The position numbers and the translations under genes are program-made. A stretch of 64,000 nt of DNA. Origin: Trichosphaerium sp. ATCC 40318. Its lineage: Eukaryota; Protista; Tubulinea. Location of the stretch: contig JALMLS010000514.1 in assembly GCA_038496445.1 (NCBI GenBank), positions 62,001-126,000 of the forward strand, written 5' to 3'. Position 1 is the first letter of the stretch. Each line of letters opens with the position of its first letter. Positions 1 to 64,000 of this stretch are shown piece after piece. The notes beneath the pieces were generated by a model that was not told where the DNA came from, ran no database searches, and worked only from the letters and a program-made list of their open reading frames with translations.

Positions 1-2558
1 AATCAAAAAGTACAAATTTTAGTAATTTGTCTTGGTGCAGTTCTTGGATGCCTTGTAAGTCATAGAGTATCTTCAAATCGTTTTTCTAATTCAGGTCAAG
101 GCTAAACTATGTGAATCAGGATTTAGACTTTGGGGAAACACTGTGGAAGGCGCAACTTTTGTTGGGTCTTGGGTCTTATATTTTTCACTGAACACTTCAC
201 CTGCGTTATTAGCTATCGGTTACATTGTTGGCGTATGGGCGAGCTCTTTGCTTATTATCGGTGGTAAGATTTGTATCTTTTTTCAACCTACAGTTTTTGT
301 CGCACACGTGTGGTGCTTGCAGATTTGTTTTGCTCTGAATCTCTACTCGTTTTTGAAGGTGAATTCACTTGTATCCACATTACTATATTAAGTGTTATTG
401 TACTGATGTATTGGTAGCTTTCATCCAGTTTTATGTTGCTATTCCTGTTGGTTTAATAATGTATGGCAAGGATAACAAGTTGAGTGCCATAGAAAATATA
501 AATTCTTTATGGAATAGTAAATTAAGATACCTTGGAGTTGGTGCAATGTTCTTAGGTATGTAACACAACCTTTGCTATGAAAAGAAACGTTGCATCAAAC
601 TCATCATTCGTATAGGCGGCATTGGTACTATTTTGGAGATAGCTACAAGTATTTACAAAGGTATCAAATCAGCAGTTATATCATTTTTGCTCGTCTTCAG
701 AAAGAAGATAAATGTCATTAGAAGAAAAGACAGGTACACCTTAATATGACATTGTAAAAATCTTTATTTAAAATGCAGCCAACATCGTGATGAAGACAAT
801 TTTTTTTTGTTATTCGTTCTCATTCTTATGCTGTCTTAGGGATATACCAATACCTTTCGTTTTTGGTGGATTAGTGTTATGTTGGATACCATTGTTTGTA
901 TTGTACTTAGTGTTCTTACATAAGTGGTACATTGCAATAACTGTTTCAATCTTTCTACTTCTTGGCGGTTTCATCTTCGCTGCAAGTAAGAACTATAACC
1001 CTTGGTGTCGCTGAAATCAACTTACCTATTCCAATACTAGTTGGAGCATACATGGCGGGTATTGTTGGAAGTAGCAACAATCCAATGTCAGGAGTACGTC
1101 ATAAGGAAAAACACTTTGCAAAATCCTTACTTTTCCATTTTGGAACTGGAGTGCTTTTTGGTTTTTTTTTCTTGTGGTATTTTAACGTTGTTGTACAGAC
1201 AACTTTGATACGCTAACTCTAAATCAGGTCGCTTTAATAACAATACTCACTACTAGCCTAATACTACTGGCTTTTCTTGGTACTCAGAACGACCTTGGAC
1301 CACAAGCAGCAATACTTGTATTTCTCTTATTTTTTCTCTATGTATTCATTTCAAGACTGAGGCATTGTTTAGGCTGGTTCTGTTGCATGTGTCGCTGGCG
1401 CTCTAGCGGGTGATAATATGCAAGATTTGAAGACTGGGCATTGTATTGGAGCAACACCTTTAAAGCAACAAATAATGCAACTCATTGGGATTGTTGTACC
1501 TAGCTTTATAATAGCGCCTGTTCTTTCAGTATTGATTGAGGCATATGTAAGTATTCACGAATCAATTTATAAGAAATTTTATGATTTGGATCACGTGAAT
1601 CATTGGCGACCAAGGCTGGCAATGAATACAGAAGTGGTATTTTTTTCGACATTAATTGATGTTTGTAGGGTATTGGAGAGCCATCTCTGGATAAACCCAA
1701 CCCATTACCAGCGCCTCAAGCAGTTCTAATGGCAGCTGTTTCGAGAGCAATGTTCTTTGGCGGCATTCCCTATATGACGGTTGGTAAATTCCTTTGGTTT
1801 GGAAAAAACAGTTAACTTTTATTTCTCATGTCTACGCTATCTGATGCTGTTTGTCTCTAGGTATTGGCGCTTTGATTGCAGCTGAATTCATTGTAATTGA
1901 TATAATTTCAAGGAAAGTTTTTGGGTTTAAAAGCAAGATTTCAGTACTAGTAAGCTCTTTGAACGAAAAGCACTGCCATGTTTTTTATTCTTACATCTCT
2001 CCTACTTAGGCTATTGCTATTGGATTGTATCTTCCTATCAACGTTACAATGGGTGTATTTTTTGGTGGTTGTGTTGAGTTCTTGTGTAAGAAAGTTTTAA
2101 GAAAGTTTAAGCCAAAACAAGATGAGAAAGAGACTATGCAACAGTAAGTTCTTTGTTTATTTTGCTTTTGAAATCACACAAAAATGCGAATAGAGTGACA
2201 CCTTGTTGTCAACCAACATCTGGTTTACTGATGCCCGAAAACTTCAGTTTTTGCACTTCAAATGTTCTAATCTTTCTTTTCTGGTAGGGGTGTCCTCTTT
2301 TGTGCCGGTGTAATCACTGGAGAAGCAATAACTGGGATCGCATTAGCTATACCAATTGTTATATCAGGTGATATAAATGTACTTGCGTTTTTAGGTGTAC
2401 GTAACACGAATCGTTGAAATAAAAAACTACACGTGTATGCTAATATATCGTTTTAGAAAGTTGAAGCAACATGGCCTGGCTTGGTCGTATTACTTTTAAT
2501 AGCAGTGCTTTTAGTATCTATTGTGATGTACTTTAAACCTCAAAAAGCAGATGAATAA
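1..2558 (+). CDS. OPT-family oligopeptide/metal-chelate transporter (5' end outside window, many introns)
   Basis: Spliced hydrophobic exons with OPT motifs SPALLAIGYIVG, GAYMAGIVGSSNNPMSG, GDNMQDLKTGHCIGATPLKQQ, LPAPQAVLM, GLYLPI, GVITGEAITG; stop TAA 2556-2558. Confidence 0.9.
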
Positions 2559-3223
2559 AACCGTAATAAAATAAAATAATTATATTAAAAAACTACCTTA
2601 TTGTTGTACACACGGGTTACTACAACAGTATCCACGTGGATAACTTTTTAATAATTTTATCATAATATAAAGTGTTACCAGCCCGCTTTATTTTAGTACC
2701 TTTGGTGAGGATATTGAAGCGTGTCTTTATGAGAGTTGATTAATAAAATCCAAAAAGAACAAAGGTTATATCCAAAAAAGGTGACTCAGGAACAGTTTAC
2801 AGAGTTGGATACTTCACTACAGTTTCATAGTGCACTACTAGCGCATAGAACCTTTGTGATTCTTTTTAGGCATCTCAGAATAGTCTGCGGAAGAAACTAA
2901 ACGTAATGCTAATAAACCACTTTAAGAATAACTTAGAACGCGTTGACGTTCTTATTTATAACATCAAAGAACTATTGACAGTTGACGTTTAAAAAAAGGA
3001 CAACACCTAACTCCCATTAAGCTAAAAATGCAATGTGAGTCTGAAATACGCTCTTGCGTACGCTCAGGATGCATTTTCGGCAACATGGGAACGTGCAGGA
3101 ATGGAGTTAAGCAGAATTCTGTGGACTCCTTTCTGTGCCATTTTTTTCCTCAAAAGCGTTAGTATTTTTCGTTCCCTAACAATTGTTCCCAGTTGAAGAC
3201 ATCACCTAAAACAAACCGTAAAC

Positions 3224-5416
3224 AGTAAGTCACATTAAATATCACTCAACTCAGCTATATTCCGAGTCTAAAACGCTATTTTAAAAAGATTTTGGAAAAG
3301 GTTACCCTGTAACGTTTTTTTTTTGAAAGTATAACACATAAACGATCTTTTAACGGGAACAATAAAGTTTCTCCAAGTTTTTTTTCGCAACTCTTGTAAT
3401 TTCTCTGTTAGTGACCGAAACCAAATCAGACGCTATTGAATCCAAAATAAAGGTTAACCTCGCTGAAAGAGTGACCTTAAATGTTGGAGGCAGCAAGTAC
3501 GAACGAAAGAAACGCAAAATATCAAAAAACTACGTTTTTTTTGTTTTTTTTTTTGACGATTTTAATGCCAAATCTTGGTTATTTTTGTTGTTGTTATTTC
3601 TTAGTGGTACCACTAAAAATCTGCAGAAAATCGAAAACTTTTTTTTTGAAACTGAAAAAAAAAACGCTAACGGACAACGTTTAGGTTCCATACTACAGTA
3701 TATACGCTCACGAGACACCCAGAGAGTCTTTTATACGCAATGTTTAAAGGAACCTTTCCAGTTGAACCAAATGAAGACGGAGAGTACTTTGTGGATAGAG
3801 ACGGAACACATTTCGGTGCGTGAAGATACTTTAAGCGACAAAGAACGACACACAACGTCACAAAAGCAAAATCTCTAAAAAACTAATGTTTAGGGTACAT
3901 GCTCAATTACCTTCGTGATGGTGATCTAGACCTCCCTCATAACGAGTTTGAGCTACGACAGATTGAAAGGTAAGCGAAACTAACGTTTTAGCTTTGAGTT
4001 CCCATTTTTTCGGCCGGACCTCTTAAAGTCTTATAATCGAGTAGAGAAGCGCGTTATTATGGTCTACCTGAGCTACAAAACTCTGTACGTTAATATAAAA
4101 CAAAGTTCCACGTGCACTAACCGATTGAACTTGAAACCTAGTGTGCAGACTTTAGACGTACTCTACAAGCTACACAAATAGTCCAGCAACACATGTCTTA
4201 CGTTGGCGGTCCAGGTGGTACGTCTCGCTTTCCTTTTTTCTCGAAACAAAAAAAGTAAAAAAAAAATCGTTAAAAGCCTTCTCTTTCTGACCTTTTGCCT
4301 CTTTTTATGGTTTTTGAGGTTCAGCCTGAACCGTTTTTTTTTTTGAAATTGTGTGAAAAAATACATTGATATCTTTTGCTCAATGTGCGTCCGTTCTCGC
4401 TTTCTTACTGATTTCTTGTGTTAGGACAACAAAGTTACGGTGGTTCACAACAATCTCAAGGGAGTGATTCCTCAGGCTCTGTTGGTGGTAACGCACAAGG
4501 TGGTGCCGGTCAAGGTCTAGCCGAAAATTTTGGACAGATTAGTCTTGGTTCAGGATCAGGTGCGTTTATTACCTCCTATTAGTGCTTTGACGCTAAAAAT
4601 GGTTATTAGGTTTCAGTATGAGTGTTCCAGGACCTTCAGGATCAGGTACGACGCTAATTATTCCAAATATGCTGTCAGCGGCCTTTGATGTGTTGTATTG
4701 TTGATTGATCGCTTACATTATTACTAAGGCTTTGGTGTATACATTCCTGGACCTTCAGGATCAGGTATGAGGATTTTAGGTTCAAACAAACAACGTTTTT
4801 TGCTAAAAGTTCATTAGGCTTTGGCGCTTACGTTCCAGGACCTTCTGGATCTGGTTTTGGTTACGCTGGTTCTAGTTTTGGCTACTCTACATCTTCTGCA
4901 CATCAATCAAGTAACACGTAAGATATTAACGTCTTTGATGGCTTTTATTGTACCCACTCCCTTCTAATAACAATGTTGTAGTCCTGGTATTTTCGCTGGT
5001 TCAATGTCTACACAACAAGGCGGTAGCACTTGGTCTCCTCCACCTGGTTCAGCACCTGTTCAGCCTGCTCCTTACGTGTACACTGAAACACAACAGTCAC
5101 AAGGTGGTTACTCATCCGCAGACAGCGCATCATCAGGATCAACCCAGAGCTCTAGTACGTATTTAACACGTTGATGCTAAAACGTTCTTCAGACTAACAA
5201 CGAAATAAAAGGTGAATCTGGCGCTCACCCTGCTCAAGTACTGTTCAATCCTAAATTTGAAGGTAAGTAATGCTACTGCACCCTTTAACTACTTTGTTTG
5301 CTGCTTCTAAACCGTGTTTTCTAGGCGAAGGAATGGATCCTTTCTTGCCTATTGACCCTTATAATCAAAAGACAGATGAGAAGAAGAAGGAGGATATTGT
5401 AAAACCAAAAGCTTAA
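3224..5416 (+). CDS. KCTD-type BTB/POZ (T1) domain protein with Gly/Ser-rich tail
   Basis: Exons give VTLNVGG..FHTTVYTLTRHPESLLYAMF..EYFVDRDGTHF..LNYLRDG..EARYYGLPEL, then G/S/Q/Y low complexity; ends ..KEDIVKPKA* at 5414-5416. Start codon appears split by intron 3225-3411. Confidence 0.85.
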
Positions 5417-5716
5417 AAACGTTAAAATAGAACAAAAAAAAAAAAAGAAAGAAAAAATCCCATCCACAAAAACATTAAAAAACTCCCTCCCCTTTGTAAT
5501 ACCCGCGGAAAACATCATCATGATGCCTTGTAAAGCGGCTGTACGATAAAAACTTGTCATCAAAAAAAGATTTTGAGTTGATTGAAACAAAAGGTCGCTG
5601 GTAGAACATAGCTCGTACAAAACGAATGCAGAACAAATTCCGCTGTGAAAGAATTTTCCCTGAAACACAAATGAGCCGGTCAATGTTGGCCTCGCAGAAA
5701 CGTTCACAGTACTGCT

Positions 5717-8599
5717 ATGGCTTGGAGAGCGCGTCTAAAAGCTGAATCTAAGTTACAAACATCAAATCAATTTGAAGACGGCAACACAACCACAACGAAA
5801 CGTAAAACTTCATCACCAATAAAAAATGAACATGTAACGAAGAAACGAAAGAGTTTCGAGGGCGCTATTTTACGTGGCAAAATTCCACAAAAAAAAAAGT
5901 TAATCTCGTTTTGAAGCCTGACGAATCGTTAATGCCTGAATGGTGTAAGAGTACGTGAATTAGCATAAAAGAGAATTTGCTTTGACATTTGAACAGCAAC
6001 GCTCGGTATCGCCCGGTATCTTATTGAAAAGCCGATTTACGCATACTGGAACGCACGTCAAGACGATGAAGGATGGTTTCGTGCACGAGTAAGTCCATGA
6101 GCGATATTTCGTTTTAAACCCAGTAATAACGTCTTAAAAGGTTCATGGTGTCGAATACGATAACGTAGCAGTACGTACAAAGTGTTTTTAAGCCTCAGTT
6201 TACAAGGAATTCCATGCATAGAAACCGAAGCTGCAGCCGGTTTTTTTTTGTTTTTCTTCCTGAAAAGTCTAACTTTCTACAGAAAGATACTGTCATTCAA
6301 TTGAAGTTTGAAGATGGTCATCCTGCTCAATACACAATAGATAATACAATAGTCGGTATGAATGAAGAAACAGATAATCTCATAAGGGTACGTAGTTTAT
6401 ACTCGCGGTTTTGTGATTTTTTTTTTTTTTCCACCAATCGTGCATGACCTTCTTTTCTGCAAAAAACCGCCAAATCCTGAGCCACTATATCTTGCGGAGT
6501 TGTTCCAGTGGTGTTTATGATGGCTTCATCCGGTTTCTTAGTGGATGGTTTAATTTTTTATTGTGCATGGTATTCAAAAAGCAATGTGCATACTTCTGAA
6601 AAATATACACAAAAAGTGTGCAAATTTTTTTTGGTTTACATTATTCTCTTTAAACTCGCCGCCACCTATGGAACTTATATTGATACTCCGTCAACCCTTT
6701 GGTGTCTTTAATTTTATAAGGGCGTAAAAACTGTTGTTTCGAATCATCACATTTTCACGGCAGTAAAGCGCATCTCTTTGTGAAAAAAATCTTTTCATTT
6801 CCATCTTCCTTTTTTTTTTTTGCACTACATCAATCGTACTTTTTACTCTCAAGCGCCCAATCGTGTTCTATTGCTTGTAATTTACCTCACTTCATAGTTA
6901 TAAGTGGTTATTTTTTTGCAAAAAAGATCACACGCTCGTGCAATTTTTTCTTTGAACGATTTCTTAATACTAACACTTTTTTTTTGTTGTTAGGCTATTA
7001 TATCTATCAAGAAGATTGAAGGGCGATATATAGAGGAAAAAGTCCGTATTCCTCTTTTTGACCATGATAGAAAGAACTCTAAACATTATGTATCAAAAGA
7101 TGAAGTATGTGAACGTTATGGTACAGCAGAAGACTCTGATGAATCTGATGATGATTCTTCAATGAGTGAAGCTTCTTTTGACGAGGGTTTTGTTAACTTT
7201 TTGGACATGTCAAGCACTAAGACGAAAAAGACAAAAAAGAAGAAGAGTCCTTCTAAAAGTTCATCATCATCAAACTCTTATCATCATAGTAATGGAAAAC
7301 ACCCTAATCTATCAACTTCACAACGTGGTCAATACAGTAACAACACACAAACTTCAACAAACTTTAGTAATTGTTCAACAACAAAGATCAAGAAAGAGAA
7401 GCATCATATTTCGTCTTCTTCTCCTGAAGGGATTGGTAAGAAAGTTCTTACAGCAAAAAAACCTACATCACGTCGTGGTAAGAGACGTCTTATGTTCTTG
7501 GCAAAGACAGATCTTCCGTACTTTGAGAACTTTTTAAACAGAGAAAATACAACAACTGTTCAACAGACAGTCAGAAACACACCAAGGTTGGCTAATATGG
7601 CTGAAGGAGATATTGTTATTGTATTCATATCACAGTTTAATCCACGTCAAGGTGAAGCTACAGCAGAGCAGAAGAGAAGATGTAATGGTAAGGTTGTTGC
7701 TACATATGAAGTTAGTTATGTTCATCAACCTATTTTTCCTCATCAAGATTGGTTTACTTATCGTGACTCTAAATATAAAAAAAAAGCAATTGCAATTGTT
7801 AATGTGAGGTCACATAAGAACGGTGTATTTGAAGTCAAATTTTTATCACAGGCGGATAGCATGGAAGGAAGTAAACAAGTGCGTTTTTGTGGATTTTTTT
7901 TTGGATTTTTTTTTTTTTGGCGATGGTGTCTTCTTGCTTCTTTTGTTGATGGATTTTTGTGTGTAGTACTTCTGGAGACCTTTCAGAGATAACTTGGATA
8001 CTTTGTTTATAAAGAAAGGAGATAAACTAGATCAAATACAAATATCTAAACTTGCAGAACGTGTTGATTCAGAAGGACCTCAGCAAGTTTATTATCATTC
8101 GAAACACAGGGAAATGCAGATTGTTGGCACAAATTTTACAGTAGTTGAACCTTTTGCACTTCCTCCTGCTCATTCTCAAGTCAACGAACATGGAAAAGCG
8201 ATAAGTATTTGGGGAGAGCATAAATATCAGAGGTACGGTTTAGGAGTTACTCCGCGAAAAGAAGAAAAAAAAAACAAAAAAGATCAGAACCACCAAAAGC
8301 GTTCGTTTTTTACATGGTCAGAAAATAACTTTTTGGTAATTTCCAAAAACCTCCACGTTTTAGTACGTGGCAACACGTGTTGATACAGAATTTCACCAAA
8401 AAAAAATCCAAAAAAACGTCACCACGTTTTGTTCAACAAAGTGTTATTTTTCTGACTTTTTTTTTGTGTTTTTTTTTCAACGTTTTTGTTTTATCTTCGT
8501 AGTAATCTTCTTAATCAATTTAGACCGTGTGAGATACCAGATGACGTTGTACCAGAATTACAGGGTCTAATTAATAAAAAAGAAAACATTACACGCTGA
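5717..8599 (+). CDS. Putative nuclear protein with Tudor-like barrel and EVE/PUA-like domain
   Basis: Basic NLS-like stretches; spliced IYAYWNARQDDEGWFRARVHGV..IQLKFEDG (Tudor-like); FLAKTD..TVRN..ANMAEGDIVIVFIS..GKVVATYEV (EVE-like); ends PCEIPDDVVPELQGLINKKENITR* (TGA 8597-8599). Confidence 0.6.
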
Positions 8600-9461
8600 A
8601 AAAATCAACCAAAACTCAAAACCAAAATATTTCTAAAAATAACAAAAAGCACATACATGTACAACATCATGAATAAATAAAACAATCCAATTAGGCAGAA
8701 GCCAATTACAACAATTTTAGTATGTACCCTTATTCATAATTTCTGAAAACAATACTGTATGCAGTACACGCGTTCGGAAAGAAACAGCCAAATTACGCTG
8801 TAATTGCGAACGTGTGTTTTCCGAACACTTTTTTCAACAGCCCAAAATGAGTGATCAGAATTCACTCGCAAAAACCAAAAAATCCCGGGATTATTCTAAC
8901 CTCACGCTAATGTGGGTAGCTACCTAAAGTAGTAGACTTTTGAGTATGATACACTACTGACTTCTCAAGGGAAACTGAGTAGAGTGTAAATAGTATTACC
9001 AACAGGGACACAAAGTGTTTAAACTATTTTGAACAAAGTGCGTCTTGTTGGGGCACAGGTATTACACCTGAAGGATCTCAACAAGCTCCTGACAAGATGT
9101 ACGTTTTAAAACAATACTAATAACTACAGGAACAGGCGAATAATCACCTAGGTGAAAATGTGCATCAACTGTTTTCATTAAAGCTCTTGCTTCATACTTT
9201 TGTTTTTTTTGCTTAATATCGTATGCGCACGTGATATTTATTTAGAGCAAGGTAAGCTTACGTTGCCAGAAAATAACAAACTACAGTCTAGTTTGTGCAC
9301 ACCTTAATTATCTACAAAACCACCTACACGTCATTTAAACAGATGGTTTTTAGACTCAATTTCGGTAAATAGAAAATAAGCGTGGCAGTTTTGGGGATGA
9401 AAACATCGAAATTAGGTTAAATTTCAGCTTCAGATAGTTTTCATTTATATTAGTCCGCATA

Positions 9462-12400
9462 ATGCGTAACAACACGTCACCAAGTGTATTGGTATTAGTA
9501 ATCGTAGCACTATTCGCTTCATGCGTTTCATCTACGTGTACAGGAGCAGACCTAACAGTAAGATCGTTAGATGGCTTCTGTAATAGCCTCACGAACCCTG
9601 GAATTGGCCTTCCTGAAACTATATTCTATCGAACGCGTGAAGGAGCAGCTTACAACGATACATCACCTCCTTTCGAGACAGCGATACTTGAAGGACGTCC
9701 TAGAGTAAGAGATGTAACCCTAGCAATTCTAGGGAAGCCACAAAACCCAAGAGCGCAAACTACAATGAAAAGATTGTCCCTTTTTCACACGTTTATGGGG
9801 CAGTTCATTATGCATGATTTAACTCTCGTACGTTGCAATTCTGTTGAATTCAAATTGGGCTTTTTGATTCCGCTGGAGTTTTTTAATGGGGAAACACGTG
9901 ATCTTTTTTGGAGCTAATTATTGTTTTAGACGGGAGAACTCGATACGCCTAATGATCCTACTCGTAATGATACCATGGATACTTTGGTCCTACGCGATGA
10001 CGATCCTCTCCTTTTCCTTCGTACGTTTACCCTTTATATACACCTTCGGGAATACTTTCGCGGTTAAAGCAACACGTGTACCTCGCTTTCATTTGTTTTT
10101 TTTTCGGCAAAAAAGCACTTTTGTGTTTATCGTTTCTTTCTACTCCCTATTTACTTATAAATCTGTTTAGCTTTCCCTCCGTTCAGTAAAAAGACTAACA
10201 TAGTAAATAAAACACCTGTTGGTATTTCAAGATCAAGAGTGCAGTATGTTAATGACGTAAGAGAACCAATAAACCAACAGACGCATTTCCTTGACCTTTC
10301 GACTGTTTATTGGAACAATCAAACCTACATGGATGCCTTTAGAACAAGTGCGTACAAGGGAAAATTAATTAACCCTAATTAACCAAACGACCACGTGACA
10401 GCGAAACGTTTCGCGTTTTTTTCACATAATTTTAACCTTGAATTTTTTTGTACGTTATACTAACTTTTAGAACTTTCAGATAGTGGGGGAGAGTTGATTG
10501 TTGAAGATCACGAGTGGACATCTTCTTATAACCCTGATAATCCGAGAATTGGTACTGAAAATCCAGAGAGAAGAAAGATATTTGACACTCTTCCTAACAT
10601 TGAAACGACAAGTATGTCACGGCAAAATCAACCCTCATGCTTTTTGGTTTGATTAATTTATTCTTCAATAGTGACTCCCAATGAGGCGGGACAGCATGGA
10701 GACGACCCTCTAGAGACAATTTTTGCTAGTGGCGATGAAAGAAGTTCTTCAGTACAAGGTCTAAACGCTGTACATCATGTCATGTACCTTGAACACAACA
10801 GAATCGCAAAAGATCTGCAAGTGAAGGTCAGTTTCCTATTTTAAAAAACGCCTGTATTTATCTAACAATGTTTTACAGCATCCTTCTTGGACTGATGAAC
10901 AGTTGTTCCAAAAAGCAAGAGCAATAAACATTGCTCAGTATCAACATATTGTTTACAACGAGTGGTTGCCTAAACTTGTTGGAGACTATCAAATGGCAAG
11001 ATACCTTGGGTACGACATTACTGACATTTGAGCGCCGAAACTAACCTGTTTCAAAGAAAATGGAGTGGATACAAACCTTCTGTTGATCCACGCGTTTCAA
11101 CACTTGTGGGAGCTGTTTCCGGTCGTTATGGACATTCCACTGTCCTCGATATAACGCCAACTTACGACAAGTGCGGTAACCTCGACAGTACTCTCGGTTG
11201 GGGAGGTGTTCTGATCCAAGGAACAGGAAACGGAGGACCTGTTTTCCCGTTGAGAATGGTACTATTTTTCTTTTTATTTTCTCGTTTTACTCACTGTTGT
11301 TTTCAAAGGTTTGTGCAGCTGGAAGCTTTGACAATATTGTACGCGCGCTATTGTATACTCCAATAGAGCAAATAGATCACATGGTATCAGATATTTTGAG
11401 AAACTTTAATATTCCGTCAAACTTCGCTGTTGGTGTTGGTACAACTTTTTCTTTTTCTGCCTTTGTGAGTAACCATCCACTAAATTTTGCTATTTGTAGA
11501 TATTGTATCCTTGAATATGGCTCGTGCACGTGATAATGGTATACCTGACTTTGAGACAGTATACAAGAACTGGAATCCATTGGCACCTGGAACAAAGAGT
11601 TTGTATGACAACTGTAATTCAAATCCATTATCTACCGTTGATGATTTGGCTTGCTTTGAAGCATTTCTTCAACAATTTTCTGATGTTCCAAACTTAGCCG
11701 CTAATACCAGAGATGTACATGGTTATTAGTATCTATTAGCATACTAACTATTTTTGAAGGTATATAAGAAGCTAACAGCCTTGGATCCATGGTTTTCGTT
11801 TATGGCTGAAAAGAAAGAACTTGGATCAACAATGGGTCGTACAAATTCTCGTATAATCCTCGATCAATTCAGACGTCTCAGAGATGGTGATAGGTTCTGG
11901 TATGAGAACCAACCTTCTCTTGGTAATATGCCAGGTATCAATGAGCCTGGTCTTACACAACGTACGATAAACTCTTTTTTTTTGAAAATACTTTGACAGT
12001 TTTGGTTCTAATTTTGTTTTAGAGGAACTTGATGAAGTTCGTCAAGTCACTATGTCCAAAATTATCGGACGGGTTACTGATGGACCCGCAACAGAAGACG
12101 CTTTTGCAGCTCCACTTTCTGGAGACGCTTCATGCGCAACAGTACCAAGTATTCGAATATTGAATGGAACAAATGTGTTGAAAGAGGCTTTGTTCAGCGG
12201 AAACATTATCAATGTGACTGATGTACAATCAACAAGCCTGACCCTAGAAGCATCTGTAGTAGGTCCAGTTGGCTCAGTCACGTTTGATATAAGCGGTGTT
12301 GGATCACCACTGTCAGTGTACGCTTCACCTTTTGTTTTGTTTGTCTGTTTTCTTCCAACTCTGATGTTTTTCTTCTGATAGAAACGTGAATGTACCTGCA

Positions 12401-12562
12401 AGTGTATCATTGCCATTGAATGCGAATCCTATCTGCGACTCTCAAAATAATCAAGTTGAGTTGACTATTGTTTCAACACCTTTCAGTCAACCAAACGGAT
12501 TGGGTGATTCTGGTTTCCCTCTCAGAACTATCATAACAATCGTTGACAATCATCAATGCTAA
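9462..12562 (+). CDS. Secreted animal-type heme peroxidase (peroxidase-cyclooxygenase superfamily), copy 1, with C-terminal Ig-like domain
   Basis: Signal peptide; [15 protein letters not shown] (distal His), [18 protein letters not shown] (distal Arg), EHNRIA, RYGHS (proximal His), [34 protein letters not shown]; about 10 GT-AG introns; TAA 12560-12562. Confidence 0.93.
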
Positions 12563-13125
12563 TTACAAAAGAAATTAATGCACTTGTTAAAATGAAATGG
12601 CATAAGATTGCTAACTATAAATAAAATTGTACCAAATAAACTTAAACAAGTTACTTCTAATACAAACGTCACGCGCGTTACTTATTGTGGTGATACTTGA
12701 ATCCTAGTTAGCTATCAATCCACGTTATTTTTCCTAATCTAGCCACTTTACTCATGGAGATACAGTAATCGCCCACCAACGAACTTTCCTCTTTTTGTAT
12801 AAACTTGTGCCACAACCACTGCAAATTAAATTTTAACAAGGTATGTACAAACACTATGTAGTGAGATGTTAAAGCTGCTAAGAAATTAAACTTATCACTG
12901 ATAGCCTGAATGGTTTGCCCAGAAGCAGAATTATCAAGTACTCCATCCCAAGTGCTTTAATATCATGTTATGCATTTTCACAAGGGTAGTAATACAAGCA
13001 CCCATTAAAGCACCCATTCCACATGCGCACATTAAGCGGCGTCAACGATAAGTGGGTTTCGGGTCTCAAGATCCACTTTACTTCAATATCAACTGTGGAG
13101 CAACTGCGAGATACACCAGCCAGAA

Positions 13126-13272
13126 ATGGGTGTAAAACTTTCAAGACGAAAAAGAACAAATGGAACTACTAAGAGAAGACGTTTGGCTGCCAAACGAAGA
13201 CGTGGAGGTCGAGCTGCAGCTGGTAGACGACGGCGCGCTGCAGCTGGTAGACGACGTCGTCGAAGGCGCTAA
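13126..13272 (+). CDS. Small Arg-rich, protamine-like protein (48 aa)
   Basis: ATG 13126 to TAA 13272: MGVKLSRRKRTNGTTKRRRLAAKRRRGGRAAAGRRRRAAAGRRRRRRR. Local GC-rich island in AT-rich intergenic DNA. Confidence 0.5.
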   Translation: MGVKLSRRKRTNGTTKRRRLAAKRRRGGRAAAGRRRRAAAGRRRRRRR

Positions 13273-14411
13273 CACTAAACTAACTTTGTAACGAGAATTA
13301 AAAATGTAAAACTTATTAAAAAACCGTTCCGAGAATTCACCTTCAACCCACCTTATATTTGCTTGGTTACATTTACTGTGGTGCCTTGTACCCTAGCAAT
13401 GAGTTTTTAAGGAGCCATATTTCCAAATAGATTGTAGTTGCTCAATCGAGCTATGAATGGTCTAGTACGGTTTTAAACAGTGTCAAACCACACATTCCGA
13501 CACTGTCATTTTGATTGGTTGTTTTTCTTTGTACATAAAAACACGTGCGTAAGTTTGCTTATACCAACACATTACCTCACTCAAATCCAGAAAAGGCGTA
13601 CTAATGACCCATTAGTAACTTGTAAGGTCATAAAAAGTATTGGAGTTTTTCCCAGTTTTTTTTTGCTTTTTGTCCACAAACTGAAACAAAAATTTCGCGA
13701 ATATTTTTCCATCAAAAGCGTCAGCTATGACAGTTCTGTCACAAGTTGTACAACCTTGACTATCGGTCAAATCTCCTACTGTGTATTCTTGGTTTTCTCC
13801 ACAAACTTGCTTGTTACGGACAATAGTACAACGTCTTTCTTGCTACTGTAACTATAAACAACTATTAATTTAGATGATGGCGTGTACTATCTCTCAGCAA
13901 CCGTTGATTGAAGTAATGGACCGATCAGGAACTCTCCAATCCTTGAGTAACTGTTAATACAAACAGTTCCTTTTTGTTTATTGTTCAAACAATAAATGCA
14001 TCATGCCAGAGAACCTCCTGCACTGCTTTTGCCATCATCACCCGCCCACAATACATTTCACTATAACTGTGAAACTATGGATTGAAGTCTCCATGTATCC
14101 AAAAACTTAACAGCATCAAAAAGAAGGTATAGTACACAGTCACAGTTAATGTACAGTGCGAACATCTAAGCATTTTAAAGCAGAATTTTAAAAAATACTT
14201 GGGAATTGCCCTTACCAACCTGAAAACTATCTCGCATATTGTAATTGGTTAACTAACCAGCACCAGTTTACACCATCGCTACAATACGTGCTGCAAAAGC
14301 ATGCCAAATGTTGTAGACGAATCTAAAACCAATAGATGCTTAAATACAATAGACTTAACACTTACGCACATTAACTACCTGTTACGCAGTACTCCGCTTA
14401 TCTGTATATTA

Positions 14412-16065
14412 ATGCGACATACCTCAACTCTAAAGAATACCTCCAATCAAAGGTACACTTATAAAAACCACGAAACTATCGTAAAATCGCACTTTCTTCT
14501 TGCTTATGCTAACAATAAAATCACGTGATAATTATCTAATTATGCATTGTAGGTGTAATTTACTTAAATTACCTTTGGAGATGATAGTACTCATCATAAG
14601 CTTCTTATTCGACCCTGATCGCTATGAAATAGCAGAAACTTGTCGCTATTTGTCATACATCATTAAGCAATGTGTTGGGTTCATAGACGTTTACGTTTCT
14701 TCAATATACGCAGTGGTTCACGTTTCAACATGTAAGGGTATTCTAAACAACTCCATGATTCATTTTACAGCATCACATGATCGTCACACAATAAACTCAC
14801 ACACCATACTTGCTGGAGCGCAACACCTACATCTAACAGGCGAGGATCTTAAGATAACAAGTGGAAGTACACATATGCTGATAAACAATATAAAAGCCAC
14901 AAACTCAAGAAAGCCTTGCTACATAAACTTTACATCAACAAATATGTACGGGAACAGCATAGCCTTACTTTCTGGTATTAAAACTATCATACTTGAAAAC
15001 TGTATGGGACCATCACTTGATAAAGGACTTAAAAACCTTGGTGGTGTTCATACAATAAACTTACGATATACTCTCGTTACAGATGATACTTTAAAACATT
15101 TGTCAACAGTTCATTGTATTTATCTATCAGAAACGAATATCACAGACAAAGGTATCAAGTTCCTTAAAAATGTACACTCAATAGAGCTTGATGGTACTTC
15201 TGTTACTGATGTTGGGTTATCATACCTATCTAAGGTTCATTCAATTGTACTCGGAGGGTGTAATAACATAACAGATGATGGAGTTAAGTACCTTTCAAAT
15301 GTCCATTCAGTTGATATTGCATTTTGTGAACAAATTACAAATGACGGACTCAAGGCTCTCAGCAAAGTACATACAATTAATATAAGTGGCTGCACTAAAA
15401 TCACAGATGAAGGGATAAAACATTTATCACAAGTAAGAAATCTAGACATCCAAGATAATCCAAGTATTTTGGGATATGGTATCACTTTTCTTAAACACCT
15501 TCATACTATTGATGCTTCATACTGTGGAAATCTGGTTGAGTACAGTGGCTTTCTTGGGGCATATAAAGTCACAGCGCTATCTAACGAATTACTCACGGAT
15601 AGTGACTTAAAATACTTCAAAGATACAACAGAGCTTAATATAACTTACTCTGAAAACATCACCGACGAAGGCTTAAAGTCACTACAAAATGTCAAGATAC
15701 TGGTAATGGCCGAAAATAGTATTACAGATTTCTCAGTGCTGTCAAAAGTACATGAACTAACAATTGAAGGCCTTATTCAAGAGTCCTTATCTCTTCCAGA
15801 CTTTTCGAAAATGGAATCATTACACACTTTACATTTGAACTGTTATTCACTTAATGATGAGAGCGAAGTACACAAGTTGGAGGGAATTCACACTCTTGAT
15901 ATAAGTATCAATATTGCACCTGAAGTATTTGTTGCGTTGAAGAACATTCATACAATCAAGTGTTACATTCCTGGGCTATCTGAAGCTGACTTGAAAAAAC
16001 TTGAAAATGTTCATACTGTTATCAATTGCAACAAACGATACAGAATTAAATCTCATTATCAATAA
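14412..16065 (+). CDS. F-box + leucine-rich repeat (FBXL-like) protein
   Basis: LLKLPLEMIVLIISFL F-box followed by about 24-25-aa LRRs (ITDEGLKxLxxVHxIxLSGC); short first exon 14412-14452 with phase-2 intron, rest is one exon. Confidence 0.88.
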
Positions 16066-16134
16066 ACAATTAACCAGTTACCAGTTGCTGTGTTCAAGTC
16101 TCATTACAAAAATACTAGATTTGATGGTACAGCA

Positions 16135-16892
16135 TTACAGCTTAGTATACTGGTTCTTGCTGTATACTAAACTATCAGGAGCGTATTTCCATGGGTTACC
16201 ATCTGTATACAAACGAGTAAGTACACGATCTTTTGAAACAGCAAAAAAGCATTTTTTCCCTTTCAAATCTCCTTTAGTTGTATCGGGATATCCATCCTCA
16301 AAGTCACCATATTCCCCTGTTGTTATTGTACATGTCAAAACAACATTTTTCTTTCCATTGTCAAACCAGGCAAGAGACTCTTGTCCTGTTGTTTTTGGAG
16401 TTAAGCTAAACGAGAACTCGCCGCTACAGATCACCCAGTCGCCTTCAGTACCACCGTAATCATCAGTAAACCCATTGCGATACCTGTTTAGAACATTAAG
16501 ACAAGAATAGAAGTGATGTAAGAGCGACAGAGAAAATATTAAGATAATGACACGTGCCTAAAAAAGAACGTCCTGTCTTTCTTTAACACCAACTTTGTCG
16601 TTGTAATATAACCTCTGAATGCATTCTTACGTGAATTTATACTCTTTACGACCCTGTCACCATAGTTTCCGCTGTATTTAAAGCAAAAAATAAACGATTG
16701 TTTGTATGACAACCCAGGAAAAGGCTCTTTACCCTCTAGACGAGATTTCCATGTAGTATTGGAGTTGGCAATAATATTCATTGTTTTTGATGTATAGAAT
16801 AACGCCATTTGCTCTTTGAATGATGTAAAACCAATTATATTCTGTAAAGCAAGTAATGGCAGCGAATCCAACGAAACACTTGATTGTTCCAT
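16135..16892 (-). CDS. F-box domain protein
   Basis: LDSLPLLALQNIIGF..W F-box; one GC-AG intron (16557-16484) joins to ORF 16135..16434. Confidence 0.75.
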
Positions 16893-17570
16893 ACGTGTCA
16901 AGTTTATATTAGGTTAGAGAGTGTAATTATAATAAATATTTGGTGTATGTGTAATTAGGTCACATTCGGCCTTGAACCGATGTTGACTTTGTGTATGTAA
17001 AGATCTTTACATACTTATAACCGTTGCACCTTTTCTACTATTATATGTGTTATGCTGTTGAAGTCGTTGATATGTTGCTAGTTCAGAAAACAAGTTTTTT
17101 TTGGAAAGGCAAGAACAACTCACCTACCAACCAAGATGTACTTTTTAGTTCACATAATTTATTAGTGTTGCTACTGCTCTAAATCGTTGTTTCTATTCAA
17201 CCGTTTGCTAATGGCCAAGCACTCCCTTTTGTAACCTTCGATAGAAAAGCATGCTTGTATTATGTACGTTCTATCTAATACAAATGAATGGTACGAATAC
17301 ATATACCATGTGATTTGAGTTACAAGAACTATAATTAGATGGACAAACTGGCTTGAAAGTTAAAACAAAGCAAAGACGTTTTCAATAATGTAACCTATCT
17401 TTCTTACAACTAACACCTACAGAGTTTGGGTTTTTAACTTGCCACTCATATATGAAATATCAATCCATCCCTGACAAGTGCTTTAACAACTGTCTTTGAA
17501 ACGTTTTCACATCCGTTAAGTTAAGAATACAAACACTTTTAAAGCAACAAGCCAGGTCTTGTAGAAGCAT

Positions 17571-18969
17571 CTAAAACTCAGGCCAAAAGCCTTCTTCATC
17601 AAACACATCTTCTGCTACTAGATAGTCAACCATCTTCTGTGTAATTTGGGTACACCGATGATTAATACGATATAGGCTTGTTAGACTAACAACACCACTA
17701 TCTGTGATTTGTGAACAGCCTCGTAAGGATAGCTTCTTAACACCAACAAGACGATTTACACCTTTATCAGTGATGTACTTACAATCATCAAGGATTATGA
17801 TTTTAACGCCTATCAAGTAACCAAGGCCTTTATCTGTTATTTTTGTATCCGTGAGAATAATAGTTTGGACACCTGCAAGTGGTGCTAAAGTACTATCGTC
17901 AACACAATCAAGCTTTGAAATGTCAATCACTTTTACTCCTGATAACTTTTGTATTCCATTACTTGTTATAGACTTACAACGATACAAATCAATATGCTGT
18001 ACACCTACTAAACAAGAGAGTGTATCATCATGTAGTTGAGTGCAATTAACAAGCTCTACACACGGTACTCCAGCCAATAGCTTCAATGTGTTGTTTGATA
18101 TTTGTACACAATAGTTTAGTACTATTTTGTTTATAGTAAGTGTTTTTTGATTGTGTGTTAATAAGTACTTAATGCCCTCATCTGATATATTCTTACAATC
18201 AATCAAAGATATAGAGTGTACCTTTGTTAATGCCTTGATACTTTCATCAGTAATTTTACATCCGTTTAACTGTATCTTGTGTATGTAACCTGAAATTGCA
18301 ATAACACCTTTGTCTGTAATACTGTAGCAACGTGATATGTCAATACTGTGAACTCCAGATAGCGCTGCAAGACCTTTATCAGATATATTTGTCCCGGCAA
18401 TATCAACTGTATGGATGTCACAAAGCCCTTGAATCCATTCATCGTTAAAATGCCCATAAGACAAGTCTATTGTATGAACACCCGACAATGATTTAAATCC
18501 ACCACATGTTAGCTTTGAATCAATTGCGATCTTTACCTCCAGATAGTGTACGCCTGTAATATGTTCTAACATAGTATGTGTTACTTCCACTACGTCTTCT
18601 ATCTCTAGGTGGTGTACACCAGAGATATTCTTGATGTCATCTGTAGTTACTGTATACGTATGGTTGTCAACAATTATGTTTGTATTTTTCAGTAGAGGAC
18701 TTTTAGAAAGTCTTGCGAAGTCTTCCTTTGATGTCACAGTAACCTCGTAATATCCCAAATGATTTATAATTATTGTAGAAAAGAATTTACATACAAACGT
18801 TGAAGAAATACGATCATGTTTACCCAAGACAGATAAAATACAAAATAATATTTCTGTAGGTAAACAAACCAACTCGATTGGCCTGCAAAATACGATCAGT
18901 ACAATAAAAGGCAATAAAAATAATTTAAGGTCACGTGTACTTTGTTATATTTGTTAAAGTATGTAGCAT
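17571..18969 (-). CDS. F-box + leucine-rich repeat (FBXL-like) protein, paralogue of 14412..16065
   Basis: LVCLPTEILFCILSVL F-box and LRRs (ISDKGLAALSGVHSIDISRC); same short first exon and phase-2 GTACAC intron as the + strand copy. Confidence 0.88.
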
Positions 18970-19157
18970 TTTTACAAGTTATTTACGCCACGATAGACTA
19001 TAGTAGCACAAGCGCTGGTTATCAATAAATGACCTTTCACTTTTTTGTGAAAATTCTCGAGCGGGTTCTGACAAAAATTATGTTTGACCACGTTTGAAAG
19101 GGGTTGCATATTTATTCTATTGACGTTAGCCTTTAAACACACGTTTTCGCATATAGA

Positions 19158-20956
19158 ATGCTCAGGTTATTACCTCTTTTTGCTATGGTTTTAGCTGTTA
19201 GTGCGTATGGTATCGACAGTGATCGCGCTACACCAGAAGCTGAAGTTTGGACGTTAACGAAATTAACAAATGTAAGTTGGCCTAGTTTTTAATCTAACAC
19301 GTGTTTGGTAGGCTCCTACAGAATTTGGAGCGATGTGCCTCGACGGTTCTCCACCAGCATACTATACTGTACCAGGATCTGGCTCTGGGGCATCAAAGTG
19401 GTACGGTGTTGTAGTTTTAGACGGAATAAAAAAAATTTTGTTCCGTTTAGAAAGTTCTTACGTATATTCAGGATGATTTTCCATCAAGGAGGCGGATGGT
19501 GTGGTTCGGATACGAACTGCTATGATAGAGCACAAAGTACGTCTCAACTTTATTTCTAGTAATCACGTGAAAAACTTAATAACTAAAATTAAAATAAAGA
19601 TCGCTTGGGTTCGTCCAAAAGCTACACACCAACAGAAAGCTGGGATACTGGGTATTATAGCAGTGATCCGGAACAAAATCCTCTCATGTACAATTGGAAC
19701 AAAGTGTAAGCTTTTACAATGTGTTGTGGTTTTAGATGACACTCATTTCAATTATAGATATCTTATGTATTGCGACGGAGGTTCGTTTGGATCGTACATT
19801 GAAGAGCCGAAGGTGATAAACAACACCAAGATGTATGATGCTTTACCTCTATTGTTATCTCATAATTGTTTAGCTGGTATCGAGGTATTCGTAATTTGGA
19901 AGCAATACGGAGTTCGCTTATGGAGAAGGGACTCAAGAACGCAACTGATGTAGTCATAGCAGGTTGTTCAGCAGGTACTAACTGAAACCCTATTGACACT
20001 ATTAAAACGTTCGTCAAAGGTGGTGTTGCCGCTTATTTGCACGTGGACTGGTGGGCGGACAGTTTTACAAGTGCCACTAAAGTAAGAGGTACGGTATCTA
20101 GTACATACGAACCAAACTAAGTGGCACTCAGGTATGCCTGATAGCGGATTTTTCTTGCAAGTGCAAGGAAAGCGTGGGTTTATTAGTTTCCAAAAATGGG
20201 TTTTTGAGAATATGAACATTGCAGGAGGCACGTGCGGACGTACAAACCAACTTGGTACTTAACATTGTTTCAGTTAGTAGTAAAGAATGTTTGGCAGCAC
20301 ATGTTGGTGAAGAGTACTATTGCATGTTTTCTCAGGTATGAAACTTTTTCGAGCAACTAGTTGTTCGTTCTACTTTTGCTTGTTAGATTTTTATCCTCTA
20401 CGACTACTATACAAATAATCTATTCATTAAATCTTCATAGAACATTGCGCCATTCATTAAAACTCCTATATTTGCTCTACAGTCTCAGTACGACCACTAC
20501 CAAATTGGACCTGGAATATTGAAAACAACAAATGTTACTTTGATTAACGAATACGGTGCTATGCTAAAATCTATCATTGATAAGGCATTTGTGAATAAAG
20601 AGAGCGCAATGTTTCTGGTACAAAACTTAAAAAAGCAAAAAAAAATTGTCACGTGTTTCAAATGAATGAGCAGTGATTATTCGAAATGTCATAAAAAACC
20701 ATTTTTAATATTTGTTCTAGGACTCCTGTGTACATCATTGCGGAAACGAATTTGATGTTATAACTATAGATGGACTAACACAAGGTCAAGCTTTTAAAGC
20801 GTTCTATGAAGGCAGCAAGTAAGACCAATGACGGAAATTTCTAACATAGTTTTTTTTCACGCGTGTGAAAAAATGACTTACATTTTATGTAGTAAGCGCT
20901 ACTATGCGGATAAGGTGTACCCTTGTACCGAGTGCTGTAACAAGCCTAATAATTAG
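19158..20956 (+). CDS. Pectin acetylesterase/Notum-family secreted hydrolase
   Basis: Signal peptide; AMCLDGSPPAYY, GGGWC, NPLMYNWNK, YCDGGSF, GCSAGG nucleophile motif, DSGFF, QSQYD, DSCVHHC; TAG 20954-20956. Confidence 0.92.
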
Positions 20957-21100
20957 ATCTCATAGCTACCTAGCATAGAAATGAAAAAGATTTTATAAAT
21001 TATCAATTGATTTGTTTAAGTTGCATGGTTTTGTTATTACTCAATTATAACCCGCTGAAGGCAAAAATTATACTGCTCAAAAGAAATTCATTGTCTTTTT

Positions 21101-21285
21101 TTAATCAACACACGTGACTACTGCATGTATGAACGCAAGAAGTACAGTTGTAAGTGTTTCCAGTGTAGATGCGCTTGACATTACAGGTACAAAGGTATCT
21201 GAACAAGGTGCAACTGGCGGTGTAGTGGTAGGTTCCGTTGGTACAGTTGAAGGAGGCACTGGTACATCGGAAGCTGGCAGATGAA
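21101..21285 (-). other. Orphan exon encoding Pro/Thr-rich stalk plus GPI-signal-like tail
   Basis: After acceptor GGTTAG: HLPASDVPVPPSTVPTEPTTTPPVAPCSDTFVPVMSSASTLETLTTVLLAFIHAVVTCVD*; no start codon at its 5' end. Confidence 0.4.
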
Positions 21286-21367
21286 CTAACCATTTATGTA
21301 ATTTTTGTTCTGATTAAATTGATACACTTTATTTTTAGATGGGCGCGAGGAGATGTGAGTAGTGTTA

Positions 21368-24353
21368 TTAGCATTGATGATTGTCAACGATTGTTATGAT
21401 AGTTCTGAGAGGGAAACCAGAATCACCCAATCCATTTGATTGGCTGAAAGGTGTTGAAACAATAGTCAGCTCAACTTGATTATTTTGAGAGTCGCAGATA
21501 GGATTTGCATTCAATGGCAATGATACACTTGCAGGTACATTCACGTTACTATCAGAAGAAAAACATCAACAGACAATGAAAACAAAAGTTGAAGCGTACA
21601 CTGATAGTGGTGATCCAACACCGCTTATATCAAACGTGACTGATCCAACTGGACCCACTACAGATGCTTCTAGGGTCAGGCTTGTTGATTGAACATCAGT
21701 CACATTGATAATATTTCCGCTGAACAAAGCCTCTTTCAACACATTTGTTCCATCCAATATTCGAATACTTGGTACTGTTGCGCATGAAGCGTCTCCAGAA
21801 AGTGGAGCTGCAAAAGCGTCCTCTGGTACAGAGCCATCTGTAACCCCTTTGACAAGTTTGGTGACAGTAAATTGACGGACTTCTTCAAGTTCCTCTAAAA
21901 CAAAATTAGAGATTTTCATAACAAAAAATACAAGTGTAGTACGTTGTGTAAGACCAGGCTCATTGACGCCTGGCATGTTACCAAGAGAAGGTAGATTCTC
22001 ATACCAGAACCTATCACCATCTCTAAGACGTCTGAATTGATCAATAAGCACTCTTGATGTTGTGCGACCCAAGTTTGAACCAGGTTCTTTCTTTTCAGCC
22101 ATAAAACCGAACCAAGGATCCAAAGCAGTCATCTTTTGGTATATCTTGAATAGTTTTAGAGGGTACCATTAGGTTCATTACTCAATGTGACGTACATCTT
22201 TGGTGTTAGGAGCCAAGTTTGGAACATCAGGAAATTGCTCAAGCCATGATTCGAAACAAGCCAAATCATCAACTGCAGATAATGGATTTGAATCACAGTT
22301 GTCATACAAACTCTTTGTTCCAGGTGCCAATGGATTCCAGTTCTTGTATACTGTCTCAAAGTCAGGTATACCATTATCACGTGCACGAGCCATATTCAAG
22401 GATACAATATCTAAAAATAGCGAACTTTAGTGGATGGTTACTCACGAAGGAGAAAAAGAAATTGTTGTACCAACACCAACAGTGAAGTCCGTTGGAATAT
22501 TAAAGTTTCTCAAAATATCTGATACCATGTGATCTATTTGCTCTATTGGAGTATACATGAGGGCACGTACAATACTATCAAAACTTCCAGCTGCACAAAC
22601 CTTTGAAAACAACAGTGAGTAAAACGAGAAAATATAAAGAAAAAATAGTACCATTCTCAACGGGAAAACAGGTCCTCCGTTTGATGTTCCTTGGATCAGA
22701 ACACCTCCCCAACCGAGAGTACTATCGAGGTTACCACACTTGTCGTAAGTAGGTGTCAAATCAAGGACAGTAGAATGTCCGTAACGTCCTGAAGCTGCAC
22801 TAAAGAGAGTTGCGATACGTGGATCAACAGAAGGTTTGTATCCACTCCATTTTCTTTGAAACAGGTTAGTTTTGGCGCTCAAATGTCAGTAATGTCGTAC
22901 CCAAGGTATCTTGCCATTTGATAGTCTCCAACAAGTTTAGGCAACCACTCGTTGTAAACAATATGTTGATACTGAGCAATGTTTATTGCTCTTGCTTTTT
23001 GGAACAACTGTTCATCAGTCCAAGAAGGATGCTGTAAAACATCGTTAGATAAATACCAAGTGTTTTAAAGCTGGTAAACTAACCTTCACTTGTTGTTCTT
23101 TTGCGATTCTGTTGTGTTCAAGGTACATGACATGATGTACTGAGTTTACACCTTGTACCGAAGAACTTCTTTCATCACCGCTAGCAAAAACTGTATCTAG
23201 AGGGTCATCGTCATGCGTTCCTGCATCATTCGGAGTCTCTGAATAAAAAGTAAATACATACTCTAAAAGGTTGAGAACGTGCGTGTAGTTTGGATGTTTG
23301 GAAGAGTGTCAAATATCTTCCTTCTCTCTGGATTTTCAGTACCAGTTCTCGGATTATCAGGATTATAAGAAGATGTCCACTCGTGATCTTCAATAATCAA
23401 CTCTCCTCCACTATCTGAACAGTATTAGAAGGATACAAAGGCAAAGATAGAACAGTTGTAACAACAAAATGCATCACATGCACTTGGCGAACAGAATAGT
23501 GCGTACTTGTTCTGAAGGCATCCATGTAAGTTTTGTTGTGCCAGTAAACAGTCGAAAGGTCAAGGAAATGTGTCTGTTGGTTTATTGGTTCTTTAACGTC
23601 ATTCACAAATGTTACGAATGATTTACCAATACCAACAGGTGTTTTATTCCTTATATTGGTCTTTCTTCTGAATGGAGGGAAAGCTAAAACACAAAAAACC
23701 AAATAAATAATTTGTTGAGATACGCTTGAGAGAAAAACTAGGCGCACGGAGACAAAAATAATAAAACGTTAACGAAATAATTCAATAATACGCACGAAGG
23801 AAAAGAAAAGGATCGTCGTCACGCAAAATTAACGTATCCAATGTATCATTACGAGAAGGGTCAGAAATTACATCAAATGACCTAGTCTAAAGAAAGAGTT
23901 AGTTTGAAAACCATCACGTGATTTCCCAAAATAAAACGTGGACAAAACCAAAAAAACCGTCGAAAATTAATCAAAATATTAACGTACGAGACTTAAATCG
24001 TGCATAATGAACTGCCCAAAGAACGTGTGAAAAAGGGACAATCTTTTTATTGTCTTTTGTGCTCTAGGGTTTTGTGGCTTCCCTAGAAGCGCTAGGGTTA
24101 CATCTCTTACTCTAGGACGTCCTTCAAGTATCGCTGTCTCGAAAGGAGGTGATGTATCGTTGTAAGCTGCTCCTTCACGCGTACGATAGAATATAGTTTT
24201 CGGCAGGCCGATTTCTGGGTTCGTGAGGCTATTACAGAAGCCATCTAACGATCTTACTGTTAGGTCTGCTCCTGTACACGTAGATGAAACGCATGAAGCG
24301 AATAGTGCTACGATTGCTAGTATCAATACACTAGGAGACGTGTTGTTACGCAT
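21368..24353 (-). CDS. Secreted animal-type heme peroxidase, copy 2 (inverted paralogue of 9462..12562)
   Basis: Same motifs and intron positions as copy 1; long stretches near-identical at nucleotide level. Confidence 0.93.
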
Positions 24354-26273
24354 TATGATGTTTGTGGAATGCGTTCCCAAAACTACGCAACAAGTTTTCT
24401 AGGTTTGTTCGCCACAATCAATCCCTTTGCCTACACAACGTGTTCAGACCATTGTTAGTATTTTAGACCATCACTTAAAAGTAGGTACACAAACTAGATT
24501 GCAGCCTGTCTGATTTTCTGGAAATAGTTTACAACATGATAAAACAACTAAATTATCCACATGACATATTTTACAACTTGAGGGTTTTACGTACTTGCGT
24601 GTGTACAAATGACTCACATATAAAGAGATAGTAGCAAGCTCGTTTACAACACGTGTTTAACGTTCGCCAGAGCTAAATGAAAACGCAGTTGAAACAAACG
24701 CATGTCACCGCATTGAATTAACTCTTCTTGTTTGCCATTGACATAAGTACACTGAGCCTCGTCACTGAAAATTGAGAGGCATAAAACTCTTGTGATAATT
24801 TGATTCCATTTGTACATCTTTTTCTATTGTGATGTGCAATCTAGACAGCAAGAAGCGGCAATTGTTTGTAGAAAATTAAGCGATGCTCAAAAGAGCGACT
24901 TTGTTCGGGGTTCTCTCAACAAGCGTAAGGAAAGTAGCGCAAATTGATCTGCGTTAGAGTTCTAACATCTCAGTTGACTTTCTTCTATCAACTAGCCAAG
25001 GAACACTAACTAAGACGATGTTGGGAGGAAGACAAAATGTCTTGTGGCTCTAGCGCAGCGCCAAGCATTTGTTATATTATACAAGAACACTTGGAAAATA
25101 AAAAAGAAAGGTTTTACAGTTTTTAAAACAAATTGAAAAGGAAATTTTTGGGTGGATTGTGGGTGATTGCTGCTCACCATGTTGTTTAAGCTTTGTCGGT
25201 TGTAGATGTTGATTTATACGAAGTCAACTCAAGTTTACCCAAACGTCTGTAACGGAGTAAAACACGTGTACAGCCAAAAAGGGTGTTGTGACCCAGGTTC
25301 TAAAACCACAGGATACAAAAGGGGTACGGACAGAAATACAAGCAAATTAGTGTAAACTTTCCTTTTTGGTCTTTTTAGCATAACTTGTTCTCTAAATAAC
25401 CCAAGCACAAAAAGATCCTCACCTTGAACGCAATGACTCTCGTTCTTATTTCTTTGCGCTTAATAGTAGCTATTTCAAATGTTAGTGTCAGTATGTGCGC
25501 TAACCCTGGCGACCTACCCAAGAAATTCAACAAAATGGTTTCAACTTCCTTCTGTGACTAGAATATTACCTTCTTGATGTTCTCGATGTTTTACAGAGTA
25601 CTCTTAAAGAAGGCGGTTCAAACTATCACCGCAAAGCGCATAGAACATACAAGAAATGTACCCGTTGTCTTAAGGTCAACAAAGCTTTTAAAAAAGCAGT
25701 GGTTTCAAGCAGCTTAGAACAGTTTTGTTCCATTAGTTTCGAGCTTAAAGATCTTCGCGGTGACACACTTTGCCTTTGAAGAGAAGTTTTATTTGGTGAC
25801 GTGAAGACAACGAAGTAATATTTGAATTACAAGAAGATTTTGTTGTCGAGTTTCTGACTAATTTTTCAAACGGAGATAACAAAAAACGTGAAGAATTTGC
25901 ATCTTCTTGCAAAGTACTTGAGGTTGTTAAAGTAAACCAATACAATAGAACAATCAACCGGTATCACAAGCACATATAAACTCTTATTCTTTTTGTCGTA
26001 TTGTTGTTGGCTGAAAAGCCCGATGTGTGAGAACGAAAAAGAAGCCATTAATTTCATCACTACGTTCCTTTGCTGCTAAGCTGAGCTAAGTCATTAATTT
26101 CATACCACTAACTGTTAAAGTAGTACTATACAGCTAACATGATTCGGGAATACAGAACGGACGTTCGGAATTAGGTATGTTCTGTGAAAAACACTGAAAT
26201 TTAACCAACTTTCAAAAAGTATGATTTATCAATATATTCAAAAACAGTTCAATTTTCATAGTGTGTCACTGGC

Positions 26274-29052
26274 ATGACAACGTATCGTGATAATTCAAGT
26301 ACTGGTAGGTTCTCAAGGGCCCAGGCTCGTAAGAGGTTGCTTTGGGACTACTTGCAGCTTCAGAAGAACCAAACGACGTATATTTCAGCAGAACCGTTCG
26401 AAGACGATATATTCAAGTAAGTTAGATAGTATAAACGCGAAATCAACGGTTATTTTGGCTGGTGATTAATTTGAAAGCGAGTGGTTTTCATTTGAAATTT
26501 TCTTTGCACGTTCTTTTTCTCGTGATTACGTGAATTTTTGTTCAAATCGTTAACGATTTATGATAGATGGCACGCTAATATCATGCCTGCTACTGGACCT
26601 TTTGCTGGTTTACCATTTCACATGGAGGTACGAGAGGAGAACACCGAAAAAAAACCCTTTTTTTTAATACATCAACTTGTATCAAGCGCTAAATTCCTTC
26701 CAGCTTCTTTTCTCTGACAGGTACCCTCATGAACCTCCAAAGGTGAAGCCATTCTTTCGTGTGCCAAACCACCCGAATCAATTCGGCGACTACATATGCC
26801 TGGACATGCTAAAAGTGCGTCAAGACTACACTCAAACTCTTTCTTTTTTTTGAATATTTTTAACTCATCATGTTCTATTCAGAAAATCGAATACTCTATC
26901 GATGATGGCATGCCTTACTCAGGTTGGAGTACAGCATACACAGTAGAAGGTATACTCATACAACTTCTGAGTTTCTTGTTCGCAGATACAGCGCCACAGG
27001 AGTTCGGACGTCCTGTTAAACTGTGGAAAAGTGGCGACGATGTTCGCTTGTAAGTAGTTTTTGTCGCAAAAGAAAAAAAAAGTTTTGAGTCTGACTTGCC
27101 CTTCTAGGTTCATACAAGAAACAAAAATGTTTGTATGTAGTCAATGTGGTCATAGTATAGACTCCCCTCACCCTGTCACACATTCCACGCACAGCTTGGA
27201 AAGATTGAATCAAATGACTCAGAAACTAAGACCAGAACATCCTGCAGAGGATGGTCTTTGTCATTTGACCGAACTTCCTCTTGAGCTAGTTATGGTATGT
27301 TTCGCGCCCCCATTGCACTAGAATAAGGTCATTTAAATGTCTATTAGGGCCTTTTGGATAGCTTGAGGTCCAAGGAGTTGAGGCAACTGAAGAAAACGAA
27401 CAAAGCTTTTAATAATCTTATCGCTGGAAACTTGATTATTGAACGTCGGGAACTCATTTGTTTTCATACGAAGTTATCGTACAAAGACGATACTCTTGGC
27501 GTCGGTCTTGTACTAAAACACTACCCAAGGTACGCATAATAACCTTCCATGGTGGTATACTTACTTTACTATCACAGAGGTGGGTTGGCTGGCATTGACA
27601 CTACTTTGGATCTCGTTTCTCGAACAGCTTTTTATGGCTTAGGTAAGTTGGTGTTTTAAGTCGTTCCGCAGCTATTTTTCCTCCTCGCGTTTTGATTTCT
27701 TATTGTTTCTTTAGATGTAAGGTTGTCTGTTTGGAAGACTGAGATGGATTTATTCCTTCCTTTAATCATATGCCCAAAACATGCCGAAACTGATTTCGCA
27801 AAAAAGGAGTTTAGAAAAATTGTTAAAGAAGTTGCTTCCAATTTCAATCCTCGCTCGAATGTCGATGCTAACTTTTATAAATGTATCATAATGGTAAGTG
27901 TATATATTTATATAACGTTTAAGTATTAAACTTTGAATTTGAAGGTACTAGCGAAGCTCATGAATACGATGATTGTTAGTTTAATGCAAGACAAAAAATA
28001 TGACAGAAACGGCGTTTCTCGTCAACTCTCGGAAAGAGCATTGGAAGGTTACTGCCAGTTCCACCACATGTTGCTATACTATGCTAAGGTACGTATACCT
28101 TTGTTCTCAGTGTTTGAAACTTCACACAGCCCACACAAAGCCCTAAAACAAATTTTATTTAGAAATATCCTCAACTGATTAAGGTTGTTAACGAATCCGT
28201 GAACAGCTTTTTTAGAGACCCTAAAAATCGTACAAAGAAGGAAGTGCCTAATATTGGAGAGTTTCTTGTTTACCTCACTTTGTCTAACCTAAAGTGGAAG
28301 GACATGAACTTTAAAATATTGCTTGAGATATTCGATAGAAACGTCAAGTAAGTGTTTAGTTTGTTTTCCATGCCAAGCTTTTCTTGGTCCTCGTTTTTAA
28401 ACATATTTGCTATTCAACGTTTAAACTTTTTGCGTACTATGTGTTTAATGTAACTGCATGGCCTTTGGACGCAGTCAGGCTTGTTAAGTTGTTTGACATG
28501 CTCATTGTCTTTTTTTTTTTTAGATGGATTATTGCTGATCACCCTGATTATGCAAGACCTACTAGATCAATACCAGATATGCAAAGATTAGGTATGGTAT
28601 TCAGACAGACAACTGTATCAATGAGGGTGCGTACAACTTTGAGGAAAACAAATTTTTTGCTCTTTACTGATTAGTTTATTTTATTAGCTTTTGATGTTCC
28701 AAGTTCACTTCCTTGAGAACTATGGACGCCCTGAAAACAAGACGTTGGATCAACTCCTTGATGATTACAATAACAGATGTGGTATGCCTTCTTCTAATAT
28801 GAAAGAGTCTCTTTGGAAGGCATGTAAGGAAATAATGGGCGTAAAGAGCTGGCCTGAGTATTTCAAAAAAATCAAAGTGCCTCAGTAAGTCGAAAAAAAG
28901 GTGTTTTGAGTTTGCTCTTCGCTAACAGGTGTAGGCCATCACCAGAAAAGCTAACACAGACATTGAATGACTCAATAAGATACTCGGCGGAGAAAGGTTA
29001 TCACGGAAGAACCACGACAAGGTACAGAAGAGCAAAGCGTTTTTTAGAATAA
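26274..29052 (+). CDS. Ubiquitin-conjugating (E2/UBC) domain fused to Cys/His knuckle, F-box-like motif and large C-terminal domain
   Basis: RKRLLWDY..DDIFKWHANI..GPFAG..YPHEPPKV..HPN..ICLDML (catalytic Cys)..GWSTAYTVEGILIQL; CSQCGH..HP; LTELPLELVMGLLDSL; TAA 29050-29052. Confidence 0.85.
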
Positions 29053-29651
29053 ATCAAGCCAAAAGCTAATGTTTTTCTTTTAGATCAAGAAATGATCGCT
29101 ATGCGAATAATAACAGACGCGGTTATAATAACAGGCGTGGTAACAATAATGGAGGTTACTATAGACGAGACTATCGCTGAGATATACATACACAAAAAGG
29201 TGTTCTTTCCTAATAAAGAAAAACTCCGCTGTAGCTTCGTGATCTTTTGTTGTGTTACATAATTTTTTGGTTCTTTGCTTGTAGTATACACTGAATAAAA
29301 TAGTTAAACTAGAGAACAATCTCTTTTATATGACATCATACAACAGAAACTACATGTCACGTTAAACACATTTCTTATATAAATCTCGTAGAGTGCACAA
29401 ACGTTTTTTGTTGTTTTAATCACGCCCACGTGATGTTGTTCCATAAATACACATTGTGGAAGGTAGGGTTTTTTTTTTTATTGTACAAGTGTTCTGTGGT
29501 ATCTTATTGTTTATATTATGTTGCCAGTTAGCGCTTCTTTGTTGTTAAATTACATGGTGTGGTTTTTTCAGGTCACTGAACTTGAGTGATGGCAAGCCTT
29601 GTGAAAAGGAGGAAAAAAAAAAGTTCAGCATAAAGAATGTTATTCGCGGGT

Positions 29652-30898
29652 TCACCAACTGAATCCGAAGCCATGAATAGAAAGAAGGTTTGTTATCATT
29701 ATATCTTTCGTAGCCTTGAATATCCAATTCTCTTTTCCCTTGTCGAAAAAACAAACATACACCTAAAGAAACCAAAATAAGTCATTGTACAACATCCTAA
29801 TGCTAAACCTGACACCGAACTCAGGTTGTTTAAAAAGCGTACATCGTCACCATAGAATAACCGCTTTATATACTTTCTTACATCGCCTAGGTATCGTGTA
29901 AGTTAAATGTAAGGAAGGGGAGAGTGTGGGAGGAGCCTTGAGGTACCTGTAGCGGACGGAAAAATTGTATTGAAAGGAGTTGTTGACAACATTGCATCGA
30001 AGTTACCTGTGTATAGAATGACCATAATAGGTCCAGATAATGCTGCCCTTATTGCTTTGAATTCATGTACTGAACGGTTAAGCTTAGATCTGTACTTGGC
30101 GTCCGGTTTAGCGTAATCCGCCAAGGTGACACAAAATACAATTGTACTTTGCATTCTCTTCAGTAGTTTAAAATTGAACCTTGGAAGTGTTGTAAAACTA
30201 CAAAGGGTTACACGTTAGTAAAATTATGGGAGAAGAAAAAAAAAAGATGTCACGTGCTGTATAATAAACTGATCTCCATCTTTTATACTTATCTCGCTCG
30301 CAGCGTTTTTTATGAACAAGCGGTGAGCTGGTACATAGTTCAAGTCTGATTTTGTTGGTATGAAGCCTTGACTTGTAATACGATCAAAATGCTTTAAAAA
30401 ACTATAATACGAACGGGTAAGTACGTGAGAGAATTACCGCAAGAGGAGGAAATAAATACACAACAAAAATATCACGTGATATATTTTTTTCAACCAATAA
30501 AACAGAAAAGAAATTCTCTTCTCTCGACTTACTATTGAAACTTTTCTGAAGTTTGCCATAAAGATACTCCTCCAGATTTTCTAGATAGTCTGATTATTGG
30601 CTTTGTACATTGTAGGAGTGTTCTCCTAACGCTTGTTTTGGGATTTAACGCGCGTTGAATAATGTCCTAGTGAATCAAGGAGTTAGTCTTTCCATTAAAC
30701 CGGAGTATCTATTTTCGCCAAATTGTTGTAGTACCATCTTAACATCTAATACATTCGCTGTAATGTACTTCTGTGTTATTTTTTGTAACATATTTAAGAA
30801 GTAAGCATAGAATTGTGGTTTGAATGATTTAAGATTCGCTCTGTGAGCGACTAACATACGAAGCACTAGCAAAGACAAAATTAGTAAGAGCAACAATC

Positions 30899-30932
<34 letters not shown>

Positions 30933-31894
30933 AGAAGAAAGAACGTCACGTGATGACTACCGTACTGAATGAGTATTTACTTTTACTCCCTATACATACT
31001 ATAGTATCCACTCTCCATTGTAAACCTTGTAAATTCTCCTTTAATGTCTGGTTTATTGCACGGGATCGTTTTTGCTGTTTTTTACTTCTTTTTTTTATCC
31101 TTGCTTTGTGTTTTGTTTTGAAAAGAGATACACGGTTTGAAGTCACATCTTTATAGAAGTAAGTATTTCGTATTAATTAATTAATTGCTTACGCCATGGG
31201 TTCTGTTTAGACATATAGTATTTCTCAAATAGTCGCCTTGTAGTGAGAGAATTCTTGTTTTGAATAAAAGTTAACTTGATTTTCGCAACAAGAGAAAACC
31301 AAAAAAAAAAAATTTGTTGTTGTACTTTATGTCTTTCCATCACGTGATTAAAATTATCTGTACAAACATCATAGTATGTTTTATTCGTATAAGCCACAGA
31401 TAAAATAGTGTCATTGTCTAAAAACTGCATAATGAGGTCTAAAAGCTCTAAGGGAAGCTCTAGATGAAAAAGACATTTAGTACAAGAATTAAATAAAAAA
31501 AAAATTAAGGCACAAATACGCATACCTGCGAAGAAACACTTCTCACTTGCGTTTCTAGTCTTCATATACGTTATTTTTGGTCTTGTCGTTTTTATTGGTT
31601 GTAAACACGTGTTCCCAAGTGGTTCGTGGTGTGTAAGAACGTATTGACATATCCTTAGCCAAGGGTTACATTCCTTTCCTCAAAAATGCATTTCGAGAAG
31701 AAAAAAAAACGATGCCTACCTTTTGCACGCCATCTCACTCGAATCAAGAAGAGTGTAATGCTTAATGGTTCTTGTTATTGTGAGCTCTCTTTTCAAACGC
31801 TCTAGAGTCTAAAAAGAAAGGTGAGAAAACTAGTAATTAAACAAAAAGTAATTTCTACAATTACCTTTCTCAAAACCTTCTCTTCGCTTTCCAT
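29652..31894 (-). CDS. F-box fused to degenerate heterotrimeric G-protein alpha domain (start uncertain)
   Basis: FAELPLELLDLIMQFLD F-box, then colinear G-alpha landmarks: RSRAINQTLKE..TIVCIG, FDRITSQGFIPTKSD, IVFCVTLADY..KLNRSVHEF, TPFNTIFP, WIFKATKDIMITNLLSIHGF. Confidence 0.75.
30899..30930. repeat. Poly(A) homopolymer of about 30 nt (intronic poly-T on the sense strand)
   Basis: Seen directly in the sequence. Confidence 0.9.
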
Positions 31895-33031
31895 ATCACG
31901 TGCGTATGAGTAAAAAAATAAATAAGTGTTTTGGAATTATATACTCGTATTTAAATTCCCCGCCACGTGTATTGTAACGCTTGTACAAAGAGACGGCGTC
32001 TTTTGAAATATTTTTCTTCAACAGATACTAATTTGTTGTGAACCACATGTTTTAGCGGCTTATTTAGTTTTTTGTTTTTTTCACACTTAGCGACTTCAAG
32101 TACGTCACAAACTAAACAATGTTTTGAAGCCAAATTATAAGCTATAACATATCTTTAGGCAACACGAAGAGTTGACCTTTTTCATTCACTTTTTTTCAAA
32201 ATTTTCGGAAAACGCCCGAAAGTGCTGGTGTTACTTTCAGTCTCATACGCGCCCTTTTAACTGCTGTCTTTTGTAGCTTAATTAACATCGGAATAATGTA
32301 ATTACATTTCGATTCTGCGGTGTTGCAGTTCGCACCAAACGGAAATGTCAGGCTAATTTTTTCTCCACGTGCTTTGGAATATTCGTACCACTTACGACGT
32401 ATTGTACTTACAATAAAAACGCAAACGCTGTTTTTGTGTTGGTAAATAGCTAATCAGCCACCGAACAGTTGGTTTGATTATATCAAGAGGTGTTATGGAA
32501 CAAATAGTAAGACAAACCAAGTGTAACAACAAAACGCTTTATCTTCATTTTGAAGCTCACTTTATGGGCAAAGGCATATGTGGTGTCGCATATTATAAAC
32601 CACTACGTCAAAAGCGTATTAACACTCACCGTCGAAGTGCGGTAGCCCCTTTTTAAGTTGTTTGCATAAACCCTAACTTCAAACCTGTTAAAACAACTTG
32701 TTTTTTAAAAGTTGAGCAGGGCTCTTCCAACGGTAGATCAGTACACAATCATCCGCGTACTCTCTGAATGGTTAAATCTGTAGAACAACTGCACAGATGA
32801 CGTAATCACGTGTTGTAAAAATAACTCGATACTAAACTAGCGGTACATTGCACATCTTATTTGGGATACTAAGGTAACACTGTGCAGGTTGATTCTGGAC
32901 GGTATTTTGTGTTTACTCTTCGCTTTATCGGGCACCAAGTAAAGCTTGCGAAAAGGATTATTATAACATTCAGTAAACACATGTATTTCAGCTGAATATA
33001 ACCGAAATAAAACACAAAAACCCAAACCACA

Positions 33032-33845
33032 ATGCGTTTACTACTTGTCCTTGCTCTTTCTTTAGTCGCTTTTGTACGTCCTTTTAACGATCCCTCTTGT
33101 TGTCACTGACAATACCGCGGTAGGTAGCTTCAAAACCTTGCTGTACATACAACCCTGTTACCGACACATGTAGCGATAACACGTGCTCAACTCTTGGAGG
33201 TGCTTTTCCAACTGTTTGTAAACTCATGAAAAAAGACTTGGGAGGTACGTCTTTTGTAAAACGTGCCTATAGGCAGGTTTTTCTCAACTATTTACAGGTG
33301 GTGTCTTCGAAAAACGATGTGCTTGTGTCGTTACAAACCAAGCTCTTGTGTTCCAAACATGTGCACCAAATTCTGCTGCTGCTGGATGTAACGATATCTC
33401 ATGCCAAGCACGCATGCAAGCTGCTGGATATTTTGATGGTCAATGTTGGTTAACTTCTGAAGGGTGCCAATGTATCATCTGTGATGATAAGCCTTGCTGT
33501 GAAATTCAACCGACAGGAGCATGCGTTGATAACTCTTGCAGACGTAGAGGACGCGTAGCAGGTGTACCTACACGTTGTATGAGGATAAATAGAGGCACTG
33601 TAACAGGTACGTACTCCGTCGAAGAAAACCTCATGTCTCACTTGAAAATAGCACCAAGACCAGACTGTATCTGCGTCCCTCGTAACCAGGCTTTAAGAGA
33701 ATCCACTTGTGCTATTCCTGCAATCTTGCCGTGTGCGGATCTTAACTGCTTGGCGAGATTGAATGCTATTGGATTTCCTGATCCTGAAGGTTGTACAAGA
33801 AACAATAGCCTAAATCCAAAGTGTTTGTGTTCTGTGTGCGACTAG
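33032..33845 (+). CDS. Secreted Cys-rich protein with two tandem 14-Cys repeats
   Basis: Signal MRLLLVLALSLVAF; 3 introns; two repeats of about 100 aa each running KPCC...CxC..CD. Confidence 0.85.
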
Positions 33846-33919
33846 ATTACACTCTTATCTTGTTAATAAAAACCACAATAAACATCTATATTGATTCTAG
33901 TGTAGCTATGTTAAAGCCA

Positions 33920-34960
33920 CTAAAGACAGAGCGTCTTTCCTCCAGAGCGTTCCTTGAGTACTTCAGCCGAATCTAAAAATAACTTTTTTTGGGTTGATAC
34001 CTAACGTCACGTGACTGCCAGTAAAAAAACCGTTTAAGCATTTCTTTTTTTCAACTTATGAAGAACGATTGCATGTGCTTTATTTTGCAACTTTCCACTT
34101 CTCTTGTGGTTTTTTTCAACCTGGCTCAGAGAAAACCATATCATGGTGTTCAATTAGTACACGTGTTAAATCAGTTAGGCTTTTTAACTCGTGCATCATC
34201 TTCATTGGTGTGTCATCGTAGCATGGAAAGAGAATTGGTGTGAAGATTATAGCTGAATATCCTAAATTTCCCATTGCACTACATTAAGTTAGTCACCTAT
34301 TTGTTATTGTTTGCCCACGTTTTCATTTCCATCAAGTATTTAGTCAAGCACTCGAGCACTCTGAAATTAACATTGGGTAAAGTGTGTATTGTTGCTTTTA
34401 GTTCCACAAGTGTATCAGCAACATCAGTAAAACGGCTGATCAAAACAAATTTATCATACAGCTCAAAGGTTGTAATCGATTCCTGTACGTTTTTAATATT
34501 ACCAACAAAGTGGCGTGCGTACAGGCAATGTTCTCAAGTATAATTTAAGCAATGAGGCTACGGTGTGAATGTTTTTGTCATTGATTTCCAAGTTCTTTAG
34601 CGGTTCCTTTTCGCCTAACACGTGATAGCGTGAAATCATTGTTTTTGCATTGAAAGCATACCATTGTCATATCTTTGTATAAGCTGTTTTAAATTGTCAT
34701 GGTTTCCTGCAATGCGAAAAAGACCTAATGGATAAGAACCCATATTCACATTAGCGATATTTTAAAGGCACTACCACTTACCATACGCCCTGAGGAACTC
34801 AATACACTGGCAAACGTTAGATATTTGGCTATTTAAAATAGCACCAACTCTGTATGCTGTGTGCATGTGGATATGGGGTTACTCCAAATAATCGTGTGTC
34901 TCTTGCTTCCTGTGTGTTCATCACCAGTTTTTTCAAGTCAAAAAAAGAGTACGACTGTAG
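33920..34960 (-). CDS. RhoGAP domain protein (5' end unresolved, possibly degraded)
   Basis: CIEFLRAY|GLFRIAG (Arg finger), IHTVASLLKLYLRTLPES, LPNVNFRVLECL, LIEHHDMVF. Upstream exons do not join cleanly. Confidence 0.75.
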
Positions 34961-35313
34961 GATTATTGTAGTTTTATTTGAATGTAGTATTGGACCGCGT
35001 GTCTTAAATCTTACCTTCTATAGCCAATTACCTTAAATGGTGATTGTAAATAGTGGCAGTCTCATGGCCCTCAAATTATAGCTTTCAATAAATGTGGTAA
35101 TAACTACTGCAGCCAAGCAATAACCTTGTCTGTCAAAGACAGTCGTTTTAACCAATAGAATAAACGCCAACGCTTTAACAAATACCTTCATCCGTCACAG
35201 CTGGCAGCTCTAGCTTAGCATGCATAATGATATAACATATTGGCTTGTAACATGTTACAAACGAAAGGTTATGCTTAGAAATTAATCTTTGTGCTTTATT
35301 TTTCTTTTTGGTT

Positions 35314-38300
35314 TTACACCATTTCCCTTGTCTTTCTATCATCACGTCCTCTGCACTTAAGTATTATCCAACCTGTCACCGCACAAACAACTATCAACAA
35401 GCCATATGCCAGCATGACATAAGAGTATATGAGTGAGGTGTTGATAAAGTCTTTTTGAAGGTCAACAAGTTTATCAACATAATGCTCTAGAAAACATGTA
35501 AGTAAAATACAAGAAACAAAAAATTTGTTTTTAGCGATAACGCACGTGTTCTATTTACGAAATTATCTACTACAGTTTCAGATACTGTAGGAATAGCTGG
35601 GAGAGAGAATGTATCAGGTAATACAGTATCAGGAATCTTAGCAATGAGAGGGCCAATACCACTAACGAGAAAAAAGTAAGAATAAAAACATTTTTTGTTG
35701 TAATCTAGTACCGCATTACTGTAATGACATCGTCAAGGTATATGAGACAAGAAATGAGAGCTGATAGTATATCCGCTACAACAGATGTGATGAATTTACT
35801 AACCTCATCTGTCAAATCACTTAACAAAAAGTATTAGGATTGTGTTTGCTACTGAAATACTTTTGAGAAATACCTTCGTGTATTCTCTATTTTATCGGCA
35901 AGATTATTAAGAGCTACTCCCGGAGTTTGTAGTGCATTTCTCATATCAGTTTTAGTTTCTTCTAGAGCCTAAATAGTATGTTAGCTTAAAAAGCAAGTAA
36001 TGTTTGGAGAAATACAAAAAAAAAGTTCAAGCTAACGATTTTACACACGTGATAGAAACTGTTCAAGCAACAAAAGCACACTGCTAGCTGTTAAATTACT
36101 TACGGTAGTGAAGTTCTTTGCAAAATATTATTTGTGTCATTGATAAGAGCATTTGTCTCAGCCAAAATTTCATTTCCAAAGTTTCTGACATCAGTTTCAA
36201 CCCAAGTATTTAGTTCAGCTGCAGCTAGATTTACACCGACAAGGTAAAGATGGAATGCAATGATAGTCAAGATAGCAATCAAAGTGATGACAATAGCTGG
36301 TTTCCAAATCATAAACTCACAGCACCAATACGTTGGTTCTTCTTCTGGTGTTCGGCTAAAAAAAACAGAACTTAGTTCCGAATACAAAAACTCGTCACGT
36401 GATACTTACTTTGGTTTTCTGTTTATCTTGAGGATAGACTCACGTTTTGAGAACCATATTATTATCATACGAGATTGATAAAGGAAATACCAAGTCACCA
36501 GTATGGCGATTAGAATAAATCCGACTATACCATAAGATAAATACTTGACAATGTTCACAGCGTTATCATATGGTTCCCAGTTGATTCTATCGCAGAATAC
36601 AATAGGTGCATATTCAGGTACTGGAAGCGTTACAAAGGTGGTGTTCTGAACATCAGCTCTAAAAATCAATAAGACAGAGAACCACTCAACTCTTGCTCGT
36701 CAAAACGTACATGATTTCTTCAACTTCAGTGGTAAGAAGATCGCTCAGTAATCCTTTTACAAAGCTAGACAATGCTTCCTCAATAGAGTCTGAAGAAGGT
36801 AATACAAGACCCTAAGGTACATTACTTAAGAGCCAAAGAGTAGAACAAAGACATACGGATCCTTCAACTGTTGGTGCAAAAGTAGTTGCTTCGCTGGAAT
36901 TGAAGCCACCGTTGGAAAGAGAAGTAGCGTTGGTAGTGACGTTTGTAAGCATGTTAACGTCTGTGGAGATGTTATCAAGTGCTGAAGTGGCGTTTCTAAG
37001 TATAGCTTCCTTCTCAGCATCAGTGAGTTGCTCTAAAGCTCGCTTAAACCCGAAAGTATTTTTTATAGTATTCGCTGCTCCTTCAACTTCATTTAGGGCA
37101 GTACTCAAAGCATCCGTTCTAGGTTAACTTGTAAGCGTTTTATAGTAATAAACTATACTCACAGTGGTCCGAATAAGTTTGCTACAGAGTCATAAGCGCA
37201 TAATAGAACTCTCAGTTTTCCAGAAATGACAAAGATTGCAACCTATAAAAGTTCAGTAAAGCAAAGTTAAAATAAACAATTCACGTACATCCACCGCGAC
37301 ATACACACTTTCCAGCGCCAGGTTCAGACTCGATGAAAGCCCTTGCTGAAGTGCATCATTTACAAACGTATTTGAAGTCTCTGCTAATGTCACGTGGACA
37401 TTAGCAACCTCTGTAACGACATCTTGTAGGTCAATGCATTGGTTCGTTATGAAATCTTTAATAATTTCTGAAGATCCAGTAAAGTTTTGTAGAAACAAGA
37501 GGCTCGTTACTCTAAGAGGAATAGCCACGTGAGTAAAATATATAAATATTCAAATCGTCCGTACAATGTTCCTATGAGTACAGCTATATATAGATGCCAG
37601 AACATCCTGCAAGCGTTTGTTTTTCTTCCGAGAAATTTCGGGTTGTACGTTGAACCAAAAGATTTATCAACGTAAATATAATCCTTTTCTTTCTCCGTAG
37701 TCTGTACAGTTCTCGCATAAACTCTTTCATCGTCAGAATGTTCTTCGTAAGCTGTATGAGTAGGAACTCTTGGTACTGGCTGGTAAAAATACACGTGAGC
37801 GCCGCGTGACGGACAGAAAGTTGTATTTTAAAATTCACACCTTCGGCTTTTTTTTAGGCTTCACGCGTTCCAGAGGTATGTCCGCTCCATCGTATGATCG
37901 TGTTTCAGCGTGAGACTATCATTAAAAGAATTAGTGGGCTGTTCACAAACCCACAAGATATGTAAAAAAACTAACCGTCACAACGCCTTTTGTTGAAGTT
38001 TTCTTCTTCCCTATGCCAAGCATTTTACCTATCGCGCTCTTTTTCTGTGATTTAACACCCTTTCTCTCGATAAGTGGTGAAGTAGCTACGTCGGCTGAAT
38101 AACCAGGTATCTCTGGTAGAGACGCGTTGACATCTTGAGAGAGTCCACTAGAAAGCTTGTAAACACCCAAAGAGTAATTTATCCTTTCGGTTTTTTGTAA
38201 AACACGTGAATCATTTCTTTACCTCTTTCGTAACCCCTCCTCTTCAGAATCTGAAGATGATTTACTCTCATCGCTTGAACTATCTGTATCTTCACTTTTC

Positions 38301-38696
38301 TTATCTCCGCCATCATCAAGAGGCGTTTTAGGTAATCTAGAAACGACAAATAAGAGTTAAATCACTTGTGTTTTACTTTGAGCCGAAAAAACCAAAAAAA
38401 ATCTTGAGAAAATCTTACTCTCTTGGCTGCGCCGCTTGCTCCTTTTCATCTCGTTTAGGTAATAACTTGCTTAGTCCTAAATAACCACAATTAAATTAAC
38501 CTATTTTGATAAATACCGTTGCGTACGCATCTGGTCTACTGGGTTCTCTGTATGAGACACTGTTTCTCTATTCTACAAAAACAAATTAAGAACAAAAAAC
38601 GTGCAAATACCGTTTAAGGCTGCTTGTTACCTGGTACTCTGCATTTCCTTCAGTTGTCCAGCTTTCGCTCTCATTTTGCTCGTTGGGTTCTGTCAT
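35314..38696 (-). CDS. PRM1: Prm1-like multi-pass membrane protein (fungal plasma-membrane fusion protein family)
   Basis: Spliced product has FLGRKTNACRMFWHLYIAVLIGTL, C-x21-N-x30-FVI-x8-C, LPVPEYAPIVFCD, TM helices and ISCLI, with a C-terminal TM. Colinear with the recalled fungal Prm1 consensus. Acidic low-complexity N-terminus. Confidence 0.72.
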
Positions 38697-39084
38697 ATGT
38701 GGTTACCTCTACGTGCTATTTTTGTTTTATGTTGAATTCATAAGTGGAGATTAAGTCAGACTGTTTTTAGCTGCCAATTTTGTGAAACACGTAATCCCAC
38801 GTGATGTAATACCTCCGTGAAGTTAGTGTAGTGTAGTGTAGACTATATAAAAAGTGAGTCATCTACGTAGTTAATACAATCACCAAGGATAGTAAGCAAT
38901 TTAATTCTTCTTTGTGTTGCTTTTCAGCAAATCTTTCGAGGGGGTATGTCGACAATTATATTGTCGTCATGTAACGAAACTTGCTCGCTCGGCAATACCC
39001 TTGTAGCGTTATTTTTTGGAGTAAACAAAAACGAAACGAGTTGTGTATGTTGAAGGCAAAGGGAAGTTATTATTTTTTTGTGTT

Positions 39085-41217
39085 TTACATCAATTGTGTC
39101 GACCATACAAAGGCGACAGTTGCTACAAGTACTGCCAAAAGCAAAAATGGTCCAGCGACCTTAGCAAAGTGGATCAATACGGCTGCAGCGCCAAGGGATT
39201 CGAAGTTGTAACTAAGAAAAATAAGTCAGAAAAAAGAATTCAAAACAAGGGATAAAAAAAAAATTCTCAAATTAAAATCAACATTCATGAAGCGTACCCA
39301 CAACGCCAAACACCTCCATGGAAGGAATGGAACTTGAATAGCTCCAATGGGTTACGTAGAGGAACATCAGCATTTGCAGGAGATTTTTTGTTACGTAGAT
39401 CATGAAGGAGAAGTGCAGACATGACAGCATTGGAAGTATCTTGTTCAAAGATTTCGTATGGCTACTCGAATTATTAGCGCGTAAACAAAAAAGAAGAGAT
39501 AACGTGTTTCTTGTTTTTCTTTCGAAAACATGACGTACCTTAAAGAATGTAATTCCATCGTATACCCAAGCGAATGATTTACGTTGAACAACAGATTTTG
39601 TTGCTGTACTTGGTGCAACGTTACTTGATACAGTGCATCCACTTTCACGTGAAACGATTGCTCTCCAATGTTGAATACGTTTAGATAAGCAGTAGTTAGG
39701 ACCTTGTGGTACGACAAGTCCGTTAACAAAAGAGAATTTCTCTCCGTCTTTTGCTACTACTTGTTTTTCTGTGTTGGATTGGAGCATACCAAACATGCCG
39801 AACAATGGTGATAGTAGGGAAACTGTCAAATAGCGATTAGCAGCTGAAGCTTTTCTGGCTTCATCAGTGATTACATGGCAATCAGTTGGTGTACACAAGA
39901 AAGCAATAGAGGTGTTTTTACGTTCCTCAGCAAGTGCCTATTGAAAGTTAGTACTCCAACAAACAAATGACTGTATATTTTTTCTACGAAGAAAGCTACG
40001 ATGTCGTACCTTAATGATAGCATCACAAGCTACTGTAACACGGAAAAACATTTCACCATTTAGGTATACATAGTTACCAATGGTCAAGTCTTTCTCTGGG
40101 TATACAGAAAGCAACCAGTTCTTAATCTCAGGTGTATGTGTCATCAAGTTACCACCTGCATTTTCGTAAAGTTCCTTATCATCAGCAAGCTCATCTTGAG
40201 GCTTCTTAAGAGGGAAGGTAAGTGTTCCGCGAGATTGACGAGCAGTTGTGATCAAACGCTCCCAAATGAAAGAACGGTCAAGATCGACAGCAATCACATT
40301 AGCACCTAGATAAAAAAAAGAAGGTGAGAACAACAAGAAAACTTCTTTTCAAAAAAAAAATTCAAAAAACTTATTTTACTCACCCCACTCCATAAGTTTC
40401 AAGAATGGTCCCATAGCGGATCCAGCGCCAAGCATTACAAAGTATAGATCAGACATATCAACCCAACCAGGTGTTTTGGCTACCTGTAATAGAAGATTTC
40501 AGAAAACGATTCCAAATTAATAAAAACCGAAAGTGGTGACCGAAATTAATTGTGAATAGCGAGAATACCCGCGCGATGTATTAGCGTAAGCATATAAAAT
40601 AACAAGAGCGCCAAAAAACAGGTTTTAAGTGAAAAACGTTGAAAAAAAAGTTACCTTGATCATAGCATCACCACAATCCTTCTCAATTGTACCGTATTCA
40701 ACCCATTTGTTGATTTGTGCGATCAATTCGTCCTTTGAAATATTCTTGTTTTTGTATGGTACTTCAAGGCATAATTCTAGCCAAATTTGTTAGATTTATA
40801 GGCCCTAGTACAAACGATTTTTTTTGTTGGGTTTTAGTTACGAACTAACGTACTTGGGTCTTTTGCAAGTTTACCACGGACTATACCAGTAGAGAATGAA
40901 CCCTTGATGTCACGCATAGCGTCGACAAACTTGTAGCTCTTTCCTTCACGAATAAATTCAAAGTGGCTGTGAGCAGATGCTAAACCAGCTTTTGCAGCAT
41001 CCAAAGCGCTTTGTGGGCTTTTGAGGGATAGTTTGACGTGTTCCACAACGTATTTAGTGTACTTGTGGCGCCAATTCTTTTCCTTTTGGACACGCTCTGC
41101 TGCTGATTTGTCGAGAGGCTCGAACGCTGCTACCCAAGTAGCTTTGTTAGGAGCGGTACTTCCACGCTTACCACTAGCGTCTTCAAGAAATTGGATGCCT
41201 ACAACTGGTCTCGACAT
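39085..41217 (-). CDS. Conserved uncharacterised Rossmann-like protein with C-terminal TM helix
   Basis: YFVMLGAGSAMGPF..GANVIAVD; QGPNYCLSKRIQHWRA; VSSNVAPSTATKSV; FHGGVWRCGY. Resembles a family I recall from Actinobacteria and protists. Confidence 0.7.
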
Positions 41218-41646
41218 CTAATTTTCTTTAGTTCGGTACAAAATACAAAAAAGGAGGTGAAAACTTGTCAAGCTTTGGGAAAAAGCGCGGAAACTAGTCT
41301 ATAACAAATATACACGTACAGTGCTTGTATAGATTAAAAATACGAACAAAAAGACAAACTACAAAAATGGTTTACCTAAATTGACCTTTTTCAAGCACAA
41401 AAATCCACAATAATGAATAATGAACGCGTAGAGGGTTGGTACTTGCGTAAAATAAAATTCGTTATTCGTTTATTTTATTTCATAATGCTTTGTACAACTT
41501 TTCATTTTTTGGATTCAATTCTGACACGTGACTATCCTCTTTTGGGATAAGAATAGTGTAAAACGTTAGGTGTATACCCAGTGATATCCCAACGGCTGTA
41601 GAAAATAAAAGAGAACATCGCGTGAGTGTGAACGCAAAAGATTTTT

Positions 41647-43004
41647 TTACTTTTGTCGCCTTTTTTTCCATTTTATTTTTCTTGGGTTTCCTCTTCCATC
41701 AAAGCTCAATACTTCAATGTCTTTGGCGTGTTTGGTTGTCATTATATTATGTTTCTTTTCTAATTTAGCCAACAAGTGATCTAAAGATTTTTTATGCTTA
41801 AGAGCCTGTGCTAAAGCCTAGGAAAAATTAATTGAATATATTGCAAAAAAAAAACCAAGTTGATCAAAAGTACGCACTTCGTATGACTCTTTACTTTCTT
41901 GTTGCATCTCTGCAAGTTCATCTGCTGTGTATTTACCAGGATTTACAAGAAGAGATCCTACAAAGAGATTTTAGTCTCAAACGGCGTTGATAGAAAGTAG
42001 TAAAAAAAAAAAAAAAATCTTTGAACTTGCAAAAATACTTGGTTGAACAACGATCAAATGCAAGTAGTTTAACGTAAGCGGTAATAATAATATATGTTTA
42101 TCTCATGCGTAATATAAATTTATAAATTAACCTATTTCAGCCCAGTTGTGTTGGGTTTTATCCAATAAAAAAAAACTTAGTTTTTTTTGAAATCAAATTG
42201 TACCATTAGTTATTTGATCGTATGTAGGCCTATTATATGCGCGTCCCATCAATGCAATAGGTGTATTGAAATCTTTTTCAGCATCATACGTCTGTCTGTC
42301 ATCCTCAGAATCTACAAAAAACAAAGAAAACGTCAAAATCAAATTTTTTTGTTGATTTTGCATTGATTTCGATTACAGCTGTCTTTTCTTAGGTTCAAAC
42401 TATTCTCATTTGCTTTAAAAATATTCGTACCTACGAATACTACATGTGTTTTGGCTATCTCTGCAGCTGACTTTTCAGCAATCATGTGTTTTGTTTCACG
42501 TATTTTTTCAATCCGCTAAAGGCGTTTTGAGCGTTGTTTATTTATTAGGCGGGGTAATAGCGTACCTTTATGACTCGCTGGCGAACAGTACGGACGAGGT
42601 TAATATCGTAGGAATTCAATTTCACTTTTTCTTCGTCGTTGTACTCTAATTTATCTGGTAGCTCGTAATGCAGTCCTCCCTTTTAACGGTAGTAAGAATT
42701 AACCATTTTCTTGATTTAATAATACTTACAACGCGTCTAGAGTTTATCATATGGTGGTAGAACTCATCCAAGTTTCTTAGAGCCACCGATGTGAGGATTT
42801 TGCGCTTTTTCTCTCTTTTGTCATGCTATGTATCAAATTAGCGCCAACGCCATCTAACGCCATAAAGATACGTACTTCAAGCTTTTTACGTTTCTTAAAG
42901 CCTCTTCTTCTCTCAAGTGGTCCAAGACCCTTTCTACTCTCTATCTGGGAACGTTCTTTATATCTACTACGCGCCCGTTCAGTTCTATTGCGGAAGCTTG
43001 ACAT
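41647..43004 (-). CDS. UTP11: U3 snoRNP-associated protein 11 (SSU processome)
   Basis: MSSFRN..YKERSQIESRKGLGPLE..RNLDEFYHHMINSRRVGGLH..KLNSYD.. and C-terminal KIKWKKRRQK*, all typical of Utp11. Confidence 0.85.
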
Positions 43005-43075
43005 TCTTGAGTTTAATGTATTTTGTAGATCTTCACTTAAACGCTTTGTCCACATGTCAAACACAACATGTTTAA

Positions 43076-43124
43076 AGAATCTCATGCCCCGTAAGCACGC
43101 GCCTTACCATTGGGCCAACGCGGC
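43076..43124 (-). pseudogene. 3'-truncated tRNA-Arg(ACG) copy
   Basis: Identical to the tRNA 5' portion through the variable loop; lacks the T loop (B box) and 3' acceptor strand. Confidence 0.9.
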
Positions 43125-43229
43125 GACTAACTTGTTGAAGAGACAGAAACGTCCTGGATTGATTAATTCCGATGTTCGTATTCCAGCGTTTTTTTGATTA
43201 CGCTTCTAAGCCGCTGGGTACCATGAGTG

Positions 43230-43585
43230 CAACATACCTCAATGCTTGTGTTCAGCATGTAGACTTGAGTACATACGCTACGAAATTGTTGGAAGCCGTT
43301 TCCGCTCTTTGTGCCAAGCGAAAATGGTGCCATTAATATAAAAGGTCAACACTACTTACAACAATGAGTTGGATGCAGACAATAGCCAAAAGTATAGTAA
43401 CAAGTTCAAAAATTGGTGACAAAGGCAAATTGGAAAAGCAAGTCTACGGGTAATTGAGAGATCATTACGCATGTGTCAATGACAATAGATAGAATGGCCA
43501 GTTGTTTGAGCACTCCAACTATCAACTGTACACAGAGTACACGTCTTGGCATTACAATGGCCAATTGAGATGAAAAGGCAATAAC
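43230..43585 (+). pseudogene. Decayed MORN-variant repeat gene fragment
   Basis: Relic motifs NGQLFEHSNY and YTEYTSWHYNGQLR* interrupted by stops. Confidence 0.45.
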
Positions 43586-43738
43586 CTGTTTGCTAAGCTA
43601 AACAAGTAATACCAACAAAAATAATCTAAAAAACGTACTAGCTTAAGTAGATTCACAGAACTACAACAAAAAAACGCTGGAATACGAACATCGGAATTAA
43701 TCAATCCAGGACGTTTCTGTCTCTTCAACAAGTTAGTC

Positions 43739-43810
43739 GCCGCGTTGGCCCAATGGTAAGGCGCGTGCTTACGGGGCATGAGATTCTGGGTTCGAGCCCC
43801 AGGCGTGGCT
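43739..43810 (+). tRNA. tRNA-Arg (anticodon ACG)
   Basis: Cloverleaf: acceptor GCCGCGT/GCGTGGC, D arm, anticodon arm CGTGC-TTACGGG-GCATG, T arm CTGGG-TTCGAGC-CCCAG. Confidence 0.95.
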
Positions 43811-43997
43811 AATAATAGATTTTGTACAAAAATAGATTGTTTTGCTATTTTAGGAATACGAGCGTTTTTATGTTACTTGTACATATCTATATATTTTGCG
43901 ACCTACGATTACAACTATTGGAGATTGGTTTTTGACTTAAGTCATAGAAAATCCTGTAGAAAAGTCTTTTTGAAGCCAGCAATACCTACAACGCCGA

Positions 43998-45937
43998 ATG
44001 CGCTTTTTTTGTGCTTTATTGTTTTTTGTTGTTGTCAGTAGCGCCGTATTGAAGCCGTTTGAAGGACAGAGTGTTATAAAAGTATCCTCAAGCAACAGCT
44101 CATCAACTGCGTCTCTTTTGGATATTATAATGAAGGAGAACATTGATGTGTGGTCTCCTACGCTTAACCACGTGCGAGGTACCTCAACAAACAATATATT
44201 TTCGTAATTGATCTTTCTAGTCACTCAAAAATCACGTGATATGCTACAATCGATGGGGTTCGAGACAAGCACAATAATCGCTGATTTACAAAAGGCGATA
44301 GATGATTTTGAAGCAGATAAGATTCACGTGCGCCCAATTATTTTGTTAGCTGACAAGTGAATTAACTAATTCACGTACTGTTTTAGAGTAGGGAAAATGC
44401 TGATGACTTCTTTGACGCTTATCATCCTTTTGATGAGATCATAATTTGGTTAGAGAAAATGGCCGGACAGTTCAGCGAGATTGCAAACTTGGAACGTGTT
44501 GGTACTGTACTGCAATGTTGCCTCCGGTTGATTTACTACTAGGACAATCCCATGAAAACCGCGTTATCGAGAGCATAGTCATACACGGAACGGATCAACC
44601 GTCTGACGTTCCAGGCACGTCTTATTAACTCGCGTTTTTTTTAAGGATGTATCGAACTGATAGTGGTTTTTTTCAGCGATTGTATTTACTGGTGGACAAC
44701 ATGCTCGCGAGTGGATATCACCAATAACTACTCTTTATATCATTAAAGAACTTTGTGAGGGATATGGTAACGATCCAGTAATCACAAACCTTGTTGACAG
44801 TGTACGTTGTCACTTTTGAAAAAAAATAGCCAATCACGTCCACAAGGACCCTTTGAGTAAATCAAAAAACGTATTTTCCCTTTAAATATGGAACGCTAGT
44901 TTTTGTGTGCTAAACATAATGCACGTGTCCAACCTCCATAGATTTAGTTCAAGAAAAAACAAAAAAAACTTATGCTTTTACTAAACGCTTCTAGATTCAA
45001 TGGGTTATCATTCCAGTGGCAAACCCTGATGGTTATAGCTATACATGGAATTCATCATCTACTAGACTTTGGAGAAAGAACAGAGAACCTACTTCTAACC
45101 CAAGCTGTTTTGGTAAGTTTTTTCACCGTTTATTTGTTTTCGGCTTTGAAAATCTTACCTTGTCTTAAGGTGTTGATATCAATCGTAACTGGCCATACAG
45201 ATGGAATACAGGCGGATCTAGCAGCAATCCTTGCTCTGATACCTACCACGGTAATTAATTATTCCGCAGTTTTGAGCAAAACTTTGTATCGTGTTGACAC
45301 GTGCCAGTTTTTTTTCATGGCTGTTATAGCCGTGTTAAACAGTTGACTGTCAATCAACTGACTTTAAAGTCGATTCAAAATTTACTTGTGTTTTAAAAAA
45401 ACGTGATCATTCTATTACAATCTAAAACTATCTTTAGGACCAAGCGGTGGATCTACAAATGAGATTAAAGCGTTAACTGATATGATAAAAAGTAGACCAA
45501 ATACAAGAGGTTATATTGACTTTCACGCATACTCTCAGCTTTACATGAGCCCATGGGGTTACTCACGTACATACCCTAATGACTACAGTGCAATGAAAAC
45601 ATCAATGGATCAATCTGTTGCAGCTATAAGAACAGTACACGGTAAAATCTACAGAGCAGGTACAACAAAAGTTGTGAAACTAACGAAAAATTACCACTTG
45701 TTTGTTCAGTTACTTACTTTCTACATAACAGGGAGCATCGCTAATATCATCTATGTCGCTTCTGGTGGATCTGTTGATTGGACTTATGGTGAACTTGGTA
45801 TCGTATACTCATTTGGTATTGAGCTCCGTGATACCGGTACTTACGGTTTCCTTCTACCTGCGAATCAAATTATACCTCAAGGAGAAGAAATTATGCCTTC
45901 AGTTATAAGTTTCGCTCAAGATATTCTTGAAGAATAA
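43998..45937 (+). CDS. Zinc carboxypeptidase, M14A family, with propeptide
   Basis: Signal peptide; GQHAREW, NPDGY, WRKNR, DINRNW, DFHAYSQ, IYVASGGSVDW, ELRDTG; one GC-AG intron at 44615. Confidence 0.95.
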
Positions 45938-46144
45938 ATACCAAACACCCCTCACTTACACCTTGTCTCGTTGTGGATTGACAACGTAATTTCAAAGGCG
46001 TTCATACATATGAAAGAACAGATTTACATTTTCTTTTTTACAAACACTAACGCTTAACAGTGGTTCGGAACTAATTTGCCCGAATCAGGTATTTTCCTAC
46101 CAAAAACTTCGGAGGATTTTAGAAAGCTCCACCGATAAAACATA

Positions 46145-47649
46145 ATGACAAAACCAACGTTAAACGCAAGTATCTGGTTCGATAAACTCTCTGATGGCAC
46201 AATCGCATCTGTTGGCGATGTATTTAGCCAAGAGTTTGTAGTTGTACAACCAACGTATTGTACGCTCTCACAACCCTTCAACATGCAATGCGCAACGTAT
46301 GCAGCCCAGTTTCTCCGCCAAAGGTTTCCAGAACTTAACAGAACAGAGTTTGTTTGTCTAAGCAAGATCTGTCGCTTCGACAGGGTATTACAACCAGAAG
46401 CAAAGGCTGTAAGCGCATTGGAAAGTTATTTATCAAAATCTTACCAGAATAGGCTAAGGCGGTCCGTTTGGAGCACTTCGACCATGAAACAGAACAAGAG
46501 CTCAAAAAAGCTGTTGAAACTGAAGTTTTAGATGATATTAATGGTCACCCAACAGAGCTAGGACTTCTTCAATGGAAGGTAAATGGAAAACTATTCACTT
46601 AAACTTTCCGCTTATTTATTCGCTCTTAGATATCATTCCACACAACCCCAAAAGGTGATAAGACGTCTCTATGTATTGTCATTTCTTGTAGCCACAATCA
46701 CGTGGATGGCGTGTCTATTCAAAAACTCACAGGATACTTTCTTTCGGCGTATGTGAAATCACTTCAATCTCCAGAGTCGCCACTTCCTAAACCAGAGAGA
46801 CTTCCCTTATACTCCTTTCTACCTCAAGAACATGTCAAATTATCAGTATGGAAACGTGCACTCAACAAATCAATTGGTGGCGTAGCAGCAAGAGGCGTAA
46901 GTTACCTACAACCGAAATGTCCTTGGTACAAGAAAAACGTTGTAAAGGAAGGATACAGACATCATATTGTGACGCACACAGTACCAGCCCAAAAGGTTAA
47001 GGAATTATTGAAAAAGTGCCGCTCCAGGAAACTCACAATAGGCACTGCACTACACGCGTGCATGTTCTACAATACAGCAAAAGCGTACTATGCAAGCGAA
47101 GGATCTAAAAACAAGTGGTCACTTCAAATCGGATTAAGCAAGAATATGAGACCTTACCTCGACCCTCCTCTCCCTCCTACAGTCATTGCACCTCAACAAG
47201 GAGGTGTAGACGTTATTTTTAATTCTATAAGAGGAGACGAATCACTTGAAGGAGAAGAAAAAAGTGAGAAAATATGGGAATGGGCTTCACATTCTAGAAA
47301 AACACTTTTAGATTCTAAGCCTATGGATGCACTTGCCCATGATCTATTACTCGCTTATATGATCCGTGACCATCATAGCAAGTTGGTGGGTTTAGAATAC
47401 TTTGGTGACATGTGGTTTTCAAACGTAGGCCTTTTCACACCACCTCCAGAGGTGGCTGATGCCGGCATTACAATCGAATCCACTTACACTGGAAATATTC
47501 CAATCAAGCCAGCGTATGATCTTCTCTGGAGTAATACAGTTAAGGGAGGTGATATGGTTTTGTCAATGGCTGTTGATACAACTGTAAGAAATTTGAAGGG
47601 TGCACAATCTTTCCTTGACGATGTTGCGAGAACCATTGATGTGTTGTAG
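46145..47649 (+). CDS. CoA-dependent acyltransferase (alcohol acetyltransferase/condensation-domain-like)
   Basis: HNHVDGVS (HxxxDG motif), LLKKCRSRKLTIGTALHA, NMRPYLDPP, FSNVG; two introns. Confidence 0.78.
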
Positions 47650-48141
47650 ACTACGTTTCAAAAACAGAATAAATTGCTTCAAAAAAATATTAAGCCACAT
47701 GGTTTTTGCCTTATGTTTTGGCTGAAGCAAGTTCCTGCTTATTGCCCGATCTGGTTAAGGCAACATTAGCTTTGTAAGGCATATACGTACCTACCATAAC
47801 TCCTGAAGGGTAACAAAATAAACAAGTATGAATGTAGTAACATTATTTACCTTAGTTTAGGTACTTGGAACTAACCGTGTTGCGTTTCGTTATTGTATTT
47901 AGATATCAAACACGCCATCAGTAGTTTGATAGCGTTTAATCCTCTTGTACGTACAAACATAACATTTAAGACTAAAACCATTCGTACACGACTATTTTAA
48001 TGAAAACCAAGGTTCTAGTTCGTTTTAACAGCAAATCTACTTTAGAAATAACACAATTTGGTGTACTTTCATCTTGGCGAGTAACAAGCTGTAACGGCCC
48101 TAAAAATCGTATTAGTTGTTTAGTTTGGGGACTGCGGCGTG

Positions 48142-48891
48142 ATGGAAAAAAAAGTCAAGAAAGAGAACAAGTTATCTTTGACTTTACTTGATATTCCACG
48201 TGAACTTCAAAAGTATATTTGCACCTTCAATGTTGAAGCTTTCACAAAATTCCATACACTTTCAAAAAGAGCAGCAATCAATACACATTTTGATGAACAA
48301 TTACAAAGAGATGGAAAATGGATAAAATGGTATAAAAGTGGGAAGGTACAAAAGTATATTTATGCAAAGAATGGACTGTGTACAGGGTTTTATGAGAGTG
48401 GTAAAATAGAAGCACAATTTATGCAAGTCAATGGTAAGCACAATGGTGAACAAAAAATGTGGTATGAAACTGGAGAACTTAAGTCACAAAGTATGTGGGT
48501 TGATGATAAAGCTTGTGGTGAAAGTAAAACATGGTACAAGAATGGTCAACTTGCAGTACAATGTACGCTGCTTGATGATAAACACATTGGTGAGCAAACA
48601 GAATGGTATGAAAATGGACAAATTGAAGCAACAAGCACATGGATTGATAATAAACAACATGGTGAAACTAAGACATGGTACAAGAGTGGTAAACTTGAGG
48701 TGCAAGCCGTTTATGTTAAAGGTAAACAACATGGTGAATGTAAAGAGTGGTATGAAAATGGACAAATTAAGTCACAAAGCATGTGGGTTGATGGGAAGCA
48801 ACACGGTGAACAAAAAGAGTGGTATGAAAATGGACAACTTAAGTCACAAAGCATGTGGGTTGAGGGCAAACAAAGCGTGACCCATGATTAG
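48142..48891 (+). CDS. F-box-like + MORN-variant (YwqK-like) repeat protein, intronless
   Basis: LLDIPRELQKYICTF followed by 24-aa repeats HGExKxWYENGQL. Confidence 0.85.
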   Translation: MEKKVKKENKLSLTLLDIPRELQKYICTFNVEAFTKFHTLSKRAAINTHFDEQLQRDGKWIKWYKSGKVQKYIYAKNGLCTGFYESGKIEAQFMQVNGKHNGEQKMWYETGELKSQSMWVDDKACGESKTWYKNGQLAVQCTLLDDKHIGEQTEWYENGQIEATSTWIDNKQHGETKTWYKSGKLEVQAVYVKGKQHGECKEWYENGQIKSQSMWVDGKQHGEQKEWYENGQLKSQSMWVEGKQSVTHD

Positions 48892-48987
48892 TAATGTACT
48901 CACAATAACTCTTTTAAGTACTTCTTTGAAGTCATTATAGCATGAATTGAAAAAACAGTGTGGTTAATGACTTATTTGTTTATTATT

Positions 48988-50057
48988 TTACTCATCTTTT
49001 GGTTTTACTTTTTTAGTCGCATTTTTTTCACATAACAACTTTACTATGATTTTATAAAGCCAATACACTTGCATTACGTATAATCCATATAAGAAATAAC
49101 TAGCCTTTGTATACTCTAATTTTTCCCATTCTTCAGGGTAGTATGTCGCAGCAATATAAAGAATAATAGGATAAAAAATGACACGTGTTGCTATAAACGT
49201 TAAAATAAACATTCCCGAAACAAGTTCTTGAAAGAATCCTTTCAAACCGGCTTTTAACAATAGCCAACGTAGTGTTAAGAACACAGTGGATAGTTCTATA
49301 ATAATATATCCACCAATCATTCTCTCAGCAGTTTTGGTGACCAGAGTGCCAACTAAGAAAACGAGTAAGTTTACAATTTTTTACAAAAAAAAGCAGTTGA
49401 CGGTTTTGTCTTGTGTTCGCTGTCAAAAACGCGAATTCGTTTTCTCGTACGTATAAGACCAATAGCTAGTATATGGTGCATAGCTTCAGATGGATGTATT
49501 AACCAGTCTTTTCGTGTTGCGTAGAAATCATGTAAAAAGTAACCGCCAATAAAAGCAACTACAGTCAAACTACCACGTGCTTCGAAGCTTCTTTGTTGAT
49601 ACGTAATAACAAGAGACCATATTGAATACGCTAAAAAAAGTAAGCAATAAACTGAACAGTTAACGCAAAACGCGCAATGACAAAAAAATCACGTGCGCGA
49701 AACGCCTTTTTGCGCGTTGGTAGAGCCGGGAAAATTATTTTATCCAAAAAAAAATGGTCTTCTGAAAAAACCAAAAACTACAATCCTCGGAACTGTTTTG
49801 AGTTGCTTGTAATGCGTACTTGATACAACGATCGACGTAATGAACGATAGTACATACCCACAAGCGCGTACTATCGTTATTTTATTTCCCCCAAAAGCTT
49901 TGAAGGCAGTAAACGTCTGATGAAGAATAATCGACAGAACAAAGTTTGCGAGAAAAGAGGAAAGTAAAACACCTCCCCAGAACTTTAGTTCTTCCTCATT
50001 TGCAAATTCAGTCTTATAAGAAGCTGATACAGCTTCAACAGCTTGAGCAGATGCCAT
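48988..50057 (-). CDS. TLC (TRAM/LAG1/CLN8) domain membrane protein
   Basis: GYFLHDF, MHHIL, IELSTVFLTLRW, FIATRVI, MQVYWLYKI. Confidence 0.88.
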
Positions 50058-50305
50058 TGCAGAAAATTATAGATAACTGTGGGTGACATGTGCCATTTTA
50101 AGTTGACTTAAGTCAATTGAGTACAGTTTTCTGAAGTTAGTTGCGGTGGTGTTAAACGAAAGAGTGATACTGATTTCTGAATATACTTTTTTTTTTTATT
50201 GACAAGAGTGGTCCCATTTGAAAATTTTCAGATCGCGTTCTGATATGGAATAACAACTTGTTTAACACGTGATTGTATTGCCATGAGTATACTTTAATAG
50301 GTTCT

Positions 50306-51513
50306 TCACTCTTTCTTGCTCTTTGAACCCAGCTTTCTAGATCTTTGTTTCCACATATTAATGAGTAACATCAAAGCAACTACAAAGAGAGTTAGCGACG
50401 CCAACAATTTCGAAAAAAAAATCACAAGGGCCCTGGTTTTTTTTTAATCTTTGCCAGCGTCTCCAGAATATCTGGGTTCTTGTCTAGGCGTTAACGAGAA
50501 CGTACACATTGGGTGTAATACAACAAGTGCCCAAACGAAATAATAAAGCCCATTAGATGGTTGAGAGAGAAACGGTTTTGCTTTCACAACTTCGAGGCTC
50601 TTGTAATTAATAAGCCCTAAACTCACGATGAATACGCTTTATATACGCGTGTATAGTATACATACATTCAGCTGAAAGGCCTATTGGGTATAAAACAATA
50701 AAAGCAGAGTATCTAAATGTAAAGTGTGAGAAATTTTGCGAAAAAACAAGAAAAACTTTACACTGTTTTACAACTGGCAAAGAAAATGTTGTATCGTACC
50801 TGAGCCAATGTAAAAAGTACGGCACTAGCTCTACCTCATTACAGATATAATAAGGATACCGTATTACCTCGCTCATGGAGTAAGTAATCAAAAGAACCGC
50901 AGTAACTGGATCTTGTTGTAACTACAATTTTTTGTAAGACACGTGTCATTTTTTTTTTTGGTTAGTTTGACATTAACGTGCCGATGTGTAAGCTGGCAGT
51001 AAGCCTAGAATGAACCACAGGCGACCGATCGTTTGTAGTACTACAGGACCCACTTTGGATGATGTTATACCTAGCTGTTGTTAGCTTTGGCGCCTTTTGA
51101 AGTAAAAAGGCCCAAAAGAAATTTTTCGAGGCTGATTGTAGTTTAACGCTAATAAAAGCGTACCTAAGACAGCATGGACTACTTCTAGAAGCGCTAATGT
51201 TTGAAAGAAACCTGACACCGAAATAAATACATCTGAAAATGCTTAAAAATGCTTATTTACGTATTAGAGGGTATGTTTCGGCGTATAGGTGTACATAAAA
51301 TTGTTCGCCATGCTTAATAGCACAGCATACAATAAAATACAGAAAAGCGCTTTAAAAACATCAGTAGAGTTATTTACAATAAGAAACAGGTGATTTCGCT
51401 GAAAATAATACTAACCTCCATCCAATCGCTTGTATACCGTTATAGAATATGAAATACATACCCTTTAGTGGGTTCTTTTTCATATGCCCATCGGTTGAGG
51501 TTGATTGCTGCAT
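50306..51513 (-). CDS. HACD: Very-long-chain 3-hydroxyacyl-CoA dehydratase (PTPLA/PHS1 family)
   Basis: YFIFYNGIQAIGW, FQTLALLEVVHAVLG, SEVIRYPYY, WLRYSAFIVLYPIG..E; C-terminal KSKKE ER-retrieval-like end. Confidence 0.9.
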
Positions 51514-51649
51514 CACGCTCGTTGAAACGATGGTTTTCGGCCTTAAATTAGTTCGCTAAAATTATTTATTTATGTCAACGTGATTCCCGCTTAGGTGATT
51601 CGCACTTAACAAGCCGAAAATCAACAAATAAACACAAAAGTACGCAACC

Positions 51650-53240
51650 ATGGAACCTACAACAACAAGTACGTGTGATGATTTGTCATTTGTCTTTTTT
51701 TACTCAACAAAACTAAACTGCCCTGAAGCGCTTTTTGATGTACCGCCAGAAATGATTCTGCATGTCTTCTCTTTTTTCACGGCGCGTGGTGGTACGTGTT
51801 TTCGTTGTTGGTTAAACGTTTAAAAGTTAATTTTGTTCCAAGACTTACATTCGGCGATGTTAGCCAATAAAACGCTATGCGGACTTGCTGACTGTGCGTA
51901 TAGACAAGTTTAAACAACCGTTAACGATGCAATATTAAATAAATTCTTAATCTCTTGTTTTAGCGAATCCAGCATGGTCTTCATTGTACAAAAGGCGATT
52001 TCCAGTATTCTACGAAATGCTGCACTCAGAAGGGATAGAAGACTGGAAACAATGCCTTAGAGATACCCTTACAGGTAAAAAACTAGTAGATGTACAAGTG
52101 TACCATCGTAACAGATCTTCGGGGTTTGATATGTCATGTTTCACGTACGTTATTTTTTTTGTTCTTCCACCAGCGTTGAAAACACGTGCGCTTTTCTTGT
52201 TTTAACAATAATCAGTACTCGTTTCTACTTAGCCTTCCTTGACATCCTATTTTGGGTGTTTTGTTAATTGGTTTTTGTTTGGTGTCTTCTTTTGCTGACT
52301 CGTTTTGTAAAAGTGGACGTTGTTCGTTGTTATCAACCACAAACAAAAAAGGAGAAGTTGATCCATCTAATGATACGTATAAGGCTTTCTTTCCAGGAGT
52401 TGTACGACCAATGTTTTAATTTATTTTTTTCTTTTTTTTTTATTTGTCATGAAACAAATAGATCTCTATAGCAGTCCGTTTATATCAACCCGTAAAATAT
52501 GTATGTGAATATGTTGTACTAAATTTTAATGTACAGAACGCCAGAAAAGAAACAGAAGAAACGTGCTCAGGAGATCAAATTCGTGCACTTCCTAAGAGAG
52601 TTAGAGGAATGCCAGTACGTGATGTATATCAGCCTGAGCATCCAGAGAATTGTAAAGTGGGTGACTGTGTTGAGCTACAGTACGTTTATATTGTACTTAA
52701 AAACAACCTTTATCTAATATATCTATTATAGATGGAAGAAACCACGACGTACAAAGCAATTTCAAGTTCTCGAAAACTTCTTTTATTTGACTAACTGTTG
52801 TTGTTAGATGGCGCTTTTGGATGGTGGTTTGGTATTGTTGATAGTATTGATAAAGAAACTGGTGACGTTTTGTTGGCATTCACACATTTTCAAAAGACAT
52901 CTTCATGGTATCATATAAATATACCTGGTGGTTTAGGCGTCCGAAAGGTACAGTTCTAGCTAACCAACTAGTAACTCAATATCATTAAAGTATGCATTTC
53001 TTATGTTTTGTTAATATAGGAAATAAGTGATGCTGGTCCTGGAGGATATATTGGCCATTTCAGACCTATGACAGAGGAAACTGAGGCGTATGGTTTTTTC
53101 AAAAAATGAAAACAAAGAATTTTTTTTTGTTTGAAATCTTCATGTATTAATGATTGTGTAGTACTTGGATGACTTACTTGAGAGCTTTAAATAGTGATGC
53201 AGATGAATGGATAAAGAATAAACGTAAAGAAAGAAAATAA
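51650..53240 (+). CDS. F-box protein resembling the plant At2g26850/At2g32560 family
   Basis: LFDVPPEMILHVFSF F-box; QVYHRNRSSGFDMSCF, KVGDCVELQW, FGWWFGIV, GGYIGHFRPM match recalled family motifs. Confidence 0.72.
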
Positions 53241-53522
53241 AATAGCCTTACTCCACAATAAAGATTTACAATGAAAATTGTTCAAAACATCAGCTTTAAT
53301 TAGTTTTTATGAACTACGATGGTGTGGTATGACTTGTCCACTCCGTGCTGTATTTATTACAAAGGCTGCGGCGCATTACAGGCTGGCAACGGTAATAAAT
53401 TGACAAGTCAAAACAGCCAACAGACTTTTTTTTTCTCCGTGCAACTCGGTTAAGTTGATATGTTTAAGGCAGCTTGCACTTTATTGCCTTTCCACGCTAA
53501 CTCCCAGTACACACTTCATAAC

Positions 53523-54636
53523 ATGCTTCGTTTTACTACCCGACGTGCCGTCGCTCAATCAACACGCGTATCTCGCACAGCAACTAGCAAAAAAGTTGTT
53601 AGCGCTAAAACTACGTTGCAACGTCCTAGTGTAAGGACATTCAACACGTCTACGCCTAAAATGTATGCTGGTAGCTTCTTCTCAGGTTGGTTTGGTGCGC
53701 ATGGGGTTTATTGCTTTTTGGGAACCAAACTAAGAAACCGAACGAACAACTTTTTTAAACTCCGATATTAGCTCTAGCTGACGTAATTGCGCGTAGGAAA
53801 CAAAAAAACTGGGTCTGCACCACAAACCGAGGTCGAAGAACCAAAATCACCACAACATCAGTCAAAATCGGTCGAAACACCTGAATCCGCAAGCGGGCAA
53901 TCCGGTATGGGTAATAATACTGCAAAAGGAGGAAACGCGCCAAATTTTGTTGACAGCGACGTTACTGCCGCCGAAGACGATAAAAGATTCAAACCAATGC
54001 GTGAGAAGATCGATGCTCACGCTAAAGCAAGAGGAGAGTTCTATGATGCTGCTGCTAAGGCTCATGACGCTAAAGATGGTGCTAAAGCAAAGGAACTATC
54101 ACTAAAAGGAAAAGAACAAGGTGAATTGATGAAAAAAGCCCAAGAAGACCTCGCTTTGGCTGTCTTTAAATACAAGTAAGCTCTTTTATTTGGTATTAAT
54201 ATTTTACGCTTTTATGATACTGCACAAACGTCTTTTATTGTTTTTCTTTATTATTACTAACAACTGATTAGGAATGATGCTCTTGGAGATGGAGAGATTG
54301 ACCTACACGGCCTATCAAGTAAGAACTTCTTTTTTTTTTTTTCGTTTTTTTTTTTCGTTTTTTCTAGAGTTTTTTTTCGCCTTAACAAACCTTCGTTTCA
54401 CCTCTCTTGCATTGAGTTTAACTCATTATGTTATAGCTGATCAAGCGCTCCAGTTTTTGGACGAACGTATTGAGAAGGTAAAGGGCAGCGGTGAGCTTAA
54501 TGTAATTACTGGAGCTGGAAAGCATAGCGGACATGATGGTCCTAAAATTAAACCAGCTGTATTGTCACACCTCAAAAAAGGAGGTTACAATTTCAAACAA
54601 GACGACAATGGTGGTTCTATTATTGTCACTGTATAA
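53523..54636 (+). CDS. DUF1771 + Smr (small MutS-related) domain protein with mitochondrial-type presequence
   Basis: Arg/Ser/Thr-rich acid-free N-terminus; AAKAHDAKDGAKAKELSLKGK (DUF1771); IDLHGL, VITGAGKHS..KIKPAV (Smr). Confidence 0.88.
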
Positions 54637-54798
54637 GAATTAAAACAATACGCTATTTATCCCATCCTTGTCTCAACGTTTCATCTTTGGGATGAAGTTC
54701 CTTTTTCGGGCCTTAAACTTGTGTCACGTGCTTGAATCACGTTGAATCAGTTAGCTTTTTTTTTGTCATTCAGCGCTAGAACGTTAACGTACCTCGCT

Positions 54799-56097
54799 AT
54801 GAATTGTAACACACTTCAGATACAAGGCATCCAGTCGCAAGAGCAGCTTGGAGAAATAAGCAAACAGCTAAAAGAAGACTCAAATTTATCAACGTTTTCG
54901 TGGACCAACGGTATGGGTTGAGATACTGTATTGATTTTAACAAGATAAAGGAGCTAGCGATAACGCTATTGAATTGTTAAAAAGCGATCACGTGGGTACT
55001 ATTCACTTGAAGTACGAATAAGTTGACTGATATTTTGTTTAATTGTATTTTTTTTTTTCACAACTAGTGACTGTCCTATGGTTACACCTATTGCTTTTGA
55101 ACACTTATCCAAGAATTTTCCATGTGCGTAAATTCTACAAGATCAACATTGTCAATAAAATATGTAGCAATTGAGTGTTTGACTACAGATGATAAAAGAA
55201 TCCTTGAATGGGTTGAGTTTTTTTCACATAAGAAAACGACATTAAAAATAAACAAGTTTAAAGTTGTCTGGTGGCTTCTCAGAAAGACAACTATTGATAC
55301 CATAATATCAGTACAGCCTTGATTAGGTTAGTATTTTATTACTTACTATTTACAAAACAAGAATAGAGGATCTACGTTGCTAGAAGAATGGGATTTTTAC
55401 AACGAGCCTTTTGAAGACTGTGCGAAAAAACCCTAATTGTTGAACTTTGGTGTGTTCTTTTAACACCTTGTGTAGATGCAATTAAACAGTTTATAGAAGA
55501 GCGTGTATTAATATCAGAAGTAGAGAATGACTATTGCTTAAGAAAGATAAAGGAGTTTCACGAAAACAAAGGAAAAGAGGCATTACAGAACCTGCATCAG
55601 TTCCTTGCACCTGCAGCTGTTTTTCACCTTGGTACTACCTTCATTTAAGTCTACTGTGGTAAATAAATTTAACTGGTTACTTTGAAGCCAATGAACTATC
55701 TGAAGATGGGGAATTTGAGGATGAAGATGAGGATGAAGATGGGGAATCTGAGGAGGAAGCCGAGGAATCTGAGGAAGGGGAACCAGATTTTTATATTGAT
55801 AAAACACCCAGCCCGATAATTGAGAATCAACACAGCCAATACAAACCAATACAAAGTCAGCCTGAGCAAGAAGGTTATTTAAATGCACAAGTAATACATA
55901 AAGAAACTAGACACAACGAAATACCCAACAACTTCAGGTGTGGTGTCATTGCTGATAAATATAAAAAAATTAAAATCTCAAATAAGATATATGAAGTTCA
56001 GCACTTCACGAAGCCTGCAGTTGACATGGATATACAAGCTATGCTACATTATCAATCAAACCAACAGCATCTGGATAAATATCATGGAAACATATAA
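54799..56097 (+). CDS. Hypothetical protein with acidic low-complexity segment (exon joins partly unresolved)
   Basis: Several open exons flanked by GT/AG; last exon SEDGEFEDEDEDEDGESEEE.. to TAA 56095-56097. Confidence 0.4.
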
Positions 56098-56750
56098 TTG
56101 TAATCAGAGTAATGTTAAGGAAGAATACAGGGCTCAGTTACATGTAAAGAGTGCAAGGTTGCTGTAGATAGCGAAATTTAGTAAGCTTTAATAAATCATA
56201 GTCAAGTTCCATAACACTAGAACTTGTTCAAGTGTCAAGCTGCACTATGTATTCAGTAACGTTAATAACCATTACTTAGAGAAGCAATGTTTTATGACAC
56301 ATGGCCTCTCCTGGAGTGTCGATAACAACGATGTAACATAAACATCTAGGTGCAAAACCAATAGTTAGATCTAAAAGAGGCAGTGAGCTAGCGTAGATTG
56401 TAACGCTGTTGTACGCATTTCAGGTCATATAGCAACTGCGTCATTTTACTTGGTATACTGCAACGACGATTACATTGTTGTCATCGTTGTTGAGCTTGAT
56501 GCATCAATAGTAGCGATTAGAAAAAATGATTGAGTTGGAATGTTGTAAAACATAGTTTTTATGGATGCGTTGCTATCAAGTACTGCATTATTTTCGCATG
56601 TCATAAGTTTTGGTGTCACGTGTAGACTCAAGCATATATTTGTGATACACTTTTTTTATGGAAAAGTGTTCAACCAACCATTTTTGTTTGACACAAAAAA
56701 AAAACCCAACCCACGTGACTTTGTGAGATTAGTGGAAACTAAAAAAGACA

Positions 56751-57699
56751 ATGAAAGCTGCTCTTTGTACGATAGTAGTTGTCGTATCTATTTTTCTGCT
56801 TGACGTAGCGCTTGCTGATATAAATACAGAATATTGCGGTACAAACTGCACTTATAACAGCGACTGCTACTCTGGAGATCGTTATTACAATCCATGCACC
56901 TTATGTGGTCGTTCAGGGCTATGTGAGCCTATGTGCGGCGCTGGGTGTAGGTCTGATGGTGATTGTAGAACGCCTTCAGCTGGAAATCCTTGTAATCAAT
57001 GCGTTAACAACAAATGCGTTAACCCAATGCCTTTATGTGGTTCTTTCTGCGGTGGAGATGATTCTTCGTGTAGAATGAATGGAACTGGTAGCTGCGCTGG
57101 TGATGGTTCATGCTGCACGTGCTCTGAAAACGCCACGAAAGGGTGCGTGTCAGATGTTACCCCAACAAGTTCGAGTGTTTGTGGTAAGATTTGTCCGACT
57201 TCTGGGACATGTGTTAACGACCCAAAATGCCCGCAATGTGTAGGATACTATTGTTCCCCTCCTGCGAAATGTGGTCAAGTACGTACTATGCATATTGCAC
57301 TACATTCTTTAGAGTATTGACATGTTTTAAAACAAATAGAATTGTATAAGTTCAGGGCAATGCGAAGTGAATGGACCCTCTTGTGGCAGTTGTATTGGAA
57401 CTATTTGCGAAAAGTGTCATAGCTGTGGAGGTAGCTGTGGAGAAGATTCTTGGTGTTGTAGCGGCTGCCCAGTATGTGGTAATGTAGCCACTTGCGTAAG
57501 CTCAGAAGAATGGGAGAGACAAGTTGAAGAGCATAAGAAACTTGGTGACTTGGAAGAATTCCTTGAAAGCACAAGGCAAGCTAAAAAAGCAGTTCTGTTG
57601 GCTTCTGTGCAAAAGTTAAAAGACGAAGATAATAGCGAACTGAGAGAAGCTCAAAAAGAAGCCACAGCAAAGTATCTAGAAAAGCATGATGAGTTGTAG
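56751..57699 (+). CDS. Secreted protein with six tandem knottin-like Cys modules and a charged helical tail
   Basis: Signal peptide; repeated C-x3-C-x5-C-x(3-9)-C-x2-C-x(4-5)-C; one intron at about 57279-57339. Confidence 0.85.
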
Positions 57700-58317
57700 T
57701 AGTTCTTTAACAATATCGAATTTAAAAAACCCAAAAAATATGTTTTACATTTTCTTCGCTGTTCTATTGCACCGAACAACTATTCTCTATTTTATTTGTT
57801 TTATGTGTTTTAAATCACGTGCTCTTTGGATATATGGATATTGGTTTATGGTTACTATTCTTGAAAACGCTTTTTTTGGCCAAGTCAAAGTGGCTAGTTG
57901 CAAGGCGATTAACGATGCAAGTTCACACTTTGGTGTGGGCCATGTGCCAATAATTAGGGTGCTGTACTACATCAGTTTTAATCGCCGCTTGGCAACACGT
58001 GATTTATTCGCTTTTGTTTAATATTACCACTTGTAAGAGATATAGCGTATCCAGATAAACGGTGAGCGCCGTTTGGAAATAAATGCTTTAGATGGAAAAC
58101 AAGGCTTGTGTGGTATTAAACACCAAACGAAAGGATAAATTGGTAACTAAAAATACAAAATATTCGTGTGGTGCTAAAGGGAGCGAGAAATAAAGAGCGT
58201 GGATGTACGTGACTTGTTTGTTTCACAGAACTATGACGCAATATTTATCTTGCCTCATACAACAAAATTAAAAAATCAAACACCAACAGTAACAAGTTAA
58301 ACATAATAACAACAAAT

Positions 58318-59092
58318 ATGAGCGATCAAGAATACGATTCCAATGAATGCAGCGAAGAACAATCAGTATCAGATCAAGAATTAAATTCTGAAGAAGAAGA
58401 AGTATCAGAAGAAACCAGTAATTGTGAAGAAGAAAGTGATGAATGTCAAGACGATGATGAGGATGAAGCAGAAGAAAGTGATTTGCGCGTTAGCGCTCCA
58501 GTCATTCAAGGACATTTCTACGGACCGGACAGGTTGTCTTCAATCAGAGATGATACAAATAAGCTATTCAAGAATATTGAAGCTCAATCATGGTCAACTA
58601 TTGGTATCGGATATTGGCCTTTTCATTTATTTAAAAAGAGAAGCACTGCAAAGCCAAAAAATAGCTTTATGCAAGTGTATGCACAAAGACAAGGCGGGGA
58701 ATATGAATCTGCCTACCTTTTAATTTGGGAAGGTCAATGTGGTAAGTGAGAATAACAAAGACAATCATGCATTGCTAGAGTTTTTCGATGTTTTCAGTTT
58801 TCTGATTTGTTTAGGACCTATTGGATTTCCTACACACGTGATATCTTTGATGTCGGATTCAGAACATAGATGGGTTATGGGTAGATCAAGTAAGAAGATG
58901 TCAAAAGACCAAGTTCGTTTGGTAGCTAGTGGTGCAAAAGCAAAAATACAAGTACCTTGCTTTGCAGTTGGCAAAGAAAAGCTTGTTTCGTTTGCCAGGT
59001 TACTTGCTCCTTTTGTATCTATTACACCACGTGATAAAAAGAAAACTTTTGGGACAGATCTAAGGACTTTCAAAGCTGAAGAACTTGTATAA
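58318..59092 (+). CDS. Hypothetical protein, acidic N-terminus followed by a globular domain
   Basis: Two exons joined by a phase-1 GT-AG intron (about 58742-58815); no family recognised. Confidence 0.65.
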
Positions 59093-59403
59093 AAAATCAA
59101 TAAAACCAACACTGTTAATCATGTTTTTTTGATAAGGATGGCTAAACCAATTATGAACCGAACAAACTTCGTTTTGCAATTTTTGTTTTTGACTTTTTTT
59201 TGTTTATGTTTATTTAGTTTCTGTGTTTCAATTGTTTTTTGGTTAAGCGCAAGTTAAGTTTCTTGAACTGGAAAGGCACAGGTGGTTTAACAAGCGTCAT
59301 AGCAACAGGTTCCAATCAGGTGCATCTGTATGAACACCATTCATTGTATCAACGCTTCACTAAATCTTATTACTATTTGACATTTTATAACACTCTTCCA
59401 ATT

Positions 59404-60886
59404 ATGTCTACAGCAACAAAACTAAAAGCAGACGCGTCAGCTGTAACCAATCATCAAGAATTAAACCATGACGTTTTATTGACTCTATTTATGCCAATGT
59501 CGCCTATGCACATAATAAAGAGCGTATCTTTGGTATCTAAGGTGCTTTGTGCTTGCATGTATTTTTTTATTTGTAATTCACCGTTTTGATAGCATTGGCG
59601 CAATGTGGCATTGTCTGATCCGTTATGGAGGAAATTTATGAACATTACGTACAAAGAAATAGCAAAGGTACTCAAGATTTTACTTTTTCTTCAAAACAGC
59701 CTTTCTCACCTCACTTTTTTTCCGTTTGTACACCCTTTTATCTACTTACAATACATTGGTTCAACACTACAACGTAATCTTTCTATTCGTTATTTATTAT
59801 TACACCACGTGATATTTGCAAAGAAGAGTTAAGTATGATTTAGGAAATAACACGAGAAGAAAATGAGAGTTGGTATGACACATATTGCAAGGCTACCAAG
59901 AGTATTCCAGTGCCACAGTTTATTGAAAATGATATTGATTGTTTAAATATCAAGTTTGTTTACCAAGCAATGCGCTTGAGCGAGCCTGTATCCAAGTGAG
60001 TACAAAGCTAGCATAAATGTTAAATACACTAACGGCTTTTTTCCATAAAAGGTCCGATGATTTCTTCCCAGACCGTTCAGCACCCAGGGTTATTGAAGGT
60101 CTAATTCTGAAGTGTAAGGTGGTAAACGATAGTGGTATACCTTTGGAGAGAATCCATCTAATGGCTGTGGTTACTGCGCTTGCTTGCGGCCAGGAAGAAA
60201 ACGTAACGCTAGAAAACATTGTAAAAATCACGTATCCATCTAAAGAAGAATCAACCTGCACTCTACAATCGTACGACTAAGTCCTTATATATCTCAAACA
60301 AACATTAAAAACATTCATAGAGCTTTATATGCTCTTGCTATGGATCAGCTACCATGCCTAGTGAAGCAACAAAATGAAGAAACTATTGATAAAACCCAAA
60401 TAGGTATTTCGCCTTTTATTTACACTGAAGGAGCCCTAGCAGGTTGCCCTTTTGTATATCCTGAACAAGCGTTCACAGCAGGTAAATTGTATTAATATCT
60501 TATTGTTAGTTTTAAGCTTACTATCCTTTCAGGCGTTCACCTTCCACTCGAACCTCCTTTTCAGTTCTTTAAATCATTATTTGAAACTGAAGATCTTGAA
60601 GAAAATGATATCCATGCAATGTATTACTCATCTAGTATTACTGTGAGAGAAATCCACGAGTCTGTATGGCTTGAGGACCACTCTAGTGTACGTTAAACCC
60701 ACAAAGAGATTCTAAGAGGTTTTTATTTCTTTTGAGATTTTATATTTTGATGATTGTTCCTAGTTTTGTCCTGCCTACTTCGATGCAGGTTGTCGTAGAT
60801 ATTTTAAGACCTATATATCTTCATACCTGTGTACGAAAAGGGGTGAAATTATTGTTATGGCTGCTAAGCGACACGCTTATTATTAA
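59404..60886 (+). CDS. F-box domain protein
   Basis: ELNHDVLLTLF..VSLVSKHWRNVALSDPLW; exons join in frame through to TAA 60884-60886. Confidence 0.7.
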
Positions 60887-61147
60887 TGACTTTGTAAACA
60901 ACACAAACTTGACTGACATTTATTCAAATACAACATTTACTTCTATTCCTTTTTTTGCGCCTCGAACATTAGCAGTACTGATAATATTCCAACAACCTGT
61001 AACTGTATTAGCGTTATTGGTCTTTTGATTCTTTAACATAAGGCTTTATTGGCATTTTTCACGTTTGGTACAAGCCAGCGACTACAAAGAAGAGTTGTGA
61101 TGAATGCTGGCTTATACCCTCTCAGTTTTCTTAATCTTGATAGTCTT

Positions 61148-62777
61148 TTATTTACTTTCTTTGTTAGGGATATATTCCTTCAATTGACCGTTTTCATCCC
61201 ACTCCTTTACATCGCCTTGTGGCTTGTTGTCTTTATAATTTCTAAGTGATTTCATATGCCCGTTTTTATGATACTGTATTTGTTTTCCGTCTTGTTTATC
61301 TTCCTTGAAGTGACTTTGTAACCATAACTGATCATCATCATACCACTCTTTGTAAACACCTTCTCTCTTGTCATCTTTGAAGTAGCAATGTATACGTAAG
61401 CGTCCATTCTCACGCCACCACTTGAATTCACCATCTTTTTTTCCTTCCTTAAAATGGCAAATTGAATTTATTTGGCCGTTCTCATAAAAATCTTTTGCTT
61501 CTCCATCAAGCTGATTATTCTTATATTTATGTTGACATTTTAAGTTTCCGCCTTCATACCATGCTTTATCTTGATCTCTATGTCCTTCATTGAGGAACAG
61601 TTGTACTTTTATCTGTGCATTGTCATACCATTCTTTTTCTTCACCATGCCTCTTGTTGTTTTTATAGGTAACCAGGTGAACTAATTGACTGTTTTCATTA
61701 TATGATTTGCAAATGCCTTCTTTATTACCATGTTTGTAAAAGAAAATAGATCTTAATTGACCATTATCATACCACTCTTTAGTTACACCTTCTTTCTTGC
61801 CATTTTTGAACTGACATTGTTGCATTAATTGACCATTATCATACCAGTGCTTTTTGTTCACCTTCTTTCTTGTCATTTTTGAACTGACCTTCTTGCATTA
61901 ATTGACCATTATCATACCATTGTTTGTATTCACCTTCTTTCTTGCCATTTTTGAACTGACAGTGTTGCATTAATTGACCGTTATCATACCATTGTTTGTA
62001 TTCACCTTCCTTCTTGTCATTTTTGAACTGACAGTGTTGCATTAATTGACCATTATCATACCATTGTTTGTATTCACCATCTTTCTTACCATCTATCAAA
62101 TGAGTTTGTGCGCGAGACTTACCATTCTCGTGCCACTGTTTTGCTAGGCCTTCAATCTTATCGTTCTTGTAATAAAAAAGATGACTCATTGTACCACTCT
62201 CATACCAATATTCGCCAACACCTTGCTTCTTCCCATCCGTACAATAGCACTTTTGTGAAAGAACACCATTCTTGTGCCAGAGCTTGTATTCCCCTTGCAC
62301 TCTTTTATGATTATCCAAGTAGTATTGGGCTGATACCTGACCATTTTCATAAAACTTTTCTATTAATCCTTTCTTCTGTCCACTCCGATAAAGTCGCTCT
62401 TTAACGTTTTTCGTGTTTTCGTATAGAACCTTTACAAAAAAAAAACGTTTCAGTTGAAAACACGTGATTGACAATAAACCTAAAAATGTCGTACTTCTTC
62501 AATGTCAGGTGTAAAATTACCACTGACAAGATGGTCAGTGTAGTAGCATCGTGAAGGATAATACCACAGCATTGTTCTTCTTGAGGTATGTACGCAGCTG
62601 CTTTGTGATGAACCATACAACGGCATTATTGTAGGTTTGTGAAATGATTGTCTTATCGCTGCTTTGGGCATCTTAAATCTTTTGTACATCGTAGGATGAA
62701 CGTTAACCATAGTATATCCTAGTTAGCTTATCAATATAATCTTATCTTTGTTGTTTAATGTACGTACGTCGTAACAT
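61148..62777 (-). CDS. MORN-variant (YwqK-like) repeat protein with mitochondrial-type presequence; one frameshift at about 61853
   Basis: Many 24-aa repeats KKEGEYKQWYDNGQL; N-terminus MLRRYTMVNVHPTMYKRFKMPKAAIRQSF; two 5' introns. Confidence 0.8.
61754..62080. repeat. Near-identical 72-bp coding tandem repeats
   Basis: TAATTGACC(A/G)TTATCATACCA recurs at 61754, 61826, 61899, 61971 and 62043. Confidence 0.9.
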
Positions 62778-63088
62778 CTTGTAGTGTAATGATACAAAGA
62801 AATAAAAAAATGAGATTGGTAAACTCATGATATTTATTGACTTCATCCAACTAAAACAACCGTCTCAAACAATATGACGCTTACACAAGGAGCCGAATGA
62901 TACCAAAAAGGGTACGAAGTAAAAGTACATGGTTAACAAAACTACATACTGTCTGTCTCATTCAAGTTTTGAGGCCGAATTGTAACAAAAAAAAATAAGT
63001 GCTGATCGATTCTGCCACTGACTCGCGTACGATCTTTGATTACCGTTGACTTTTTTAGTTTGTGCTTGTCTAGGTCTACAACAGCGGA

Positions 63089-63784
63089 ATGTTACGAATA
63101 AGTGTTAACCCACGCCCTATGTGCAGGAGCGGTAGAGCGAATGCCAAATTAACGAAGTTTGTACGGCAAATCCCTTCTAGAGGCCGTTCTACGCTGTCAA
63201 GTGTTAGAAAATCGAATATCGTAGCTAATTCACGTCAATTACGCTTCAATACAACATTATTCTCTTCAATGCGACTGTATTGCACCGCAACGCCTAAAAC
63301 AGAAGACGTACCTACGCCACCTACAACAGGCGAGCATAAAACGTACCATCCAAACGGAAAACTGTCACTTCACTGTTTTTACGAGAACGGACGCTTACAC
63401 GGTGAATACAAGCAATATAGAGACGATGGTAATATCCAGATGCATTGTCATTACTTTGAAGGAGAAAGAAAAGGAGAAGTAAAGAAATGGTACAAAAACG
63501 GTCAGATGTTTCTTCATGGTATAAATGTTTGGTCTAATAAGGAGGGACAGTTTACAAAATGGTTTAAAGATGGTAAAATGAACAATAAAGTCATTTTCAA
63601 GAACGGGTCATTGAGACAAGTGAAGACATTTGGCGTTAAAGGCAAAATGCAGTCTCTTGGTAATTTTGAAAATGGTCAAGCTAATGGAGAGTTTAAACTA
63701 TTTGATGATGATGGTGAATTGAAGCAACATACAATATATGAAGGTGGTAAACCAGTAAAGCAAATACCTATAAACAAAGAATAA
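63089..63784 (+). CDS. MORN-variant (YwqK-like) repeat protein with mitochondrial-type presequence, intronless
   Basis: About 65-aa Arg/Ser-rich acid-free N-terminus ending MRLYCTA, then repeats GEHKTYHPNGKL / GEVKKWYKNGQM. Confidence 0.88.
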   Translation: MLRISVNPRPMCRSGRANAKLTKFVRQIPSRGRSTLSSVRKSNIVANSRQLRFNTTLFSSMRLYCTATPKTEDVPTPPTTGEHKTYHPNGKLSLHCFYENGRLHGEYKQYRDDGNIQMHCHYFEGERKGEVKKWYKNGQMFLHGINVWSNKEGQFTKWFKDGKMNNKVIFKNGSLRQVKTFGVKGKMQSLGNFENGQANGEFKLFDDDGELKQHTIYEGGKPVKQIPINKE

Positions 63785-64000
63785 AAACAATTTTATTTTT
63801 TTGTATTGCAACCACGTGATTTCATTTGTATTGTATTTCCAATTGCTGTCTACATAGAGTAAGAAAACTTGATGGAATGGTTACTTTACATGTGTTGAAT
63901 GAATAGGTGCACCTACACAGCGTTTAAGCAGAAAAGCAACGACTTGTTATTAGTTTCAGTGAACTTGAACTCAGGTAGTTTGCCATAATTTAACGCTAAA

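Follow-up and report, generated by a model that had tools for sequence, protein, structure and literature searches.

A resident amoebozoan gene for a probable, highly divergent member of the PRM1 membrane-merger family

Prm1 is a four-pass membrane protein that aids the merger of mating fungal cells; no other fungal cell-fusion factor is as widely conserved. Its hallmarks are a covalent homodimer, localization to the cell-cell contact zone, and a loss phenotype of unfused or lysing pairs. PRM1 has been regarded as an innovation of fungi (PMC10406608), and an earlier inventory did not detect it in Amoebozoa. It has also been put forward as a candidate stand-in for HAP2 where HAP2 is absent (PMC11603280). 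The 64-kb stretch of DNA analyzed here (the window) contains an intron-rich gene whose product was originally predicted, from the sequence alone, to be a Prm1 homolog in a non-fungal amoeboid host. This raises the question of whether the gene is a genuine PRM1 family member, whether it is resident in the genome of an amoeba, and what it implies for the origin of a protein associated with fungal mating.

The Prm1-like gene is located on the minus strand, where its coding sequence (CDS) runs from 38696 to 35314 and comprises 17 exons and 801 codons (Table 1; splice model adjusted to RNA-derived contigs). These are exactly the ends given by the original prediction, and the peptides that it quoted are all found in the spliced translation in the order stated. 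The 16 introns are all GT-AG and 44-135 nt in length, and 14 of them are backed by spliced RNA-derived contigs from up to four public runs and three studies. A single 2441-nt RNA-derived contig covers the CDS from end to end, which indicates a single spliced mRNA. Three runs of one 2023 study contain the gene, and a JGI transcript contig (L001, encoding protein P0001) matches the window exons at 98-100% identity. P0001 is the same as the window product except for two residues and an indel. No second copy of the gene was found within the 64-kb window by tblastn with P0001 as the query.

Table 1. Coordinates of the Prm1-like gene and its encoded features within the 64-kb window.
Feature	Position	Strand	Details
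Coding span	35314..38696	-	Splice model, spliced contigs, L001-window alignment
Start ATG; stop codon	38696; 35316-35314	-	
Transcript contig reach	at least 38716 (5' UTR) to 35269 (3' UTR)	-	L001 aligned to window
Exons 1-7, region	37565..38696	-	237-aa charged low-complexity cytoplasmic N-terminus and start of TM1
Exons 1-4	38696-38631, 38572-38527, 38476-38419, 38336-38223	-	
Exons 5-7	38147-37976, 37915-37841, 37779-37565	-	
Exons 8-12, region	36410..37511	-	Rest of TM1, extracellular loop 1, TM2, first part of short basic cytoplasmic loop
Exons 8-12	37511-37289, 37242-37163, 37118-36857, 36811-36711, 36658-36410	-	
Exons 13-17, region	35314..36355	-	End of cytoplasmic loop, TM3, extracellular loop 2, TM4, C-tail
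Exons 13-17	36355-36104, 35968-35874, 35819-35712, 35661-35546, 35486-35314	-	
Intron 2; intron 13	38526-38477; 36103-35969	-	Placed from transcripts
One-base deficit in window	36121..36122	-	Codon 632 (Phe); RNA-contig comparison
TM1	37478..37599	-	aa 238-260, split by intron 7; basic KFLGRKTNACR just before
Loop-1 hydrophobic segment	37198..37327	-	aa 311-338, split by intron 8; E316, D323; Cys338 at end
TM2	36472..36546	-	aa 509-533
TM3	36232..36303	-	aa 572-595
Loop-2 hydrophobic segment	35714..35791	-	aa 680-705; Cys694 central
TM4	35359..35427	-	aa 765-787; followed by 14-aa basic C-tail KCRGRDDRKTREMV

GC content in the window is 0.35-0.39, and short introns are numerous. For the published Trichosphaerium genome, GC content is 37.69%, genes have 8.7 introns each, and introns average 75 nt (PMC10521059). 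On these genome statistics, the host is most likely an amoebozoan, Trichosphaerium sp., in agreement with the amoeboid, non-fungal host first proposed. The neighboring genes named at the outset are real and include an animal haem peroxidase, a MORN_2 gene, an F-box/LRR gene, and a weak Utp11 match. Allele or strain differences within the Prm1-like gene comprise 21 synonymous and 3 non-synonymous changes (pN/pS about 0.04), and the one that falls in the Cys694 codon is synonymous. The gene is under purifying selection at the protein level. The 16 introns and the transcripts support the view that the gene is resident and intron-rich rather than a contaminant.

Hydropathy and charge analysis gives the protein four transmembrane (TM) helices with both termini in the cytoplasm and positive charges on the cytoplasmic TM flanks. 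The N-terminus is long (237 aa), disordered, charged, and Ser/Lys-rich, and the three inter-TM loops measure 248, 38, and 169 aa. Extracellular loop 1 is acidic and contains six NxS/T sequons and Cys274, Cys338, and Cys493, while extracellular loop 2, also acidic, contains four sequons and Cys694 as its sole cysteine; these are the four extracellular cysteines that had been anticipated. The ten sequons make it probable that both loops are glycosylated. A test for internal duplication of the two halves of the protein was not significant.

Assignment to the PRM1 family is supported by a precomputed Pfam 38.1 match of P0001 to PF27758 (PRM1), known as a threshold class of E <= 1e-5. A profile comparison of this kind had been proposed as a check on the Prm1 homology, and the match is significant. 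In ESM Atlas feature searches, where scores of 0.9 or more are also reached by 4-10% of shuffled proteins, PRM1 clusters came out on top for the membrane part (0.93, 0.92, and 0.91, with 214 of 256 features shared) and again first for the C-terminal half alone (0.92, 201 features). Of the ten top matches that bear a family, eight fall in the same family or clan as the first. The profile match, the feature-search clusters, and the agreeing topology support the predicted homology, and the protein is best placed in PF27758 as a highly divergent member.

The extent of this divergence is evident from single-sequence searches. With exon 12 (82 aa) as the query, an exhaustive phmmer search of 1.84 billion representatives recovered the protein itself and three further matches that are hydrophobic or repeat noise. 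A word-index search with residues 225-801 at E <= 0.01 and E <= 10 returned only the protein itself among 8000 candidates, and no relative turned up in scanned JGI metagenome contigs. The AlphaFold2 single-sequence model reached a pLDDT of 41.7, and its Atlas fold search gave unrelated families at TM < 0.3, a result that is meaningless at that model quality.

The predicted architecture closely follows that of fungal Prm1. Cryptococcus Prm1 has TM helices at residues 67-87, 352-371, 433-455, and 647-688 and loops of about 265, 62, and 192 aa, so that both proteins share four TM helices and similar loop lengths. Cytoplasmic localization of both termini is likewise common to the amoeba protein and to S. 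cerevisiae Prm1p, N. crassa PRM-1, and Cryptococcus Prm1. In yeast Prm1, loop 1 carries a conserved non-spanning hydrophobic domain with E104 and D112 and the adjoining dimerizing cysteine C120, and C545 lies where loop 2 is most conserved. Each extracellular loop of the amoeba protein likewise contains a hydrophobic, Cys-bearing segment, a resemblance at the level of pattern only. The loop-1 segment (E316, D323, Cys338) is a candidate counterpart of the E104/D112/C120 domain and the loop-2 segment around Cys694 a candidate counterpart of the C545 stretch, again as patterns only. Unlike fungal Prm1, the protein has an amoebozoan host, a sequence too divergent for single-sequence searches, and a charged, disordered N-terminal extension of 237 aa, and its gene has 16 introns. 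To our knowledge, fungi lack HAP2. The amoeba differs from them in that HAP2 is reported beside PRM1 (PMC10521059).

Three other readings of the locus bear on these conclusions, one of which concerns the integrity of the gene. All RNA-derived contigs have an additional T or C (mRNA sense) behind +36121 that is missing from the window, and the allelic spellings at this site (ATT TTT, ATT TTC, and ATC TTT) each encode Ile-Phe. The uncorrected window frame runs into a stop where exon 13 ends, and the frame was restored with an X for the missing base. A copy that is one base short of every transcript contig could be a decaying pseudogene or allele, with the transcripts derived from other, intact copies, but this is unlikely. 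Apart from the missing base, the window and L001 CDS agree in all but 8 of the 801 codons (of these changes, 6 are synonymous and 2 non-synonymous), the splice sites of the window copy are all intact, and the deficit lies within a T-run at a T/C allele-variable position, a typical spot for a consensus or polishing error. The missing base at +36121 is probably an assembly slip. The family assignment has a competitor of its own. Prominin and Tweety (TTYH) proteins have five TM helices and an extracellular N-terminus. Like them, the amoeba protein is multi-pass with two long extracellular loops, here predicted to be helical and glycosylated, and it has second-tier feature similarity to both: when PRM1 clusters are excluded, Prominin and Tweety clusters are the nearest feature matches (0.82-0.85). 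It might belong to a broader, ancient group that takes in Prominin, Tweety/TTYH, and PRM1-like proteins, all of them multi-pass with long helical hairpins in the ectodomain, and function in general membrane shaping, such as protrusions, vesicle release, or plasmotomy of multinucleate cells, rather than in cell-cell fusion as a true ortholog of fungal Prm1. The recovery of the protein alone by the phmmer (exon 12) and word-index searches is consistent with this, as is the report that cell fusion was not observed in Trichosphaerium (PMC10521059). We nevertheless regard it as quite improbable. The specific PRM1 profile matches at its E <= 1e-5 threshold, whereas the Prominin (PF05478), Tweety (PF04906), and DC_STAMP models gave nothing even at E <= 10 in a Pfam scan of full-length P0001, with ten single exons also scanned. 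A PDB sequence search yielded nothing meaningful, and none of the solved chains of Prominin or TTYH was matched. The PRM1 clusters score 0.91-0.93 with more than 200 shared features, against 150-170 features for Prominin and Tweety, and the four TM helices and the long N-terminus in the cytoplasm disagree with the five-pass plan. On these searches and the topology, membership in Prominin or Tweety is rejected, and a better match to either, named at the outset as grounds for abandoning the Prm1 homology, was not seen. A DC-STAMP-like fusion protein was likewise rejected on its Pfam model.

A PRM1 gene in an amoeba might also have been acquired from a fungus. Under this reading, the amoeba or an ancestor gained the gene by horizontal transfer, host-type introns later filled it, and it has no bearing on a pre-fungal origin of the family. 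The host genome is reported to contain many transferred genes, about 40% of those of viral origin being intron-bearing (PMC10521059), PRM1 was not detected in other Amoebozoa in the earlier inventory, and the phmmer (exon 12), word-index, and JGI metagenome searches found no relative in other protists. The 16 introns and the GC content are host-like, however, and the protein is so far removed from all fungal sequences that single-sequence searches do not reach them. A divergence of this depth excludes recent transfer; an ancient one would look the same as vertical descent in these data. Transfer from a fungus is considered very unlikely overall. With vertical descent, PRM1 would predate fungi and would have been present in the Amoebozoa-opisthokont ancestor as a membrane-merger or anti-lysis factor beside the HAP2 fusogen; fungi would have kept PRM1 after the loss of HAP2, and most other lineages would have lost PRM1. 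This scenario is tentative and somewhat doubtful as a whole. In a further step, PRM1, Prominin, and TTYH may all belong to one ancient superfamily, in which PRM1 would be the four-pass branch.

A PRM1 entry for this organism is already in print. Table 2 of Tekle et al. 2023 (PMC10521059) lists 'PRM1-a' (TRSP15481) among the sex genes of Trichosphaerium sp., along with HAP2, and PRM1-a expression is confined to medium cells, three 'medium cell' single-cell transcriptomes being positive for it (PMC10521059). The paper enters the gene in a presence and expression table only; it does not model it, describe its topology, or discuss its evolution, and it gives no sequence. PRM1-a is probably the present gene or one of its copies. 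Novelty is modest because the 2023 paper already tabulates PRM1-a. The original prediction had noted that prior documentation in this lineage would lower its novelty. It is partly supported: it holds for the PRM1 family, the resident gene, and the non-fungal host, and its motif-by-motif colinearity with fungal Prm1 is putative, as are the pre-fungal origin and the cryptic fusion or sexual system that it proposed.

Taken together, the locus is likely a resident amoebozoan nuclear gene for a highly divergent PRM1 member with a proposed accessory or stabilizing role in membrane merger. The role in fusion is extrapolated from fungi. The protein would form a cell-surface dimer, possibly disulfide-linked like fungal Prm1, and would act where plasma membranes appose, favoring orderly bilayer merger over lysis. 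It would serve as an accessory or stabilizing factor and not as the fusogen, and the disordered charged N-terminus could provide a handle for targeting or regulation. HAP2 is also reported in this amoeba.

The weight of these findings is limited by the Trichosphaerium PRM1 entry already published. If the gene is a bona fide PRM1 member in an amoebozoan, the origin of PRM1, or at least its range, would move outside Fungi. Its presence beside HAP2 would then argue that Prm1 is a fusion accessory rather than a replacement fusogen, and the gene would be a concrete candidate to account for plasmogamy and multinucleate biology in amoebae, which are unexplained.

The Prm1-like gene encodes an expressed and constrained PRM1-family protein of surface type, which passes the membrane four times and is probably glycosylated. 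The gene is intron-rich and lies on the minus strand at 35314-38696, where a six-frame read gave an initial splice model that was checked against public RNA contigs and finalised with the alignment of L001, a 2477-nt transcript contig from JGI sample 3300016894. L001 encodes P0001, a protein of 801 amino acids, and is 98-100% identical to the window exon by exon. The final model contains 17 exons and 16 introns, all GT-AG (CT..AC on the plus strand), with an in-frame stop immediately 5' of the ATG; 15 introns are 44-82 nt and one is 135 nt. The locus given in the original prediction is borne out, and every peptide it quoted is found in the spliced product.

Spliced contigs of the gene occur in four runs from three studies at 95-100% identity to the window, and one 2441-nt contig (run X5) holds the entire CDS. 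Public contigs that skip predicted introns display the splice joints of 14 of the 16, in keeping with the predicted resident, intron-rich gene. These contigs bear on presence and splicing only, not on expression levels; the gene is transcribed and correctly spliced.

Exons of the Prm1-like gene and neighbouring features in the window
Feature	Position	Strand	Evidence or remark
Prm1-like gene, exons 1-6	38696-38631, 38572-38527, 38476-38419, 38336-38223, 38147-37976, 37915-37841	-	L001 alignment and contigs
Prm1-like gene, exons 7-12	37779-37565, 37511-37289, 37242-37163, 37118-36857, 36811-36711, 36658-36410	-	L001 alignment and contigs
Prm1-like gene, exons 13-17	36355-36104, 35968-35874, 35819-35712, 35661-35546, 35486-35314	-	L001 alignment and contigs
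LRR_6-type leucine-rich repeat ORFs, long, intron-poor	14500-16062, 17574-18914	+, -	N-terminal F-box in one
Animal haem peroxidase exon, C-terminal part of family	21569-22132	-	PF03098, E 3e-13
F-box exon	31176-31565	-	domain match
Utp11, weak match	42780-43085	-	domain match
Zinc carboxypeptidase M14 exon	45482-45934	+	PF00246, E 1e-24
MORN_2 genes	48139-48888, 61151-61876, 61842-62474, 63089-63781	+, -, -, +	Pfam E 1e-14 to 1e-40

A base that every RNA-derived contig carries behind +36121 is missing from the window. Transcripts carry three allelic spellings at 36121-36125 (ATT TTT, ATT TTC and ATC TTT), all encoding Ile-Phe, while the window reads ATT TT-, so that its reading frame would shift and meet a stop where exon 13 ends; this position is entered as X in the product model of the window gene. 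The gap falls within a run of T where the transcripts are polymorphic, and the gene is otherwise intact. We therefore take the missing base to be a consensus error of the assembly, with a broken allele as an unlikely alternative. The three spellings suggest several haplotypes, through polyploidy or strain mixture.

Codon differences between the window and L001 comprise six synonymous and two non-synonymous changes. Across all variants in the four runs, 21 are synonymous and three non-synonymous (pN/pS ~0.04), one of the latter being a low-depth call close to a contig end, and the gene is therefore constrained at the protein level. At window position 37746, a run X2 contig of depth 3.6 carries a change that alone would make codon 189 (GAA) a stop; it lies 31 letters from where the contig ends and could reflect either an error or a diverged copy.

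The predicted homology to Prm1 is supported by domain, feature and architectural evidence. The precomputed Pfam domain on P0001 is PF27758, named PRM1 in Pfam 38.1, and it bears no 'weak' or 'faint' mark, which corresponds to E <= 1e-5. In a language-model feature search (Atlas), three PRM1 clusters rank at the top (0.93, 0.92 and 0.91), sharing 214 of 256 features, and eight of the ten best family-bearing matches belong to the family or clan of the top one. When the C-terminal half (556-801) is searched alone, PRM1 is again the top match (0.92, 201 features). The local Pfam library, which lacks the PF27758 model, gives no match for single exons or for P0001; its Prominin, Tweety and DC-STAMP models do not match even at E <= 10. 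Word-index searches at E <= 0.01 and E <= 10 return the protein itself only, and a metagenome scan found no relative. An exhaustive search of 1.84 billion protein representatives with exon 12 as query yields P0001 as its single true match and no further significant relative, and the 90% cluster of P0001 holds one member from one contig among ~15 billion public proteins. The protein is therefore an orphan at the single-sequence level, and its link to PRM1 is visible solely at the profile level.

The first 237 residues are of low complexity, charged and rich in Ser/Lys/Glu, and are followed by four strong hydrophobic helices (238-260, 509-533, 572-595 and 765-787). Basic residues flank TM1 on its N-terminal side and follow TM2 and TM4, and both long loops (248 and 169 aa) are acidic and predicted to be helical, with six and four NxS/T sequons, respectively; both termini are therefore placed inside, with two large extracellular loops. 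Fungal Prm1 also has four TM helices, at 67-87, 352-371, 433-455 and 647-688 in Cryptococcus, with loops of ~265, 62 and 192 aa compared with 248, 38 and 169 aa here. Loop 1 of yeast Prm1 contains a conserved, non-spanning hydrophobic domain with acidic E104 and D112 that adjoins Cys-120, and the part of loop 2 that is best conserved contains Cys-545; Cys-120 and Cys-545 form the functional disulfide-linked dimer. The amoeba protein shows this pattern in candidate counterparts of both regions, with cysteines 274, 338 and 493 in loop 1, a hydrophobic segment at 311-338 that contains E316 and D323 and ends at Cys338, and a single loop 2 cysteine, 694, midway in its second hydrophobic segment (680-705). 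This agreement with published fungal Prm1 is at the level of pattern rather than alignment. No internal duplication is detectable between the two halves of the protein, and a single-sequence AlphaFold2 model (pLDDT 41.7) yielded only noise in a fold search.

Once PRM1 clusters are removed from the feature search, Prominin and Tweety clusters come next (0.82-0.85, 154-172 shared features) and serve as leads only. PRM1, Prominin and TTYH may go back to a deeper shared ancestor. Prominin and TTYH cross the membrane five times and have their N-terminus outside the cell, whereas the amoeba protein has four TM helices and an internal N-terminus, and none of the solved Prominin or TTYH chains matches it by sequence.

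The host is supported as non-fungal, as predicted, and is very likely an amoebozoan, probably Trichosphaerium: the GC content of the window (0.35-0.39) and its intron richness fit the draft genome of Trichosphaerium sp., a marine amoebozoan with 37.69% GC and 8.7 introns per gene that average 75 nt in length (PMC10521059). The neighbours named in the prediction, animal haem peroxidase and MORN_2 genes, are present. The latter ('MORN repeat variant') form a small dispersed family inside 16 kb.

A 2017 inventory detected PRM1 in opisthokonts only and not in Amoebozoa, and a 2023 study of fungal gene-family origins lists Prm1 among fungal novelties, with domains at least 99% fungal (PMC10406608). 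In reviews PRM1 figures as a yeast factor and, for fungi that lack HAP2, as a candidate (PMC11603280). The Trichosphaerium paper lists PRM1-a (TRSP15481) and HAP2 among plasmogamy genes, the former without gene model or discussion and detected in exactly the three 'medium cell' transcriptomes; fusion was not observed in culture (PMC10521059). The Prm1-like gene is present in three runs of one 2023 study, and these, under coded run names, appear to echo the three transcriptomes.

By analogy with fungal Prm1, the protein would dimerise via its loop cysteines and hydrophobic loop segments and act at apposed plasma membranes, favouring merger over lysis. It would be a helper rather than a fusogen, because HAP2 is reported to co-occur. 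Such a fusion-related role has somewhat less than an even chance, and most of the remaining probability falls to general membrane shaping or integrity in large multinucleate cells. A pre-fungal origin of Prm1 by vertical descent would be plausible, with ancient transfer as an alternative, and so would a cryptic fusion or sexual system. The tabulated PRM1-a entry, probably this gene or one of its copies, lowers the novelty of the gene, which extends the known PRM1 family with a non-fungal member.
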